DNA of 64,000 nucleotides from Nostocoides sp. (GCA_016716625.1 JADJVJ010000005.1:4237-68236), one strand, 5' to 3'. Shown: positions 1-64,000, counted from the stretch's first letter. Program-made: numbers and translations. The notes: generated from the letters alone by a model not told the origin.

Positions 1-819
1 CTCCACCGCGGCATACACCTCGTCGGTGTAGTCGAGGAAGATCGGGAACTCCTCGACCGGCTTGGCGGCCCGCGCGGCCAGGTCGGCCTGCGCCTCACAG
101 AGGACCCGGATGAAGGCCTTGGAGGCCTCCAGGCCCTCGGCGACGACCTCTTCGGTCGGGGCCTGCTTGCCCTCGTTCTTGACCAGGTTCCAGGTGGCGT
201 CGGTGGCCTCGGCCTCGACCATCATGATGGCGACGTCGTCACCGACGATCCGGCCGGCGACGACCATGTCGAAGGTCGAGCGCTCGATGTCGCTGAAGTT
301 GGGGAACGCCACCCACTGGCCGTCGATGAGCGAGACCCGCACGCCACCGATGGGGCCGCTGAAGGGCAGCCCGGAGATCTGGGTCGAGGCGCTCGCGGCG
401 TTGATCGCGAGGACGTCGTACTGGTGGTCGGGGTTGAGCGAGAGGACGGTGATGACGACCTGGACCTCGTTGCGCAGGCCCTTGACGAAGCTCGGGCGCA
501 GCGGGCGGTCGATGAGCCGGCAGGTGAGGATGGCCTCGGTGCCGGGGCGGCCCTCGCGACGGAAGAAGGAGCCGGGGATGCGCCCGATGGCGTACATCCG
601 CTCCTCGACATCGACGGTGAGCGGGAAGAAGTCGAAGCCCTCGCGCGGGGACTTCCCGGCGGTGGTCGTCGAGAGGATCATCGTGTCCCCGTCGAGGTAG
701 GCGGCGACGGCGCCGCCGGCCTGCTTGGCGAGGCGTCCGGTCTCGAACCGGACGGTGCGGGTGCCGAAACGACCGTTGTCGATCGTGGCCTCGGCGAATG
801 TGAGCTCAGGACCCTCCAT
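1..819 (-). CDS. pnp: polyribonucleotide nucleotidyltransferase (PNPase), N-terminal 273 codons; the gene continues past the left window edge
   Basis: My translation of the minus strand from the ATG (complement of 817-819) gives [93 protein letters not shown]... A GGAGGG Shine-Dalgarno lies just upstream, and the rpsO-pnp synteny is classical. It is absent from the ORF track because it is open at the edge. Confidence 0.9.
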
Positions 820-906
820 TGGGCCCTCCTGTTCTGTATCTGTCGTATGCCGCGAGCATCATCGTTGTGCTGCGGTGGTCTTCAGGGGGTGGTGGTGCAT
901 GCCGAA

Positions 907-934
907 GAAGCGGTCCCCGGTTGGGAACCGCTTC
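907..934 (-). terminator. rpsO terminator/attenuator hairpin within the rpsO-pnp intergenic leader (820-949)
   Basis: GAAGCGGT (907-914) pairs with ACCGCTTC (927-934), plus an inner CCC/GGG (916-918 with 923-925). On the minus strand it is followed by TTCTTCGG. Its position between rpsO and pnp matches the structured pnp leaders known in bacteria (Actino-pnp-type motif). I could not run a covariance model. Confidence 0.5.
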
Positions 935-949
935 AGCGGACGTCTGTCG

Positions 950-1219
950 TCAACGGCGAAGGCCGAGGCGCTTGATGAGCGAGCGGTAACGCTCGATGTC
1001 GACGCTCTCCAGGTAGCGCAGGAGGCTACGGCGCTTGCCGACGAGGATGAGCAGACCACGACGGCTGTGGTGGTCATGCTTGTGGGTCCGAGAGTGCTCG
1101 GTGAGGTCCTTGATCCGCTGCGTGAGCAGCGCAATCTGCACCTCAGGAGAGCCGGTGTCGCCCTCGCCCTTGCCGTACTCGGCCATGATCTGCTTCTTGA
1201 CGTCAGTGCTCAGCGGCAT
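950..1219 (-). CDS. rpsO: 30S ribosomal protein S15
   Basis: 89 aa [60 protein letters not shown]..., a typical S15 sequence, located upstream of pnp. Confidence 0.97.
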
Positions 1220-1402
1220 ACGACGACTCTCCTTCGATTTCTCGTTGCGCGGCGCGCCCGGGCTGGTTCACCGGGGCTCTGTGGATCCGCGGCCGTTTCA
1301 CGGCAAGGACCAAGGCTACCAGCGCCGGAATCGGCGACCTAATTCATCAGGGTCCGGTCCGCACCCTCCCGACCGACCCGAGGCGCGGACTGCGCCGAGC
1401 CC

Positions 1403-2542
1403 TCAGCGACGGCCGTTGCTCACCTGGGCGACCACGTCGAGGTCTACGCCATCGGCCACGGCGAGGTGCACCGGGTGTCGGGCCTCACCCGCGCGCAGTT
1501 CCACGGTTCCATGCGGGGAGTCCCACGCCCAGGAGGAGAAGGCGCGGCGGGTGTCTCGCACCGTCGGGATCGTCCTGCCCGCAATGCTCGCCAGGAGGTG
1601 GACCCCGGAGTATGTCGTCTCCGCCATCGTGCCCGGAGCCGGTGCCGTCGAGGTCCCGACTTCCTCGGTCCCGCACACGAGGTCCCAGGCGCCGCGGAAC
1701 TTGCGCGCGAACTCTTCGGCCGAGGCCGTCTGGAGCGAGGAGAACCATCCTGCCGAGACGAAGAGGTTCTCGGTGGCCTCCGCCCCGGTGGCCAACACCA
1801 CCGTCTCGTCGATGAAGGGGCTGAACCGGACCACACTGGCGCTGAGGTCGGCCTCGGCGAAGGCCCGGTTGAAACGGACGGCGTCGGAACCGACGAGGAG
1901 CGTGATGACCCCCTCCGCGCCCGTGCGGACGACCTCTTCGATCACCGACTGCCACACCCGCGGATTCTCGGTGCCCAGCGCGACGAAGCGGCACGCGAGG
2001 ACCCGGATGTCACCCCCGGTCAACCCCTCGATGGTGCGCGCGGCGGTTTCCCGCGGCCAGACATAGTCGTTGCCCACGAGGAACCAGCGACGCAGCCGCA
2101 ACTCGGTACGGAGCCAGGCGAGCGAGGCAAGGATCTGGTCGCCCGGAACCTCACCGCTGCACAGGACGCCGTCCCCCAGTTCCCCGCCCTCGTAGGCTGC
2201 GGCGTAGACATAGGGCGCACGCCCCTGGACGACGCGGGCGATGGACTGGCGCAGGTTGGAGAGGTGCCACCCGGTGACGGCGTCGATGTCCCCCGCCCTC
2301 AGGAGCGAACCGATCCGCCCGGCGACGACGTCGGGGTCGCCGCCGGCATCGACGTGCACGTACCGGATCGACCGGCCGGCCACGCCCCCGGCGTTGTCGA
2401 TCTCGGCGGCCGCCAGCTCCGCCGCGGCGAGGCACTCCAGGCCGAAGATCCCGGCGGGCCCGTGGCGGGGCAGCACGAGGGCGACGCGGTAGTCCTCGGT
2501 ACTGCCGCGTTCCTGCTGCGGGCTACGTGCAGGCCTTGACAT
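1403..2542 (-). CDS. AmiC-like (type 1 periplasmic-binding-fold) amide/urea-binding sensor protein with no signal peptide
   Basis: The ORF 1403..2638 contains YRVALVLPRHGPAGIFGLECLAAAELAAAEIDNAGGVAGRSI...RWFLVGNDYVWPRETA, the pattern of the Leu/Ile/Val-binding / AmiC family. I chose the start at internal Met33 (MSRPARS, 2542) so it does not overlap the divergent MarR gene. It sits in a formamidase/AmiS cluster. Confidence 0.7.
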   Translation of the reverse strand: MSRPARSPQQERGSTEDYRVALVLPRHGPAGIFGLECLAAAELAAAEIDNAGGVAGRSIRYVHVDAGGDPDVVAGRIGSLLRAGDIDAVTGWHLSNLRQSIARVVQGRAPYVYAAAYEGGELGDGVLCSGEVPGDQILASLAWLRTELRLRRWFLVGNDYVWPRETAARTIEGLTGGDIRVLACRFVALGTENPRVWQSVIEEVVRTGAEGVITLLVGSDAVRFNRAFAEADLSASVVRFSPFIDETVVLATGAEATENLFVSAGWFSSLQTASAEEFARKFRGAWDLVCGTEEVGTSTAPAPGTMAETTYSGVHLLASIAGRTIPTVRDTRRAFSSWAWDSPHGTVELRAGEARHPVHLAVADGVDLDVVAQVSNGRR

Positions 2543-2551
2543 ACTCCTCAT

Positions 2552-2944
2552 ATGGGTCCGCGTCCTTCCCACACCGTGTCGGACCGAGAGGTGCACATGC
2601 TCTCGGTCCTCCGCGTGGCGGCTCTGGCGCACTCGCAACTAGAGGGGGCGTTGCGACCCCTCGATCTTACGGTAGATCGCTGGCGGGTGCTCATGGCGAT
2701 CCACGCGGCGCCTGGTGCCTCGATGGCGGAGGTTATCGAGGCCCTCGTCATCCCCGCAACGTCGGCGACCCGCGCGGTGGACGCCCTTGTCGACCTGGGC
2801 TCGGTCTTCCGCACCTCCGCACCGGAGGACCGTCGGCGGGTCACGCTTCGCCTGTCGTCCGCTGGGCTGCGCAAGCTGCGTCAGGCGCAGGACGTCATCC
2901 ACGGGATCGACCTGCCGCAGAGCCAGCCGGCCCTGGGGGACTAA
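2552..2944 (+). CDS. MarR-family transcriptional regulator
   Basis: 130 aa with a winged-helix MarR pattern (LTVDRWRVLMAIHAAPGASMAEVIEALVIPATSATRAVDALVDLGSVFRTSAPEDRRRVTLRLSSAG). The start could instead be Met 2597. Confidence 0.8.
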   Translation: MGPRPSHTVSDREVHMLSVLRVAALAHSQLEGALRPLDLTVDRWRVLMAIHAAPGASMAEVIEALVIPATSATRAVDALVDLGSVFRTSAPEDRRRVTLRLSSAGLRKLRQAQDVIHGIDLPQSQPALGD

Positions 2945-2954
2945 CCGCGCAATC

Positions 2955-3001
2955 GGGGTATTTGCGGGGGTATTTACAGATCCCTCGTCGACCTCTACTG
3001 T
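2955..3001 (+). promoter_or_regulatory. direct repeats GGGGTATTT x2 (2955-2963, 2967-2975; 12 bp period) overlapping a candidate promoter (TTTACA 2973-2978, 17 bp spacer, TACTGT 2996-3001) upstream of fmdB-amiS-fmdA
   Basis: Read directly from the sequence. This is a locally AT-richer stretch in the 112 bp gap between the MarR gene and fmdB. Confidence 0.35.
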
Positions 3002-3056
3002 CCGTTATATTCCCGTTTGGGACTATCCCAGGTGGGACCGTATCTCGGAGGTGTCG

Positions 3057-3344
3057 ATGGCGACCTATGAGTTCCGCTGCCCGACCGACGGCGTGATCAC
3101 GCTGCAGTTGCCCCTCGGGGAGGCTCCAGCGTCGATCACCTGCCCCGAGTGCACCGACTCTGCGCGGCGGCTCTTCAGCATCCCGCAGCTTCGATTCGGC
3201 GACCCCCGGGCCCGCCGACTCATCGCCGAGACCACGGCCAGTGCTAGCGAGCCGGCCGTGGTCTCGGCACCCCAGGGCAGGCGGCGGACCCCCCGGGTCC
3301 GTCCGTCCGCCGACCCTCGAACGGCGATGCTGCCAGCGCCCTGA
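3057..3344 (+). CDS. fmdB: FmdB-family putative regulatory zinc-ribbon protein
   Basis: Internal ATG at 3057 of ORF 2715..3344 gives MATYEFRCPTDGVITLQLPLGEAPASITCPECTDSARRLFS, the FmdB/CxxC_CxxC_SSSS pattern with a degenerate first knuckle. Its position upstream of the formamidase matches fmd clusters. Confidence 0.65.
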   Translation: MATYEFRCPTDGVITLQLPLGEAPASITCPECTDSARRLFSIPQLRFGDPRARRLIAETTASASEPAVVSAPQGRRRTPRVRPSADPRTAMLPAP

Positions 3345-3386
3345 TCGGACGCATGGCGGTCGCCTCGATCTCGGACAAGGAGACAC

Positions 3387-4010
3387 ATGGGTAACGTCGG
3401 ACTGCTCTACGTCGGCGCAATCCTCTTCATCAACGGTTGCGCCCTGCTCGGTCTCGTTCGCGAGAACGGCGCGGTGCCCCTGAACATCTTCGTCGGCCTC
3501 CTCCAAGTCGTCACCCCGACCTGGCTGATCGTCTCGAGCAACGGAGACCCCGACATCATCTTCGCGGCGTCGGGGCTCTACCTCTTCGGGTTCACCTACC
3601 TCTACGTCGCCTTCAACACCATCTGGGGCTTCGACGGAACGGGCCTTGGCTGGTTCTCGCTCTTCGTCGCCATCGCCGCCGTGGCGTATGCCGTGGTCTC
3701 GGCAGTGCGTGACGACTGGGCCTTCGCGGTGATCTGGCTGCTCTGGGCCTACCTATGGTGGCTGTTCTTCGAATTGCTCGGCCGCGGCCGAGCCGAACTC
3801 ACGGCATACACCGGGGCGGTGGCGGCGATCGAGGGCTGGACCACCGCGGCCATTCCGGCCTTCCTCCTCCTCATCGGCCACTGGGACGTCGTGCCCAATG
3901 CCGTCATGGCCGTCATCGTCGCCGTCGTCTCCGTCGGCGGCTTCCTCCTCGCTCGGTCCCGGCTGGCCAGCCGGACCGTGCCCTCCACCCCCACTCCCGC
4001 AGGAGCGTGA
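3387..4010 (+). CDS. amiS: AmiS/UreI-family amide/urea channel
   Basis: 207 aa with six predicted hydrophobic helices, Trp/aromatic-rich (IWLLWAYLWWLFFELLG). It lies immediately upstream of the formamidase. Confidence 0.7.
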   Translation: MGNVGLLYVGAILFINGCALLGLVRENGAVPLNIFVGLLQVVTPTWLIVSSNGDPDIIFAASGLYLFGFTYLYVAFNTIWGFDGTGLGWFSLFVAIAAVAYAVVSAVRDDWAFAVIWLLWAYLWWLFFELLGRGRAELTAYTGAVAAIEGWTTAAIPAFLLLIGHWDVVPNAVMAVIVAVVSVGGFLLARSRLASRTVPSTPTPAGA

Positions 4011-4013
4011 ACC

Positions 4014-5267
4014 ATGCCACAAGTCATCTTCCCCCTCGACTCGACCAAGTCGTTCACCGACCAGAAGTACGTCGGGCACAACCGGTGGCACCCGGAGATC
4101 CCGGCCAACGTCACCGTCAAGCCGGGTGACTCCTTCCGGGTCGACTGCCGTGAGTGGTTCGATGGAGCCATCCACAACGACGACTCGGCCGACGACGTCC
4201 GCGACGCCCCCCTCAAGGGCGTCCACGTCCTCTCCGGCCCGATCGCCGTGGAGGGCGCGGAGCCGGGTGACCTGCTCATCGTGGACATCCTCGACGTGGG
4301 CCCGATCCCGCAAGAGGACAGTGGCCCGCTCGCCGGCCAGGGCTGGGGATACACCGGCATCTTCCCGACCCAGAACGGTGGCGGCTTCCTCACCGAGCAG
4401 TTCCCCGACGCCTACAAGTGCATCTGGGACTTCCGGGGCGGGGTGGCGACCTCCCGGCACGTCCCCGGCGTCTCCTATGTCGGCATCGTGCACCCCGGGC
4501 TCATGGGCACCGCCCCCAGCAAGGAGCTGCTCGCCAAGTGGAACACCCGCGAGGCCGCGCTCATCGCCACGGACCCCGACCGGGTACCCCCGCTCGCACT
4601 CCCCCCGGAGCCGCAGGACGCGATCCTCGGCCAGCTCACCGGTGCAGACTTCGAGCGCGTGCGCATGGAGGCCGCGCGTACCGCACCCCCCCGCGAGAAC
4701 GGCGGCAACCAGGACATCAAGAACTTCACCAAGGGCACGCGCGTCTTCTACCCCGTGTTCGTCAAGGGCGCGAACCTGTCCATGGGCGACCTGCACTTCT
4801 CCCAGGGCGACGGCGAGATCACCTTCTGCGGCGCCATCGAGATGGGCGGCTTCATCGACCTTCACGTCGACGTCATCAAGGGCGGCATGCAGACCTACGG
4901 GGTCTCGGAGAACGCGATCTTCATGCCGGGCACGACGGACCCGCAGTTCAGTCAGTGGCTGGCGTTCTCGGGGACCTCGGTCACCCTGGACGGCGAGCAG
5001 CGCTACCTCGACAGTCACCTGTCCTACCAGCGCGCATGCCTGCACGCGATCGACTACCTCACGAACTTCGGTTACAGCCCCGAGCAGGCGTACATGATCC
5101 TTGGCGCCGCGCCGATCGAGGGCCGTCTCTCCGGTGTCGTGGACATCCCGAACTCGTGCTCGACGGTCTACATCCCGACCGCGATCTTCGACTTCGACAT
5201 CCGGCCCGGCAAGAGTGGCCCCCACAAGATCGACCCGGGTATGGGCGTGCCGAAGTCGACCTTCTAG
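4014..5267 (+). CDS. fmdA: formamidase (acetamidase/formamidase family)
   Basis: 417 aa: MPQVIFPLDSTKSFTDQKYVGHNRWHPEIPANVTVKPGDSFRVDCREWFDGAIHNDDSADDVRD...GNQDIKNFTKGTRVFYPVFVKGANLSMGDLHFSQGDGEITFCGAIEMGG, typical of the FmdA family. Confidence 0.92.
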   Translation: MPQVIFPLDSTKSFTDQKYVGHNRWHPEIPANVTVKPGDSFRVDCREWFDGAIHNDDSADDVRDAPLKGVHVLSGPIAVEGAEPGDLLIVDILDVGPIPQEDSGPLAGQGWGYTGIFPTQNGGGFLTEQFPDAYKCIWDFRGGVATSRHVPGVSYVGIVHPGLMGTAPSKELLAKWNTREAALIATDPDRVPPLALPPEPQDAILGQLTGADFERVRMEAARTAPPRENGGNQDIKNFTKGTRVFYPVFVKGANLSMGDLHFSQGDGEITFCGAIEMGGFIDLHVDVIKGGMQTYGVSENAIFMPGTTDPQFSQWLAFSGTSVTLDGEQRYLDSHLSYQRACLHAIDYLTNFGYSPEQAYMILGAAPIEGRLSGVVDIPNSCSTVYIPTAIFDFDIRPGKSGPHKIDPGMGVPKSTF

Positions 5268-5278
5268 CGGAGCCGGTT

Positions 5279-5312
5279 GTCCGCGCCGCCGCTCTCCGGT
5301 GAAGGCGCGGAC
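5279..5312 (+). terminator. hairpin downstream of fmdA
   Basis: GTCCGCGCC (5279-5287) pairs with GGCGCGGAC (5304-5312) around a 16 nt loop. There is no clear U-tract. Confidence 0.3.
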
Positions 5313-5433
5313 AGCCGACATCCGCAGTGGCTTCCCACCTCGCGGGACAGAGCGCCGCAGGCTGGTTCCGATGCGGCGTCGGCGACCTAGACTGGAATCT
5401 CCATCACAGGGACGTGCTCGGAGAGGACCATGC

Positions 5434-5934
5434 GTGTCACCCAAGACTGACCGCCGACAGGCATCCGGGGCCGCCCCGCCACGCCCCCCCGCCGATGCCG
5501 CGCGGGCCGACGCAGTGCGCACCATCGCGACCCAGTATGTCGGCGACCGCGGTCCCCTGCTGCCCATCCTGCACAGCGTCCTCGAACACCACGGCTACAT
5601 TGCCGACGACGACATCCCGGTCATCGCCGAGGTGCTCAACCTTTCCCGAGCGGACGTGCACGGCGTGGTGAGCTTCTATCCCGACTTCCGGCGCACGCCA
5701 CCTCCCGCCGTGCGCGTGGTGCTCTGTCGTGGCGAAGCCTGCCAGTCCGTGGGCGCCGAGGACCTGTATGCCGCAGCGCGTTCAGCTGCTGCGCGAGCGG
5801 ACGATGTCGAGGTCGGGGAAGTGTTCTGCCTCGGCAACTGCGCCCTCGGACCGAGCGGGGTGGTCAACGGTCAGCTTCGCGGGCGCCTGACCACGGCCGA
5901 CGTCCTTGCACCCCTGCACCGGCGGCAGCGATGA
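5434..5934 (+). CDS. fdsG: NAD-dependent formate dehydrogenase gamma subunit (NuoE-like 2Fe-2S)
   Basis: C-terminal part of ORF 5101..5934: IATQYVGDRGPLLPILHSVLEHHGYIADDDIPVIAEVLNLSRADVHGVVSFYPDFR...CRGEACQSVGAEDL...CLGNCALGP. I placed the start at GTG 5434, behind GGAGAGG. Confidence 0.8.
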   Translation: MSPKTDRRQASGAAPPRPPADAARADAVRTIATQYVGDRGPLLPILHSVLEHHGYIADDDIPVIAEVLNLSRADVHGVVSFYPDFRRTPPPAVRVVLCRGEACQSVGAEDLYAAARSAAARADDVEVGEVFCLGNCALGPSGVVNGQLRGRLTTADVLAPLHRRQR

Positions 5935-7445
5935 CCACGGTATGGGTCCCCTGCGACGCCGCAGCCCTGTCCGTCGGGGCCGAGGCGGTGGCGACGGCGC
6001 TGGCCGCCGTCGAGGGGGTCACGGTGCGCCGCAACGGTTCCCGGGGCCTGCTGTGGGCGGAACCTTTGGTCGAGGTGGAGACCGAGCACGGCCGGGTCGG
6101 CTATCCCAACGTCACACCCGAGCTCGTGGAGGAGGTGCTTGCCGGGTCGGCGCCCTCACTGGGCGTCGTCGAGGAGCACCCCTGGTTCGCGCGTCAGCAT
6201 CGAGTGACCTTTGTCCGCGTTGGGCGGATCGAGCCGACGGACATCGCGGCCTACCGGGAACTGGGCGGGTTCGCCGGCCTCAGCCGCGCCCTCACCCTGA
6301 CCCCCCAGCAGGTCGTCGGCGAAGTCACCGCCTCCGGGCTGCGCGGCCGAGGCGGCGCCGGCTTCCCCACGGGCATCAAGTGGGAGACCGTGCGCACCGC
6401 CGCCGCCGACGTCAAGTTCGTCTGCTGCAATGCCGATGAGGGCGATTCCGGGACCTTCGCCGACCGGATGCTCATCGAAGGCGACCCCTTCTCCCTCATC
6501 GAGGGAATGGCGATCGCGGCGTATGCCGTCGGCGCGAGCGAGGGGTACGTCTATCTCCGCAGCGAATACCCGCACGCCGTGACGACCCTGCGCCGAGCCA
6601 TCGACATCGCCTATGCCCACGGGATGCTCGGCGAGTCGGTGGCCGGGTCGGGGCACCGCTTCGACCTCGAGGTCCGGGTCGGGGCCGGAGCCTACATCTG
6701 TGGCGAAGAGACCTCGATGCTCGACAGCCTCGAGGGCAAGCGCGGAGAGGTCCGCGCCAAACCGCCCATCCCGGCGCTCGTGGGTCTCTTCGGCCGCCCC
6801 ACGGTCGTCAACAACGTGCTCTCGCTGGGAACCGTGCCGATGATCCTCGCCGACGGCGGGACGGCATACGGCGCCCTGGGCACAGGCCGCTCCCGCGGCA
6901 CCCAGGTGGTCCAGCTCGCGGGCAACGTGGCCCGAGGCGGGATCGTCGAATGCGACTTCGGCACCCCCCTGCGCACTGTCGTCGAGGACTTCGGGGGCGG
7001 CACCTTGAGCGGCCGTCCGCTCAAGGCGATGCAGGTCGGCGGGCCGCTGGGCGCCTACGTGCCGGCGAGCCACCTCGACCTGCCGCTGGATTACGAAGCG
7101 TTCGCCGAGGCCGGTGCCATGCTCGGGCACGGCGGCGTCGTGCTCTTCGACGACACCATGGACGCCAGCGCCATGGCGCGGTTCGCGATGGAGTTCTGCG
7201 CCAAGGAGTCCTGTGGCAAGTGCACCCCGTGCCGGATCGGGTCGACCCGCGGAGTCGAGGTCATCGACCGGATCCGCCGACGAGAAGACCTCGAGGCCAA
7301 CGTCGAGCTGCTTGGCTCGCTGTGCACGACGATGACCAAGGGATCCCTCTGCGCCATGGGTGGCCTCACCCCGATGCCCGTGCAGAGTGCGCTCACTCAC
7401 TTCCCCGAGGACTTCGGCCTCGCCGCAGAAGGGAGCAGGACATGA
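5931..7445 (+). CDS. fdsB: NAD-dependent formate dehydrogenase beta subunit (NuoF-like, NAD/FMN/4Fe-4S)
   Basis: 504 aa containing GLRGRGGAGFPTGIKWE, ADEGDSGTF and ESCGKCTPCRIG motifs. ATGA overlap with fdsG. Confidence 0.9.
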   Translation: MTTVWVPCDAAALSVGAEAVATALAAVEGVTVRRNGSRGLLWAEPLVEVETEHGRVGYPNVTPELVEEVLAGSAPSLGVVEEHPWFARQHRVTFVRVGRIEPTDIAAYRELGGFAGLSRALTLTPQQVVGEVTASGLRGRGGAGFPTGIKWETVRTAAADVKFVCCNADEGDSGTFADRMLIEGDPFSLIEGMAIAAYAVGASEGYVYLRSEYPHAVTTLRRAIDIAYAHGMLGESVAGSGHRFDLEVRVGAGAYICGEETSMLDSLEGKRGEVRAKPPIPALVGLFGRPTVVNNVLSLGTVPMILADGGTAYGALGTGRSRGTQVVQLAGNVARGGIVECDFGTPLRTVVEDFGGGTLSGRPLKAMQVGGPLGAYVPASHLDLPLDYEAFAEAGAMLGHGGVVLFDDTMDASAMARFAMEFCAKESCGKCTPCRIGSTRGVEVIDRIRRREDLEANVELLGSLCTTMTKGSLCAMGGLTPMPVQSALTHFPEDFGLAAEGSRT

Positions 7446-10264
7446 CGCTCATCGTCGAGCCCGACTACGGAACCCCGGCCGTGCGCGGTGGCGCCGACGC
7501 CCGGGTGACCATCGACGGCCGCGAGATCACGGTGCCCGCGGGTACCTCGGTGCTGCGCGCCGCCAAGGAGGCCGGGATCGACATCCCGAAACTCTGCGCG
7601 ACCGACTCGCTCAAGGCGTTCGGGTCCTGCCGCCTGTGCCTGGTCGAGGTCGAGGGCGCCCGCGGCACCCCCGCCTCCTGCACCACCCCGTGCGCCGACG
7701 GCATGGTGGTCTCGACCCAGTCCGAGCAGGTGGTCGAGGTGCGCCGCGGGGTCATGGAGCTCTATCTCAGCGACCACCCCACCTCCTGCGCCGGCTGCGC
7801 CCGAGGGAACTGCGAGATGCAGGACCTGGCGCATCAGGTCGGGGTCGACACCGTCCGCTACGGGTTGGGCGGGGTGAGCCACCTCGCCGAGCCGGCCGAC
7901 ACGACCAATCCCTACTTCGCCTACGAGCCCTCCGCATGCATCGTCTGCTCCCGGTGCGTGCGCGCCTGCGGGGAGATTCAGGGCACCTTCGCGCTCACCG
8001 TCCAGGGCCGCGGGTTCGACTCCCGGATCACCCCTGGCGGCACCGACTTCCTGTCCTCGGAGTGCGTCTCCTGCGGCGCCTGTGTCCAGGCCTGCCCGAC
8101 CGATGCCCTCACCGAGAAGTCCGTCATCGACCTCGGTATGCCGTCCCGCTCGGTGCTCACCACCTGCGCGTACTGCGGGGTCGGGTGCTCGTTCAAGGCC
8201 GAGGTCAGGGGTTCGGGCAGCGAAAGCCGCGTTGTGCGGATGATGCCGTGGAAGGACGGCGGGGCCAACGAGGGCCACTCGTGTGTCAAGGGCCGCTTCG
8301 CCTACGGCTATGCCTCACACCGGGACCGCCAACTGCACCCGATGGTCCGCGACACCATCGGCGAGGAATGGCGGGTGGTGTCCTGGGACGAGGCAATCCG
8401 CAGGGTCGCCGAGGGATTCCGCAGCCTGCAAGGCCGCTTCGGCGCCGGGGCCATCGGCGCGATCTCCTCCTCACGATGCACGAACGAAGAGGTCTACGTC
8501 GTCCAGAAGATGGTCCGCGCGGCCTTCGGCAACAACAACGTCGACACCTGCGCCCGGGTCTGCCACTCCCCCACCGGGTTCGGTCTTGGGCAGGCATTCG
8601 GCACCTCCGCCGGCACCCAGGACTTCGCCTCGGTCGATGACTGCGACGTCATCCTCCTCGTCGGCGCCAACCCCACCGACGCGCACCCCGTCTTCGCCTC
8701 CCGGATGAAACGCCGCTTGCGCGAAGGCGCCCGGATCATCGTCGCGGACCCACGCCGCATCGACCTCGTGCGGTCTCCGCACGTCGAAGCTGCGCACCAC
8801 TTGCCCGTGCGGCCCGGTACCAATGTCGCGTTCGTCAACGCAATGGCGCACGTCATCGTCACCGAGGGCCTGCATGACGTGGACTTCCTGCGGGAACGTT
8901 GCGAGGACGCCAGCGACTACCTCACCTTCATCGCCGGGGCCGAACACTCCCCCGAAGCGACCGCGGACGTCACCGGCATACCCGCCGAGGAGTTGCGGGC
9001 CGCGGCCCGGCTCTACGCCACCGGAGGCAACGCCGGCATCTACTACGGCCTCGGTGTCACCGAGCACAGCCAGGGCTCGACCATGGTTATGGGCCTGGCG
9101 AACCTGGCCATGCTCACCGGGAACCTCGGCCGCGAAGGCGTCGGGGTCAACCCGCTGCGCGGCCAGAACAACGTCCAGGGTTCGTGCGACATGGGATCCT
9201 TCCCGCACGAACTGCCCGGGTACCGGCACGTCTCCCGGGAGGACGTGCGGGCCATCTATGACGACCTCTGGGGGGTGCGGATCTCGCCGCACCCCGGGCT
9301 GCGGATCCCCAACATGTTCGACTCCGCTGTGGGCGGCACCTTCAAGGGCCTCTTCGTCCAGGGCGAGGACATTGCCCAGTCCGACCCGAACACCGCCCAT
9401 GTCGAGTCGGCGCTGAAGTCCATGGAACTCGTCGTCGTTCAGGATCTCTTCCTCAACGAGACCGCACGATTCGCGCACGTCTTCCTGCCGGGCACGAGCT
9501 TCCTGGAGAAGGACGGCACGTTCACCAACGCCGAGCGCCGGATCAACCGGGTTCGTCCGGTGATGCCGAGCCCGACCGGTAAGGACGAGTGGGAGATCGT
9601 CTGTGACATCGCGACGGCCATGGGCTACCCGATGTCCTATGCGCAGCCCAGCGAGATCATGGCCGAGATCGCCTCCACGACACCGACGTTCGCGGGTGTG
9701 AGCTTCGAGCGGCTGGACGCCGAAGGGTCCATGCAGTGGCCGGTCAACGACGCCGCGCCGCACGGCACGCCGACCATGCACATCGGGCAGTTCGTCCGCG
9801 GCCTGGGTCATCTCGCCACGACCCACTACGTCCCGACGACCGAGGTCACCGGGCACCGTTACCCGTTGGTCCTCACCACCGGGCGCATCCTCAGCCAGTA
9901 CAACGTCGGCGCGCAGACCCGCCGCACCGCAAACTCGACCTGGCACCCGCAGGACATCCTGGAGATCCACCCCGCGGACGCCGAACCGCGCGGAATTTCC
10001 TCCGGCGACGTCGTCGAGCTGACCAGCCGGGTCGGGTCGACGCATCTCACCGCCGAGGTGTCCGAGCGGATGCCGCCTGGTGTGGTCTACACGACCTTCC
10101 ACCACCCGGTCACCGGCGCGAATGTGGTCACCACGGAGAACTCCGACTGGGCGACGAACTGCCCCGAGTACAAGGTGACCGCAGTCCAGGTGACCGTGGT
10201 CACCGAGACCGTCCGGGCGGCCTATGAGGAGTCCGTGGCAACCGCAACCGGGAGCGTGCGGTGA
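7442..10264 (+). CDS. fdsA: formate dehydrogenase alpha subunit (molybdopterin, Cys-type)
   Basis: Internal ATG at 7442 (ATGA overlap with fdsB) gives MTLIVEPDYG...VTIDGREITVPAGTSVLRAAKEAGIDIPKLCATDSLKAFGSCRLCLVEVEG. It has Fe-S Cys clusters and GHSCVKGRFAYGY. No in-frame TGA, so it is not a selenoprotein. Confidence 0.92.
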   Translation: MTLIVEPDYGTPAVRGGADARVTIDGREITVPAGTSVLRAAKEAGIDIPKLCATDSLKAFGSCRLCLVEVEGARGTPASCTTPCADGMVVSTQSEQVVEVRRGVMELYLSDHPTSCAGCARGNCEMQDLAHQVGVDTVRYGLGGVSHLAEPADTTNPYFAYEPSACIVCSRCVRACGEIQGTFALTVQGRGFDSRITPGGTDFLSSECVSCGACVQACPTDALTEKSVIDLGMPSRSVLTTCAYCGVGCSFKAEVRGSGSESRVVRMMPWKDGGANEGHSCVKGRFAYGYASHRDRQLHPMVRDTIGEEWRVVSWDEAIRRVAEGFRSLQGRFGAGAIGAISSSRCTNEEVYVVQKMVRAAFGNNNVDTCARVCHSPTGFGLGQAFGTSAGTQDFASVDDCDVILLVGANPTDAHPVFASRMKRRLREGARIIVADPRRIDLVRSPHVEAAHHLPVRPGTNVAFVNAMAHVIVTEGLHDVDFLRERCEDASDYLTFIAGAEHSPEATADVTGIPAEELRAAARLYATGGNAGIYYGLGVTEHSQGSTMVMGLANLAMLTGNLGREGVGVNPLRGQNNVQGSCDMGSFPHELPGYRHVSREDVRAIYDDLWGVRISPHPGLRIPNMFDSAVGGTFKGLFVQGEDIAQSDPNTAHVESALKSMELVVVQDLFLNETARFAHVFLPGTSFLEKDGTFTNAERRINRVRPVMPSPTGKDEWEIVCDIATAMGYPMSYAQPSEIMAEIASTTPTFAGVSFERLDAEGSMQWPVNDAAPHGTPTMHIGQFVRGLGHLATTHYVPTTEVTGHRYPLVLTTGRILSQYNVGAQTRRTANSTWHPQDILEIHPADAEPRGISSGDVVELTSRVGSTHLTAEVSERMPPGVVYTTFHHPVTGANVVTTENSDWATNCPEYKVTAVQVTVVTETVRAAYEESVATATGSVR

Positions 10265-10512
10265 GCGGGGAGTCGGCGGTCATCCGGCTGGGGCACGACC
10301 TCGTGCGCAACTTCCAGATGCTGCCCCGCGAGCAGGCCGCGACCGAGATCGCCACGCACATCGCGAAGTTCTGGGAGCCGCGGATGCGTCATGAGCTCAT
10401 GGCGCACGTCCGGCTCGGGGACATGGCCATGCATCCGCTTCTCGTCGCCGCGGCGGAGCACTTCGTCGATCACGAGATCAACCGGGGCGACCTGCGTGAG
10501 GCCTCTGGCTGA
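10261..10512 (+). CDS. fdsD: formate dehydrogenase delta subunit (FdsD-like)
   Basis: 83 aa with a GTGA overlap with fdsA: IRLGHDLVRNFQMLPREQAATEIATHIAKFWEPRMRHEL, typical of FdsD. Confidence 0.7.
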   Translation: MSGESAVIRLGHDLVRNFQMLPREQAATEIATHIAKFWEPRMRHELMAHVRLGDMAMHPLLVAAAEHFVDHEINRGDLREASG

Positions 10513-10643
10513 GCGATCCGGGGAGACCACGGATCGTCGCCTACGGGTCACCTCAACGTCGCCTGGTGTATGCGGTGCGCCGACACAGTGGTGTTCACCC
10601 TGTGCGCCCGCGTAGGGAAGAGCCTGACGACGGAGGACCCACC

Positions 10644-12113
10644 ATGCCCCTTGAGCGACGACGCGTCCTAACCGGTGGAGCTGCGGCCGCCGGACTCGCG
10701 GCCATAAGCACCGCGACGGCCACGACAGCATTCGCCTCCGGCCGACCGGCCACAGCCACAGCCACGGCCACCGACCCGAGCCGCGCACCGCGCCGGCTCT
10801 TCGGGCCGCTCATGCCCGCCGGCGAGCACCTGCACCTCCCGGCCGACTTCTCCTACCAGATCATTGCGGAGGCGGGCGTCACCGAACTGCTCGACCCCAG
10901 CGGCACGGTCATCGGCACGAGCCCCACGACTCCTGACGGCCTGGGGGTCTTCCGCGCCGGGAACCGCCTGCGCCTGGTCCTCAACCACGAGCTGCGCGGC
11001 GGCGAACCCCTCTCGGTGCCGCACTCGAAGGGCACGGTCTATGACCCGGGCGTGCTCGGTGGTGGGTGCACGGTTCTCGAGGTCACCTCCGATGGGCGCC
11101 GACTCTCGCAGTGGGTCGGGCTGTCCGGCACGGTGCGGAACTGTGCCGGCGGCGTCACGCCCTGGGGAACCTGGCTCTCCTGCGAGGAGAGCGAGGACCG
11201 CGCCGGCACCGTGGGCGATGACGGGGTCGCCTACGAGAAGGACCACGGTTTCGTTTTCGAGGTTGCGCCGGCCGCACCTGGGGCCGTGGCTCCGCGGCCG
11301 ATCCGGGCTTTTGGCCGGGCCCCCTTCGAGGCCGCCGTGGTGACCCCGAGCCGCCGCGAGGTGTACCTCACCGAGGATGCCACCGACGGTCTGCTCTACC
11401 GCTGGCTGGCTCCCGAGGGCCTTCGCCTCGGCCCCGAGGTTGCCGGGAACCTGCGCCCCTCCGCCGGTGTGCTCGAGGCCATGGGCGTGCTGACCGATGA
11501 CGGGGAGGTCCTACCGCACCTCGCGTGCATCACCTCGGCACAGATCGGCAGGCCGCTGCGCACTCGCTGGACCCGGGTCGAGGACCGCACCGCGGCGGCC
11601 ACCTCGATGCGCTACCAGTTCCCCGCCGAGGGTGTGGTCACCCGTCACCCCAAGATCGAGGGTGCCTGGTCGGACGGTTCCGGCATCTGGTTCGCTGCCT
11701 CCTACACCAAGGACCCGCTGCCCTGGAGTGCACCGCGCAACCGCGGGATGATCTTCCGCTACGACCTGCGGACCTCGACCCTGACGCTCAAGGCCTATTT
11801 CCCGTGGCTTGACGTCATGCCAGGGCTGGACGCCCCGGCGTGGGCACGGGACCACTACTTCGATGGCCCGGACAACGTCCACGTGACGCCATATGGCGGG
11901 CTCATCATCACCGAGGACGGCTCCGGCGCCAACCACGTTCTCTCCTGGACCGAGGAGCTCGGCGCCCAGGCGGTCGCCTTGAATGCGATCGATGACGAGG
12001 AGTTCTCCGGACCCTGCTTCTCGCCGGACGGCAAGACGCTTTTCGTCAGTACCCAGACCGAACCTGGTCGTACCTTTGCCATCACCGGCCCGTGGAAGCG
12101 TTACCTGGGCTGA
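10644..12113 (+). CDS. phoX: PhoX-type (DUF839) secreted phosphatase with a Tat signal
   Basis: ATG 10644 behind GGAGGA. MPLERRRVLTGGAAAAGLAA is a twin-arginine signal. NCAGGVTPWGTWLSCEE and DGPDNV...ITEDG are beta-propeller PhoX motifs. Confidence 0.8.
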   Translation: MPLERRRVLTGGAAAAGLAAISTATATTAFASGRPATATATATDPSRAPRRLFGPLMPAGEHLHLPADFSYQIIAEAGVTELLDPSGTVIGTSPTTPDGLGVFRAGNRLRLVLNHELRGGEPLSVPHSKGTVYDPGVLGGGCTVLEVTSDGRRLSQWVGLSGTVRNCAGGVTPWGTWLSCEESEDRAGTVGDDGVAYEKDHGFVFEVAPAAPGAVAPRPIRAFGRAPFEAAVVTPSRREVYLTEDATDGLLYRWLAPEGLRLGPEVAGNLRPSAGVLEAMGVLTDDGEVLPHLACITSAQIGRPLRTRWTRVEDRTAAATSMRYQFPAEGVVTRHPKIEGAWSDGSGIWFAASYTKDPLPWSAPRNRGMIFRYDLRTSTLTLKAYFPWLDVMPGLDAPAWARDHYFDGPDNVHVTPYGGLIITEDGSGANHVLSWTEELGAQAVALNAIDDEEFSGPCFSPDGKTLFVSTQTEPGRTFAITGPWKRYLG

Positions 12114-12135
12114 CCGACCGCGTCGGCCGTCCGGT

Positions 12136-12180
12136 CGCGAGACCGCTCTGAGTCCCTCATGGGCTCAGGGCGGTCTCGCG
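12136..12180. terminator. 17 bp-stem hairpin between convergent phoX and the decarboxylase gene
   Basis: CGCGAGACCGCTCTGAG (12136-12152) pairs with CTCAGGGCGGTCTCGCG (12164-12180) with one mismatch. The loop contains the decarboxylase stop codon (12157-12159). Confidence 0.5.
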
Positions 12181-13575
12181 CAACAACGCCCAGAGTGCCT
12201 CCACATCGGCGCGCTCAGTGGCCTCGGCGCCGATGGAAACCCGCACCATCCAGCGACCGTCGAGCACGCTCGGTGAGACGAACGCCTTCCCGCTGGCGTT
12301 GACCGCATCCGCCCAGGCGAGCGTATGCCGGTCGAGTTCCGCCCCGGTCAGCCCCTCCGGCTCGTGCCGCAGACAGACCGTCTGCAGTTGCACCGGGGCG
12401 AGCACGCGCCAACCCGGTTCCGCGGCAACGGCTTCCGCGAGCCAGGCGGCGTGGGCAAGGTCCCGGCGCAGTCGCTGTCGGATGGCCTGCACCCCGTCGA
12501 GGTGGAGGTGGAACCACAGCTTGAGCGCCCGGAAGCGGCGGCCCAGCGGGATACCCCAGTCCTTGAACTGCACGACGTCATCGTCGGCCTGCGAGCGCAG
12601 GTACGGCGGGGTTGTCGACATGCACGCCACGAGATGGTCCACGTCGCGGACGTAGAGCAGCGAGCAGTCGAGGATCGTGCCCATCCACTTGTGCGGGTTC
12701 CAGACCAGGGAGTCGGCGAGTTCGACCCCGTCGAAGAGGTGGCGGCATTCCGGCAGGAGCATCGCCGAGCCGGCCATCGCCGCGTCCACATGCACCCATG
12801 CGCCGAACTCGGCGGCGACGACGCACATCTCGCGCACTGGGTCCATGGCGGTCGTCCCGGTCGTGCCGATCGCCGCCACGACCGCTGCGGGGACCCGGCC
12901 TGCGGCGAGATCCGCCGCCATGGCCGCGCGCAATGACTCCGGGCGGAGCGCATAGGTCACCGGGTCGACCTCGACGTGTCTGAGGTTGTCCCGGCCGAAA
13001 CCGGCCAAGAGCACTGCCTTCTCCACCGAGGAGTGGCAGTGCGCCGAGGAGTAGACGACCAGGGGCGCCGGACACGCCTGCAGGCCCCCGCCGTCAATGC
13101 TCATCCCGCTGGCCCGCTCCCTCGCCGCGAGCAGCGCCACGAGGGTGCCCGTCGAGGCGGTGTCCTGGATGGCGCCACGCCAGGCATCGGAAAGTCCACA
13201 CAGCTCCCGGAGCCACTCGGTGACCACCTGCTCGACCTCGGTGAGCGCGGGGGCCGACTGCCACGTGATCCCCAGTGCCGCAACGCCACTGGAGACGTGG
13301 TCGCCGAGCACTGAGGCGAGCGCGGCATTGCTCGGGAACCAGCCGTAGAACCCCGGGGACTGGGTCTGGGTGATCCCGGGCACGACGGCCTCGTTGAGCA
13401 TCGTGACGAGTTCGGCGAGCGGCTGCGGCTCCGCGGGGGCGTGCGCGGGCATTCGCGAACGCACCTGCCCCGGCCGCAGAACCGATTGCACGGGACGGTC
13501 GGCGACCCCGAGTCGGTAGTCGGCCACCCAGTCCACGAGTTCATGGGCGGCGGCGCGGAACTCCTCGGGCGTCAT
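12157..13575 (-). CDS. pyridoxal-phosphate-dependent (group II, aromatic-L-amino-acid type) decarboxylase
   Basis: 472 aa containing QSPGFYGWFPSNAALASVLGD and SLVWNPHKWMGT (PLP-lysine motif). Confidence 0.88.
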   Translation of the reverse strand: MTPEEFRAAAHELVDWVADYRLGVADRPVQSVLRPGQVRSRMPAHAPAEPQPLAELVTMLNEAVVPGITQTQSPGFYGWFPSNAALASVLGDHVSSGVAALGITWQSAPALTEVEQVVTEWLRELCGLSDAWRGAIQDTASTGTLVALLAARERASGMSIDGGGLQACPAPLVVYSSAHCHSSVEKAVLLAGFGRDNLRHVEVDPVTYALRPESLRAAMAADLAAGRVPAAVVAAIGTTGTTAMDPVREMCVVAAEFGAWVHVDAAMAGSAMLLPECRHLFDGVELADSLVWNPHKWMGTILDCSLLYVRDVDHLVACMSTTPPYLRSQADDDVVQFKDWGIPLGRRFRALKLWFHLHLDGVQAIRQRLRRDLAHAAWLAEAVAAEPGWRVLAPVQLQTVCLRHEPEGLTGAELDRHTLAWADAVNASGKAFVSPSVLDGRWMVRVSIGAEATERADVEALWALLRETALSP

Positions 13576-13603
13576 GCGCTCACTCTAGGAGCGGAACGGC
13601 CTT

Positions 13604-13635
13604 GACAACATACAACCATTTAGTTGTATGTTGTC
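13604..13635. promoter_or_regulatory. perfect 13-6-13 inverted repeat GACAACATACAAC-cattta-GTTGTATGTTGTC, a candidate ArsR-family operator overlapping a TTGACA -35 element
   Basis: Read directly from the sequence. It is the most AT-rich spot in the divergent decarboxylase/ArsR intergenic region and overlaps the 5' end of the ArsR gene. Confidence 0.6.
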
Positions 13636-13647
13636 GCCGTGACAGTG

Positions 13648-13968
13648 ATGACCGAGGAGCAGGCGGACGCCGTGTTCCGTGCCCTCGCGGATCGCACGCG
13701 CCGAGACATCTTGCGCCGCGTGCTCGCCGGAGAACACTCCGTGAGCGCCCTGGCCGCCGGCTATCCCATGAGTTTCGCCGCCGTCCAGAAGCACGTCGCC
13801 GTTCTCGAACGGTCAGGACTGCTCACCAAGCGGCGCCACGGCCGCGAGCAGTTGGCCAGCGGGGACGTCGAGGCGGTCCGATCCGTCGCCTCGATGCTGG
13901 ATGAGCTGGAGGCCGTGTGGCTCGGCCGGATCGCCCGAATCGACGCCCTACTCGACAAGGAGTTGTGA
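13648..13968 (+). CDS. ArsR/SmtB-family transcriptional regulator
   Basis: MTEEQADAVFRALADRTRRDILRRVLAGEHSVSALAAGYPMSFAAVQKHVAVLERSGLL is an ArsR helix-turn-helix. GTG at 13639 or 13645 are alternative starts. The track's start at 13624 lies inside the palindrome. Confidence 0.8.
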   Translation: MTEEQADAVFRALADRTRRDILRRVLAGEHSVSALAAGYPMSFAAVQKHVAVLERSGLLTKRRHGREQLASGDVEAVRSVASMLDELEAVWLGRIARIDALLDKEL

Positions 13969-13969
13969 G

Positions 13970-14464
13970 ATGCCCGTCATCGACATCACCAAAGATCCCG
14001 ACGCCCGGACTCTGACCATCACGGCGCACTTCGCCGCCCCGGTCGAGCGGGTGTGGCGGATCTACGAGGACCCCCGCCAACTCGAGCAGGTCTGGGGGCC
14101 ACCGCAGTATCCGGCGACCTTCGTCGCCCACGAGTTGCGCCCAGGCACTCGCACCACGTATTACATGACCTCCCCAGAGGGGGAGCGGTTCGCCGGATAC
14201 TGGGAGATCACCGGGGTGGAGCCCACCACACGCTTCACCTTCCGGGATGGCTTCGCGCACGCCGACCTCACCCCGAACGACGCGCTCCCGGTCTCCGACA
14301 ACGTGTACACCTTCGCGTCCGCCGACCAGGGAACGCGAGCGGTCTTCACGAGCACCTACGCCACCGCCGAGGCCCTCCAGGCCGTCCTGGACATGGGCAT
14401 GGAGGAGGGTTCCCGGGCGGCGATCGACCAGGTCGATGGTTTCCTCGACACGCATCCCGAGTAA
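13970..14464 (+). CDS. SRPBCC/AHSA1-domain protein (Aha1-like), a common ArsR partner
   Basis: Internal ATG at 13970 gives MPVIDITKDPDARTLTITAHFAAPVERVWRIYEDPRQLEQVWGPP. It starts 2 nt after the ArsR stop. Confidence 0.75.
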   Translation: MPVIDITKDPDARTLTITAHFAAPVERVWRIYEDPRQLEQVWGPPQYPATFVAHELRPGTRTTYYMTSPEGERFAGYWEITGVEPTTRFTFRDGFAHADLTPNDALPVSDNVYTFASADQGTRAVFTSTYATAEALQAVLDMGMEEGSRAAIDQVDGFLDTHPE

Positions 14465-14473
14465 GGCCGGTCG

Positions 14474-16009
14474 TCAGCCGGCAGTGTGCACCACCCGACC
14501 GTCCACGAGGGTGGCCGCGACCGGCATCGCCCGCAGGTATGCCGCGTGCTGCGCGGGCTCCCCACGCGGGCCAGCGAGCGGGTCGGCGTCGAGCAGGACC
14601 ACGTCGGCGCGCGAGCCGACCTCCATCGTCCCCTGCCCGTCGGTGCTCGCGGCGAGCGCTTCCTCGACGGTCAGCGCCTGCTCCGGATGCCACGCCTCGC
14701 GGTCGTCCATCGAGCGGTGCACCGCACAGGCGATCGCCAACCAGGGGTCGAGCGGGCTCACCGGCGCGTCCGAGCCCAGAGCGAGCTGCACCCCGGCGTC
14801 GACCATCGCGCGGAAGGCGTAGAGCCGCTCGCTGCGATCGCCCCACCAGCGCTCCGCGACGTCCCGGTCATCCGGAGCGTGCGCGGGCTGGACGCTCGCG
14901 ACGACCCCGAGCCGCGCCAGCCGCGGGATATCCGCCCAGCGAACGAGCTGGGCGTGTTCCATGGTCCCGGTCTGACCAGTGACCTCGAAGGCATCCAGCG
15001 TCGTGCTCACCGCGCGGTCGCCGATCGCATGGATGGCGGCGCTGAGCCCGATCTCGCGGGCCCGGGTCATCAGTGCCACGAGCTCGTCGAACCCGTGGTT
15101 GGGTCGGCCGCAGGGGTGTTCCAGCCGCTCGGACTCCAGGTAGGGGGAGCAGCACCAGGCGGTGAGCGTGTTGAGACTGCCGTCACCGATGACCTTCAGC
15201 GGCCCCATCGTCACCAGTGGGTGTCCCGGCACCACGGGGTCACCGGTCCGCAGCCCGAGGTCGGCCACCTCCTCGAGGTGGTCGGCATAGGTCGCGGCGC
15301 GGACCCGCATGGTCCTCAGGCCGCGACCGACCCGCTCGGGCCAGATGCGGAAGGCGGACCCGAACTCGAGGTCCACCAGTCCGACGACACCCCGCGCGTG
15401 CGCGTCGGCCAGCACGTCCCGGAGTGCCGGCAGCGGGTCACGGGCATCGGGGTCCAGCGCCTCCAGCCGCGGCGCGACGGCATACCACTCGTTCTCGGCG
15501 AGGACGCCCTCGCGGGCCGGTAGCCCCAGCCGGGAGAGGGCCGCGCTGTTGAGCCAGGCGTGATGTCCGTCCCCCGAGGTCAGGGCGACCGGCCGCGCCC
15601 CGGTAGCCCGATCGAGCAGCGCCACGCTGGCCGACTCCGCCCAGCCGCCGGAGCGGTAGCCGAACCCGAGGACGAGCCCGTCGCCGTCCGGTATGCCGTC
15701 CAGGTGCTCCCGCACCCGACGCACGGTCTCGAGGGCGTCGGCCGATCCGGACAGGTCGATTCGGCGGCGGGCCAGAGCCCACATCACTGGGTGGGTGTGC
15801 TGGTCCCAGAGCCCGGGAATGGCCCACCGGCCTTCCCCGTCGACGACCTCGTCGGCGCCGGTCGCGTCCAGGCGGTGCCCGACCTCGGTGATCCGACCAC
15901 CGACGAGCCGCAGGTCCACGACGCCCTCGGCCTCGCCCGGGAGCCGTCCTGGCCGCGGGGACCCACCCACCGGGACCCGGCGCACCGCTCGCACCACGGT
16001 GTGGGACAT
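14474..16009 (-). CDS. amidohydrolase-family metal-dependent hydrolase (amidohydrolase_3 type)
   Basis: 511 aa with GLWDQHTHP near the N-terminus and AIHAIGDRA, GSDAPV motifs. Confidence 0.8.
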   Translation of the reverse strand: MSHTVVRAVRRVPVGGSPRPGRLPGEAEGVVDLRLVGGRITEVGHRLDATGADEVVDGEGRWAIPGLWDQHTHPVMWALARRRIDLSGSADALETVRRVREHLDGIPDGDGLVLGFGYRSGGWAESASVALLDRATGARPVALTSGDGHHAWLNSAALSRLGLPAREGVLAENEWYAVAPRLEALDPDARDPLPALRDVLADAHARGVVGLVDLEFGSAFRIWPERVGRGLRTMRVRAATYADHLEEVADLGLRTGDPVVPGHPLVTMGPLKVIGDGSLNTLTAWCCSPYLESERLEHPCGRPNHGFDELVALMTRAREIGLSAAIHAIGDRAVSTTLDAFEVTGQTGTMEHAQLVRWADIPRLARLGVVASVQPAHAPDDRDVAERWWGDRSERLYAFRAMVDAGVQLALGSDAPVSPLDPWLAIACAVHRSMDDREAWHPEQALTVEEALAASTDGQGTMEVGSRADVVLLDADPLAGPRGEPAQHAAYLRAMPVAATLVDGRVVHTAG

Positions 16010-16022
16010 CGCGAACGACAGG

Positions 16023-17420
16023 TCAGAGGTTGATCATGTGGCCGACGATGCCCTCGACGGCCTCCTTGACGCCCTCGGAGAGCGTCGGGTGGGCGAAGAC
16101 ATTCCGGGCCACCTCGTCCGCGGTGAGATCCCACTTCTGCGCGAGCGTGAGGACGGGGAGCAGCTCGGTGACATCCGGGCCGATCATGTGCGCCCCGAGG
16201 ATCTCGTTATGGGTGGCGTCGGCGACGATCTTGACGAAACCGGAGGCGTCGCCAAGCCCCTGAGCCTTCCCGTTCGCGGCGAACGGGAAAGTCGCGCACT
16301 TGACGTCGTACCCCTTGTCGCGGGCCTGGGCCTCGGAGTATCCGAAGGAGCCGATCTGGGGGTGGCAGTAGGTGGCTCGCGGGATGAAGTCGTAGTCGAT
16401 CGGCATCGTCTCGGCTCCGGCGATGGTCTCGGCGGCGACGATGCCCTGGGCTTCGGCCACGTGCGCGAGCATCATCTTGGCGGTGCAGTCGCCGATGGCG
16501 TAGACGCCGGGAACGTTGGTCCGCATGAAGTCGTCGATGGCGACCGCGCCGCGGTCGGTGAGGACCACCCCGGCCGCCTCCAGGCCGTAGCCCTCGGTGC
16601 GCGGGGCGAAGCCGATGGCCGAAAGCAGCTTGTCGGCTTCGAGGACCTGCTGCTCTCCACCGGCCGCCGGGGAGACGGTCACCCGAACACCGCTGCCGGT
16701 GTCTTCCACCGCCTCGACCTTGGTGCCGAGCATGACCTTGACGCCGAGTTTCTTGTAGTGCCGGGCGAGTTCCTTGGACACATCGGCGTCCTCGGTGGGC
16801 ACCATCCGGTCGAGGAACTCGACGATGGTCACCTCCACGCCGAAGTTCTTCATGACATACGCGAACTCGACGCCGATGGCCCCGGAGCCGGCGATGATGA
16901 TCGAGCCGGGGAGCTCGTCGGTGAGGATCTGCTCCTCGTAAGTGACGACGTTCTGGCTCACCTGGACCCCGGGCAGCATCCGGGTCACCGCCCCGGTGGC
17001 GATGATGAGGTTGTCGAAGGTGAGTTCGCGCGTGGAGCCGTCGTTCATCGCCACGGACATGCTTGTGGCACTGGTGAGGGTGCCCCAGCCGTCGATCTCT
17101 TCGATCTTGTTCTTCTTCATCAGGAAGTGGACGCCCTTGACGATGCCGGCCGAGACCTGGCGCGAGCGCGCGTGCGTCGGGCCGTAGGACATCCGAGCGT
17201 CACCCTCGATGCCGTATTTGGCCTTGTCGTGGGTCAGCAGGTGGGCGAGTTCGGCGTTCTTGATGAGGGCCTTGCTCGGGATGCAGCCGACGTTGAGACA
17301 GACCCCGCCCCAGTACTTCTTCTCGACCACGGCGGCCTTGAGTCCGAGTTGGGAGGCGCGGATCGCCGCGACATATCCACCAGGTCCAGCACCGAGCACC
17401 ACGACATCGAAATCAGCCAT
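16023..17420 (-). CDS. lpdA: dihydrolipoyl dehydrogenase (E3)
   Basis: [53 protein letters not shown] contains the redox-active CxxxxC, followed by a C-terminal dimerisation domain. Confidence 0.93.
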
Positions 17421-17494
17421 GCCCCAAGCCTATCGGGGCGAAGCGAGGGTGCGTATGCCGTGCCGTCGGCCGGGTCGACGGCTGCTGCGCGCGC

Positions 17495-17917
17495 TTAAAG
17501 CTCGGGGAACCAGATCTCGATCTCGCGTTCGGCGGACTCCGCGGAGTCCGAGCCGTGCACGACGTTCTGGGTCACCGAGTGGCCCCAGTCGCGACCGAGG
17601 TCGCCGCGGATCGTGCCCGGGGCCGCCGTGGTGGGGTCGGTGGCGCCGGCGAGCGAACGGAAGCCCTCGATGCAGCGTTCGCCCTCGATGAGGATGGCGG
17701 TCACCGGGCCGCTGGCCATGAAGTCGACGAGGGGCTCGAAGAAGGGCTTGCCCTCGTGTTCGGCGTAGTGCAGGCCGAGCATCTCCCGGCTGGGGGTGAG
17801 GATCTGCAGGGCGACGAGGCGATAGCCCTTGGCCTCGATGCGGCGCAGGACCTCGCCGGTGAGGCCGCGGGAGAATCCGTCGGGCTTGACCAGGACCAGG
17901 CTGCGTTGCGTGCTCAC
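17495..17917 (-). CDS. ndk: nucleoside-diphosphate kinase
   Basis: 140 aa: SLVLVKPDG...NVVHGSDSAESAEREIEIWF. Confidence 0.97.
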   Translation of the reverse strand: MSTQRSLVLVKPDGFSRGLTGEVLRRIEAKGYRLVALQILTPSREMLGLHYAEHEGKPFFEPLVDFMASGPVTAILIEGERCIEGFRSLAGATDPTTAAPGTIRGDLGRDWGHSVTQNVVHGSDSAESAEREIEIWFPEL

Positions 17918-18309
17918 GAGACAAGCCTAGTGTCGATCTCGAAGCCCTTGCGCAGACAGAGCACCCAGAGCCCGGTGAAGATGATGCCGACGAAGGCCAT
18001 GGCCGGCACGACGAGGACGCTGGCCCAGGTGAGGAGTTGGACGAGCCACCCGGCGGGCAGCCCGACGCCTCGGCGCATGAGCCCGGCCGCGAGCACGGCG
18101 AGGAGCGAGATCCCGATGCCGATCCAGAGCCACCGCTGACCGAGGCCCGGGTTGCCCTCGGCGATGGCCAGGCCGCGGGCCACCTGGGCTCCGAAGAAGA
18201 CGGCAATGGCCTGACCAGCGAGAACGACGGCGAGCATCCGCAAGGTGAACTTCCCGAGCGGGCCCACGATCGGGTATGTCGTGCGCTGCACCTGTTCCTG
18301 GCCGGTCAC
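17914..18309 (-). CDS. DUF4233-like small membrane protein
   Basis: 131 aa with 3-4 transmembrane segments. It overlaps the ndk start by 4 nt and holds the conserved folC-DUF4233-ndk position seen in Actinobacteria. Confidence 0.65.
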   Translation of the reverse strand: MTGQEQVQRTTYPIVGPLGKFTLRMLAVVLAGQAIAVFFGAQVARGLAIAEGNPGLGQRWLWIGIGISLLAVLAAGLMRRGVGLPAGWLVQLLTWASVLVVPAMAFVGIIFTGLWVLCLRKGFEIDTRLVS

Positions 18310-18323
18310 CCGCTCAGCCTAGG

Positions 18324-19307
18324 TCACGGGGCCGGAGGCTTGATCCTGACGACGTCGGTGCCCTGGAAGTCCGCAGCCCATAACAGGCCATCGAAGCCGG
18401 CGATGACGAAGGGCTCGGTGACCTGGGAGTCCAGTAGCCCCTTGGGCTCCCCGGTGACCGCGTCGAACCCGTGCAACCGACCCAGTTTGTCGGGGATCCA
18501 CGCGACCCCCTCGAGGACGTCTCCGTCCAGGGGAATCGCGGCGAGGGGTGCCCGGCCGGTGATCGTGCCGGTGCGTGCGTTGACGTGAACGACCGCCTTG
18601 CCCGCCCGATCCCCGATCCACAGCTCGTCGCCCGCGGCGGCGGTCCAGGTCGCTTCCTCCCCGATGTCAAGCCTGGAAACCACGGCACCGGAGGTCGGAT
18701 CCAGGGCGAGCGCGGTTCCGTCGAGCAGGCCGACCCACACCTTGCCCCCGGCGCCCACGATGCCCACGGGGCTGGCGTCCACGTCGATGACCGTCCGCTT
18801 GTTCGTGCTCAGCGAGATGCGGGAGATCCCCTGGGAGGCGTAGTCGGTGACCCACGCGGAGTCCCCAACGACGGCGATGTCGAAGGGCGAACCGCCGACG
18901 TCAATGGTGGCCACCACCGTCCCGGTTGTGGCGTCAACCCGGGTGACGTCATCCGATCCGTAGTTCTCCACCCAGATCGAGCCGGCCCCGTATGCCAGCC
19001 CACAAGGGCTCGTGCCCACGGGCACCGTGCGCCGCACCGCCAGGGTGGTGGGATCGAGCTCGACCAGTTCGCCCTCGCCATACAGGCTGACCCAGATCGA
19101 GCCGGCGGCGCCGATGATCCCGCACGGGGAGGTGCCCACCGTGACCCGCCCGGTGACGGTGGCTGGGTCACCGGAGGGCGTGGTCGAGGGCGTGGGCGGG
19201 CTGGTCGCGGGCGATCCCGAGGGGGCGCCCGCGCTCGGGAGGCCGCAGGAGGTGAGCACCAGTGCGAGGACGAACGGAGCGCTGCGCGCTATGAGACCGG
19301 GACGCAT
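18324..19307 (-). CDS. lipoprotein with YVTN/YncE-like beta-propeller repeats
   Basis: Signal sequence plus lipobox (LVLTSCG), a Pro/Ser/Thr linker, then about six repeats of G.SP.G(I/L)..A.GS(I/V)WV... Confidence 0.6.
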   Translation of the reverse strand: MRPGLIARSAPFVLALVLTSCGLPSAGAPSGSPATSPPTPSTTPSGDPATVTGRVTVGTSPCGIIGAAGSIWVSLYGEGELVELDPTTLAVRRTVPVGTSPCGLAYGAGSIWVENYGSDDVTRVDATTGTVVATIDVGGSPFDIAVVGDSAWVTDYASQGISRISLSTNKRTVIDVDASPVGIVGAGGKVWVGLLDGTALALDPTSGAVVSRLDIGEEATWTAAAGDELWIGDRAGKAVVHVNARTGTITGRAPLAAIPLDGDVLEGVAWIPDKLGRLHGFDAVTGEPKGLLDSQVTEPFVIAGFDGLLWAADFQGTDVVRIKPPAP

Positions 19308-19341
19308 GTGGGGATATTACTACCACCTTGAAGTATTTTCC

Positions 19342-19839
19342 ATGACCTCTAGGCTTTTGACCGTGACCCTCGATCGCGGACCGCTGCTCCTGCTGTTCGC
19401 CCTCGGCAACCGCACGAGCGAACTCATGCGAGCGCACTTCGCCGACGCGCCCCTGACGGCGAGCGACTTCGGCGTGACCAGCGCGCTTCGGCTCCTGCAA
19501 CCGACCCGGCCCAGCGAGCTCGCCACGGCCGTCGGCCTGCGGCCCACCTCGATGAGCAACTACCTGCGGCGGTTGACCGAGCGCGGACTGATCGAGCGGG
19601 TCACCGACCCCACGGACGGGCGCGCGGCCCTGGTCTCCCTGACCCCGCGGGGACTGGCGCAGACCATCGCGTGCTTTCCGCACTTTCAGGCCTCCCTGAG
19701 AGCCTTTGAGGACACCGCCGTGGCCATGGGCGAGGACCTGCAGGACCTCGCGGCCGTCCTCAACCGGCTCGACCGCGTCCTCACCGCAGCGCGTCTCGGG
19801 GCGCCTGACGATACGGCCGAGGCGCCCCAGCCGTCCTAG
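19342..19839 (+). CDS. MarR-family transcriptional regulator
   Basis: Internal ATG at 19342: ...FGVTSALRLLQPTRPSELATAVGLRPTSMSNYLRRLTERGLIERVTDPTDGRAALVSLTPRG. It is divergent from the lipoprotein gene. Confidence 0.8.
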   Translation: MTSRLLTVTLDRGPLLLLFALGNRTSELMRAHFADAPLTASDFGVTSALRLLQPTRPSELATAVGLRPTSMSNYLRRLTERGLIERVTDPTDGRAALVSLTPRGLAQTIACFPHFQASLRAFEDTAVAMGEDLQDLAAVLNRLDRVLTAARLGAPDDTAEAPQPS

Positions 19840-19846
19840 GCGTCGG

Positions 19847-21238
19847 TCAGCTCTCGGTGTGCCCGAGCAGCATGCGCACCTCGGCGGCCGTGGTCACCGA
19901 GCCGGTCGCGACCACCCCGCCGCTGACCCCACCTTCGTCGGCGAGTTCGGCGGCCCGGTCGAGAGCCTCCGGCAACTCCGGCAGCACGCTGACCCGGTGC
20001 TCCCCAAAGATCTCCTCCGCGAGCTCCCCGAGCTCCCGCGGCGACATCGCGCGCGGTGAGGTGGTCTTGGTGATGACCACCTCGTCGAGGACCGGTTCGA
20101 GAATCTCGAGCATCTCCGCGGCGTCCTTGTCCTTGAGGATCGCGATGACCCCGACGAGCCGGGAGAAGGTGAACGAGTCCCGCAGCGCCTCCCGCAGGAC
20201 CAGGGCTCCGGCGGGGTTGTGGGCGGCATCGACGAGCACCGTCGGAGAACGGCGGACAACCTCGAGCCGACCCGGTGAACGCGCCGCGGCGAGCCCGGCC
20301 AGCAGCACCTCGAGATCGATCGGTTGCTCCCCTCCCCCGAGGAAGGCTTCGACCGCCGCGATGGCGACGGCCGTGTTCTGAGCCTGATGCGCCCCGTGCA
20401 ACGGCAGGTAGAGCTCGGGGTACTCCCCCGCGAGCCCGCGCACCGAGAGCAGCTGCCCACCCACGGCGACCTCTCGCGCCGTGACACCGAAGTCGTTGCC
20501 CTCGAAGAGAATCCGCGCCCCGACACTCTCGGCACGAGAGCGGAGGATGTCGACGACGTCGAGATCCTCCTGGAGGCCGACGACCGCGATGCCGTCCGCC
20601 TTGATGATCCCGGCCTTCTCGGTGGCGACGTCGGTGACCCGGTCGCCGAGGAAGTGTTGATGGTCGAGCGCGATGGGGGTGATGACCGAGACCGGAGCAT
20701 CGAGCACGTTGGTGGCATCCCAGGCCCCACCCATGCCCACCTCGACGATGGCGACGTCGACCGGGACGTCGGCGAAGACCGCATACGCGATCGCCACCAC
20801 GGCCTCGAAGTAGGTCATCCGCGGCCCGCCGGTCTCCTGGGCTCGGGCGTCCACGAGATCGAGATACGGCGAGACCTCGTCGTATGCCGCCACGAACCGG
20901 TCGACCTCGATCGGGGCGCCGTTGAGGGCCACCCGCTCGCGGATCGTGTGCAGGTGTGGTGAGGTGAACCGACCAGTACTGAGGTCGTGGGCCCTCAGGA
21001 TCGACTCGATGATCCGGGTCGTCGAGGTCTTGCCGTTGGTGCCGGTGAGGTGGATCGCCGGGAAGTTCCGCTGCGGGTCGCCGAGCAACTCCATGACCGC
21101 GGCGATGCGGTCCAGGGAGGGTTGCAGGTCGTGCTCGGGCGCCCGGGAGAGGATCGCCGCCTCGACCTCGCGCATGCGCTGGCGCAGCTCGAGATCGCGG
21201 GCGGAGTCCCGCCAGGAGCGCTCGGGTGGCGAGGTCAC
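19847..21238 (-). CDS. folC: bifunctional folylpolyglutamate synthase/dihydrofolate synthase
   Basis: 463 aa containing [20 protein letters not shown] (Mur-ligase P-loop). Confidence 0.92.
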
Positions 21239-24200
21239 GAGCGGCCGACCCGGATCCGGACACGCTGGCCACCGGAGAGGGCCGCCTCGGCCACGCCGGC
21301 ACCGTCGAGGTCTTCGAGGTGGTGCAGCACCCGCAGGCCGTTCTCGGCGAGGGTCTCGGTGATGAGCAGGTCACGGTGCTCGCGCACCGCCATGACGACC
21401 TGCTCCGAGCCACTCACCTCGAGGGCGATCCGGTCGGAGACCTCCAGCCCGGCCTGTTTGCGAGCATCCTGGACCGCACGGACGAGGTCGCGGGCCACTC
21501 CTTCGAGCTCGAGTTCCGGGGTCACCTCGGTGTCCAGGACGAGGAAGCCGCCACCGGGCAGCATCGCGGCCCGGTGCGAGCCCTGGCTCGTCTCGGCAAC
21601 GACCGTGTCCAGGGTGAACTCGCCGTCGACGAGCTCAAGTCCACCCGCGGTCACCGTGCCGTCGGCCGCGAGGGACCAGTCGCCGGACTTGCTGGCCTGG
21701 ATGGCCCGCTGGACGTCCCGACCGAGCCGGGGTCCGGCCGCGCGGGCGTTGATCGTGAGCCGTTGGGAGATCCCGAAGTCCGACTCATGGGCGATCGACA
21801 CGTCCTTGACGGAAAGCGCCTTGACGTTGAGCTCCTCACGAATGACGGCGGCGAACACCTCGAGCGCGGCCGGGTCCGGGGTGACCACGGTGAGTTCGCG
21901 CAGTGGCTGCCGAACCCGCAACCCCTCGGCCTTGCGCAGCGCCGAACCCACCGAACACACCGCTCGGACCTGGTCCATGGTCGCCACCAGGGCGTCCTCG
22001 CGGGGCAGGTCGGCGGCCGACGGCCAGTCGGTGAGATGCACCGAACGGCCACCGGTCAACCCACGCCAGACCTCCTCGGTGACCAGCGGGAGCAGCGGGG
22101 CCGCGAGCCGGCAGAGCACCTCAAGGGTGGTGTAGAGGGTGTCGAAGGCATCCCGCGCCGCAGTGGTTGACTCGCCGACTCCGGTGTCCCAGAAGCGTTC
22201 CCGCGAGCGCCGGATGTACCAGTTGGTGAGCGTGTCGACGAACCCTCGCACCGAGTCGCAGGCGCCGGCGACGTCATAGGCGTCCATCTGGGCGGTGACG
22301 GTCTCGACCAGCGAACCCAAGGTGGCAAGTAGGTAGCGATCCAGCGGGTCGGTGGAGTCGGTCCGCCACGTCGCCGTATAACCGGCCCCGTCGTCGGTGG
22401 TGAGCGCGTTCGCATAGAGCGAGAAGAAGTACCACGAGCTCCACAGCGGCAGGATGACCTGCCGAACGCCCTCGCGGATGGCGCCCTCGGTGACGATGAG
22501 GTTGCCGCCGCGAAGGATCGGCGAGGACATGAGGAACCAGCGCATGGCATCGGAGCCGTCGCGGTCGAAGACCTCGCGGACGTCCGGGTAGTTCTTCAGC
22601 GACTTGCTCATCTTGAGCCCGTCGTTGCCGAGGACGATCCCGTGCGAGACACACGACTGGAACGCCGGCCGGTCGAAGAGCGCGGTCGCCAGGACGTGCA
22701 TGGTGTAGAACCAGCCCCGGGTCTGCCCGATGTACTCGACGATGAAGTCACCCGGGAAGTGGTGTTCGAACCACTCCTGCTGGGCAAACGGGTAGTGCAC
22801 CTGGGCGAAGCTCATCGACCCCGACTCGAACCAGCAGTCGAAGACGTCGGTGACCCGGCGCATCGTCGAGGCGCCACTGGGGTCATCGGGGTTGGGTCGG
22901 GTGAGTTCGTCGATGAAAGGCCGGTGCAGGTCGCTCGGCCGCACCCCGAAGTCGCGCTCGATCTCCGCGAGGGAACCATAGACATCGGTCCGGGGGAACT
23001 CTGGGTTGTCCGACTTCCACACCGGGATCGGGCTGCCCCAGAATCGGTTTCGTGAGATCGACCAGTCCCGGGTGTTCTCCAACCACTTGCCGAACTGGCC
23101 GTCCTTGACATGCCCCGGCACCCAGGTGATCTCCTGGTTGAGCCGGAGCATGTCGTCACGGATCGTCGTCGTCGAGACGAACCAGGACGACACGGCCATA
23201 TAGATGAGCGGCTGCCGGCAGCGCCAACAGTGCGGGTAGGAGTGGTCGTAGGTCTCGCGTCGCAGCAGCACCGTCCCCGCGGTGATCGAACCGACCTCCC
23301 CGGGTGCTCCGTCGGCGTCGAGCCGGGTGCGCGCCTTGAGGTGGTCGATGACCGGCAGGTTGGCATCGAGGACGAGGAGCCCGGCGTAGTCGGTCACCGG
23401 GTGGGTGAAGTGGCCGTCGATGCCGACCGGCACGACGACCTCGATGCCTTCTCGGTCGGTGATGACCTTGTCGTCCTCACCGAAGGCACCGGCAGTGTGC
23501 ACCAGCCCGGTGCCCTCGGTCGTGGTGACCAGGTCGGCCGCCACGATCCGGAAGGCCTTGGGGTGACCGAGGTAGTAGGACATCGGCGGCGTGTAGTTCG
23601 CCCCCACCAGGTCACGCCCGGTGAGCCGTTGGACGACCAGCGCCTCGACGTCCCCCTTGGCGTCCCCGGTGAACTCCTTGGCGTAGGCCGCGGCCCGCGC
23701 CTGCGCGATGAGATATCGCTCCCTGCGCCCGGTGGGGAGAGCGGACTCGACGAGGACATAGTCGATGTCCTCGCCGACCATGATCGCGAGGTTGCAGGTC
23801 AGGGTCCACGGCGTCGTGGTCCAGATGAGCGCCAGCGCACCGGCATACTCCCCGTCGGTGAGCCGGCACCCGACGGTGACGGCCGGGTCCTGGCGGTTCT
23901 GGTAGACGTCCTCGTCCATCCGCAGCTCGTGGTTGGAGAGCGGGGTCTGGTCGTTCCAGCAGTACGGCAGCACGCGGAAACCCTCGTAGCACAGGCCCTT
24001 GTCGTAGAGCTGCTTGAAGGCCCAGATGACCGACTCCATGTAGTCCAGGTCGAGGGTCTTGTAGTCGTGGTCGAAGTCGACCCAGCGCGCCTGCCGGGTG
24101 ACGTACTCGCGCCACTCGGAGGTGTACTGGAAGACCGAGGTGCGGCAGGCGTCGTTGAAGGCGTCGATCCCCATGTCGCGGATCTCGTCGGTGGTCTTGA

Positions 24201-24549
24201 TCCCGAGCTGGCTCATCGCCTCGAGCTCGGCGGGCAGCCCGTGGGTGTCCCAGCCGAACCGGCGCTCCACCCGCTTGCCGCGCATCGTCTGGTAGCGCGG
24301 GACGACGTCCTTGACGTACCCGGTGAGCAGATGACCGTAGTGCGGCAGCCCGTTGGCGAACGGCGGACCGTCGTAGAAGACGAACTCGTTGCTGCCTTCG
24401 CTCCCGGCGTCGCGCTGCTCGACCGAGGCCAGGAAGGTGCCGTCGGCCTCCCAGTACGCGAGCACGCCCTCCTCGATGGTCGGCAGGCTCGGACTGGCCG
24501 GGACGCCGGCGGATGGGGTGGGGTTGATCGAGACCTTGGGGTAGGTCAT
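21235..24549 (-). CDS. ileS: isoleucine--tRNA ligase (type 2)
   Basis: 1104 aa with [17 protein letters not shown] (HIGH region), KMSKS as [10 protein letters not shown] and WFESGSM. It is preceded by a T-box leader. Confidence 0.95.
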
Positions 24550-24552
24550 GAG

Positions 24553-24790
24553 GCTCGGGCTCCTGCGGTCGTCGGCTCGTTCATCTCACGAGGACGAAGG
24601 CCACCGGCGTATGCCGTGTGGTCACCTCCGCGGTACCACCTCGCTTGCCGCGGGCCGGGCACCCGAGGTGGGCACACGGCATACGACCGCTCTTGTCGTG
24701 GGTGACTGACGGGACCCGACCGTCCGGATCTAGTGGGCGACCCGCTGGCGTGCGGGGGCTGTTCTCCCGGAGGCTCGCCGCTGATGACGG
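24553..24790 (-). promoter_or_regulatory. T-box leader of ileS
   Basis: The minus strand carries the conserved T-box core AGCGAGGTGGTACCGCGG (complement of 24628-24645), about 80 nt upstream of the ileS ATG. A candidate AUC (Ile) specifier is at complement 24727-24729. The 5' boundary is approximate. Confidence 0.7.
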
Positions 24791-24859
24791 CTCGAACGCC
24801 TTTCCAAGGGGCTCAGTCTAGCGGGCGGGGCGGCGGGCGAGGACCGCCTTCGCTTCAGG

Positions 24860-25025
24860 CGCTACAGTGAACGGTGTCGCCGGCTCAGCCGGAGACACCA
24901 CACGCACCCCGTCGGGGGAAGCCGGTGAGAATCCGGCGCTGACCCGCAGCCGTAAGTCGCTCTGCGAAGCGACAAGTCGGAATGCCCGTCAGGGTGCGAG
25001 CGGCTCCACATTCACCGTCGAGGTA
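24860..25025 (+). promoter_or_regulatory. cobalamin (B12) riboswitch
   Basis: It contains GGGGGAAGCCGGTGAGAATCCGGCGCTGACCCGCAGCCGTAAG (the conserved core GGGAA..GGTG..AA.CC....CCCGC..C.GTAA) and the B12-box-like AGTCGGAATGCCCGTC. ACGGTG (24871-24876) with CACCGT (25012-25017) is a possible P1 stem. It lies upstream of an ECF-transporter operon. Confidence 0.8.
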
Positions 25026-25098
25026 CGCGGGACGGAGCCCGAGCGCCCTTGGCGGGGTGGTTCGGGACGACGTCACGAACCGCTCAGAAAGGGACGCC

Positions 25099-26547
25099 AT
25101 GTCCACCCACCCGGCCAGTTTGGCCGTCGTCGCAGCCATGACCGCTGCACTGTCCTTCGGGGCCCCATCGGCGTTTGCCGAGACGCCGACCCCGTCCCCA
25201 ACGCTCAGCCCGAGCGCGAGTTCGACGCCGAGCCCGAGTGCGAGTCCGTCGAGTACGAGTTCGACGCCGAGCCCGAGTGCGAGTCCGTCGAGTACGCCGA
25301 GTCCCCGTCCGACGATGTCGAGCACCCCGGGGCCGAGCAAGGGCACGACCGCCCTGCGGCAGGCGCCGAACGCTCTCGTTGCGGCGGCGACCTCTCCCGA
25401 GGCCGTCCAGGCGGCCTCGGACGCCGCTGCCTACCTCGTCCGGCAGCTCGAGGCCAGTGGCTACGTGCTGCAGAGCTTCGGCTTCCCCGACTACGGGCTC
25501 ACCATCGATGCGATCCTCGGCCTCGACAGCGCGGATGTCGGCCAGGACGCCGCCGCGAAGGCGACCGACCAGGTCGAGGCGAACCTCGGCTCCTACGTCG
25601 GCACCGCGTTCGGCGAGCTCTATGCCGGTGCGGTGGCCAAGTCCCTGCTGCTCGCGCTCGCGCAGGGGCAGGACCCGACCTCCTTCGGCGGACTGGACCT
25701 GATCACCCTGCTCAAGGGCCGCGAGCAGGCCGACGGCCGCTACACCGACGACTCCCAGTGGGGCGACTTCTCCAACGTCCTCGGCCAGTCCATCGCCCTC
25801 ATCGCCCTGTCCCGGGCGGAAGGCACGTACTCGACGACGGCGCTCGACTTCCTCCTCGCGCAGCAGTGCGCCGACGGCGGCTTCCGGCTCAACCACGGCG
25901 CCGACCCGTGCGTGAGTGACCCGGACGCGACCGCCTTCGCGACGCAGGCCTTGCTCCTGCTGCACCGGGGCACCCCGGAGACCACGAAGGCCCTGGACTA
26001 CCTCGAGGCTCTCGTCGGGGCCGATGGCGGTGTCGGTGGTGGGACGAGCACAACCGCGCCCAACGCGAACTCCACCGGACTGGTGGCCCAGGTGCTCCTC
26101 GAAGGAGGTCGAACCTCGGCCGCCGCCCGCGCCCAGGCATTCCTGCTCTCGCTGCAGTACGGCTGCACCCTCCCGGAGGCCCTCCGCGGTGGGATCGCTT
26201 ATGACGCAACGCAGTTCGCCACCCAGACCAAGGCCGGTTCCGGTGCCACCGTGAGCGACACGGATCGGCGCTCGACGACGCAAGCCATCTACGGGTTGAG
26301 TGGGGTCTTCCTCAACAGCGTCACCGCTGCGGAGGACGCCCCCGGGGTGACCCCGATGGACTGCGACGACCCCACGTCGACGCCCACGCCGACGCCGACT
26401 TCGTCGGCACGCGAACTGCCCGCAACCGGCGCGTCCGGGGCCCTTGAAACCGCAGCGCTCGGGCTCGTCAGTGTCTTCGCGGGGCTGCTCCTGCTCGCCG
26501 TGGGCCGTCCGCGGTATCTGCATCGACACGCCGCCCGGCGGCACTGA
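25099..26547 (+). CDS. LPXTG-anchored surface protein with prenyltransferase/terpene-cyclase-like alpha/alpha-toroid repeats
   Basis: Signal peptide (AFA/ET), a Pro/Ser/Thr linker, repeated Q..DGG(F/R) motifs (LLAQQCADGGFRL, GREQADGRY, GADGGVGGG), and a C-terminal LPATG plus transmembrane segment plus RHAARRH sorting signal. Confidence 0.7.
   Translation: MSTHPASLAVVAAMTAALSFGAPSAFAETPTPSPTLSPSASSTPSPSASPSSTSSTPSPSASPSSTPSPRPTMSSTPGPSKGTTALRQAPNALVAAATSPEAVQAASDAAAYLVRQLEASGYVLQSFGFPDYGLTIDAILGLDSADVGQDAAAKATDQVEANLGSYVGTAFGELYAGAVAKSLLLALAQGQDPTSFGGLDLITLLKGREQADGRYTDDSQWGDFSNVLGQSIALIALSRAEGTYSTTALDFLLAQQCADGGFRLNHGADPCVSDPDATAFATQALLLLHRGTPETTKALDYLEALVGADGGVGGGTSTTAPNANSTGLVAQVLLEGGRTSAAARAQAFLLSLQYGCTLPEALRGGIAYDATQFATQTKAGSGATVSDTDRRSTTQAIYGLSGVFLNSVTAAEDAPGVTPMDCDDPTSTPTPTPTSSARELPATGASGALETAALGLVSVFAGLLLLAVGRPRYLHRHAARRH
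25218..25295 (+). repeat. perfect 2 x 39 bp tandem duplication inside the Pro/Ser/Thr linker of the LPXTG protein
   Basis: Unit GAGTTCGACGCCGAGCCCGAGTGCGAGTCCGTCGAGTAC occurs at 25218-25256 and again at 25257-25295 with 100% identity. Confidence 0.95.
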
Positions 26548-26548
26548 C

Positions 26549-27352
26549 ATGTCGGCTTCTCGGCTGCTCGGCGCGCTCGGCCTCGCGGGGGCGCTCGCCC
26601 TTGGCGCGGTCGGCGCCGCCGGACCCGCGCATGCCGCCGCCTGCTCGGGGACCAGCGGGGTGACCGTCGTCATCGACACCGGCTCGTCGGTGACTACCCG
26701 GTGTGCCGCCGGTGACCCGGCGTCGGCCATGTCCGCCCTGACGTCGGTCGCCACGGTGGTCACCCCGGCGGCCTACCCCGGGGCGGTCGTCTGCCGGATC
26801 GACGGCTTCCCCGCCTCCGACCCCTGCGTGCGGATGCCCCCGTCGAGCGCCTACTGGGCGTTCTACTACGCCTCCCGTGGGGGCTCGTGGACCTACAGCA
26901 GCGTCGGCACCGCGTCCTACAACCCGGCACCCGGCACGGTCGTGGGGTTCCGGTTCGGCTCCGGACAACAGCCGAGCATTGCGCCCCCGGCTGCCCCGGC
27001 CTCCCCTAAGCCAACCCCGAAACCGACGACTCCCAAGCCCACGGCAACCACGCCAGCACCGACGAAACCCGCGAGGAACACGCTCGCACCCCGGCCGACC
27101 GCAGCAGTGAGCCAAGGTCCTTCGGCGAGCCGGTCGGCGAGCCCGAGCGCCACCCCCTCTGCTTCCCCGTCGGGATCGGCCACGGCGAACGCCTTACCGG
27201 CCCCGTCGCTCACCCCGAGTGCCGCCGAGGGGCCCCGGACGACCTCTGGCTCCTCCCCCGGCGCCCTCGGCGCCGCGGCCGCTGGCCTCATCGTCCTCAC
27301 CCTCGGTGGGGCGGGGGCCATCGCCGTGCGCCGCCGTTCCCAAGACAACTGA
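26549..27352 (+). CDS. secreted, C-terminally membrane-anchored DUF4430-like (transcobalamin beta-domain-like) protein
   Basis: Signal peptide, then GVTVVIDTGSS...RIDGFPASDPC...YWAFYYASRGGSWTYSSVGTASYNPAPGTVVGFRF, which follows the DUF4430 pattern as I remember it. A Pro/Thr linker and a terminal transmembrane helix follow. Confidence 0.5.
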   Translation: MSASRLLGALGLAGALALGAVGAAGPAHAAACSGTSGVTVVIDTGSSVTTRCAAGDPASAMSALTSVATVVTPAAYPGAVVCRIDGFPASDPCVRMPPSSAYWAFYYASRGGSWTYSSVGTASYNPAPGTVVGFRFGSGQQPSIAPPAAPASPKPTPKPTTPKPTATTPAPTKPARNTLAPRPTAAVSQGPSASRSASPSATPSASPSGSATANALPAPSLTPSAAEGPRTTSGSSPGALGAAAAGLIVLTLGGAGAIAVRRRSQDN

Positions 27353-27357
27353 ACCGT

Positions 27358-28485
27358 ATGTCGTCCGGTCCGCTCCCCCGTGAGCTGCACCCCGCCGCGT
27401 GGTGGGTGTGGGCCATCGGACTGGCCGTTGCCGTGAGCCAGAGCAGCAACCCGCTGCTCCTTCTCATCGCCCTCGGTGTCGTCGGCCTCGTCGTCCTGGC
27501 GAGGCGCGGCGGTTCACCGTGGGCGCGGGCGTTCCGGCTCTACCTTTGGCTCGGGCTGTTCATCATCGCGGTCCGGGTCGTGCTGCATGTCCTCGTCGGC
27601 TACAAGGTCGGCGACCACGTCCTGGTGAGCTTGCCGACCGTGACCCTGCCCTCGTGGGCCGCGGGCATCACCCTCCTTGGGGACATCAGGCTCGAAGGTC
27701 TGCTGCTCGCGATCGTCCTCGGTCTTCGGCTTGCCGTGATGATCGCCTGCATCGGCGCCGCAAACGCGCTCGCCAACCCCAAGCGGCTGCTGCGGACCCT
27801 TCCCGGAGCACTGCATGAGATCGGGTCCGCGGTCGTGGTCTCGGTGAGCGTGGCGCCGCAACTCGCCGAGAGCGTCCAGCGGGTGCGCCGAGCACGGGAA
27901 CTCCGCGGCGAGGCCGCCCGGGGCCTGCGGGGCCTGCCGGCGATCGCGCTGCCGGTCCTTGAGGACACCCTCGACCGCTCGCTGCTGCTCGCCGCGGCGA
28001 TGGATTCCAGGGGCTATGGGCGATCGGCGGATCGCCCGGAGAGCCGGCGCCGGCTGACCTCGTCGCTCACCCTGGTCGGGCTGTTGCTCAGCGCGGTGGG
28101 CATCTACGGGGTTCTCGACGCGAGCACCTCGCCGCTGCTCGGTGCCCCTGCCCTCATGTGTGGGCTGGCGCTGGCTCTCGCCGGGCTATGGACCGGTGGG
28201 CTGGGAGCCGGGCGCACGACATACCGGCCAGACCCCTGGCGCGGCGCGGAGTGGGTGACGGTCGGCAGCGGCATCGCCGCCGCGGTGACGGCGGTCCTCG
28301 CCGCCCGGTGGGCACCCGAGGCCATGATCCTGCCGGTCGAACCACTGTCCTGGCCCGAGTTGCCCTTGCTCGCGGTCGCGGGACTGCTGCTGGGGGCTGC
28401 CCCCGCCTACCTCACGCCGGTGCCCCCGCAGGCGACCCGGCGCTCGGGTCCCACCCGGAGGGCTCTGGTGACCAGCGATGGCTGA
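27358..28485 (+). CDS. ECF transporter transmembrane (T) component, CbiQ family
   Basis: 375 aa polytopic protein with the conserved ARELRG...LLAAAMDSRGYG region. Confidence 0.85.
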   Translation: MSSGPLPRELHPAAWWVWAIGLAVAVSQSSNPLLLLIALGVVGLVVLARRGGSPWARAFRLYLWLGLFIIAVRVVLHVLVGYKVGDHVLVSLPTVTLPSWAAGITLLGDIRLEGLLLAIVLGLRLAVMIACIGAANALANPKRLLRTLPGALHEIGSAVVVSVSVAPQLAESVQRVRRARELRGEAARGLRGLPAIALPVLEDTLDRSLLLAAAMDSRGYGRSADRPESRRRLTSSLTLVGLLLSAVGIYGVLDASTSPLLGAPALMCGLALALAGLWTGGLGAGRTTYRPDPWRGAEWVTVGSGIAAAVTAVLAARWAPEAMILPVEPLSWPELPLLAVAGLLLGAAPAYLTPVPPQATRRSGPTRRALVTSDG

Positions 28486-30253
28486 GGCGATCGTTCTGGA
28501 GGGGGTGAGCCTCACCCTGCCCAACGCCGGTGAGCCCACCCTGAGCGGCGTCGACCTCGTCATCCCCGAGGGTGAACTCGCGCTCGTCGTGGGACGCACC
28601 GGGTCGGGCAAGTCGACCCTGCTCGGCGCGATCTGCGGACGGGTGCCGCACTTCACCGGGGGAACCCTCACCGGCCACGTCCGCATCCACGGCCGGGACA
28701 CCCGCCAGCACCGCCCGCGCGACCTCGCCGACCTCGTGGGGGTCGTCGGGCAGGACCCGCTCGCCGGGTTCGTCACCGACACCGTCGATGAGGAACTCGC
28801 CTACGGGATGGAGCAGTTGGGGCTCCCACCTGCAACGATGCGCAAGCGGGTCGAGGAGACCCTCGACGTCTTGGGCATCGCGGACCTTCGCGGGGCGGCA
28901 CTGCGGGAGCTGTCTGGAGGGCAACAGCAGCGGGTGGCCATCGGGTCGGTGCTCACCGCGCATCCGCGGGTCATCCTCCTCGACGAGCCGACCTCCGCGC
29001 TCGACCCGACTGGGGCCGAAGAGGTGCTCGCGACGATCACCCGGCTCGTCCACGACCTCGGAGTGACCGTGGTCGTCGCCGAACACCGGATCGAGCGGGT
29101 CCTGCACTATGCCGATCTCGTCGTCCATGTCGGCGACGCGCGGGTCGAGGTCGGCAGCCCGGCTGAGGTCATGGAAACCTCGGACGTCGCCCCTCCGGTC
29201 GTCGAGCTCGGACGGCTTGCCGGGTGGTCTCCGCTGCCGCTCTCGGTCCGGGATGCCCGCCGGGCCGCCCGCTCCCCCGGCCTGCCGGGCGACCTAACCT
29301 CTGCTAGCAGAGGTTGGTTTCAGAACCACATGACGCATCCTTCGGTCCTTCCCCGAAGTTCTGCTAGCAGAGCTTCGGTCTGGGCGGGGGGTTCGGGCGT
29401 GGGAGCGGGTGCGGGTGCGAGCGTGGGTGCGGCCGCGGGGAGTTCGGCGGCCCTCAACCCGGCGGTCTCGGGGCGCCAGGTCGTCGTGACGTACCCGGGC
29501 GGGGTCCTCGCCGTCGCCGGGGTGGACCTCGACCTGTATGCCGGTCAGGTCACCGCCCTCATGGGGCGCAACGGCTCCGGCAAGTCCTCCCTCCTCTGGG
29601 CGCTTCAGGGCACCGGTACCCGCACCTCCGGTGAGATCACCGCCACCGACTCCACCGGCGCCCGGGTCGATCCCGCCGGCCTGCGCCCCGGAGAACGCCG
29701 GCGGATCGTCGGCATGGTCCCGCAGACCGCCTCGGACCTGCTCTACCTCGAGACCGCGGCCGCCGAATGCGCCCAGGCCGACCGGGAATCCGGCGCCGCC
29801 CCCGGCACCGCCGCGAGCCTCGTCCTCGACCTCGTCCCGGACGTTGACCTCGGTGCGCACCCCAGAGACCTCAGCGAGGGCCAGAAACTCGCCCTCGTCC
29901 TGGCCGTCCAGCTCACCGCACGTCCCCCGGTCCTGCTCCTGGACGAGCCGACCCGCGGACTGGACTACGACGCCAAGGCCGCGCTGAGCAAGGTCATGCG
30001 CCACCTGGCCAGCCAGGGGCGCGCGGTTGCGGTGAGCACCCATGATGTCGAGTTTGTCGCCGAGTGCGCCGACCGGGTGCTCGTCCTCGCTGGCGGCGAG
30101 GTCGTTGCCGACGGACCGACCGCGGACATCGTCGTTGCCTCCCCCGCCTACGCCCCCCAGGTGAGCAAGATCCTCGGCGGCCCCTGGCTCACCGTCGACG
30201 ACGTCCGGGCCGTGCTCAGCGGGGTCGCGAAGACCTCGGGGAGTATGCCGTGA
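28478..30253 (+). CDS. fused double ATPase of an ECF/ABC transporter (EcfA1-EcfA2 / CbiO-like)
   Basis: Two ABC cassettes: GRTGSGKSTL...LSGGQQQRV...LLDEPTS and GRNGSGKSSL...LSEGQKLAL...LLDEPTRGLD. An unusual linker is encoded by 29290-29450. Confidence 0.9.
   Translation: MAEAIVLEGVSLTLPNAGEPTLSGVDLVIPEGELALVVGRTGSGKSTLLGAICGRVPHFTGGTLTGHVRIHGRDTRQHRPRDLADLVGVVGQDPLAGFVTDTVDEELAYGMEQLGLPPATMRKRVEETLDVLGIADLRGAALRELSGGQQQRVAIGSVLTAHPRVILLDEPTSALDPTGAEEVLATITRLVHDLGVTVVVAEHRIERVLHYADLVVHVGDARVEVGSPAEVMETSDVAPPVVELGRLAGWSPLPLSVRDARRAARSPGLPGDLTSASRGWFQNHMTHPSVLPRSSASRASVWAGGSGVGAGAGASVGAAAGSSAALNPAVSGRQVVVTYPGGVLAVAGVDLDLYAGQVTALMGRNGSGKSSLLWALQGTGTRTSGEITATDSTGARVDPAGLRPGERRRIVGMVPQTASDLLYLETAAAECAQADRESGAAPGTAASLVLDLVPDVDLGAHPRDLSEGQKLALVLAVQLTARPPVLLLDEPTRGLDYDAKAALSKVMRHLASQGRAVAVSTHDVEFVAECADRVLVLAGGEVVADGPTADIVVASPAYAPQVSKILGGPWLTVDDVRAVLSGVAKTSGSMP
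29296..29376. repeat. two palindromes sharing the core CTGCTAGCAG (20 bp perfect at 29296-29315; 22 bp with one mismatch pair at 29355-29376) plus two small hairpins between them
   Basis: AACCTCTGCTAGCAGAGGTT is its own reverse complement. The second palindrome is GAAGtTCTGCTAGCAGAgCTTC. Between them are TGGTT-tcag-AACCA (29315-29328) and CTTCGG/CCGAAG (29340-29345 with 29353-29358). By eye the region is about 50% GC against a background of about 70%. Confidence 0.9.
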
Positions 30254-31044
30254 GCACCCCGCTGGTCGTCGCACCCACCTCTCGGGCCATTGCGATCCGC
30301 CCGAGATCGGTTGTGGCACTGGCCCTGGTGAGCACCGCGGGACTGTTGGCCTTCCTCTGGCCGCTCATCGTCACGAGGGACTCCGCACTGGCGACCTCGA
30401 CCGATGCCCCGCTCATCTTCGCGGCGATCCTGCCGCTGCTGCTCGCCGTCGTCCTCGCCGAGATCTCCGAGGGCGGCCTCGACGTCAAGGCCATTGCCAT
30501 GCTCGGGGTGCTCTCGGCGGTCGGGGCCGCCCTGCGCCCGCTCGGTGCCGGCACCGCCGGCCTGGAAACCGTCTTCTTTCTCCTCGTCCTCGGGGGCCGG
30601 GTTTTCGGTGCCGGGTTCGGTTTTGTCCTGGGCGCCACCACCCTTTTCGCCTCCGCCCTGCTCACCGGGGGCGTTGGGCCGTGGTTGCCCTTCCAGATGA
30701 TCGCCGCGGCCTGGGTCGGGCTCGGTGCGGGCCTGCTTCCGGCGGCGCGCGGCCGCGCCGAGATCGTCCTGCTCGCGGCATACGGGGGCCTCTGTGGTCT
30801 CCTCTACGGGCTCCTCATGAACCTCTCCTTCTGGCCGTTCTCGACCGGGCTCACCTCAGAGCTGTCGTTCGTGCCCGGCGGCGGTCTCGGCGAGAACCTG
30901 CACCGGTTCGTCGTCTTCTCGTTCGCCACCTCGCTCGGCTGGGACCTTGGCCGGGCGCTGACCAACATCGTCCTGGTCGCGGTGACCGGTCCGGCGGTTC
31001 TGCGCGCCCTCCGCCGGGCAGCGCGCCGGGCCGCGTTCGCCTGA
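30250..31044 (+). CDS. ECF-transporter substrate-capture (S) component-like membrane protein
   Basis: GTG 30250 overlaps the stop of the ATPase gene. 264 aa with about seven hydrophobic helices. It is the last gene of the riboswitch operon. Confidence 0.55.
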   Translation: MSTPLVVAPTSRAIAIRPRSVVALALVSTAGLLAFLWPLIVTRDSALATSTDAPLIFAAILPLLLAVVLAEISEGGLDVKAIAMLGVLSAVGAALRPLGAGTAGLETVFFLLVLGGRVFGAGFGFVLGATTLFASALLTGGVGPWLPFQMIAAAWVGLGAGLLPAARGRAEIVLLAAYGGLCGLLYGLLMNLSFWPFSTGLTSELSFVPGGGLGENLHRFVVFSFATSLGWDLGRALTNIVLVAVTGPAVLRALRRAARRAAFA

Positions 31045-31068
31045 CCCCACCTGGCACAATCGGGCTTC

Positions 31069-31608
31069 ATGAGCCCCCTGGAGCTGCACCGAGAGTCGGC
31101 GTGGCTGAGCCGTGAGGACCTTGACGCGGCGCGTGAGCGGCTGCCCATCCTCTATGTCGACGCGGTGCCCGTGCGGGTGGATGATCGCGGGGCGGTCACT
31201 GCCGTCGGCCTTCTCCTGCGGATCGGTCCGGATGGCGGCATGTGCCGGGAGCTCGTCTCCGGGCGGGTGCTGTATCAGGAGCGAGTCCGCGACGCCATTC
31301 TGCGGCATATCGAGAAGGATCTCGGGCCGGTCGCGCTGCCGCAGGTTCCGCCGAGCCCGCAACCGTTCACCGTGGCCGAGTACTTCCCCACCCCGGGGGT
31401 CACGCCGTATCACGACCCGCGGCAGCATGCCGTCTCGCTGGCTTTTGTGGTCCCGGTCACCGGGGACTGCGCCCCGCAACAGGACGCCCTGGACCTCACC
31501 TGGCTGAGCCCTCAGGAAGCATGCCAGAGCGCGGTGATCGCCGAGATGGACCGCGGCCACGGGGTGCTCCTTCGGCAGGCCCTCGCCCACCTCGGCCACC
31601 CGCTCTGA
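31069..31608 (+). CDS. NUDIX-fold-like protein (DUF4916-like)
   Basis: 179 aa. The family assignment comes from overall pattern memory only (LPILYVDAVPVRVDDRG...LLLR). Confidence 0.4.
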   Translation: MSPLELHRESAWLSREDLDAARERLPILYVDAVPVRVDDRGAVTAVGLLLRIGPDGGMCRELVSGRVLYQERVRDAILRHIEKDLGPVALPQVPPSPQPFTVAEYFPTPGVTPYHDPRQHAVSLAFVVPVTGDCAPQQDALDLTWLSPQEACQSAVIAEMDRGHGVLLRQALAHLGHPL

Positions 31609-31632
31609 GCTGCGGCCCGGCGACCACCGAGG

Positions 31633-32385
31633 TCAGCCGGTGAACTTGTCCCGCGTCCGGGTCATGTCGTGGTGGTCGGCAGCGGCCGCCTCCTCGACCG
31701 TGGGAGCGCCCCCGCCGAGGCGCGCAGGCTGGAAGATCGCGTCCTGTCCGATGAAGGGTCCGTAGGCCGCCTGCTGTGCCTCGAGCTGGACTCGCATGAC
31801 CTCGCGCAGCCGGGAGGTCGTCTCGACCGGGTCGTCACCGGCAGCGACGTGGAACGGCTCACCCACGGTGATGTGCACCGCGACGTGGTCCCGGCCCATG
31901 TGCTTGGGCGTGTTCTTGCTCCAGACCTTTTGGCTGCCCCAGATCGTCGTCGGGAGGATCGGGACCTGGGCCTCCTGGGCCATTCGCACGGCGCCGAGCT
32001 TGAACTCCTTGAGTTCGAAGGCACGCGACATGGTCGCCTCCGGGAACAACCCGACGACCTCGCCGCCGCGCAGGGCCGTCACCGCAGCCTCGAAGGACCC
32101 CTGCCCGGCACGCCGGTCGACGGGGATGTGCTTCATCCCGCGCATGAGCGGCCCGGTCACTCGGTGCCCGAAGACGGATTGCTTCGCCATGAATCGCACG
32201 TACCGCCCCGAGCGCCGAGCGGCCAGCCCGGCATACATGAAGTCGAGGTACCCGGTGTGGTTGATCGCCATCACGGCCCCGCCGCACCGCGGCACATGTT
32301 CCTCGCCGAGGATCGTGAACCGGGTGCCCTGACCAGCGAAGAGGCTTCGCGCGGCACCCACGACGACGCGGTAGAGGGGGTCCAT
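31633..32385 (-). CDS. plsC: 1-acyl-sn-glycerol-3-phosphate acyltransferase (PlsC family)
   Basis: Internal ATG at 32385 of ORF 31633..33249. It has the NHTGYLD (HX4D) and FPEATMSR motifs. Confidence 0.85.
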
Positions 32386-32451
32386 GACGGCCCACCCTAC
32401 GCGAACGTAACCTGTTCGCGAGCACCCGCGACGGATGGGAAGATAGCCCCC

Positions 32452-34964
32452 ATGACCGAGCATCCCACGCCATCTCACGCTGCCCGTATGCCGGAGCGGC
32501 CCTCGCTGGAGGGCCTCGAGGAGAAGTGGGCAGAGGTATGGCGTGCGGAGGGCACCTATGCCTTCGATCGCGAGCGGGCCCTGCGCGAGCCGCGCTCGCA
32601 GGTGTTCTCCATCGACACGCCCCCGCCGACCGCCTCCGGCAGCCTGCACATGGGTCACGTCTTCTCCTACACCCACACCGACTGCATGGCCCGCTACCAG
32701 CGGATGCGGGGGCTCAACGTCTTCTACCCCATCGGGTGGGACGACAACGGGCTGCCGACCGAGAAGCGCGTCCAGAACTACTACGGCGTGCGCGGTGACG
32801 CGACCCTGCACCACGACCCCGACTTCACCCCGCCCTTCGAGGGCAACCGGACCTCGACCAAGGCCGCGGACGAGGTGCCGATCAGCCGGCAGAACTTCAT
32901 CGAGCTCTGCAACGTCCTCACCGTCAAGGACGAGGAGGCCTTCGAGAGTCTCTTCCGGCGAATCGGCCACAGCTACGACTGGTCGATCTCCTACCGGACT
33001 ATCGACGACCACTCGCGGGCCACGGCCCAGCAGGCGTTCCTCCGCAACCTCGCCCGGGGCGAGGCCTACCAGGCCGAGGCCCCCGGCCTCTGGGACGTCA
33101 CCTTCCAGACGGCGGTGGCCCAGGCCGAGCTCGAGGCGCGCGACTACCCGGGCCACTACCACCGGGTGGCCTTCCATCGGCCCGACGGCACCGTCGTGCA
33201 CATCGAGACCACCCGCCCCGAGCTCATACCCAGCGTGCGTGGCCCTCATCGCCCACCCCGACGACGCGCGGTACCAGCCCCTCTTCGGGACCGTGGTGGC
33301 GCGAGCTACGCCTGCCGACTCGTTCGGTGATCACCCGCACCGGCCGCCTGCAGAGCGAGACCCCGGACTGGCTCGTGGGCACCGCGGGCGAGCGCCTCTA
33401 TGCCGACCAGCTCGCCGGTGCCACCTCGTTCGCGGCCCGCACCGCGGTCGTCGAGGCGCTGCGCGCCAGCGGCGACCTCGACGGTGAACCCACCCCGACG
33501 CAGCGCAAGGCGAACTTCTACGAGCGCGGGGAGAAGCCGCTCGAGATTGTCACCTCCCGCCAGTGGTACATCCGTAACGGTGGCCGGGACGCCGCTCAAT
33601 GCCGCCCTCATCGCGCGCGGCGAGGAGGTCGACTTCCACCCGGCCTTCATGCGCAGCCGTTATGCGAACTGGGTCGCCGGGCTCAACGGCGACTGGCTCG
33701 TCTCGCGCCAGCGCTTCTTCGGCGTCCCGATCCCGCTTTGGTATGCCGTCGACGCCGACGGCGAGCCCGACTACACCTCCCCCATCGTGCCCACCGAGGC
33801 CGCGCTGCCGGTGGACCCGGCGGCCAATCCGCCGTCGGGGTACACCGAGGACCAACGCGGGGTGCCCGGTGGCTTCATCGGCGACCCCGACGTGCTGGAT
33901 ACCTGGGCCACCTCCTCGCTCACCCCTCAGATTGCCGGCGGCTGGCGCGGCCCCGACGGTCAGGGCCCCGACCCGTTGTTCGCCAAGGTTTTCCCGTTCG
34001 ATGTCCGCCCCCAGGGGCACGACATCATCCGGACCTGGCTCTTCTCTACCGTCGTGCGCTCCCACTACGAGCACGGGTGCGTCCCGTGGGCCCACGCGGC
34101 GCTCAGCGGCTGGATCCTCGACCCGGACCGCAAGAAGATGAGCAAGTCCCGCGGCAACGTCGTCACCCCCGAGGACCTGCTCAAGGAGCACAGCGCCGAC
34201 GCGGTCCGCTACTGGGCGGCCAGCGGCCGGCTCGGGACCGACGCCGCCTACGACGTCGCGCAGATCAAGGTCGGCCGTCGGCTCGCGATCAAGGTCCTCA
34301 ATGCGAGCCGGTTCGCGCTCTCCTTCGGCGAGGTCGAGGGTGACCTCGCCTCCTGGTGACCGTCCCGCTCGACCGGTCGGTGCTGGCGACCGTGCGTGAG
34401 GTGATCGCCAAGGCCACGGCCGGCTTCGAGGCCTGGGACTACACCAAGGCCCTCGAGGTCACCGAGTCGTTCTTTTGGAGCTTCTGCGACGACTACCTGG
34501 AACTTGTCAAGGACCGCGCCTACGGTGCCCAGGACCCGGCCGGGGCCGCGAGCGCCCGGGCCACCCTGCGACTCGCGCTCGATGTCGTCCTCCGGCTCCT
34601 CGCCCCGGTGCTGCCCTATGTCACCGAGGAGGTGTGGAGGTGGACCCATGACGGGTCGATCCATCGCGCCCCGTGGCCGCAGGTGGAGGAGCTTCCCGCC
34701 GACGGTGACCCGGAGGTCCTCACCGCGGTCGCGGCGGCCTTGGCGGCGCTGCGGAAGGCGAAGTCCGAGGCCAAGGTCGGCATGCGAGCCGAGGTTGCCT
34801 CGGTCACGCTGGCGTCCCCGGAGGCCATGCATGCCCTCATCGCGCTCGGAGAGCCAGACCTGCGCGCGGCCGGGCGAGTCACCGGTCAGCTGAGGTATGC
34901 CGTCGCCGATGAGGTCAGCGCGCGCGACGCCGACCTCATCCCGGTGGAGCGCCCGAGTTCCTGA
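32452..34964 (+). pseudogene. valS: valine--tRNA ligase, reading frame broken 4 times in this sequence (3 small indels plus a deletion of roughly 40 codons)
   Basis: The pieces lie in frames 1, 2, 0, 1, 0. They are: MTEHPT...[18 protein letters not shown]...TTRPELIPS | [19 protein letters not shown] | [19 protein letters not shown]...WYIRNGGRD | LNAALIARGEEVDFHP...KMSKSRGNVV...GDLAS | VTVPLDRSVLA...DDYLELVKDRAY... The breaks are at about 33230-33240, 33293-33300, 33585-33595 and 34347-34357. Confidence 0.85.
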
Positions 34965-35054
34965 ACCGCCCCGCCAGTCAGGCCGGGGCCGGGTCCAGGT
35001 CGACGGCATACGAGCGGGAACGCGCCGTTTGCGACCCGGACGGCTGGACACTGA

Positions 35055-35653
35055 TCAGGGCACGTCCCACGCCGATAGCGCGAGCCGACGACCCACGAAG
35101 TCGTCCCGGCGCAGGTGGGACACGCGCCCGTCGCCGGGGTCGTAGACATCGAGGGTACGGTCGCCGTCCCCGGGCAGGATGAGGACGACATGCCGCGGCA
35201 GCATGGCGTTGCCGACATAGAGCAGGCCCGGTGCTCCCGCCGCGACGACGTCGACGAGCCGGTCATACGAGGCCTGCAGGGCGGGCTCGGAGTCCGTCCG
35301 CAACAATTCGATGTCGTAGCTCGTCGCCGAGGCCGAGGCGCCGTACTCGAGCTCAAGCCGAGCACCCCACGGAGGGGTGCCGAGCAGTCGGGGCCACGGG
35401 GCGTTGAGCCGCCCGCCTCCGGCGAGGAGGCCGTTGGTCCGCCGCTGGACGATCCGCTCATAGGCGGCGAACCGTTCGTCCGGCGTGCGCCCCCGCGGCG
35501 CCCGGGAGGCATCAGGGCCCCGGTGCGGACCCAGGAGGCGAACACCGGGTCCACGAGCATCCGGGCCACCGTGAGGCAGGCCGACCCGCAGGTCACCTGC
35601 GACTGTTGCCGAGGCCCCTGGTCCCCGGAACGCAGTCGGTATGCCGTCGCCAC
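35055..35653 (-). pseudogene. papain-fold (C39-like) cysteine peptidase family protein with one frameshift
   Basis: N-terminus MATAYRLRSGDQGPRQQSQVTCGSACLTVARMLVDP (Gln/Cys catalytic pattern). After about 35520-35535 it continues in another frame as GRTPDERFAAYERIVQRRTNGLL...NAMLPRHVVLILPG (His). Confidence 0.45.
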
Positions 35654-35728
35654 GGGCCCATCCTCGCCTGAGCGTCGCCGGTCGCGCTACCCGGTGATTC
35701 CGGGAGGTACCTACGACACAATGGGGGG

Positions 35729-37311
35729 ATGGAGGCGTTGGCGATCTATGTCGGGGTCGCCCTGGTCGGCGGCCTGCTGGCCCTCCTCGTGCGCCTTCCG
35801 CCGCTGGTCGGGTTCATCGCCGGAGGGTTCGCCCTGAGCGCTCTGCACGCCCCGACCTTGGAGGCTCTGCCGACGATCTCGACCCTCGGGGTCACCCTGC
35901 TGCTCTTCGGGCTGGGACTCAAGGTCGAGGTCACACAGTTCCTCCGGCCCGAGGTCTGGGTCATCTCGCTCACCCACCTGGCCGGGAGCACCCTCCTCGG
36001 CGCGGCTCTGCTCGCCGCGGTCAAGTTCCTCGGGATCGCCCCGGTTGCGGACGACCCCTGGAGGGTGCTTTGGCTCATGGGATTCGCGGTGTCCTTCTCG
36101 AGCACGGTCTTCGTCGTCAAGCTCCTCGAGACCCGATCGGACACCCAGTCCGTCTATGGCTCGCTCTGCATCGGGGTGCTCATCGTCCAGGACATCGCGG
36201 CGATTGCGTTCCTTTCCCTCTCCGGTGACCGCACGCCTAGCCTCTGGATGCTCACCGTGCTTGCCACGCCGCTCGTGGCACACCTCCTGCGCCGGGTCTG
36301 GGGGATGCTCGCGCACGACCTCTCCTGGCTGTTCGGGGTCGCCGTGGCCCTGGTGCCCGGGTATGCCTGGTGGCACGCGGTGGGCCTCTCCGGCGAGCTC
36401 GGTGCGTTCATCCTCGGCGTCCTGCTCGCCTCACCCGGAGGCCGCCGAACTCTCCGCACCCTGTTTTCGATCAAGGAACTCCTTCTCGTCGGGTTCTTCC
36501 TCTCTGTCGGCGCGCTCGGTCTGCCCACCCTCGGACAACTCACCGTCGGGGCCCTTCTCGTCCTCGTGCTGCCCTTGCAAGGAGCCTCTACAGCGCGTTG
36601 CTCCACCTCTACCGTTACCGGCCCCGCACCTCCGTGCTCGCCGGGGCGGCGATGGCGAACAACTCCGAGTTCGGGCTCATCGTCACCGCCTTCGGCGTCT
36701 CGGCCGGACTGCTTCACGAAGGGTGGCTAGCGACCATGTCGGTGGCGGTGGCCTTGGGGTTTGTCGCGGCGACCCTGATCAATGCCAACCCGCGCTGGCT
36801 CATCCGGCGGATCGCCAGCCGGTTGCCCTGATTCGACGACGACGACCTCAATCCCAGGGACCGTCCGCTCAGCATCGGCGACGCTCAGGCCATCGTCCTC
36901 GGCATGGGACGCGTCGGGGCCGCGGTCCACCGCAGGCTCACCACGGCATACGGGCTGCGAGCCCTGGGCATCGAACACGACGAGGCCCGGGTCGCGCGGC
37001 TGCGACGCAAGGGCGTCGAGGTCCTCGAAGGCGACGCCACCGACGAGGGGTTCTGGGAGCGGGTCTCGGCCCCGCACAAGGTGGAGCTCGTCGTCCTCGC
37101 CATGCCCTTCCACGGAGCGAACATGGCCGCGCTCACGATGATCCGGGAGTCCGGGTACACCGGGGAGCTCGCCGCGGTGGCGCGTGACGACACCGACCTG
37201 CACGCGCTCAAGGCGGCCGGGGTCACCAGCGTGCTGCACATCTACACCGGCAGCGGGACCGCGCTCGCGGACCAGGTCGCCGAGGACCTTAACCTGCAGC
37301 GGCGGGGCTGA
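35729..37311 (+). pseudogene. Kef-type (CPA2) cation:proton antiporter with a C-terminal TrkA-N/RCK domain; disrupted by frameshift(s) and an in-frame TGA
   Basis: The membrane domain MEALAIYVGVALVGG... shifts frame at about 36583 (PLQG | SLYSALLHLYRYRPRTSVLAGAAMANNSEFGLIV). A compensating pair is possible at 36425-36465. TGA at 36829-36831 lies in frame between ...RRIASRLP and FDDDDLNPRDRPLSIGDAQAIVLGMGRVG (Rossmann GxGxxG). Confidence 0.7.
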
Positions 37312-37332
37312 GACGGTCGCTCGGGCCCGGGT

Positions 37333-38621
<1,289 letters not shown>

Positions 38622-38701
38622 GGGTACCAGCCTTCACTAACGAGCGGAGCGATGTCGTCTCGACGCTACCGGCCGAGACTGCGGTCACTCCCCATTGAAC
38701 G

Positions 38702-39325
38702 TCAGTGGGGCTCGGCGCGTCGCCTTTGTCGGCTCACAGCGAACTGGGCGAGAGCGGCGAGCCCGATGAGCACCACGACCCCACCGATGGCGTATGCCAG
38801 GTATGACGTGCCGCCTGCGGCGGTCGGGAGCGAGGCACCGGTCAGGGTGGGGTCCGGGGCTCGGCCCTGGCCCAGGAGCGTCGCGAGGTCGACATTGCGC
38901 GCAAGGTCGGTGCCGTCGCAGAGCGTGACCAGGAGTCCGCCGGCGGGAGTGCCGAAGAACGTGTCCCCGACTCCCCGACGCGCAAAGAAGACCCACGAAT
39001 CCTCGGTGAGTTCGCGACCGCAGGAGGCGCCACTGACAGGGCTGAAGACCTCGACCTCGGCGGGCACGGTGCCCTTGAAGACCCGGGTGACCCGGACGTC
39101 ATACCTCACGAGCGCCGCCGAGGAGCCGCCCGTGGGAGCCTCGGAACGCACCACCTCACCGGTGAAGACGGCATCGGCTGCCGCGCGCGCTTCCGCCGGG
39201 GACCGGTCCGCGCAGGAGCATGCCTGGCACGGGGTGGGCGCGACGGCGGCAACCCCCAGGGTGCCGATCACCGTGAGCAGGAAGACCGCGAGCCGGGATG
39301 CCATGACCGTTGGACGGTCCGGCAT
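38702..39325 (-). CDS. TIMP/NTR-like (tissue-inhibitor-of-metalloproteinase-fold-like) secreted protein with a C-terminal transmembrane anchor
   Basis: After a signal peptide the predicted mature N-terminus is CSCADRSPAEARAAADAVFTGEVV...YDVRVTRVFKG...VFSPVSGASCG...LLVTLCDG. This parallels the TIMP N-domain landmarks (CxC..P....A...D.V..G.V, Y.I....YKG, P....CG, ..T.C). Intact ORF. Confidence 0.5.
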   Translation of the reverse strand: MPDRPTVMASRLAVFLLTVIGTLGVAAVAPTPCQACSCADRSPAEARAAADAVFTGEVVRSEAPTGGSSAALVRYDVRVTRVFKGTVPAEVEVFSPVSGASCGRELTEDSWVFFARRGVGDTFFGTPAGGLLVTLCDGTDLARNVDLATLLGQGRAPDPTLTGASLPTAAGGTSYLAYAIGGVVVLIGLAALAQFAVSRQRRRAEPH

Positions 39326-39355
39326 CCCGGCTCGGTTCCACGCCAGGGCGGTCCG

Positions 39356-41491
39356 CTAAGGGGTAGCGAGCGGACGAGGCGCCCCCAGACTGGTGCCCTT
39401 GAGCTGCGGGAGCCTGAGCGGGGCGCGTTGGGAGAGGTCCGCGGATGCCGCGGAACGGCGCGAGAGCAGGGACGTCGAGGTCGGCACCGGGACGCCCGCA
39501 AGCTGCTGCGGTGATCCGGGGAAGAGCTCGAAGGTCCCGCTCACGTCGTAGAGAACCTCAACCGTCCCCTTGGCGTTGATGAGCCGATAGACGTTCGCGT
39601 TGTCAACCTCACTGAAGGCCGCGTTCGCGCGGGTGACCCCGGGAGCCAGATTGAGGTTGCTGATCCCCGGCATGGGGTCGGGGCCCCACATGCGCAGGTA
39701 CGTGGACGCCGAAGGGGCCACCCCGGTGAGATTGCCCGCGAGCGCGTAGGTGTCCCATCCCGCCACCGACAGCGGAGCCGTGATAACCGCTGGTGCGGCG
39801 GGCGCGGTCGGGATCGCTGCCGCCGCCAAGTCGGAGCGGGTGTCCAGGATTCGGGTGGGCGCCAAGGACCGGAACCTCAGCCCGGTCTCGGCACCCTCTC
39901 GGAAATAGAACCCGACGACATCGACGATGACGTGCACCGAGGCGGAGGTCGAGTTCGCCACGTAGAACGTGGGATACGGTCCCGAGCCGTCGTCCGCATA
40001 CGCCAACGAAGACCCTACCGTGGTCAAGGTCGCGGCCGTCCCGCCCTTGACATAGTTCACGGTGGATGTCGTCGGTGCTGAGTCCGCAGGGTCAAAGGAC
40101 ACGGCGGAGAGGAACCCTGACCCGGTGCCACCGGTGGCGGTCACGTTCACCACAAAAGCAGTGATGTCTGAGCTGAAGCTCCCGTAGTCGAGCGGGATGC
40201 TGGCGTAGTAGCCCGGGCCTAGGCGGACACCCCAGTCGGAGCGTGAGTCGAGAACCCTCTCGGGCACCGTTGGGGTGTAGTCGGCCCCCAATTCGCTCAC
40301 CTCGAGGATGGGGACTCCGGAGTAGATGCCGACGAGATCGGCAATGAGATGGGTCGATCCGGTGTTGTTGAAGAAGCTCGCCGAGCCGTTCGCGCCCAGC
40401 GGCACGGTTACGAGGTTGGACCCGGTGAAGCCAGCCGGGAAGTTGATGTTCGACGCCGTTGGGCGCGTCGCCCCGGCAGGGTATGCCGTCACAAAACTGC
40501 TCGCCGTCGCGCCCGTCACCGTGACGTTGAAGACCGCGGCGCTCACCCCGCTCGTCGGGATGTCGTTCTTGCCGGTCACCTTGAGAGTGACGACACCCTT
40601 CGGCCCGACGACGCCCTTGCGAACCCCGAGCCCGCTGCGAGTGTCCATCACGCGACCACTGCGGCTGAAGAACTGGCCGGTCCCGTTCTGACGGACACCC
40701 GTTGCCGAGAGATGGAGCGATGTGGTCGCCTCGGCGGGCTGGGTCTCGACGACGAGTCGGCTTTCTGGGAGGAAGTCGCGCGGCGTGCAGGCCACGGTGA
40801 CGGAACAGGACTCCATGTGTCCGAGGGTGCGTCCGGCACACGTGTTGGCTCCATGCATGACCACGAAGTCACCGGGACTAGGGTCGATTCGAGCCGTCAC
40901 GATTTGCGGGACCTTGGTCCCATGGCCGGTCACCATGACCGGTCGGGGGTCATTGGCAGTGCCAAAGAGGGGCTCGGACCAGAGTTCCCAGCGGGGAAAG
41001 TCCAGACCGCCGTACTCCACCGTCGATTGACCCCGGAGCTGGAGGGTGATCGAGTATCCGTTGCATGTGCCGGCGACGTCGGCAGCGAAGGACGACGGCT
41101 GCGACGAAGCGTCGAACACCAACTCGTGAATCGTGACCTCACCCTCAATTAGGCACAACAGTCCTGGGGCGGACACGTTGAGCATCTGCGCTTCCTGGGA
41201 ACCAACCGAGATGACCCCACTGGTCGGCAGTTGCGTCCCCTGGCTGGAGAGACTCACGACGGCATTGCCCAGCGGCCGGTATCCCGCAATTTCGAGCGAG
41301 AAGAGGCTACCGGTCATCCTCATGTTCGCATTGTCGGGATCCCAGACATGGCTGGGAGCCGCATCCGAAGGCCCGGTCACGATGGCCGTCGTAGGCCCGG
41401 CGCCGGCGGCATGCGCCGGCGGCTCGATTGCGACGAGACCGGCCAGTGTCAAGCACAGGGCCGTGATGGTGGCGAAAGCGCGCATGCGCAT
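39356..41491 (-). CDS. large secreted multidomain protein of unknown function, with a choice-of-anchor-D/ASH-like module and three copies of a roughly 120 aa repeat
   Basis: ATG 41491 behind GGAGGGG, with signal peptide MRMRAFATITALCLTLAGLVAIEPPAHA. It has a Cys-containing module (MHGANTCAGRTLGHMESCSVTVACTP). Three repeats follow, of the type (V/I)(L/M)DTRS..G...V.L.VTG...P..GVSA.V.NVT...A...G(F/Y).T.YP.G...P..S..N......N...V.L...G....N..G....I.D(V/L).G(Y/F)(Y/F). Confidence 0.55.
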   Translation of the reverse strand: MRMRAFATITALCLTLAGLVAIEPPAHAAGAGPTTAIVTGPSDAAPSHVWDPDNANMRMTGSLFSLEIAGYRPLGNAVVSLSSQGTQLPTSGVISVGSQEAQMLNVSAPGLLCLIEGEVTIHELVFDASSQPSSFAADVAGTCNGYSITLQLRGQSTVEYGGLDFPRWELWSEPLFGTANDPRPVMVTGHGTKVPQIVTARIDPSPGDFVVMHGANTCAGRTLGHMESCSVTVACTPRDFLPESRLVVETQPAEATTSLHLSATGVRQNGTGQFFSRSGRVMDTRSGLGVRKGVVGPKGVVTLKVTGKNDIPTSGVSAAVFNVTVTGATASSFVTAYPAGATRPTASNINFPAGFTGSNLVTVPLGANGSASFFNNTGSTHLIADLVGIYSGVPILEVSELGADYTPTVPERVLDSRSDWGVRLGPGYYASIPLDYGSFSSDITAFVVNVTATGGTGSGFLSAVSFDPADSAPTTSTVNYVKGGTAATLTTVGSSLAYADDGSGPYPTFYVANSTSASVHVIVDVVGFYFREGAETGLRFRSLAPTRILDTRSDLAAAAIPTAPAAPAVITAPLSVAGWDTYALAGNLTGVAPSASTYLRMWGPDPMPGISNLNLAPGVTRANAAFSEVDNANVYRLINAKGTVEVLYDVSGTFELFPGSPQQLAGVPVPTSTSLLSRRSAASADLSQRAPLRLPQLKGTSLGAPRPLATP

Positions 41492-41570
41492 GCGAAGTAC
41501 CCCTCCGTTGTTGGTACTCCTACGGTACCTCCGCAACGGACAAGGCACGCCTCAAACAAACCAACTTGGG

Positions 41571-42219
41571 TCAGTGGGAGGCTTTGCGGGAGGCAAGCAC
41601 CTCATCGATCAGGCCGTACTCGACGGCCTGGGCGGCGGAGAGGATCTTGTCGCGCTCGATGTCCTTGGCGACCGCCGCGACATCCCGGCCGGAGTGGTGG
41701 GCGATGGTCTCCTCGAGCCAGCCGCGCATCCGGATGATCTCGTTGGCGTGGATCTCCAGGTCGGAGGCCATGCCGCCGGTGCCCTCGATGGCAGGCTGGT
41801 GGATGAGCACCCGAGAGTTGGGCAGCGCGAACCGCTTACCTTTGGCGCCAGCGGCGAGCAGGACCGCCGCGGCCGACGCGGCCTGTCCGATGACGAAGGT
41901 CTGCACATCGGGACGGATGTATTGCATCGTGTCGTAGATCGCGGTCATCGCGGTGAACGAGCCGCCAGGGCTGTTGATGTACATGAGGATGTCGCGGTCC
42001 GGGTCCTGGGACTCGAGCACGATGAGCTGAGCGATGACGTCATCGGCCGAGGCGTCGTCGACCTGGACGCCGAGGGAAGATGATCCGGTCCTCGAAGAGC
42101 TTGGTGCAGGGGTCGAGGCGCTTCATCCCGTAGGAGGTGCGCTCCTCGAACTGCGGCAGGATGTACCGGCTCGTCGGGCCCGGCACCTGGAGGCGGCCGG
42201 AGGTGAGGTTGGCGTTCAT
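41571..42219 (-). pseudogene. clpP2: ATP-dependent Clp protease proteolytic subunit 2 with a +1 nt frameshift in this sequence
   Basis: [48 protein letters not shown] | [52 protein letters not shown]... There is an extra base in the GGG run at 42074-76 (a CCC run on the coding strand). Length is 649 nt (3n+1). Confidence 0.9.
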
Positions 42220-42231
42220 GTGAAGTGCTCG

Positions 42232-42932
42232 TCAGCTTTCGTCGTGCCCAAAGGCGGAGGTCACGGGGTTGTCGGCGAGCCGACCGGCCTGGACGGCCTT
42301 GGAGATGACGTGGTCGACGAAGCCGTAGTCCTTGGCTTCGGAGGCGGTGAACCAACGGTCGCGGTCAGAGTCGGCAGTGATCTGCTCGATGCTCTGACCC
42401 GTGTGCTCCGCGATGAGCTCGGCCATCTGCTTCTTGATGTGCAGGAGCTGCTCGGCCTGGATCTTGATGTCGGAGGCCGTGCCGCCGATACCGCCACTCG
42501 GCTGGTGCATCATGACGCGAGCGTGCGGTGTGGCGTAACGCTTCCCGGGGGTACCGGCCGAGAGCAGGAACTGGCCCATCGAGGCCGCCATACCCATGGC
42601 CACGGTCGCCACGTCATTGGGCACCCACTGCATGGTGTCGAAGATGGCCATCCCTGCGGTCACCGACCCACCGGGGCTGTTGATGTGAGCCAGATGTCCT
42701 TGTCCGGGTCCTCGGCGGCCAGCAGGAGCATCTGCGCGCAGATCGCATTGGCGTTGTCGTCACGGACATCCGAGCCCAGGAAGATGATCCGCTCCTTGAG
42801 GAGCCGGTTGAAGATGTGGTCGTCGAGACCGGTCTGCGGACCAGGTCCAGCGGCGACGATGTCGCTCGTGCTCACGGCTGTCGCTTTCTCATCGGGTGAC
42901 ACCGGGCGCGGCCCGGGTCGTGTCGTCGTCAT
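42232..42932 (-). pseudogene. clpP1: ATP-dependent Clp protease proteolytic subunit 1 with a -1 nt frameshift in this sequence
   Basis: ...[43 protein letters not shown] | [42 protein letters not shown]... One base is missing at about 42686 (CTC-TAC reads as CTCAC). Length is 701 nt (3n+2). Confidence 0.9.
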
Positions 42933-42953
42933 GACCCTAACGCGGCGACGTGC

Positions 42954-44162
42954 TCAGATCGTCCCCGGGTCGACGACTGTTCGCTCTGGGCGCACGTGGG
43001 CGGGCTGAGGCTCCCGGGCGGCGGGAATGACGAGTTGAGCGAACAAGGCCATGACTCCGACAACGGAGAGGGCCTGCAGCACCCCGACCTGATCGCCGAG
43101 GAAGCCGAGCAGGGGCGGCCCGGAGATGAACGCCGCATACCCGATGGTGGCGACCACCGACATCCGGGCCGGGGCCCGGGCCGGGTCATCCGCCGAGGCG
43201 CTCATCCCGACCGGGAACCCGGAGCGACACTCCGACGCCCCAGAGCGCCGTGCCGACATACGCCAGGACGTTGTTGCCGAAGACGACGAGCGCGGATCCG
43301 GCGAGCGCGAGCAGGAAGAGGACCCGGAGCACCGGCACCCGACCGTAGCGGTCGAGCAGGTGAGTCCCGACGAGCCGACCGACCGTCATGAAGAAGAGGA
43401 AGCTCGCGAACGCGAGCACCCCCACCAGCGGGCACGCCGTGGCCCTCGTGGAAGGCCACCGCCAGCCAGTCGTTGGCCGTCCTTCGGTGAAGGCGGCCAC
43501 GAAGGTGAGCACCCCGATGAGCAGCGTGCGCGGCTCGGTCCACGCTGATCTCTCTGGCGTGCGCTTCCCCGCCTCCGGTCCGGGCTCCTCCTCCCGATCC
43601 AGCGGGACGAACCTCGGCAGCGCCCAGACCATGGCCACGACCCCGGAGGACCACCGCCCCGGCGAAGTGCGGCACCAGCGCGACCTCGAGCCGAGACATC
43701 CCGGCTCCGATGAGCCCACTGACCACGGTTCCCCGCTGAAGGCGGCGTGAAAGTGCGGCATGGCGCTTACCCCGAGGAGCCGCTCCACATGCGCACCCTC
43801 GAGGTTCATCGCGACGTCCCAGACGCCGATGCCGAGCCCGAGGAGGGCAAGGCCGGTGGCCAGTCCCACCCGGCTCTGCCAGAGGTCGACCGCGACCGCA
43901 GCGACAGCGAAACCGGCCAGCACGATGGCGGCGGACGCCCCGATGGCCCGCAGCATCCCGAGGCGGTGCACGATCCGGCCAGCGAGCGGCATCGCGATCA
44001 GCGAACCCGCGGAGACGGCCAGCAGGGTCACCCCGAGTTCGGCCGCGCTCAACCCCAGGACGGCCTTGATGTCCGCGATCCGCGAGGCCCAGGTGGCGAA
44101 CGCCACCCGGCCATGGCAAAGACGACGAAAACGGCGGTGCGGGCTCGCCGGGCCTCAGTCAC
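42954..44162 (-). pseudogene. MFS transporter with about 6 frameshifts in 1.2 kb
   Basis: Recognisable MFS segments alternate between frames: VTEARRARTAVFVVFAMAG | AFATWASRIADIKAVLGLS...MPHFHAAFS | GGTVVSGLIGAGMSRLEVALVPHFAGAVV | AMVWALPRF...FVAAFTEG | ANDWLAVAFHEGHGVP | LVGVLAFASFLFFMTVGRLVG...WGVGVSL | GFPVGMSASADDP...PPLLGFLGDQVG. The breaks are near 44104, 43735, 43630, 43495, 43440 and 43235. Confidence 0.7.
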
Positions 44163-44203
44163 CAGCGCACCGACATCCGGTGCGGGCCGACCCCCCGGAC
44201 AGA

Positions 44204-44246
44204 GGTATGCCGTGGCTGCACCCTGCCCGCGCAGCCACGGCATACC
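44204..44246 (-). terminator. perfect 16 bp-stem hairpin downstream of tig, built from an inverted pair of the GTATGCCGT motif
   Basis: GGTATGCCGTGGCTGC (44204-44219), an 11 nt loop, then GCAGCCACGGCATACC (44231-44246). There is no U-tract, so its function as a terminator is inferred from position only. Confidence 0.45.
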
Positions 44247-44373
44247 AGTCCGAAGGCGAACCTGTGAGATCCCTGCACTGATTCCGCGATCACCATCCCC
44301 ATGGCGACTTCCGCCATCGTAATGCGCGCACTCCCGCCCAGCAACATCAGGGGAAGAAAGGGCAACGGAAGGA

Positions 44374-45687
44374 TCAGTGCGCTGACGACGGGGCGTCGTC
44401 GTCGGACTGAGCGCCCTCGGACTGAGGCATGAGCGTCTGCAGGTCGACGGCCTGGCCCGCGGTGTCGGTGATCGTGGCCTTCTCCAGGACGACCGAGAGC
44501 GCCTTGCGCCGCGCCACCTCGGCGACCATCGCGGGGATCTGTCCCTGCTGGTCGACCGCCTGTGCGAACGAGTTGGGGTCCATGCCGTACTGCTGGGCGC
44601 TCATGACGAGGTACTCGATGAGTTCGGGCTGCCCGACCTGGACCTCGAGCTTCTCGGCGAGGGCGTCGAGGAGGAACTGGGCACGGAATGCCTTGCGGGT
44701 GTTCTCCTGCACCTCGGCGCGGTGCTCGGCGTCCTCGAGCCGGTCCTCACCTTCGAGGTGAGCATGGACCTCGTCCTCGACGATGCCGTCCGGGACGGCG
44801 ACCTCGGTCACCTCGAGGAGGTGCTCCAGGACCTTGTCACGAGCCTGGATGCCCTGCTCGAAGCGCTTACCCTGCTCGGCCTGCGCGGTGATGTCGGCGC
44901 GGAGTTCCTCGAGGGTGTCGAACTGGGAAGCGAGCTGCGCGAAGTCGTCGTCGAGCTCGGGGAGCTCGCGGACCTTGACGGACTGGACGGTGACCACGCA
45001 GTCGGCGGGCGCACCCTCGTGCTCGCCGCCGGCGAGCGGCGCGGCGAACTCCTTGGTTTCCCCGGCGGACAAGCCCACGAGGGCCTCGTCGAGGCCTTCG
45101 AGCATCGTGCCGGAACCGACCTCGTAGGAGACCCCGTTCACCGAGTCGATCGGCTCACCGTTAATCGTCGCAGAGAGGTCAATGGAGACGAAGTCGCCGT
45201 CCTGGGCGGCACGTTCGACCCCGATCAGGGTGCCGAAGCGCTGCCGCAGCGCGGTCATCCGCTCCTCAACATCTTCCGGGCTCGCCGAGACCGGGTCGAC
45301 CGTGACCGCAAGGCCGTCAAGGTCGGGCAGGGCGATCTCGGGACGGATGTCGGTCTCGACGGTGAACTCCAGGTCCTGGCCGTCCTCGAGCGGAACCCCG
45401 GTGACGTCGACCTCGGGGCGCCCGATCGCGCGCACCTGCTCGGCCTCGACGGCGTCGGCGAAGAACTTGGGGAGGGCGTCGTTGACCGCCTCCTGGACCA
45501 CGGCACCCCGACCCACACGCTGGTCGATGATCCGGCGGGGCACGTGTCCACGGCGGAAGCCCGGCACCTGGATCTGGGACCCGATCGTGGTGTACGCCGC
45601 GTCGAGCATCGGCTTGAGCTCGTCGAACGGAACCTCGACGACGATCTTGACCCGGGTCGGGCTGACGGACTCGACGGCACTCTTCAC
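44374..45687 (-). CDS. tig: trigger factor
   Basis: GTG 45687 behind GAAGG gives VKSAVESVSPTRVKIVVEVPFDELKPMLDAAYTTIGSQIQVPGFRRGHVPRRIIDQRVG... It has an acidic C-terminal tail and sits upstream of clpP1P2. Confidence 0.93.
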   Translation of the reverse strand: MKSAVESVSPTRVKIVVEVPFDELKPMLDAAYTTIGSQIQVPGFRRGHVPRRIIDQRVGRGAVVQEAVNDALPKFFADAVEAEQVRAIGRPEVDVTGVPLEDGQDLEFTVETDIRPEIALPDLDGLAVTVDPVSASPEDVEERMTALRQRFGTLIGVERAAQDGDFVSIDLSATINGEPIDSVNGVSYEVGSGTMLEGLDEALVGLSAGETKEFAAPLAGGEHEGAPADCVVTVQSVKVRELPELDDDFAQLASQFDTLEELRADITAQAEQGKRFEQGIQARDKVLEHLLEVTEVAVPDGIVEDEVHAHLEGEDRLEDAEHRAEVQENTRKAFRAQFLLDALAEKLEVQVGQPELIEYLVMSAQQYGMDPNSFAQAVDQQGQIPAMVAEVARRKALSVVLEKATITDTAGQAVDLQTLMPQSEGAQSDDDAPSSAH

Positions 45688-45852
45688 TGTGGGACCTTCG
45701 TACTGGTGGAAAGGGGGCGGGTGCCACACCGAGAGGGGGCAGGCGAACACGCCTGGTCGGGAGGCAACAGCCACCCATCCTAGCCGTGCAGGGCAGGCGG
45801 ATCCCAAACGGCCCACGGCCTAGGCACAGGGCTCCAGGCCGGGTGGGTGTGG

Positions 45853-46521
45853 TCAGTCCTCGGCGCTGAAGGTCTCGACCTTGACCCGCTCGCCGGAGAC
45901 GATGACGAGGTCGCCCGCGGAGACCACGGTTTCGGGGGTCGCATGGGTGAAGTCCTGACCGGGCGTCTTGATCCCGACGATGGTCACGCCATACTTCGTG
46001 CGCACCCCGGACTCACCCAGCGGCATCCCGGTGATCGCCTTCGGCGGGACGGTCTTGACGATGGCGTACCCGTCGTCGAACTCGATGTAGTCGAGCATCT
46101 TCCCGCGCACGAGATGGGCGACCCGGCGGCCCATGTCGTGCTCCGGGCGGACGACGTGGCCAACGCCGACCTGCTCGAGGATCCGGGCCATCGACTCGCT
46201 CGTCGCCTTGCCCCAGATGTTGTCGACCCCCAGGGTCTTCAGGACGAACGCGGAGAGCACGGATGCCTCGAGGTCGGTGCCGATGGCGATGACGGCACGA
46301 TCGAAGTCCTGGACCGAGAGCTGACGCATGGCCTCGAGGTCGGTCGAGTCGGCCTCGACGACATGAGTGATCCGCCCGGCCAGGCTCTGGACGCGGCGTG
46401 GGTCGGTGTCGATGCCGAGGACCTCGACCCCGTCCCGCTCCAGTTCGAGGGCGAGCGACTTGCCGAAGCGGCCGAGACCGATGACGACGACGCCGCCGAC
46501 CTCAGCAATGTGCTTAGCCAA
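45853..46521 (-). CDS. trkA: Trk/Ktr potassium-uptake system NAD-binding (RCK) subunit
   Basis: 222 aa: VVVIGLGRFGKSLALELERDGVEVLGID (Rossmann) plus an RCK_C domain. Confidence 0.9.
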   Translation of the reverse strand: MAKHIAEVGGVVVIGLGRFGKSLALELERDGVEVLGIDTDPRRVQSLAGRITHVVEADSTDLEAMRQLSVQDFDRAVIAIGTDLEASVLSAFVLKTLGVDNIWGKATSESMARILEQVGVGHVVRPEHDMGRRVAHLVRGKMLDYIEFDDGYAIVKTVPPKAITGMPLGESGVRTKYGVTIVGIKTPGQDFTHATPETVVSAGDLVIVSGERVKVETFSAED

Positions 46522-47890
46522 TGAGGGGCCTGCCTTCCGGGAGTCGGTATTGACGGTGGCGCTCGCGGAGGACGAGCGCGGAGACCAGGGTTGCCGGGCC
46601 GAGACGCCCGAGGAACATGAGGCCGATGATGACGAGCTGCGAGGGGACGTTCAGTTGGGCGGTGATCCCGGTGGACAGGCCGACGGTGCCGAAGGCGGAG
46701 GTCGCTTCGAAGAGGACGTCTTTCAACGGCAGCCCGTTCATGAGGATGATGAGGACGGTGGCGCCGATGATGGCGGCGATCCCGAGCAGGGCCACCGCGA
46801 TCGCCTGGCGGATCGACCGAGGGTCGATCCGGCGGTCGAAGGCGTTGACGTCGGGTTCTCCGCGGACCTCGGCCACGATCGCGAAGAGCAAGAGCAGGAA
46901 GGTCGTGACCTTCAGACCACCGGCCGTCGAGGCCGAACCGCCACCGATGAACATGAGCACGATGGTGCCGAGCAGCGTCCCGTCGTCGACCGCGCCATAA
47001 TTCCAGGCGTTGAACCCGGCGGTTCGCGGCTGGACGGCGTGGAAGAAGCCATTGAGTACCTTGTTCCCCGGGCTGAGGTCGCCCATCGTCGCGGGGTTAC
47101 CCCACTCGTTCAAGCTGAAGAAGATGGTCGCGCCAACGAGCAGGATGCCCGTCATGAGGAGGGTGAACTTGGTATGCAGGCTCCACCGGTGCGGCCGAGT
47201 GCGGCGGAGCAGTTCCATGATCACCGGGAACCCAAGCCCGCCGATGATGATCGAGAACGCGATCGGCAGCTCGATGAACGGGTCGTTGCGGAAGGAGACG
47301 ATGTTGTCGCTGAAGAGCGCGAACCCGGCGTTGTTGAAACTCGACACCGCATGGAACACCCCGAGGTATGCCGACCGCCCGAGGCTGTTGTCATACCCCA
47401 GCAGGAAGCGCAGGCCGAGCAGGAGCGCGATGGTGCCTTCTACGGCGACGGTGATCTTGAAGACCCCGAAGAGGACCGATCGAACCTCTCCCGGGCCGAC
47501 GCTCTTGGTCTCGGCGGCGGCCGTGAGCCGGGTGTTCAGGCCCATCCGCTTGGTGACGAAGAGCGCGAGCAGTGAGGCCAGGGTCATGATCCCGAAACCG
47601 CCGACCTGGATGAGCCCCAGGATGACGACCTCACCGAAGGTCGTCCAGTAGTTCGGTGTGTCCACGGTCGAGAGCCCGGTGACGCAGGTGGCGCTGGTCG
47701 CGGTGAACAGGGCGGTGATCCACGGGGCGCCCCCGGGGCCAGCCCGGGCCACCGGCAGCATGAGCAGCAGGGTGCCCACGGTGATGGCCGCCGCGAACGC
47801 CACGACGACGACCTGCGCCGGGTGCTTGAGCACGCGAGTTGGCCGCCGGGACGGCGCGATCATGTCGTGCATCCCGCTGCGGCCGCTCAC
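46514..47890 (-). CDS. trkH: TrkH/KtrB-family potassium transporter membrane subunit
   Basis: 458 aa polytopic protein with repeated pore-loop motifs (TSATCVTGLS, NNAGFALF, RTAGFN, VGLSTG). It overlaps trkA by 8 nt. The start may be the Met at 47872. Confidence 0.88.
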   Translation of the reverse strand: MSGRSGMHDMIAPSRRPTRVLKHPAQVVVVAFAAAITVGTLLLMLPVARAGPGGAPWITALFTATSATCVTGLSTVDTPNYWTTFGEVVILGLIQVGGFGIMTLASLLALFVTKRMGLNTRLTAAAETKSVGPGEVRSVLFGVFKITVAVEGTIALLLGLRFLLGYDNSLGRSAYLGVFHAVSSFNNAGFALFSDNIVSFRNDPFIELPIAFSIIIGGLGFPVIMELLRRTRPHRWSLHTKFTLLMTGILLVGATIFFSLNEWGNPATMGDLSPGNKVLNGFFHAVQPRTAGFNAWNYGAVDDGTLLGTIVLMFIGGGSASTAGGLKVTTFLLLLFAIVAEVRGEPDVNAFDRRIDPRSIRQAIAVALLGIAAIIGATVLIILMNGLPLKDVLFEATSAFGTVGLSTGITAQLNVPSQLVIIGLMFLGRLGPATLVSALVLRERHRQYRLPEGRPLIG

Positions 47891-47955
47891 GAGAGGTCAG
47901 TGTGCCAGAGCGGACCTCACCGCCCCAACCGGGCCTCATGGGTTCGGAGGTGCTG

Positions 47956-48029
47956 TGGAGCCGGCGACGAGAATCGAACTCGCGTAGCCAGTTTGGAAGA
48001 CTGGGGCTCTACCATTGAGCTACGCCGGC
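47956..48029 (-). tRNA. tRNA-Gly (anticodon UCC)
   Basis: The minus strand GCCGGCGTAGCTCAATGGTAGAGCCCCAGTCTTCCAAACTGGCTACGCGAGTTCGATTCTCGTCGCCGGCTCCA folds as a cloverleaf with anticodon loop CTTCCAA. CCA is encoded. Confidence 0.88.
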
Positions 48030-48136
48030 GAGCGGCGCGGTCGGCGGACCGCGAAGCAGGGGTTAGCCTAGTGGCCGTCCCCGCGGAGCCCAAACCCACT
48101 CCTGAACCCTTGAGTCGGTATGCCGTGGGCCGGCCA

Positions 48137-48210
48137 CGGGGTGTGGCGCAGTTTGGTAGCGCGTCCGCTTTGGGAGCGGAAGGCCGCAGGTTCAAGTCCT
48201 GTCACCCCGA
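48137..48210 (+). tRNA. tRNA-Pro (anticodon UGG)
   Basis: CGGGGTGTGGCGCAGTTTGGTAGCGCGTCCGCTTTGGGAGCGGAAGGCCGCAGGTTCAAGTCCTGTCACCCCGA folds as a cloverleaf with anticodon loop TTTGGGA. Confidence 0.88.
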
Positions 48211-48227
48211 CCGTAGAGTTACCTCTC

Positions 48228-49808
48228 GTGACCGCCCTGCTCGACAAGAGCCCCGTCCTTCTGCTCTTCGTCGTCCTGTCGGTCGGCACCGCCCTCGGAG
48301 CCATCCGCATCCGCGGCATCTCCGTGGGACCCGCGGCGGTGCTCTTCAGCGCCCTCGCCGTCTCGGCCCTGGACGCCCGGCTCGCGCTCCCCGAGGTCCT
48401 CGGCACCTTCGGGCTGGCCCTGTTCGCCTACACCGTCGGCCTCACCGCCGGACCGTCCTTCTTCTCCAGCCTGCGCCGGGGCGCCCGCCCGGTCATCGTC
48501 GTCTTCGGCGTCCTCGCCGGCCTCGGCGTGCTCACGGCCATCCTCGGCCGCATCCTCGGGCTCGACAAGGGCACCGTCGCGGGTCTCTATGCGGGGGCGA
48601 ACACGAACACCCCGGGCCTCGCGGCCGCCATCGAACGGCTCGGCGGAGCCCCCGAACCCACCGTCGCCTACTCGCTCACGTACACCGGCGGGGTGCTCGT
48701 CCTGCTGGCCGCCGCGGCATACGGGATCAGGCATGGCGGGCAGGAGGTGGCCGAGGACCTGCCCGGCTCCGAGGCGATCATCAACGCGACCATCAAGGTG
48801 ACCCGGGACAACGTCCTCTCCGTGCGGGAACTCACCGTGACCCCGCACGGCCGGGTGCTCTTCTCACGGCACCAAGTCGCCGACGGCTCGGTGGACATGT
48901 CCCGCAGCGAGACCGTGCTCCGGCCCGGCGACCGGGTCCTCGCCATCGGCCCGCGCGCCGCCGTCGAGCACATCACCAAGCAACTCGGCCGGCGCTCCAA
49001 GGTCAACCTGGACGAGGATCGCCAGGACGTCGACTTCCGGCGGATCGTGCTCTCCGAGAAGCAGTTCTATGGCCGCACCGTCGCCGAGTTGAAGCTCTGG
49101 ACGCGGTTCGGAGCTCGAGCCACCCGGGTGCGCCGCGCCGACCACGACTTCCTCGCCACCGACGGCTTCATCCTTCAGGCTGGGGACCGGATCCGAGTGG
49201 CGGCCCCCCGCGAGAAGATGTCCGCGGTCGCGCGCTACCTCGGCGACTCCGAACACGGAACCTCCGACATCAACCCCCTCGGGCTCGCCCTCGGCCTGGC
49301 CATCGGCCTGCTCTTCGGCGCGCTTCCCATCCTCATCCCGGGCCTGGGCACCCTGGTCCTCGGCAACGCGGCCGGGCCACTCATCATCGGCCTCCTCCTT
49401 GGCCGAATGCAGCGATCCGGGCGAGTGGTCTGGACCCTGCCGCACCAGGGCGCCGAGGTGCTCACCCAGCTTGGCCTGCTGCTCTTCCTCGCGTATGCCG
49501 GTGGGCGGGCGGGTTCGGCGTTCATCGACGCGCTCCGCACACCGCTGGGGTGGAAGCTCATCGTCGCCGGCCTGCTGGTGAGCGCCGTGCACGGCATCGC
49601 CCTGGTCGTCCTCGCCTCTCGGGTGCTCCGCGCCAACGGTCCACGCACGGCCGGGTTCATCGCCGGCTCACAGACCCAGCCCGCGGTGCTCGCGTTCGCG
49701 AACGCGGCGACCCGCTTCAACCCCGAGGTGGCCCTCGGCTACGCCCTGGTCTACCCGGTGGCCATGGTGACCAAGATCCTCGTCGCCCAGATCCTCACCT
49801 TCCTGTGA
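48228..49808 (+). CDS. YidE/YbjL-type (aspartate:alanine exchanger, AAE family) transporter with central RCK_C domains
   Basis: GTG 48228 lies just after tRNA-Pro; the track ORF 48120.. runs through the tRNA. It has two membrane halves flanking two TrkA-C-like segments (LRPGDRVLAIGP, LQAGDRIRVAAP). Confidence 0.75.
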   Translation: MTALLDKSPVLLLFVVLSVGTALGAIRIRGISVGPAAVLFSALAVSALDARLALPEVLGTFGLALFAYTVGLTAGPSFFSSLRRGARPVIVVFGVLAGLGVLTAILGRILGLDKGTVAGLYAGANTNTPGLAAAIERLGGAPEPTVAYSLTYTGGVLVLLAAAAYGIRHGGQEVAEDLPGSEAIINATIKVTRDNVLSVRELTVTPHGRVLFSRHQVADGSVDMSRSETVLRPGDRVLAIGPRAAVEHITKQLGRRSKVNLDEDRQDVDFRRIVLSEKQFYGRTVAELKLWTRFGARATRVRRADHDFLATDGFILQAGDRIRVAAPREKMSAVARYLGDSEHGTSDINPLGLALGLAIGLLFGALPILIPGLGTLVLGNAAGPLIIGLLLGRMQRSGRVVWTLPHQGAEVLTQLGLLLFLAYAGGRAGSAFIDALRTPLGWKLIVAGLLVSAVHGIALVVLASRVLRANGPRTAGFIAGSQTQPAVLAFANAATRFNPEVALGYALVYPVAMVTKILVAQILTFL

Positions 49809-49967
49809 GGTCGGCGACCCCGGCGGCGACCCGGCGTTCACGAGGGCCGGGGCCGACCTGCGGACTGCCGAGCCGGCCGACTGAGGTGTGTCCATAGAGC
49901 CGGTAGGCGGCCCAGGCCGGCGGGAGAGGGGGTCGTGTAACCGCTCTCGCGCCGGTACCGTCATCCC

Positions 49968-52055
49968 GTGAGCCGAACCGACGCCCAGAAGAGCCGTACG
50001 CCGTCGAAGGGCGTCGATGCCGTGGCTACCCCGCCCCTGAGCACCCCACCGCAGCACCCGATCGGACGCATCCCGGTGCTGTCGGTTTCTCCGGTCATCG
50101 ACGGTGGCCTGCGCCCGGCCAAGTGCGTCGTCGGGGAGGAGTTCGACGTCACCGCGACGGTCTTCCGCGAGGGGCACGACGCCGTCAACGCCAGCGTCGT
50201 CTTCACCGACCCCGACGGCGGGCAGAGCATGGTCACGATGACCTGCACCAACCCCGGGCTCAACGCCTGGGAGCACCCGGTCATCCTGGATCGGGAGGGG
50301 CTCTGGCACTTCCGGGTCGAAGGCTGGTCCGACCCATACGGCACGTGGCACCACGACGCGACCATCAAGGTGGCGGCCAACGTCGACACCGAGCTCATGC
50401 TCGAGGAAGGTGCCCGGCTCCTCGAGCGGGTCCTGGTCGACCCGGTCCACTCCCGCACCTCTGAGCAGCAGGCGCTACTCACCGAGGCCGTGCGTGGACT
50501 GCGCGACACCAGCCGTCCGGCGCAGGCACGGCTGGCGGCCGGTACCGACCATGCCGTGAGCGCGGAGTTGGCGGCCCGGCCGCTGCGGGAGTACGTCACC
50601 GCGAGCGCCACCTACCCGGTTCTCGTGGAACGCGAGCGGGCGCTCGCGGGCGCCTGGTACGAGATCTTCCCGCGAAGCGAGGGCGCACGATATGACGTCG
50701 GCGAGCACCGCTGGACCTCGGGCACGCTGACCACGGCGGCGCAGCGGCTCCCGGCGATCGCCGCCATGGGGTTCGACGTGGTCTACCTCACCCCGATCCA
50801 CCCCATTGGACAGGCGGCGAAGAAGGGCCCCAACAACACCCTGGAATCTCGGCCCGAGGACCCCGGTAGCCCGTACGCAATCGGCTCCCCCGACGGCGGG
50901 CACGACGCCATCCACCCCGAGCTCGGCACCTTCGAGGACTTCGACGCCTTCGTCGCCCGGGCCGCCGAGCTCGGTCTCGAGGTCGCCATGGACCTGGCCC
51001 TGCAGTGCTCCCCAGACCACCCCTGGGTGGCGGCGCACCCGGAGTGGTTCACCACCCGGGCCGACGGCACCATCGCCTACGCCGAGAACCCGCCGAAGAA
51101 GTACCAGGACATCTACCCGCTGAACTTCGACAACGACCCGGCGGGCATCTACGCCGAGGTCCGCCGGGTCATCCAGGTGTGGATCGACCACGGCGTGAAG
51201 ATCTTCCGGGTCGACAATCCGCACACCAAGCCGGTCGAGTTCTGGCAGTGGCTCATCGAGGACGTCGCCCGCACCCACCCCGAGGTCATCTGGCTGGCCG
51301 AGGCCTTCACCAAGCCGGCGATGATGCACACCCTAGGCAAGATCGGCTTCCAGCAGAGTTACACCTACTACGCGTGGCGCAACGACAAGGCCGGCCTCAC
51401 CGCGTACCTCACCGAACTGTCCGGTGAGGCGGCCTCCTACATGCGCCCCAGTTTCTGGCCGACCACGCACGACATCCTCACCCCCTACATGCAGTTCGGC
51501 GGGGTCGCGGCCTGGAAACTGCGGGCCGCACTCGCCGCGACCCTGGTCCCGACGTACGGCATCTACACCGGCTACGAGCTCATGGAGCATGTCGCCCGAC
51601 CCGGCGCCGAGGAGCAGATCGACAACGAGAAGTACGAGTTCAAGGACCGCCGCTGGGCCGACTACGAGCCCGGAGGCGCCAAAGAAGGCCAGAGCCTCGC
51701 GCCCTACCTCACCCGGCTCAACGCGATCCGTCGGGAGCATCCGAGCCTGCTCTGGCTGCGCAACATCACCTTCCACCCGGTCGACGACGACTGGGTCATG
51801 GCGTTCTCCAAGCACCGCCGCCTGGCCGACGGCTCCGAAGATCTTGTCCTCGTCGTGGCGAACCTCGACCCGCACTCCACGAGGTCCACCGTGGTCCGCT
51901 TCGACATGGCCGCCCTCGGTTTCGGGTGGGACGAGCCGATGCACGTGCGCGACCTTATGACCGGCGCGGAGTGGGCCTGGGGCAAGGAAACCTTCGTTCG
52001 GCTCGGGCCGGAGAGCGAACCAGTCCACATCGTCTCGGTGTGGAGGGCGAGGTGA
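49968..52055 (+). CDS. glgE: alpha-1,4-glucan:maltose-1-phosphate maltosyltransferase
   Basis: 695 aa: IGRIPVLSVSPVIDGGLRPAKCVVGEEFDVTATVFREGHDAV...FRVDNPHTKP... Confidence 0.93.
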   Translation: MSRTDAQKSRTPSKGVDAVATPPLSTPPQHPIGRIPVLSVSPVIDGGLRPAKCVVGEEFDVTATVFREGHDAVNASVVFTDPDGGQSMVTMTCTNPGLNAWEHPVILDREGLWHFRVEGWSDPYGTWHHDATIKVAANVDTELMLEEGARLLERVLVDPVHSRTSEQQALLTEAVRGLRDTSRPAQARLAAGTDHAVSAELAARPLREYVTASATYPVLVERERALAGAWYEIFPRSEGARYDVGEHRWTSGTLTTAAQRLPAIAAMGFDVVYLTPIHPIGQAAKKGPNNTLESRPEDPGSPYAIGSPDGGHDAIHPELGTFEDFDAFVARAAELGLEVAMDLALQCSPDHPWVAAHPEWFTTRADGTIAYAENPPKKYQDIYPLNFDNDPAGIYAEVRRVIQVWIDHGVKIFRVDNPHTKPVEFWQWLIEDVARTHPEVIWLAEAFTKPAMMHTLGKIGFQQSYTYYAWRNDKAGLTAYLTELSGEAASYMRPSFWPTTHDILTPYMQFGGVAAWKLRAALAATLVPTYGIYTGYELMEHVARPGAEEQIDNEKYEFKDRRWADYEPGGAKEGQSLAPYLTRLNAIRREHPSLLWLRNITFHPVDDDWVMAFSKHRRLADGSEDLVLVVANLDPHSTRSTVVRFDMAALGFGWDEPMHVRDLMTGAEWAWGKETFVRLGPESEPVHIVSVWRAR

Positions 52056-53791
52056 CGCATCCCGGAGCCCTCGGTCTCTCCGGTATGCCGTCCGCCCGGG
52101 CCGGCCTCGTCCACGACCCGGAGTGGTTCAAGACGGCGGTCTTCTATGAGGTCCTCGTGCGGGCCTACACCGACACCACCGGATCCGGCAGCGGGGACTT
52201 CCAGGGGCTCATCTCACGTCTGGACTACCTGCAGTGGCTCGGCGTCGACTGCTTGTGGATCCCCCCGTTCTATGCGAGCCCGCTCCGTGATGGTGGCTAC
52301 GACATCGCGGATTACACCGCGGTCCTGCCCGAGTTCGGCACCCTGGAAGACTTCCGCCAACTCGTCGCGGAGGCGCACGCGCGCGGCATACGGATCATCA
52401 CCGACTTCGTCATGAACCACACCAGTGACGCCCACCCGTGGTTCCAGGCCAGCCGGTCCGACCCGCAAGGCCCCTACGGTGACTTCTACGTGTGGTCTGA
52501 CACCGACACGACATACGACGGGGTGCGGATCATCTTCGTCGACACCGAGGTGTCGAACTGGACCTTCGACCCGGTGCGGCGGCAGTTCTTCTGGCACCGC
52601 TTCTTCGGCCACCAACCGGACCTCAACTACGAGAATCCGGCGGTCATCGAGGCCATGAAGGATGTCGTCAGGTTCTGGATGGATCTCGGCATCGACGGCT
52701 TCCGGCTCGACGCCATCCCCTACCTCATCGAGGAGGAGGGCCACAACTGCGAGAACCACCCCGGCACGCACGAGATCGTCCGGCAGATCCGCGCCATGGT
52801 GGATGCCGAATACCCGGGGCGCATCCTGCTCGCCGAAGCCAACCAGCCGCCGCAGGACGTCGTCGACTACTTCGGCACCGAGCAGGCCCCCGAATGCCAG
52901 ATGTGCTTCCACTTCCCGGTCATGCCGATGCTCTACTACAGCCTGCGCAGCGAGACCGCGGCTCCGATCATCGAGGTCCTCGCCGACACCCCGGACATCC
53001 CCGGCGGCGGGCAGTGGGGGACGTTCCTGCGCAACCACGACGAGCTCACCCTGGAGATGGTGACCCCTGAGCAGCGGGCTGCTATGTACCAGTGGTATTC
53101 CCCGGATCCCCGAATGCGGGCCAATGTCGGCATCCGCCGTCGGCTCTGGCCGCTGCTCGGCGGTGACCGGGCCGAAGTGGAGCTCATCCACGCCCTGGTC
53201 CTCTCGCTGCCCGGATCGCCGTGCCTCTACTACGGAGACGAGATCGGCATGGGCGACAACATCTGGCTCCCCGACCGCGATGCCAGCCGCACGCCCATGC
53301 AGTGGACACCCGACCGCAATGCTGGCTTCTCCACGGCCGACTCGGGCCGCCTTTACCTGCCGGTGGTCGACTCGCTCGGCTACAACCGGCATGCCGTCAA
53401 CGTCGAGAGCGCGCTGGCGCAGCCGTCCTCGTTCCTGCACTGGCTGCGCCGGATCCTTGCCGTGCGCAAGTCCCACCCCGTCTTCGGAGTCGGCGATTAC
53501 ACCCCCCTGACCGCCGACAACGAACACGTCCTGGCCTACCTGCGCACCGACCGACGGGAACGGAACCGCGAGGCCGGCAGCGCCCGCACCGTCCTCGCCG
53601 TGAGCAACCTGGCCTCCAGCGCACAGGCCGCCACGGTGACCCTGCCCGGTGAGTATGTCGGCGCGGCCGTGCGCGACCTCCTCGGGGGCGCCCCCTGGCA
53701 CCCGGTCACGCAGGCCGGGAAGGTGGTGCTCACCCTCGCCGCTCGGGGCTGGTTCTGGCTCGAGTTGGAACCCGAGGCCGACCGTGGCTGA
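52052..53791 (+). CDS. treS: maltose alpha-D-glucosyltransferase (trehalose synthase)
   Basis: GTGA overlap with glgE behind GGAGGG; ATG 52085 is an alternative start. DPEWFKTAVFYEVLVRAYTD...GIRIITDFVMNHTSDAHPWF...GFRLDAIPYL. Confidence 0.92.
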   Translation: MTHPGALGLSGMPSARAGLVHDPEWFKTAVFYEVLVRAYTDTTGSGSGDFQGLISRLDYLQWLGVDCLWIPPFYASPLRDGGYDIADYTAVLPEFGTLEDFRQLVAEAHARGIRIITDFVMNHTSDAHPWFQASRSDPQGPYGDFYVWSDTDTTYDGVRIIFVDTEVSNWTFDPVRRQFFWHRFFGHQPDLNYENPAVIEAMKDVVRFWMDLGIDGFRLDAIPYLIEEEGHNCENHPGTHEIVRQIRAMVDAEYPGRILLAEANQPPQDVVDYFGTEQAPECQMCFHFPVMPMLYYSLRSETAAPIIEVLADTPDIPGGGQWGTFLRNHDELTLEMVTPEQRAAMYQWYSPDPRMRANVGIRRRLWPLLGGDRAEVELIHALVLSLPGSPCLYYGDEIGMGDNIWLPDRDASRTPMQWTPDRNAGFSTADSGRLYLPVVDSLGYNRHAVNVESALAQPSSFLHWLRRILAVRKSHPVFGVGDYTPLTADNEHVLAYLRTDRRERNREAGSARTVLAVSNLASSAQAATVTLPGEYVGAAVRDLLGGAPWHPVTQAGKVVLTLAARGWFWLELEPEADRG

Positions 53792-55217
53792 GATCCATCG
53801 GGGCACCTGGATCCGGCCCACCAAGCTCGAACTGCTCACCGACTGGATGGGCAGCCAGCGCTGGTATGCCGCCAAGGGATCGGTGCCGCAGCTGGAGCTG
53901 CTCTCGGCGTGGCGGCTCGGCGACCCCGCGGGTGCGGTCGGCATCGAAACGCTCATCGTCTTGGACCGCGGCGGGCCGGAGCCCATCGTCTACCAGGTGC
54001 CGCTCAGCTATCGCGGCGCCCCGCTGGCGGGTGCCGACGCCGCCTTGGTCGGGAGCATGGAGCACGGCGTGCTGGGACCTCGCTGGGTCTATGACGCCAC
54101 CCACGACCCGGTCTATGCCCGTGCGCTCCTCGACCTCATCCTCGGGGTGGCCTCGGCCGAGTCCTCGTCCCAATCCGAAGCCCTCGACCCCCGCTATGTG
54201 GGGCAACGGGCCGCGACCTGGACCGAGGAAGTCACCGTGGTCGGTTCGCGGGTGCTCTCCGGCGAGCAGTCGAACACCTCGATCATCCTGGACACCGTCG
54301 ACGCTGCCGGCGCAGAGCACTCGCTCATCGTCAAGGTTTTCCGGATGCTCGCAGGTGGGGACAACCCCGATGTCGTCCTGCAGAGTGCCTTGCGGCTCGC
54401 GGGCTGTGACCGGGTGCCCGAGGTTGTCGGGTCCGTCCGCGGCTCGTGGCCGGCTCCCCCGGGTGCTGGCGTGGAGCCGACGGCATCCGGGCACCTCGCC
54501 TTCGCCCAGGAGTTCCTCCCCGGCGTTGAGGACGCCTGGCGGGTGGCCTTGCGGCTCGCCCGGGACACCGTGAGCGCCGAGGCTGGCGCGCGCAGCCTCG
54601 GTCGGGCAACCGCCGAGGTCCACCGCACGCTCGCGGCCGCGCTCGGCACCACCCCGACCAGTGCGGAGATGGTCTCCAAGATCATCGCCGGGATGCGTTC
54701 TCGGTATGCCGCTGCGGCGGCGGTCGTGCCCGAGCTCGCCGAACTCGCCGGTCCCGTAGCCACTCTCCTGGACGCCGCCCGCGAGGCGACCTGGCCCGAT
54801 CTCCAACGGATCCATGGGGACTTCCATCTCGGGCAGGTGCTCCGCTCCCCCGACCGCGGCTGGATTCTCCTCGACTTCGAGGGTGAGCCCTTGCGCCCGC
54901 TCGCCGAGCGCACCGTCCCCGACCAGTGGCTTCGGGACGTGGCCGGGATGCTCCGCAGCTTCGACTATGCCGGCGGCAGCATCGAGCATGACGGGGGTGG
55001 GTCCACCAGAGGGTGGGTGGCCGAAGCGCAGGGGAGCTTTCTTGACGGCTACGCTGAGATCGCTGCCAACCCCCGCGACTACGGCGCCGTGCTCGCGGCT
55101 TACGAGATCGACAAGGCGATGTACGAGGTCGTCTACGAGACCCGCAACCGGCCCGACTGGCTGGAGATCCCGCTCGGCGCGATCCGCCGACTGACTTCGA
55201 TGGAGGACCAGACGTGA
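53784..55217 (+). CDS. mak: maltokinase (Pep2/Mak)
   Basis: GTG 53784 overlaps the treS end. ...QRIHGDFHLGQVLRSPDRGWILLDFEGEP...RDVAGMLRSFDYA is the aminoglycoside-phosphotransferase-like kinase core. It sits between treS and glgB. Confidence 0.85.
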   Translation: MAEIHRGTWIRPTKLELLTDWMGSQRWYAAKGSVPQLELLSAWRLGDPAGAVGIETLIVLDRGGPEPIVYQVPLSYRGAPLAGADAALVGSMEHGVLGPRWVYDATHDPVYARALLDLILGVASAESSSQSEALDPRYVGQRAATWTEEVTVVGSRVLSGEQSNTSIILDTVDAAGAEHSLIVKVFRMLAGGDNPDVVLQSALRLAGCDRVPEVVGSVRGSWPAPPGAGVEPTASGHLAFAQEFLPGVEDAWRVALRLARDTVSAEAGARSLGRATAEVHRTLAAALGTTPTSAEMVSKIIAGMRSRYAAAAAVVPELAELAGPVATLLDAAREATWPDLQRIHGDFHLGQVLRSPDRGWILLDFEGEPLRPLAERTVPDQWLRDVAGMLRSFDYAGGSIEHDGGGSTRGWVAEAQGSFLDGYAEIAANPRDYGAVLAAYEIDKAMYEVVYETRNRPDWLEIPLGAIRRLTSMEDQT

Positions 55218-57550
55218 GCCCGACCCCGCCAGCCGAGGTGCCCGGGGCGATCGTTGCCCTCATTGCCGGCCGCCACCAGCAGCCCCACGACCTGCTCGGC
55301 CAGCACCTCGAAGCCGGCGGCCTGCGGATTCGGGTCCTCAAACCACTCGCGCAGTCCGTGCGGGTCCGGTTCGCCGACGGCGAGATACTCGACCTCGACC
55401 ACGAGGCCGAGGGGGTGTGGAGCGCGGTTCGCGCCGGGCTGACCGAGACGATGGACTACCGCGTCCTGGTCACCTGGGGAGACGGGGTGGACCACGAGCA
55501 CGACGACCCGTACCGGTTCGCCCCCACCCTGGGCGAGATCGACCTGCACTTGGTCGGCGAGGGACGCCACGAGCAGCTCTGGAACGTCCTGGGCGCCCGG
55601 GTCCACGAATACAAGGGACCGCTGGGCAGCGTCCACGGCACCGCCTTCGCGGTCTGGGCGCCGCGGGCCAAGGCGGTCCGGGTCATCGGTGACTTCAACG
55701 ACTGGGACGGTCGGGTCCACCCGATGCGGCTCCTGGGCGCTTCCGGGGTGTGGGAACTCTTCATCCCCGGCGTGGACGCCGGGGCGCTCTACAAGTACGA
55801 GATCCGCGGTGCCGACGACGTCGTGCGGACCAAGTCGGACCCGATGGCTCGGCGGACAGAGTGTCCCCCGAACACGGCTTCGGTGGTCGAGCGGTCGACG
55901 TATGAGTGGGGGGACGGGAACTGGCAGGCCGCGCGTGCGGGGAGCAATCCGCACCATGGCCCAATGTCGGTCTACGAGGTTCACCTCGGCTCGTGGCGTC
56001 AGGGCCTGTCCTACCGGGAACTCGCCGAGCACCTCGTCAACTACGTCCTCGACCTCGGGTTCACCCATGTCGAGTTGCTCCCCGTCATGGAGCACCCGTA
56101 CGGGCCGTCATGGGGCTACCAGGTCACGGGGTATTACGCCCCCACGGCCAGGTTCGGCACCCCGGACGACTTCCGCTACCTCGTCGATCGGCTCCACCAG
56201 GCCGGGATCGGGGTCATCCTCGACTGGGTGCCCGGACACTTCCCCCGGGACGCCTTCGCCCTCGCCCGCTTCGACGGCTTGCCGCTCTATGAGCACCCGG
56301 ACCCGCGCCGCGGAGATCAGCCCGACTGGGGGACGCACATCTTCGACTTCGGACGCCTCGAGGTGCGCAACTTCCTGGTCGCCAACGCGGTGTATTGGCT
56401 CGAAGAGTTCCACATCGACGGCCTGCGGGTCGACGCCGTGGCCTCCATGCTCTACCTCGACTACTCGCGTCGGGCCGGCGAGTGGATTCCCAACGTGCAC
56501 GGCGGTCGGGAGCACCTCGAGGCCATCGGCCTGCTCCAGGAAGCCAACGCCACGGCATACAAACGGGTACCGGGTGTGGTCACCATCGCCGAGGAGTCGA
56601 CCTCGTGGCCGGGGGTCACCCGAGTCACCGATCAGGGCGGGCTCGGCTTTGGGCTGAAGTGGAACATGGGATGGATGAACGACTGCCTCCGTTACCTGGC
56701 CGAGGCCCCGATCAACCGGCAGTACCACCACAACCTGTTGACGTTTTCGCTCATGTACGCCTTTAGCGAGAACTTCGTCCTGCCGATCAGCCACGACGAA
56801 GTGGTCCACGGCAAGGGCTCGCTGGTCAACAAGTCACCCGGCTCCCCGGAGGAGAAGCTGGCGACCCTGCGGGCGTTCCTCGGGTACATGTGGAGCCATC
56901 CCGGTAAGCAGCTGCTCTTCATGGGCTGCGAATTCGCGCAGCCCGCGGAGTGGGCCGACGGCCGCTCCCTCGACTGGTGGCTGCTCGACGACCCGGCGCA
57001 CTACCGCATCCATGCCCTGGTCAAGGAACTCAACCGGATCTACCGGGAGCACCCGGCCTTGTGGGCGCAGGACTCGGTGGGCGCCGGGTTCCAGTGGCTC
57101 GAGGCGGACGACAACACCGGGAACACCCTGGTCTACGTCCGCTACGAGTTGCCGGACCACACCCAGGGCGATGCCGTGGTGACCATGGTCAACTTCGGCG
57201 GCGCCGCCAAGGAGTGGCTCCGGGTCGGAGTCCCGGGCCCTGGGCGTTGGCGGGTCATTCTCGACACGAGCGGCTTCGACGCCTGGAGTTCGCCGAGCCA
57301 GGCCGACCTCGTGCTCGAGGCCGAGGCGACGCCGTGGCAGACCCTGCCCTGGTCGGTCAGCCTGAGGGTAGCCCCGCTCACCGCCGTCTACCTTGCTCGT
57401 GAGCCGGAGCCGGCGCCTGAGCCGGCGCCTGAGGTGGTCGCGGTGGCGCAGGTGGAGCCGGCGGAGCCCACCGACGAAGCGGCCGACCCGAACGACCCGC
57501 AGGGGTCGCCCGAGCCGGCCGAATCCGTGCCTCAGATGAAGAGCAACTGA
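55214..57550 (+). CDS. glgB: 1,4-alpha-glucan branching enzyme
   Basis: 778 aa: MSVYEVHLGSWR...GVILDWVPGHFPRD...GLRVDAVASMLYLDY...IAEESTSWPGV. It has an extra Pro/Glu-rich C-terminal tail of about 55 aa. Confidence 0.95.
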   Translation: MSPTPPAEVPGAIVALIAGRHQQPHDLLGQHLEAGGLRIRVLKPLAQSVRVRFADGEILDLDHEAEGVWSAVRAGLTETMDYRVLVTWGDGVDHEHDDPYRFAPTLGEIDLHLVGEGRHEQLWNVLGARVHEYKGPLGSVHGTAFAVWAPRAKAVRVIGDFNDWDGRVHPMRLLGASGVWELFIPGVDAGALYKYEIRGADDVVRTKSDPMARRTECPPNTASVVERSTYEWGDGNWQAARAGSNPHHGPMSVYEVHLGSWRQGLSYRELAEHLVNYVLDLGFTHVELLPVMEHPYGPSWGYQVTGYYAPTARFGTPDDFRYLVDRLHQAGIGVILDWVPGHFPRDAFALARFDGLPLYEHPDPRRGDQPDWGTHIFDFGRLEVRNFLVANAVYWLEEFHIDGLRVDAVASMLYLDYSRRAGEWIPNVHGGREHLEAIGLLQEANATAYKRVPGVVTIAEESTSWPGVTRVTDQGGLGFGLKWNMGWMNDCLRYLAEAPINRQYHHNLLTFSLMYAFSENFVLPISHDEVVHGKGSLVNKSPGSPEEKLATLRAFLGYMWSHPGKQLLFMGCEFAQPAEWADGRSLDWWLLDDPAHYRIHALVKELNRIYREHPALWAQDSVGAGFQWLEADDNTGNTLVYVRYELPDHTQGDAVVTMVNFGGAAKEWLRVGVPGPGRWRVILDTSGFDAWSSPSQADLVLEAEATPWQTLPWSVSLRVAPLTAVYLAREPEPAPEPAPEVVAVAQVEPAEPTDEAADPNDPQGSPEPAESVPQMKSN

Positions 57551-58053
57551 GCCCCGTCGGTGATCTCGATGAAGTCACTCGCGGAGATGATGCCCTCGAC
57601 GCCCTCGTAGAGGTCTTCCTCGGTGAGGTGGTTCATGTCCGCGGACATCCGGCAGGCCCACATGTGGCAGCCCGACCCGGAAAGCAGCTCGAGGAACTCG
57701 GGCACCTCGGGGACGTCGAGGGCCGCGATCTGCTTCTTCATGAACGCGGTCGCGCCGGCCGTTGCACCCGGCAACGCCCCGAGCATGTGGTGGATGCCCA
57801 TGCTCGAACCCGGCAGGTGCATCGCGGTGTTGCCGACGAAGGAGAACTTGAGGTCGCCCATGGTCGCCTTGTTGATGATGTCGAAGCCCCAGAAGGTGAA
57901 GAAGAGATGGGTCTCGATGCCCTCACCAAGGGCCGCGTTGGCGAGGATGAGTCCGGGGTAGGCCATGTCGAGGTTGCCCTTGGAGCAGATGATCGCGAGC
58001 TTGCGACCCTCGCTCTCGGGGGCGTCAAAGGACGGGACGATCGGGGAGGTCAT
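57532..58053 (-). CDS. DsrE/DsrF-like sulfur-relay family protein
   Basis: 173 aa: KLAIICSKGNLDMAYPGLILANAALGEGIETHLFFTFWGF...GCHMWACRMS (conserved Cys). Confidence 0.7.
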   Translation of the reverse strand: MTSPIVPSFDAPESEGRKLAIICSKGNLDMAYPGLILANAALGEGIETHLFFTFWGFDIINKATMGDLKFSFVGNTAMHLPGSSMGIHHMLGALPGATAGATAFMKKQIAALDVPEVPEFLELLSGSGCHMWACRMSADMNHLTEEDLYEGVEGIISASDFIEITDGAQLLFI

Positions 58054-58155
58054 GGCGGTGCGCTCCTTTGCGCTTCACGAGTTCAGTTGAGAGAGTGGGA
58101 GATCGGGTATGTCGTGACCGTCCGTTGAGGTCGGGGAACGGCATCCGAAGGTAGG

Positions 58156-58473
58156 TCAGACGCAGCCCTTGGGCTTGGGCAGCCCGGAGACGTAGGCCAT
58201 CTTCTTGGCGGGCTTGCCCGGGAACAGGACGAAGAGGTCCTTGACCGCAGTGCCCGTCTGGGTCGAGACCCGGCGCAGGGTCGCGGTCTCGCCCATGGCG
58301 GCGTGGTCGGTGCGCAGGAAACGGATGAGCTCCCAGTGCTTGTCGGTCAAGGGGTCGATCCCGATGAGCTTGGCGAGCTCGGGGGCGAGGTCCTCACTCC
58401 ACTGGTCGGGCTGGGTGAGGAAGCCCTCCTCGTTGACCTCGACCTCGTGGCCGGCGATCGTCGTGGTGGTCAT
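58156..58473 (-). CDS. TusE/DsrC/DsvC-family sulfur-relay protein
   Basis: 105 aa: EEGFLTQPDQWSEDLAPELAKLIGI.LTDKHWELIRFLR...SGLPKPKGCV, with the C-terminal Cys arm. Confidence 0.8.
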   Translation of the reverse strand: MTTTTIAGHEVEVNEEGFLTQPDQWSEDLAPELAKLIGIDPLTDKHWELIRFLRTDHAAMGETATLRRVSTQTGTAVKDLFVLFPGKPAKKMAYVSGLPKPKGCV

Positions 58474-58520
58474 GGTGTTGCGGTCCTTTCGGGGGCGGGT
58501 CGGGCGAGGGTGGGTGGTGC

Positions 58521-59765
58521 TCAGATCGGAATCTTGCCGGCGATCTGCATGTCGGCGCGCAGGCCGAGGGGGTGGCCGGGGAGGAGCGCGTTCCAGTAGA
58601 TGTGCCGGAACGCGAGCTTGCCCAGGTGGTTGGCGCGGCTCTCCTTGAGCAGGCTCATCGGGCCGACGTGCGGCAGCGGGAAGGTGCCCCCCATCGGCTC
58701 GGTCTCATAGTTGAAGTCGAGCAGCAGCGCCTTGCCGCCACCGGACTCGATGAAGCAGTTGGCGTGCCCGTCGAAGCTGTGCGAGAGCGGCCGCCCGGCG
58801 ATGGCGTCCTGGAAGTTCTCGACGAAGACATCGACCGAGAAGTGCGCCACCGAGCCGGCCTTGGAGGTCGGGATGTTGCTTGCATCACCGAGCGCCCAGA
58901 TGTTCTCGTATGCCGTGGAGCGGCTGGTGTGCTTGTCCACCGGCACGTAGTTGAGCTCGTCGCCCAAGCCGGAAGCTCCGACGAAGTCGGCGCCCATGTT
59001 GAGCGGCACGGTGACCAGCTGGTCGTAGGCGACCTCACGCTCGTCGTAGGACCGGATGACCTTGGCGTCCTGGTCGACGCTCTCGATCATGAAGTCGGTC
59101 TCGACGGTGATGTTCTTGCGCTCGAGCAGCTTGCCGAGCCGCTTGCTCGCCATCGGCTTGGTGAACGCCCCATCGAGCGGAGTGACGAAGACGAGCTCGG
59201 TGCGCTCGCGCAGCCCCTTGCCGGAGAGGTAGTCGTCGGCGAGGAAGGCGAACTCCAGCGGTGCCACCGGGCACTTGATGGGGAGTTCGGTGATGTGCAC
59301 GACGAGGCGGCCGCCCTCCCAGCGGTCGAGCTGGTCGCGCAGGGCGATGGCACCCTCATAGGTATAGAACTCCCCGACCTCACGGTGCCACTGCTCGCCG
59401 AGCATGCCCGGCGTCTGGTCCGGCCGGGGGGTGGTGCCGCTGGCGATGACGAGCTGGTCGTAGGGGAAGACCCGACCGTCCTCAAGGTGGACTTGGGCAG
59501 CCGCCGCGTCGACCCGTTCGACCTGGCCGATGACGAGGTCGACATCCTCAGAGAGGTAGGGCCGCTTGGTCTTTCGGATCTGCTTGGGCTTGTTCATCCG
59601 GAACGGGATGAAAAGGTATCCCGGCTGGTAGTCGTGGATGTCGTCCTTGTCGATGACGGTGATGGACCACTCAGGGTCCGGCAGCGCCCGACGGAGCTTG
59701 TTGACGACCATGGTTCCGGCCGTTCCAGCCCCGAGGACCACGAGGTTCTTGGTGGTGGTGGTCAT
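58521..59765 (-). CDS. FAD-dependent pyridine-nucleotide-disulfide oxidoreductase, sulfide:quinone oxidoreductase-like
   Basis: 414 aa: LVVLGAGTAGTMVVNKL (FAD fold), IKCPVAPLEFAF and ALGDASNIPTSKAGSVAHF. The DsrE and TusE genes lie downstream. Confidence 0.7.
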   Translation of the reverse strand: MTTTTKNLVVLGAGTAGTMVVNKLRRALPDPEWSITVIDKDDIHDYQPGYLFIPFRMNKPKQIRKTKRPYLSEDVDLVIGQVERVDAAAAQVHLEDGRVFPYDQLVIASGTTPRPDQTPGMLGEQWHREVGEFYTYEGAIALRDQLDRWEGGRLVVHITELPIKCPVAPLEFAFLADDYLSGKGLRERTELVFVTPLDGAFTKPMASKRLGKLLERKNITVETDFMIESVDQDAKVIRSYDEREVAYDQLVTVPLNMGADFVGASGLGDELNYVPVDKHTSRSTAYENIWALGDASNIPTSKAGSVAHFSVDVFVENFQDAIAGRPLSHSFDGHANCFIESGGGKALLLDFNYETEPMGGTFPLPHVGPMSLLKESRANHLGKLAFRHIYWNALLPGHPLGLRADMQIAGKIPI

Positions 59766-59774
59766 GCCTCCATG

Positions 59775-59790
59775 ATACCCCCGCGGGTAT
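59775..59790. promoter_or_regulatory. CsoR/CstR-family-like operator ATACCC-ccgc-GGGTAT
   Basis: A 6-4-6 palindrome immediately upstream of the RBS and ATG of the sqr-like gene (start 59765). It has the same architecture (ATAC, C-run, G-run, GTAT) as published CsoR-type sites. Confidence 0.35.
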
Positions 59791-59864
59791 GACCGAACTG
59801 ACCATCACGAGGGTCGTGTGACTGACGAGACAGGCGGGCGAAGAGGCACGGCATACTCTCCTGC

Positions 59865-61103
59865 ATGAGCACCGGAGTCTGCTCCTCGTGCGGGGCGGCA
59901 TACCCTGTCGAGCCGGGTATGCCGACCTGGTGCGAGAGGTGCGGCAAGGGTGCCGAACCCCCGGCCCCGCTGGACTCCGGGCGGATCTATCGGGCGCGGC
60001 AGGCGCTGGCGCGGAAGGCAGCCACCAGGCTCCATCAACGCCTCTCGGAACAGCCGGACTCGTTGGCGGTCATCCCCAGCCGACGGGTGGCCGTGGCGTT
60101 CTCGGTCGCGGTGCTGCTGGCCGCACCATTGGTGGTCCTTGCCCTGGTCTGGCTCATCCTGCAGCTCGGCTTCTACCTCAAGATCCTTTTCCTCGCCGTG
60201 CTCGCGGGCATCGTCCTGCTCATCGTGCCGCGGCCCAACCGGCTGCCCCCGGAGGCGACCGTGCTTGCGCCCGCCGAGGCGCCGGCTTTGCGGGATTTCG
60301 TGTCCCAGGTCGCCGGCGCCATGGGCGTCCGGCCGCCAGACGCCATCGCGGTCGACATCGACCACAACATGAGCGTTGTCGAACTGGGCTACGGCCGCCG
60401 CACCGGGCTCGTCATCGGCTTGCCGCTCTGGACCGTCCTCAGCTGGCCCGAGCGCACCGCCACCCTCGCCCACGAGATGGGACACCTGCGCGGGCGCGAC
60501 ACCCGGGACGGACGCCTGGTGTTTTGGGCCAGGCGACTGCTCTGGACCTTGGTCGAGTTGCTCTGGCCCGACGCGCTGCGGCCGACGCGCAACGCGTTCT
60601 CCGACGCCGGCGGGGCCATCGCGGCCGTCCTCCAGCACATCATCGTCGCCCCCTTCCTCGCCCTCGCGATGACCCTCGAACGCCTCGACGCCGTCCAGTC
60701 CCAGCACGCCGAGTACCTCGCCGACCGCCGGGCCGCCCAGGTGGCCGGTTCGGCGGCGATGACCTCGGCGCTCGCCGGATTGCTGCCACCGCAGCGGGGC
60801 GTCACCACCATGGAGCGGGCCATCCGCCAGCGGGAGGACCCCTGGCGCGCGCTGGAGCAGGCTCCGAAACCCACCGACCGCGAACTGCGTCGGCGACGCG
60901 CGGTCTGCGCCAGCGGCGAGCACCAACTCGGCGACAGCCACCCACCGACGTCCATGCGCATCGACCTGCTCGAACGTCACCCGGTGGGCGGCGGACTGCA
61001 TCCGCCCTCACAGACCTTGCGACGGATCGAGGAGGAGATGGTCGCAGTGCGCGGGCCACTCACCCAACGCCTGCGCGACACCGTCCTCATGCGCCTCGGC
61101 TGA
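59865..61103 (+). CDS. M48-family (HtpX-like) zinc metallopeptidase with an N-terminal zinc ribbon
   Basis: CSSCGAAYPVEPGMPTWCERCG, two transmembrane helices, and the HEMGH motif (TLAHEMGHLRGRD). Confidence 0.75.
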   Translation: MSTGVCSSCGAAYPVEPGMPTWCERCGKGAEPPAPLDSGRIYRARQALARKAATRLHQRLSEQPDSLAVIPSRRVAVAFSVAVLLAAPLVVLALVWLILQLGFYLKILFLAVLAGIVLLIVPRPNRLPPEATVLAPAEAPALRDFVSQVAGAMGVRPPDAIAVDIDHNMSVVELGYGRRTGLVIGLPLWTVLSWPERTATLAHEMGHLRGRDTRDGRLVFWARRLLWTLVELLWPDALRPTRNAFSDAGGAIAAVLQHIIVAPFLALAMTLERLDAVQSQHAEYLADRRAAQVAGSAAMTSALAGLLPPQRGVTTMERAIRQREDPWRALEQAPKPTDRELRRRRAVCASGEHQLGDSHPPTSMRIDLLERHPVGGGLHPPSQTLRRIEEEMVAVRGPLTQRLRDTVLMRLG

Positions 61104-61154
61104 GTGCCTGCGCGTTCTGATGCGTCGCGCTCTCGGCAGTGCCAGGATCGGGGT

Positions 61155-62819
<1,665 letters not shown>

Positions 62820-62848
62820 GGCCCGCTCCGGGTAGCCGTCCGACGGGC

Positions 62849-64000
62849 TCACGCGCCGTCGTCGGTCCCGGCCTGGGACTCCGGGGAATGCACCCGCTGG
62901 TCGCTGACCCACATGTCGATGAGGCCGCCGAAGTGACCCTCGAACTTCTCCCATTCGTGCGTGGGGTAGGTCTGGTGGATCGTTGAGGTGAGCACCCGAC
63001 GGAACTCCTCACTGTCGATCCAGGAGAGCACCATGTCGTCGACATGCGGCAGCGTCGCCTCGCAGAACTCGGCGTAGCGATCCTTGTCGAAGTGCGCGTC
63101 CGCGAGCGACTGATACCCCGCGAGCCGGCCCTGCTCGTCCAGGCCGGGGTCATCCGCGATGGTGAACCACGGCGCGGTGTCGACCTGGGTCTGGGCGCGT
63201 CGCCCGGTGACGGCACAGAAGACCGACCACGGAGCAGGGTCTTCATCGCCCATGGGAAGTAGTAGTGCAGCGAGGTCACCGCCACGTCGGGGCACGCGTT
63301 GGCGTAGTCGATGGGATAGACCAGCCCGTCCTTGACGAGCATCTCGCAACTGTTGAATTCCCAGCGGAAGAAGGCGTTCACGGTCTGCGAGATGGTCACC
63401 ACCTCGCCTACCTGCGGGGAGAGGAAGTTGTGCGCGACGGCATACCGATGGTGCATGGGCTCGTCGGGCTGGAACTTCATCACCATGGTCTCGGGGCCGA
63501 TGGTCAGCGCCCTGGCGAAGATGTCGTATCCTCGATGGATTCCTGGAGGTGCATGAGCATCTCCCGGACTCGTCGTAGGAGTGGTGCAGCTCGTCGCGGT
63601 CGTGGACTCGCGAGACCCCGCGCCAGCCACCGCCGTCGAACGGCTTCATGAAGAGCGGGTAACCCATCTCCTCGGCGATCTCGTCGAGGTTGAACTGCTG
63701 GTTGTACTTCGCCGAGGTGTAGGCCCACCGGGCGTTGTCGACGGGATGCTTGTAGGGCACGAGAACGGTGTTGGGGACCCGCATGCCGAGCCGGAGCAGG
63801 GCGCAGTAGGCCGAGTGCTTCTCCATCGACTGGAAGGTGAAGGGGCTGTTGAGCAGGTACACATCGTCCATGAGGGCCACTTTCTTGAGCCACTCACGGG
63901 GGTGGTAGTACCAGTAGGCGAGCCGGTCGATGACGAGAGCTCCTGCGGGGGGTGTCGCGCAGGTTGAACGGCTCGATGCTCACTCGTTCGGTGGAGACCG
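62849..64000 (-). pseudogene. ATP-grasp (RimK/glutathione-synthetase-like) protein; 5' end lies beyond the window; at least 4 frameshifts in this sequence
   Basis: Segments: ...VSIEPFNLRDTP | AGALVIDRLAYWYYHPREWLKKVALMDDVYLLNSPFTFQSMEKHSAYCA...MGYPLFMKPFDGGGWRGVSRV...YDESG | EMLMHLQESIED | YDIFARALTIGPETMVMKFQPDEPMHHRYAV...YYFPWAMKTLLR | WSVFCAVTGRR... The breaks are at the G-run 63947-63952, the C-run 63563-63565, about 63528, and about 63229-63233. Confidence 0.6.

Follow-up and report, generated by a model that had tools for sequence, protein, structure and literature searches.

An operon behind a cobalamin riboswitch in a Nostocoides genome encodes a candidate two-chain transcobalamin-like surface pair and an ECF transporter

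The 64,000-nt stretch of Nostocoides sp. DNA analysed here (the window) contains a cobalamin riboswitch followed by five translationally coupled genes, g1 to g5, all on the + strand. The first-pass annotation had described five co-directional, tightly spaced genes behind one B12 riboswitch, and coordinates, strand and junctions agree with this layout: g1 and g2 are separated by 1 nt, g2 and g3 by 5 nt, whereas g3 and g4 overlap by 8 nt (ATG..TGA) and g4 and g5 by 4 nt (GTGA). The leader had been read as a cobalamin riboswitch, and the covariance model Rfam RF00174 indeed matches at 24893-25007 (+) with 43.3 bits, above the gathering score of 31.5 (E = 1.4e-7 in a search of the whole window); the match spans the complete model (1-189) and was reproduced on a sub-region. 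The aptamer is a short variant of 115 nt in which the long variable insertions of the RF00174 model are almost missing, and it is the sole cobalamin riboswitch detected in the 2.93-Mb host genome. An Rfam E-value scan of 24400-25250 revealed neither a T-box nor a second element. Between the aptamer and the start of g1 lies the leader or expression platform (25008-25098, +), whose MFE fold comprises two GC-rich hairpins (z = -2.0), in which a terminator scan detected no intrinsic-terminator-like site, and which carries the ribosome-binding site GAAAGGGA 5 nt 5' of the g1 ATG. A promoter/terminator scan yielded no promoter-like site and a single terminator-like site, located within g5, i.e. fewer than in shuffles.

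The first gene, g1 (25099-26547, +), codes for a secreted protein of 482 aa. Its signal peptide, as read from the sequence, ends with ..SAFA/ETP, and its C-terminus has the composition LPATG-ASGALETAALGLVSVFAGLLLLAVG-RPRYLHRHAARRH, i.e. LPATG, a hydrophobic stretch and a basic tail, with a TM segment formed by residues 446-473. Pfam Gram_pos_anchor matches with just E = 0.045; as both the C-terminal signal and one sortase gene in the host genome (107.9 bits) are present, g1 can be classified as a sortase-anchored LPXTG protein. AF2 models g1 as a 14-helix alpha/alpha toroid (pLDDT 94.7). The LPATG tail, the sortase gene and the modelled toroid together agree with the original description of g1 as a sortase-anchored protein with an alpha/alpha barrel. 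The proposed likeness to intrinsic factor (IF) and transcobalamin (TC) is seen in the model, which has the alpha6/alpha6 toroid of the transcobalamin family and retrieves rat transcobalamin in a Foldseek search (ranks 21-22, E = 3e-5, TM 0.55). Toroids of enzymes are matched better, however, the best ranks being taken by squalene-hopene-cyclase-like proteins, drimenyl diphosphate synthase and GGTase beta subunits. Judged from the model, the g1 toroid is thus no nearer to transcobalamin than to terpene cyclases or the beta subunits of prenyltransferases.

A search of PDB sequences with g1 returned low-complexity matches only and no TC or IF. Pfam Prenyltrans matches weakly (E = 0.17), and g1 homologues bear PF13243. 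NCBIfam SCO2321_fam (NF053823) is found with E = 1.3e-28 and 100 bits, the curated cut-off being 300. In addition, g1 is similar to toroids occurring in one chain with beta domains, namely those of the proteins P0381 (E = 2e-8) and P0304 (E = 2e-5). The conserved motif of the g1 family is C-x-S-D-P-D-A-T-A; the D-x-D-D motif of class II terpene cyclases was not found, as the fourth position is Asp in 0 of 40 g1-family sequences. Instead, where D-x-D-D-T-A has its last Asp, all 40 carry Ala, Val, Thr, Ser or Gly, the two positions being equated by motif resemblance only.

The second gene, g2 (26549-27352, +; 267 aa), encodes a secreted protein in which a signal peptide is followed by a ~115-aa domain containing four conserved Cys residues; a Pro/Thr/Ser linker of ~90 aa then leads to a membrane helix at the C-terminus (TM segment: residues 237-262). 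The small domain was modelled by AF2 with a pLDDT of 94.6, and the model shows the features of a TC-type beta domain, i.e. a beta-grasp whose helix is followed by an insert, here 34 residues with short beta bridges behind helix 33-40. The IF/TC likeness expected for g2 is borne out by the Foldseek search against the PDB: the best 12 matches are all beta domains of transcobalamin, intrinsic factor or haptocorrin, with probabilities of 0.90-1.00, those of the following matches being below 0.5, and with E-values of only 0.01-0.1. Superposition on the isolated human TC beta domain (5np4, 5no0) gives TM scores of 0.60-0.67 and an rmsd of 3.4-4.5 A.

The annotation of g2 as DUF4430-like needs to be qualified. 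Pfam DUF4430 (PF14478) does not match g2 even at E <= 10, and g2 homologues are annotated as PF28005. A phmmer search with g2, however, finds P0304 (E = 6.8e-25, nine stretches), in which Pfam recognizes 10 DUF4430 repeats together with Prenyltrans and SLH domains, and BLASTP aligns g2 with one genuine DUF4430 repeat at E = 5e-10, with 26% identity across 100 aligned columns. On the basis of these alignments g2 is homologous to DUF4430 repeats without being a member of the family at Pfam level. NCBIfam SCO2322_fam (NF040672) matches with E = 2.6e-7 and 31.1 bits against a curated cut-off of 85. PDB sequence searches with g2 (single) and with the g2 family (profile) retrieved low-complexity matches only and no TC or IF, and Pfam Cobalamin_bind matches neither g1 nor g2 at E <= 10, the only Pfam matches being the weak Prenyltrans and anchor ones. 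The link to transcobalamin is drawn from comparing folds and from transitive homology of sequences. We also considered g2 as a lipoprotein and rejected this, as the first Cys is one of the four conserved ones and lies far from the signal peptide in fusion proteins; it more likely belongs to a disulfide.

The two domain types are also linked outside the present locus. Natural single-chain fusions of both occur in either order among relatives, e.g. as beta-alpha-LPXTG proteins (P0058, P0064) or as an alpha-beta-beta-CWB2 protein (P0381). In contrast to the single chain of the transcobalamin family, toroid and beta domain are encoded here by two separate genes. It is plausible that g1 and g2 bind a corrinoid as a pair.

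The remaining genes encode an ECF transporter. g3 (27358-28485, +; 375 aa) is the transmembrane coupling component EcfT of the CbiQ family (Pfam CbiQ PF02361, E = 5.2e-10, 39.8 bits vs a cut-off of 25), with 42-64% identity in 55 of the 60 homologous loci. g4 (28478-30253, +; 591 aa) is a fused EcfA-A' double ATPase with two ABC_tran domains (E = 7.7e-49). It exceeds the cut-off of the cbiO subfamily model TIGR01166 (221.6 vs 211.8), and its matches to ECF_ATPase_1/2 are strong (E = 1e-75 to 1e-77), yet they remain below the equivalog cut-offs because g4 is a fusion. With CbiQ and cbiO models both passed above cut-off, the earlier assignments of EcfT and of a fused EcfA1A2 ATPase hold; a T component encoded together with ATPases and two EcfA-type ATPase domains characterize a dedicated (group I) ECF module. 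g5 (30250-31044, +; 264 aa) is an S-component-like polytopic membrane protein and presumably the substrate-capture subunit. It has several hydrophobic segments, shows 52-76% identity across the class and matches Pfam ECF_trnsprt (PF12822-type) with E = 6.3e-6 and 26.8 bits, i.e. under the gathering score of 30.7; this domain is found in 23 of 28 g5 family members at E <= 0.01 (best 1e-10). A profile of g5 orthologues matched no solved S component, CbrT included, and g5 was accordingly rejected as CbrT.

The host uses B12 but most likely cannot make it. Its genome contains 7 matches to B12-binding domains, including those of MetH (1627 bits, over its cut-off) and methylmalonyl-CoA mutase (MCM; 1173 bits), whereas CobS and CobQ were not found (best CobQ match 30.7 bits vs a cut-off of 309.9), their absence not being absolute as the genome is 95% complete. 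Neither the fusions nor the use of B12 by a host in which CobQ and CobS were not found had been foreseen as evidence by the first-pass annotation.

To place the operon in a wider context we surveyed 86 g1 homologues, obtained in a single-protein search, from 81 Actinomycetes genomes, and 60 loci for gene order. An RF00174 match lies upstream of 75 of the 86 homologues, on the same strand and 154-1249 nt away, and 42 of these 75 are above the gathering score; the co-occurrence of the gene pair with B12 riboswitches in Actinobacteria, which had been proposed as a check, is thus evident. The order g1-g2-EcfT-EcfAA'-S is kept in most of the 60 loci, and a g2-like domain is present in 51 of them. 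As the arrangement recurs together with the riboswitch across the class Actinomycetes, it is not due to chance. A downstream DUF4916/NUDIX gene was rejected as a member of the operon, since it is found with the cluster at just 1 of 60 loci.

Several known systems resemble the operon. Burroughs, Balaji, Iyer and Aravind (2007, Biol Direct 2:4; PMC1796856) predicted B12-scavenging, transcobalamin-like SLBB (beta-grasp) surface proteins of bacteria with alpha/alpha toroids and operons with CbiO/CbiQ; they list low-GC Gram-positives, planctomycetes and some archaea as carriers of this clade, but no Actinobacteria. Shared features are secretion by signal peptide, anchoring of the Gram-positive kind, the combination of a TC-type beta domain with an alpha/alpha toroid in either order, adjoining genes for a CbiO-like ATPase and a CbiQ-like membrane protein, and hosts without B12 biosynthesis; a secreted TC-like SLBB protein, a toroid partner, CbiO/CbiQ neighbours and a host lacking B12 synthesis are all found here. 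The present locus differs in that the domains reside in separate genes, that the beta domain has diverged beyond recognition by Pfam DUF4430, and that the linkage to the riboswitch is shown class-wide by our analysis. A second relative is lsa1836-1840 of Lactobacillus sakei, which comprises an S component, a fused A-A' ATPase, EcfT, Lsa1839 and Lsa1840. The latter two are TC-beta-like and TC-alpha/GGTase-like, respectively, and according to a model form a split heterodimer that supplies the ECF transporter; from deletion and complementation the authors, whose work is the only experimental study of such a split pair, assign heme rather than B12 as substrate (Verplaetse et al. 2019, bioRxiv 10.1101/864751). 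The five components are the same as in the present operon, likened by description rather than by sequence, whereas gene order and anchoring differ and a riboswitch is unmentioned in the passages of the preprint considered here. The idea is already in the literature and hence less novel than the first-pass annotation implied.

Mammalian transcobalamin, intrinsic factor and haptocorrin (PDB 2bb6, 2pmv, 4kki, 5no0, 8ixu) likewise consist of a toroid and a small beta domain, but they are soluble single chains taken up by an endocytic receptor, whereas the present pair has two chains, a wall or membrane tether and a predicted ECF delivery route, and shows no detectable sequence membership (Pfam Cobalamin_bind). 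ECF-CbrT from Lactobacillus delbrueckii is a characterised ECF-type importer of cobalamin and cobinamide (PMC5997447) and combines EcfT and two ATPase domains, as the present operon does, with an S component, to which the S-component-like g5 would correspond; its ECF module is of the shared type (group II) and works without extracytoplasmic proteins, whereas the module described here is dedicated and presumably riboswitch-controlled, and g5, at 264 aa, is longer than CbrT and has no detectable sequence similarity to it or to any other solved S component. Finally, SCO2321 and SCO2322 are the only NCBIfam models matched by g1 and g2. Both families (NF053823, NF040672) are Streptomyces-centred equivalogs whose names carry no function, and as the scores are far below the curated cut-offs, g1 and g2 are relatives rather than members.

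Taken together, we regard the locus as a B12-repressed operon for corrinoid scavenging and uptake in a Gram-positive actinobacterium that uses but does not make B12, a reading to which we assign a probability of roughly 75%. Our analysis also supports the earlier proposal that g1 and g2 form a transcobalamin-like corrinoid capture pair, and the computational checks suggested with it that we ran all turned out in its favour. Based on these findings we propose that low intracellular cobalamin would cause the riboswitch to permit expression of the five coupled genes, which it would otherwise turn off. The toroid protein g1 would be exported and fixed to the cell wall by sortase, and the g2 beta domain, exported as well, would hang from its membrane helix on the flexible stalk of ~90 residues. 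Both proteins might then clamp a corrinoid between them, just like the alpha and beta domains of transcobalamin, and the captured ligand would presumably be handed over to the membrane S component and imported at the expense of ATP hydrolysis by the dedicated EcfT/EcfA-A' module. Whether SCO2321/SCO2322-type pairs in general are true bipartite transcobalamins, i.e. a wall-bound toroid and a leashed beta domain that close on a corrinoid and feed an ECF S component, we consider an even bet.

The ECF module and its S component might instead import B12 alone, similar to ECF-CbrT, and the surface proteins might serve another function under B12 scarcity, e.g. binding other corrinoids or lower-ligand precursors, storing B12 in the wall or helping a 1.3-kDa ligand to cross it, thick as it is. 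The ECF transporters characterised to date, which need no extracytoplasmic binding protein (PMC5997447), and the generic nature of the toroid fold would fit this scenario, but we consider it improbable, given that the g2 beta domain is a specific match to the very domain with which TC, IF and haptocorrin contact B12, that toroid and beta domain have repeatedly been fused, and that both genes almost always lie directly ahead of the ECF genes and behind the riboswitch. Even less is to be said for g1 acting as an extracellular enzyme of the terpene-cyclase/prenyltransferase type that sits in the operon for reasons other than ligand capture, which we regard as very improbable indeed: the best structural matches of g1 and the weak Pfam Prenyltrans and SQHop_cyclase matches point in this direction, but the last Asp of D-x-D-D-T-A, located by motif resemblance, is replaced in all 40 family members, g1 is anchored in the wall and thus extracellular, where one would not expect isoprenoid diphosphates, and proteins of its type are fused to or adjoin B12-type beta domains.

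A substrate other than cobalamin, i.e. heme, precursors of the cobinamide/cobyrinate type or cobalt as in the case of CbiMNQO, is slightly less probable still than import by the ECF module alone. Heme is suggested by the L. sakei homologues (bioRxiv 10.1101/864751), yet repression by B12 in 75 of 86 loci would make no sense for a heme importer. Cobalt would be in line with g4 passing the model of the 'cobalt ABC transporter' cbiO subfamily. Moreover, B12 riboswitches reportedly also govern cobalt transporters in B12 producers. As CobS and CobQ were not found, however, the host could convert neither cobalt nor incomplete corrinoids to B12, and the only cobalamin riboswitch of a genome whose MetH and MCM need a supply is located here.

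To our knowledge, little is known about B12 uptake by Gram-positive bacteria, Actinomycetes especially, and BtuFCD-type systems and ECF-CbrT account for some lineages only. The present locus is a real and coherent corrinoid-uptake operon of an already predicted type, with ligand binding as a prediction; it is one further example and not a new principle, the design having been predicted in 2007 (PMC1796856) and being common in Actinomycetes according to our survey. If g1 and g2 clamp B12, ECF transporters can employ extracytoplasmic binders, the architecture of animal transcobalamin has a working two-chain counterpart in bacteria, and a handle on the competition for B12 in soil, skin and gut communities may be gained. 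If such pairs are true bipartite transcobalamins, a whole, widespread class of ECF transporters would need binding proteins outside the cytoplasm, against the textbook view, and the main high-affinity entry route for B12 in Actinomycetes would be at hand. The operon is a strong candidate for the main corrinoid importer of this group because its riboswitch is the only one detected in most carriers (48 of the 81 operon-carrying genomes) and because it occurs in about a quarter of the sampled Actinomycetes genomes, including large ones of 7-8 Mb that have 6-9 cobalamin riboswitches.

The leader of the operon is a cobalamin riboswitch, as proposed in the first-pass annotation: searching the whole 64-kb window with the Rfam covariance model RF00174 places the aptamer at 24893-25007 on the + strand with 43.3 bits, above the gathering score of 31.5 (E 1.4e-7), and the match is reproduced when the sub-region is searched alone. 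The aptamer is short, i.e. 115 nt, and has almost nothing of the two long variable insertions found in the model. Two hairpins lie in the leader upstream of the ribosome-binding site of g1, the first gene of the operon, which starts 92 nt downstream of the aptamer; no terminator-like site was found in the leader. The five genes g1-g5 are all located on the + strand and tightly spaced, just as described from the sequence before. Gaps of 1 nt and 5 nt separate g1 from g2 and g2 from g3, g3 overlaps g4 by 8 nt (ATG..TGA) and g4 overlaps g5 by 4 nt (GTGA), from which translational coupling of the genes follows.

g1 (25099-26547, + strand) encodes a surface protein of 482 aa. Its sequence begins with a signal peptide (..SAFA/ETP), continues with a stretch rich in Pro, Ser and Thr and a domain of ~340 aa, and ends in LPATG, a hydrophobic segment and a basic tail; the host genome contains one sortase gene. 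g1 matches NCBIfam SCO2321_fam with E 1.3e-28, far under the family cut-off, and Pfam Prenyltrans weakly (E 0.17). AlphaFold models the ectodomain with high confidence (pLDDT 94.7, pTM 0.91) as a structure of 14 helices, consistent with the earlier view of a sortase-anchored alpha/alpha-barrel protein. Its PDB matches are alpha/alpha toroids, the best being squalene-hopene-cyclase-like proteins, drimenyl diphosphate synthase and prenyltransferase beta subunits. Rat transcobalamin (TC) is retrieved as well (E 3e-5, TM 0.55), but only at ranks 21-22, behind the enzyme toroids. Thus, judged by its predicted structure, g1 is a toroid, and TC is not singled out by the fold search alone.

The second surface protein, g2 (26549-27352, + strand; 267 aa), is composed of a signal peptide, a ~115-aa domain with four conserved Cys, a ~90-aa Pro/Thr/Ser linker and, at the C-terminus, a membrane helix plus basic tail. 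For the AlphaFold model of the domain (pLDDT 94.6) the 12 best PDB matches are all TC, intrinsic factor (IF) or haptocorrin (Foldseek probability 0.90-1.00), with probabilities <0.5 for the matches thereafter, and comparison with the isolated beta domain of human TC (5no0, 5np4) yields a TM-score of 0.60-0.67 and an rmsd of 3.4-4.5 A, bearing out the suggested similarity to the beta domain of IF and TC. The description of g2 as DUF4430-like holds in part. Pfam DUF4430 does not match g2 even at E<=10, but an exhaustive phmmer search retrieved 1730 cluster representatives at E<=1e-3, among them the homologous protein P0304, which according to Pfam consists of 10 DUF4430 domains, a Prenyltrans toroid and SLH domains, and direct BLASTP aligns g2 with one of these DUF4430 repeats across the whole domain (E 5e-10). 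Homology of g2 to DUF4430 is thus demonstrable at the sequence level. The match of g2 to NCBIfam SCO2322_fam is under the cut-off; NCBI models for the SCO2321 and SCO2322 families already exist, with no function attached.

The remaining genes encode the transporter. g3 (27358-28485, + strand) is a CbiQ/EcfT protein over the Pfam cut-off and g4 (28478-30253, + strand) an ECF/CbiO-type ATPase with two fused ABC domains, both as annotated initially. g5 (30250-31044, + strand) is a polytopic membrane protein whose assignment as S-component-like is carried by its orthologues, 23/28 of which match Pfam ECF_trnsprt, whereas g5 itself scores just under the gathering score. Sequence similarity of g5 to solved S components, the B12-specific CbrT among them, was not detected.

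As for the neighbours, the isoleucyl-tRNA synthetase gene (21235-24549, - strand) lies upstream and is divergent from the operon, and its ~300-nt upstream region (24550-24890) contains no T-box or other Rfam family, even at E<=1. A DUF4916/NUDIX gene (31069-31608, + strand) starts 24 nt after g5; as it is found beside the cluster in only 1/60 related loci, that of a same-family genome (L039), it was rejected as an operon member and is probably a mere neighbour. Elsewhere in the window two divergent tRNA genes are present at 47959-48029 (-) and 48137-48210 (+), with Rfam tRNA scores of 69.9 and 68.7 bits.

Checked as suggested in the first-pass annotation, the gene pair co-occurs with B12 riboswitches across the Actinomycetes. 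A g1 homologue is present in 82/301 sampled genomes of the class (81 besides the window's own), and all RF00174 hits were located in 80 of these 81 genomes, G295 being left out. For 75/86 g1 homologues a same-strand hit precedes the matched region by 154-1249 nt; among the 11 loci without a hit, two start <300 nt from a contig end and one is in the unsearched G295. About half of the riboswitch hits in the g1-homologue genomes (75/146) precede the operon, and in 48 genomes the operon-linked riboswitch is the only one detected. The Rfam gathering score is exceeded by 42 of the 75 operon-linked hits, the other 33 lying below it. Aptamers ahead of operons of this type are short, many aligning just to model positions ~45-169 and missing the gathering score, so that they are probably under-counted by standard annotation. 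The order g1, g2, EcfT, EcfA-A', S component is retained in most of the 60 loci fetched with flanks, and an HMM of the g2 domain matches in 51/60, nearly always between g1 and EcfT.

In the host genome (2.93 Mb, 95% complete), whose sole cobalamin riboswitch is that of the operon, the seven B12-binding-domain hits include methylmalonyl-CoA mutase and a methionine synthase of the B12-dependent type. Within this 95% complete genome CobS was not found, and for CobQ nothing scored above 30.7 bits (cut-off 309.9). Thus, the cell needs complete corrinoids from outside. At L008 (G000:C1:286731-289904), one of the genome's B12-binding-domain hits, of 27.4 bits and below the Pfam cut-off, belongs to a protein whose N-terminus is of the MerR type; judged by its translation, this protein is a possible B12-dependent light-responsive regulator of the CarH/LitR kind.

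We consider it probable (about 0.75) that g1-g5 serve corrinoid uptake, with g1 and g2 as the binders at the cell surface. At low cobalamin the riboswitch would be open and the operon on; the toroid g1 would be fixed to the peptidoglycan by sortase, and the beta domain of g2 would be held from the membrane on its ~90-residue stalk, which may serve as a leash. By analogy with TC, g1 and g2 would clamp a corrinoid and then hand it to the S component, with import powered by the dedicated EcfT/EcfA-A' module. The initial interpretation, i.e. a split transcobalamin-like capture pair feeding an ECF importer, is supported as far as computation reaches, and the riboswitch-linked split form of the Actinobacteria is both common and coherent, its function being a predicted one.

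That the ECF system imports B12 while the surface pair serves another role appears unlikely. Both domains share one chain in homologous proteins: P0058 and P0064 consist of a g2-like domain, a g1-like toroid and an LAQTG anchor, in P0381 a toroid is joined by two beta domains and by wall-binding repeats of the CWB2 type, and the toroids of such fusion proteins show significant similarity to g1 (E 2e-8 for P0381, 2e-5 for P0304). Slightly less likely still is import of something other than B12, be it a different tetrapyrrole such as heme or a metal such as cobalt. In L. sakei an ECF transporter adjoins a split pair, the beta-like Lsa1839 and the alpha-like Lsa1840, which its authors modelled as a heterodimer but for which they argued heme to be the ligand (Verplaetse et al., bioRxiv 10.1101/864751). 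Finally, it is highly improbable that g1 is an enzyme like the best matches of its model; at the family motif C-x-S-D-P-D-A-T-A the Asp that, judged by motif resemblance, would complete the class II cyclase D-x-D-D motif is present in 0/40 sequences.

Within the SLBB beta-grasp superfamily, a transcobalamin-like clade was defined by Burroughs, Balaji, Iyer and Aravind 2007 (PMC1796856), who described fusions to toroids in either order, signal peptides, Gram-positive anchors, CbiO/CbiQ neighbours and hosts without B12 synthesis, and who proposed B12 scavenging. The Nostocoides operon is a new, divergent member of the same predicted kind; it is actinobacterial, whereas the hosts listed in that paper are low-GC Gram-positives, planctomycetes and some archaea, Actinobacteria not being listed.

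The operon is patchily distributed: a g1 homologue is missing in 13 same-order genomes (families f2-f4) and in the same-family genome G128, and yet the operon occurs in numerous more remote families of the class. Variants occur in large genomes (L040, G220:C1:670359-683359; L051, L058, L068), some having two toroid/beta pairs in tandem before a single ECF module, with a separate cobalamin riboswitch hit for each pair, and others an additional g2-like gene behind the S component. In a subgroup of loci within the Actinomycetes the beta domain of the g2 type shows a circular permutation (L086:4131-5057; also L081, L085, L087, L088, L091, L093-L095, L098), i.e. the 'YWxYW...SWTY...GWRF' half precedes the 'VVVDFG...C...C' half in the same ORF, and g2 HMM positions ~72-126 are matched ahead of ~21-70. 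In several of these loci (e.g. L081, L085, L087, L088, L095) the toroid tblastn matches likewise appear in swapped order.
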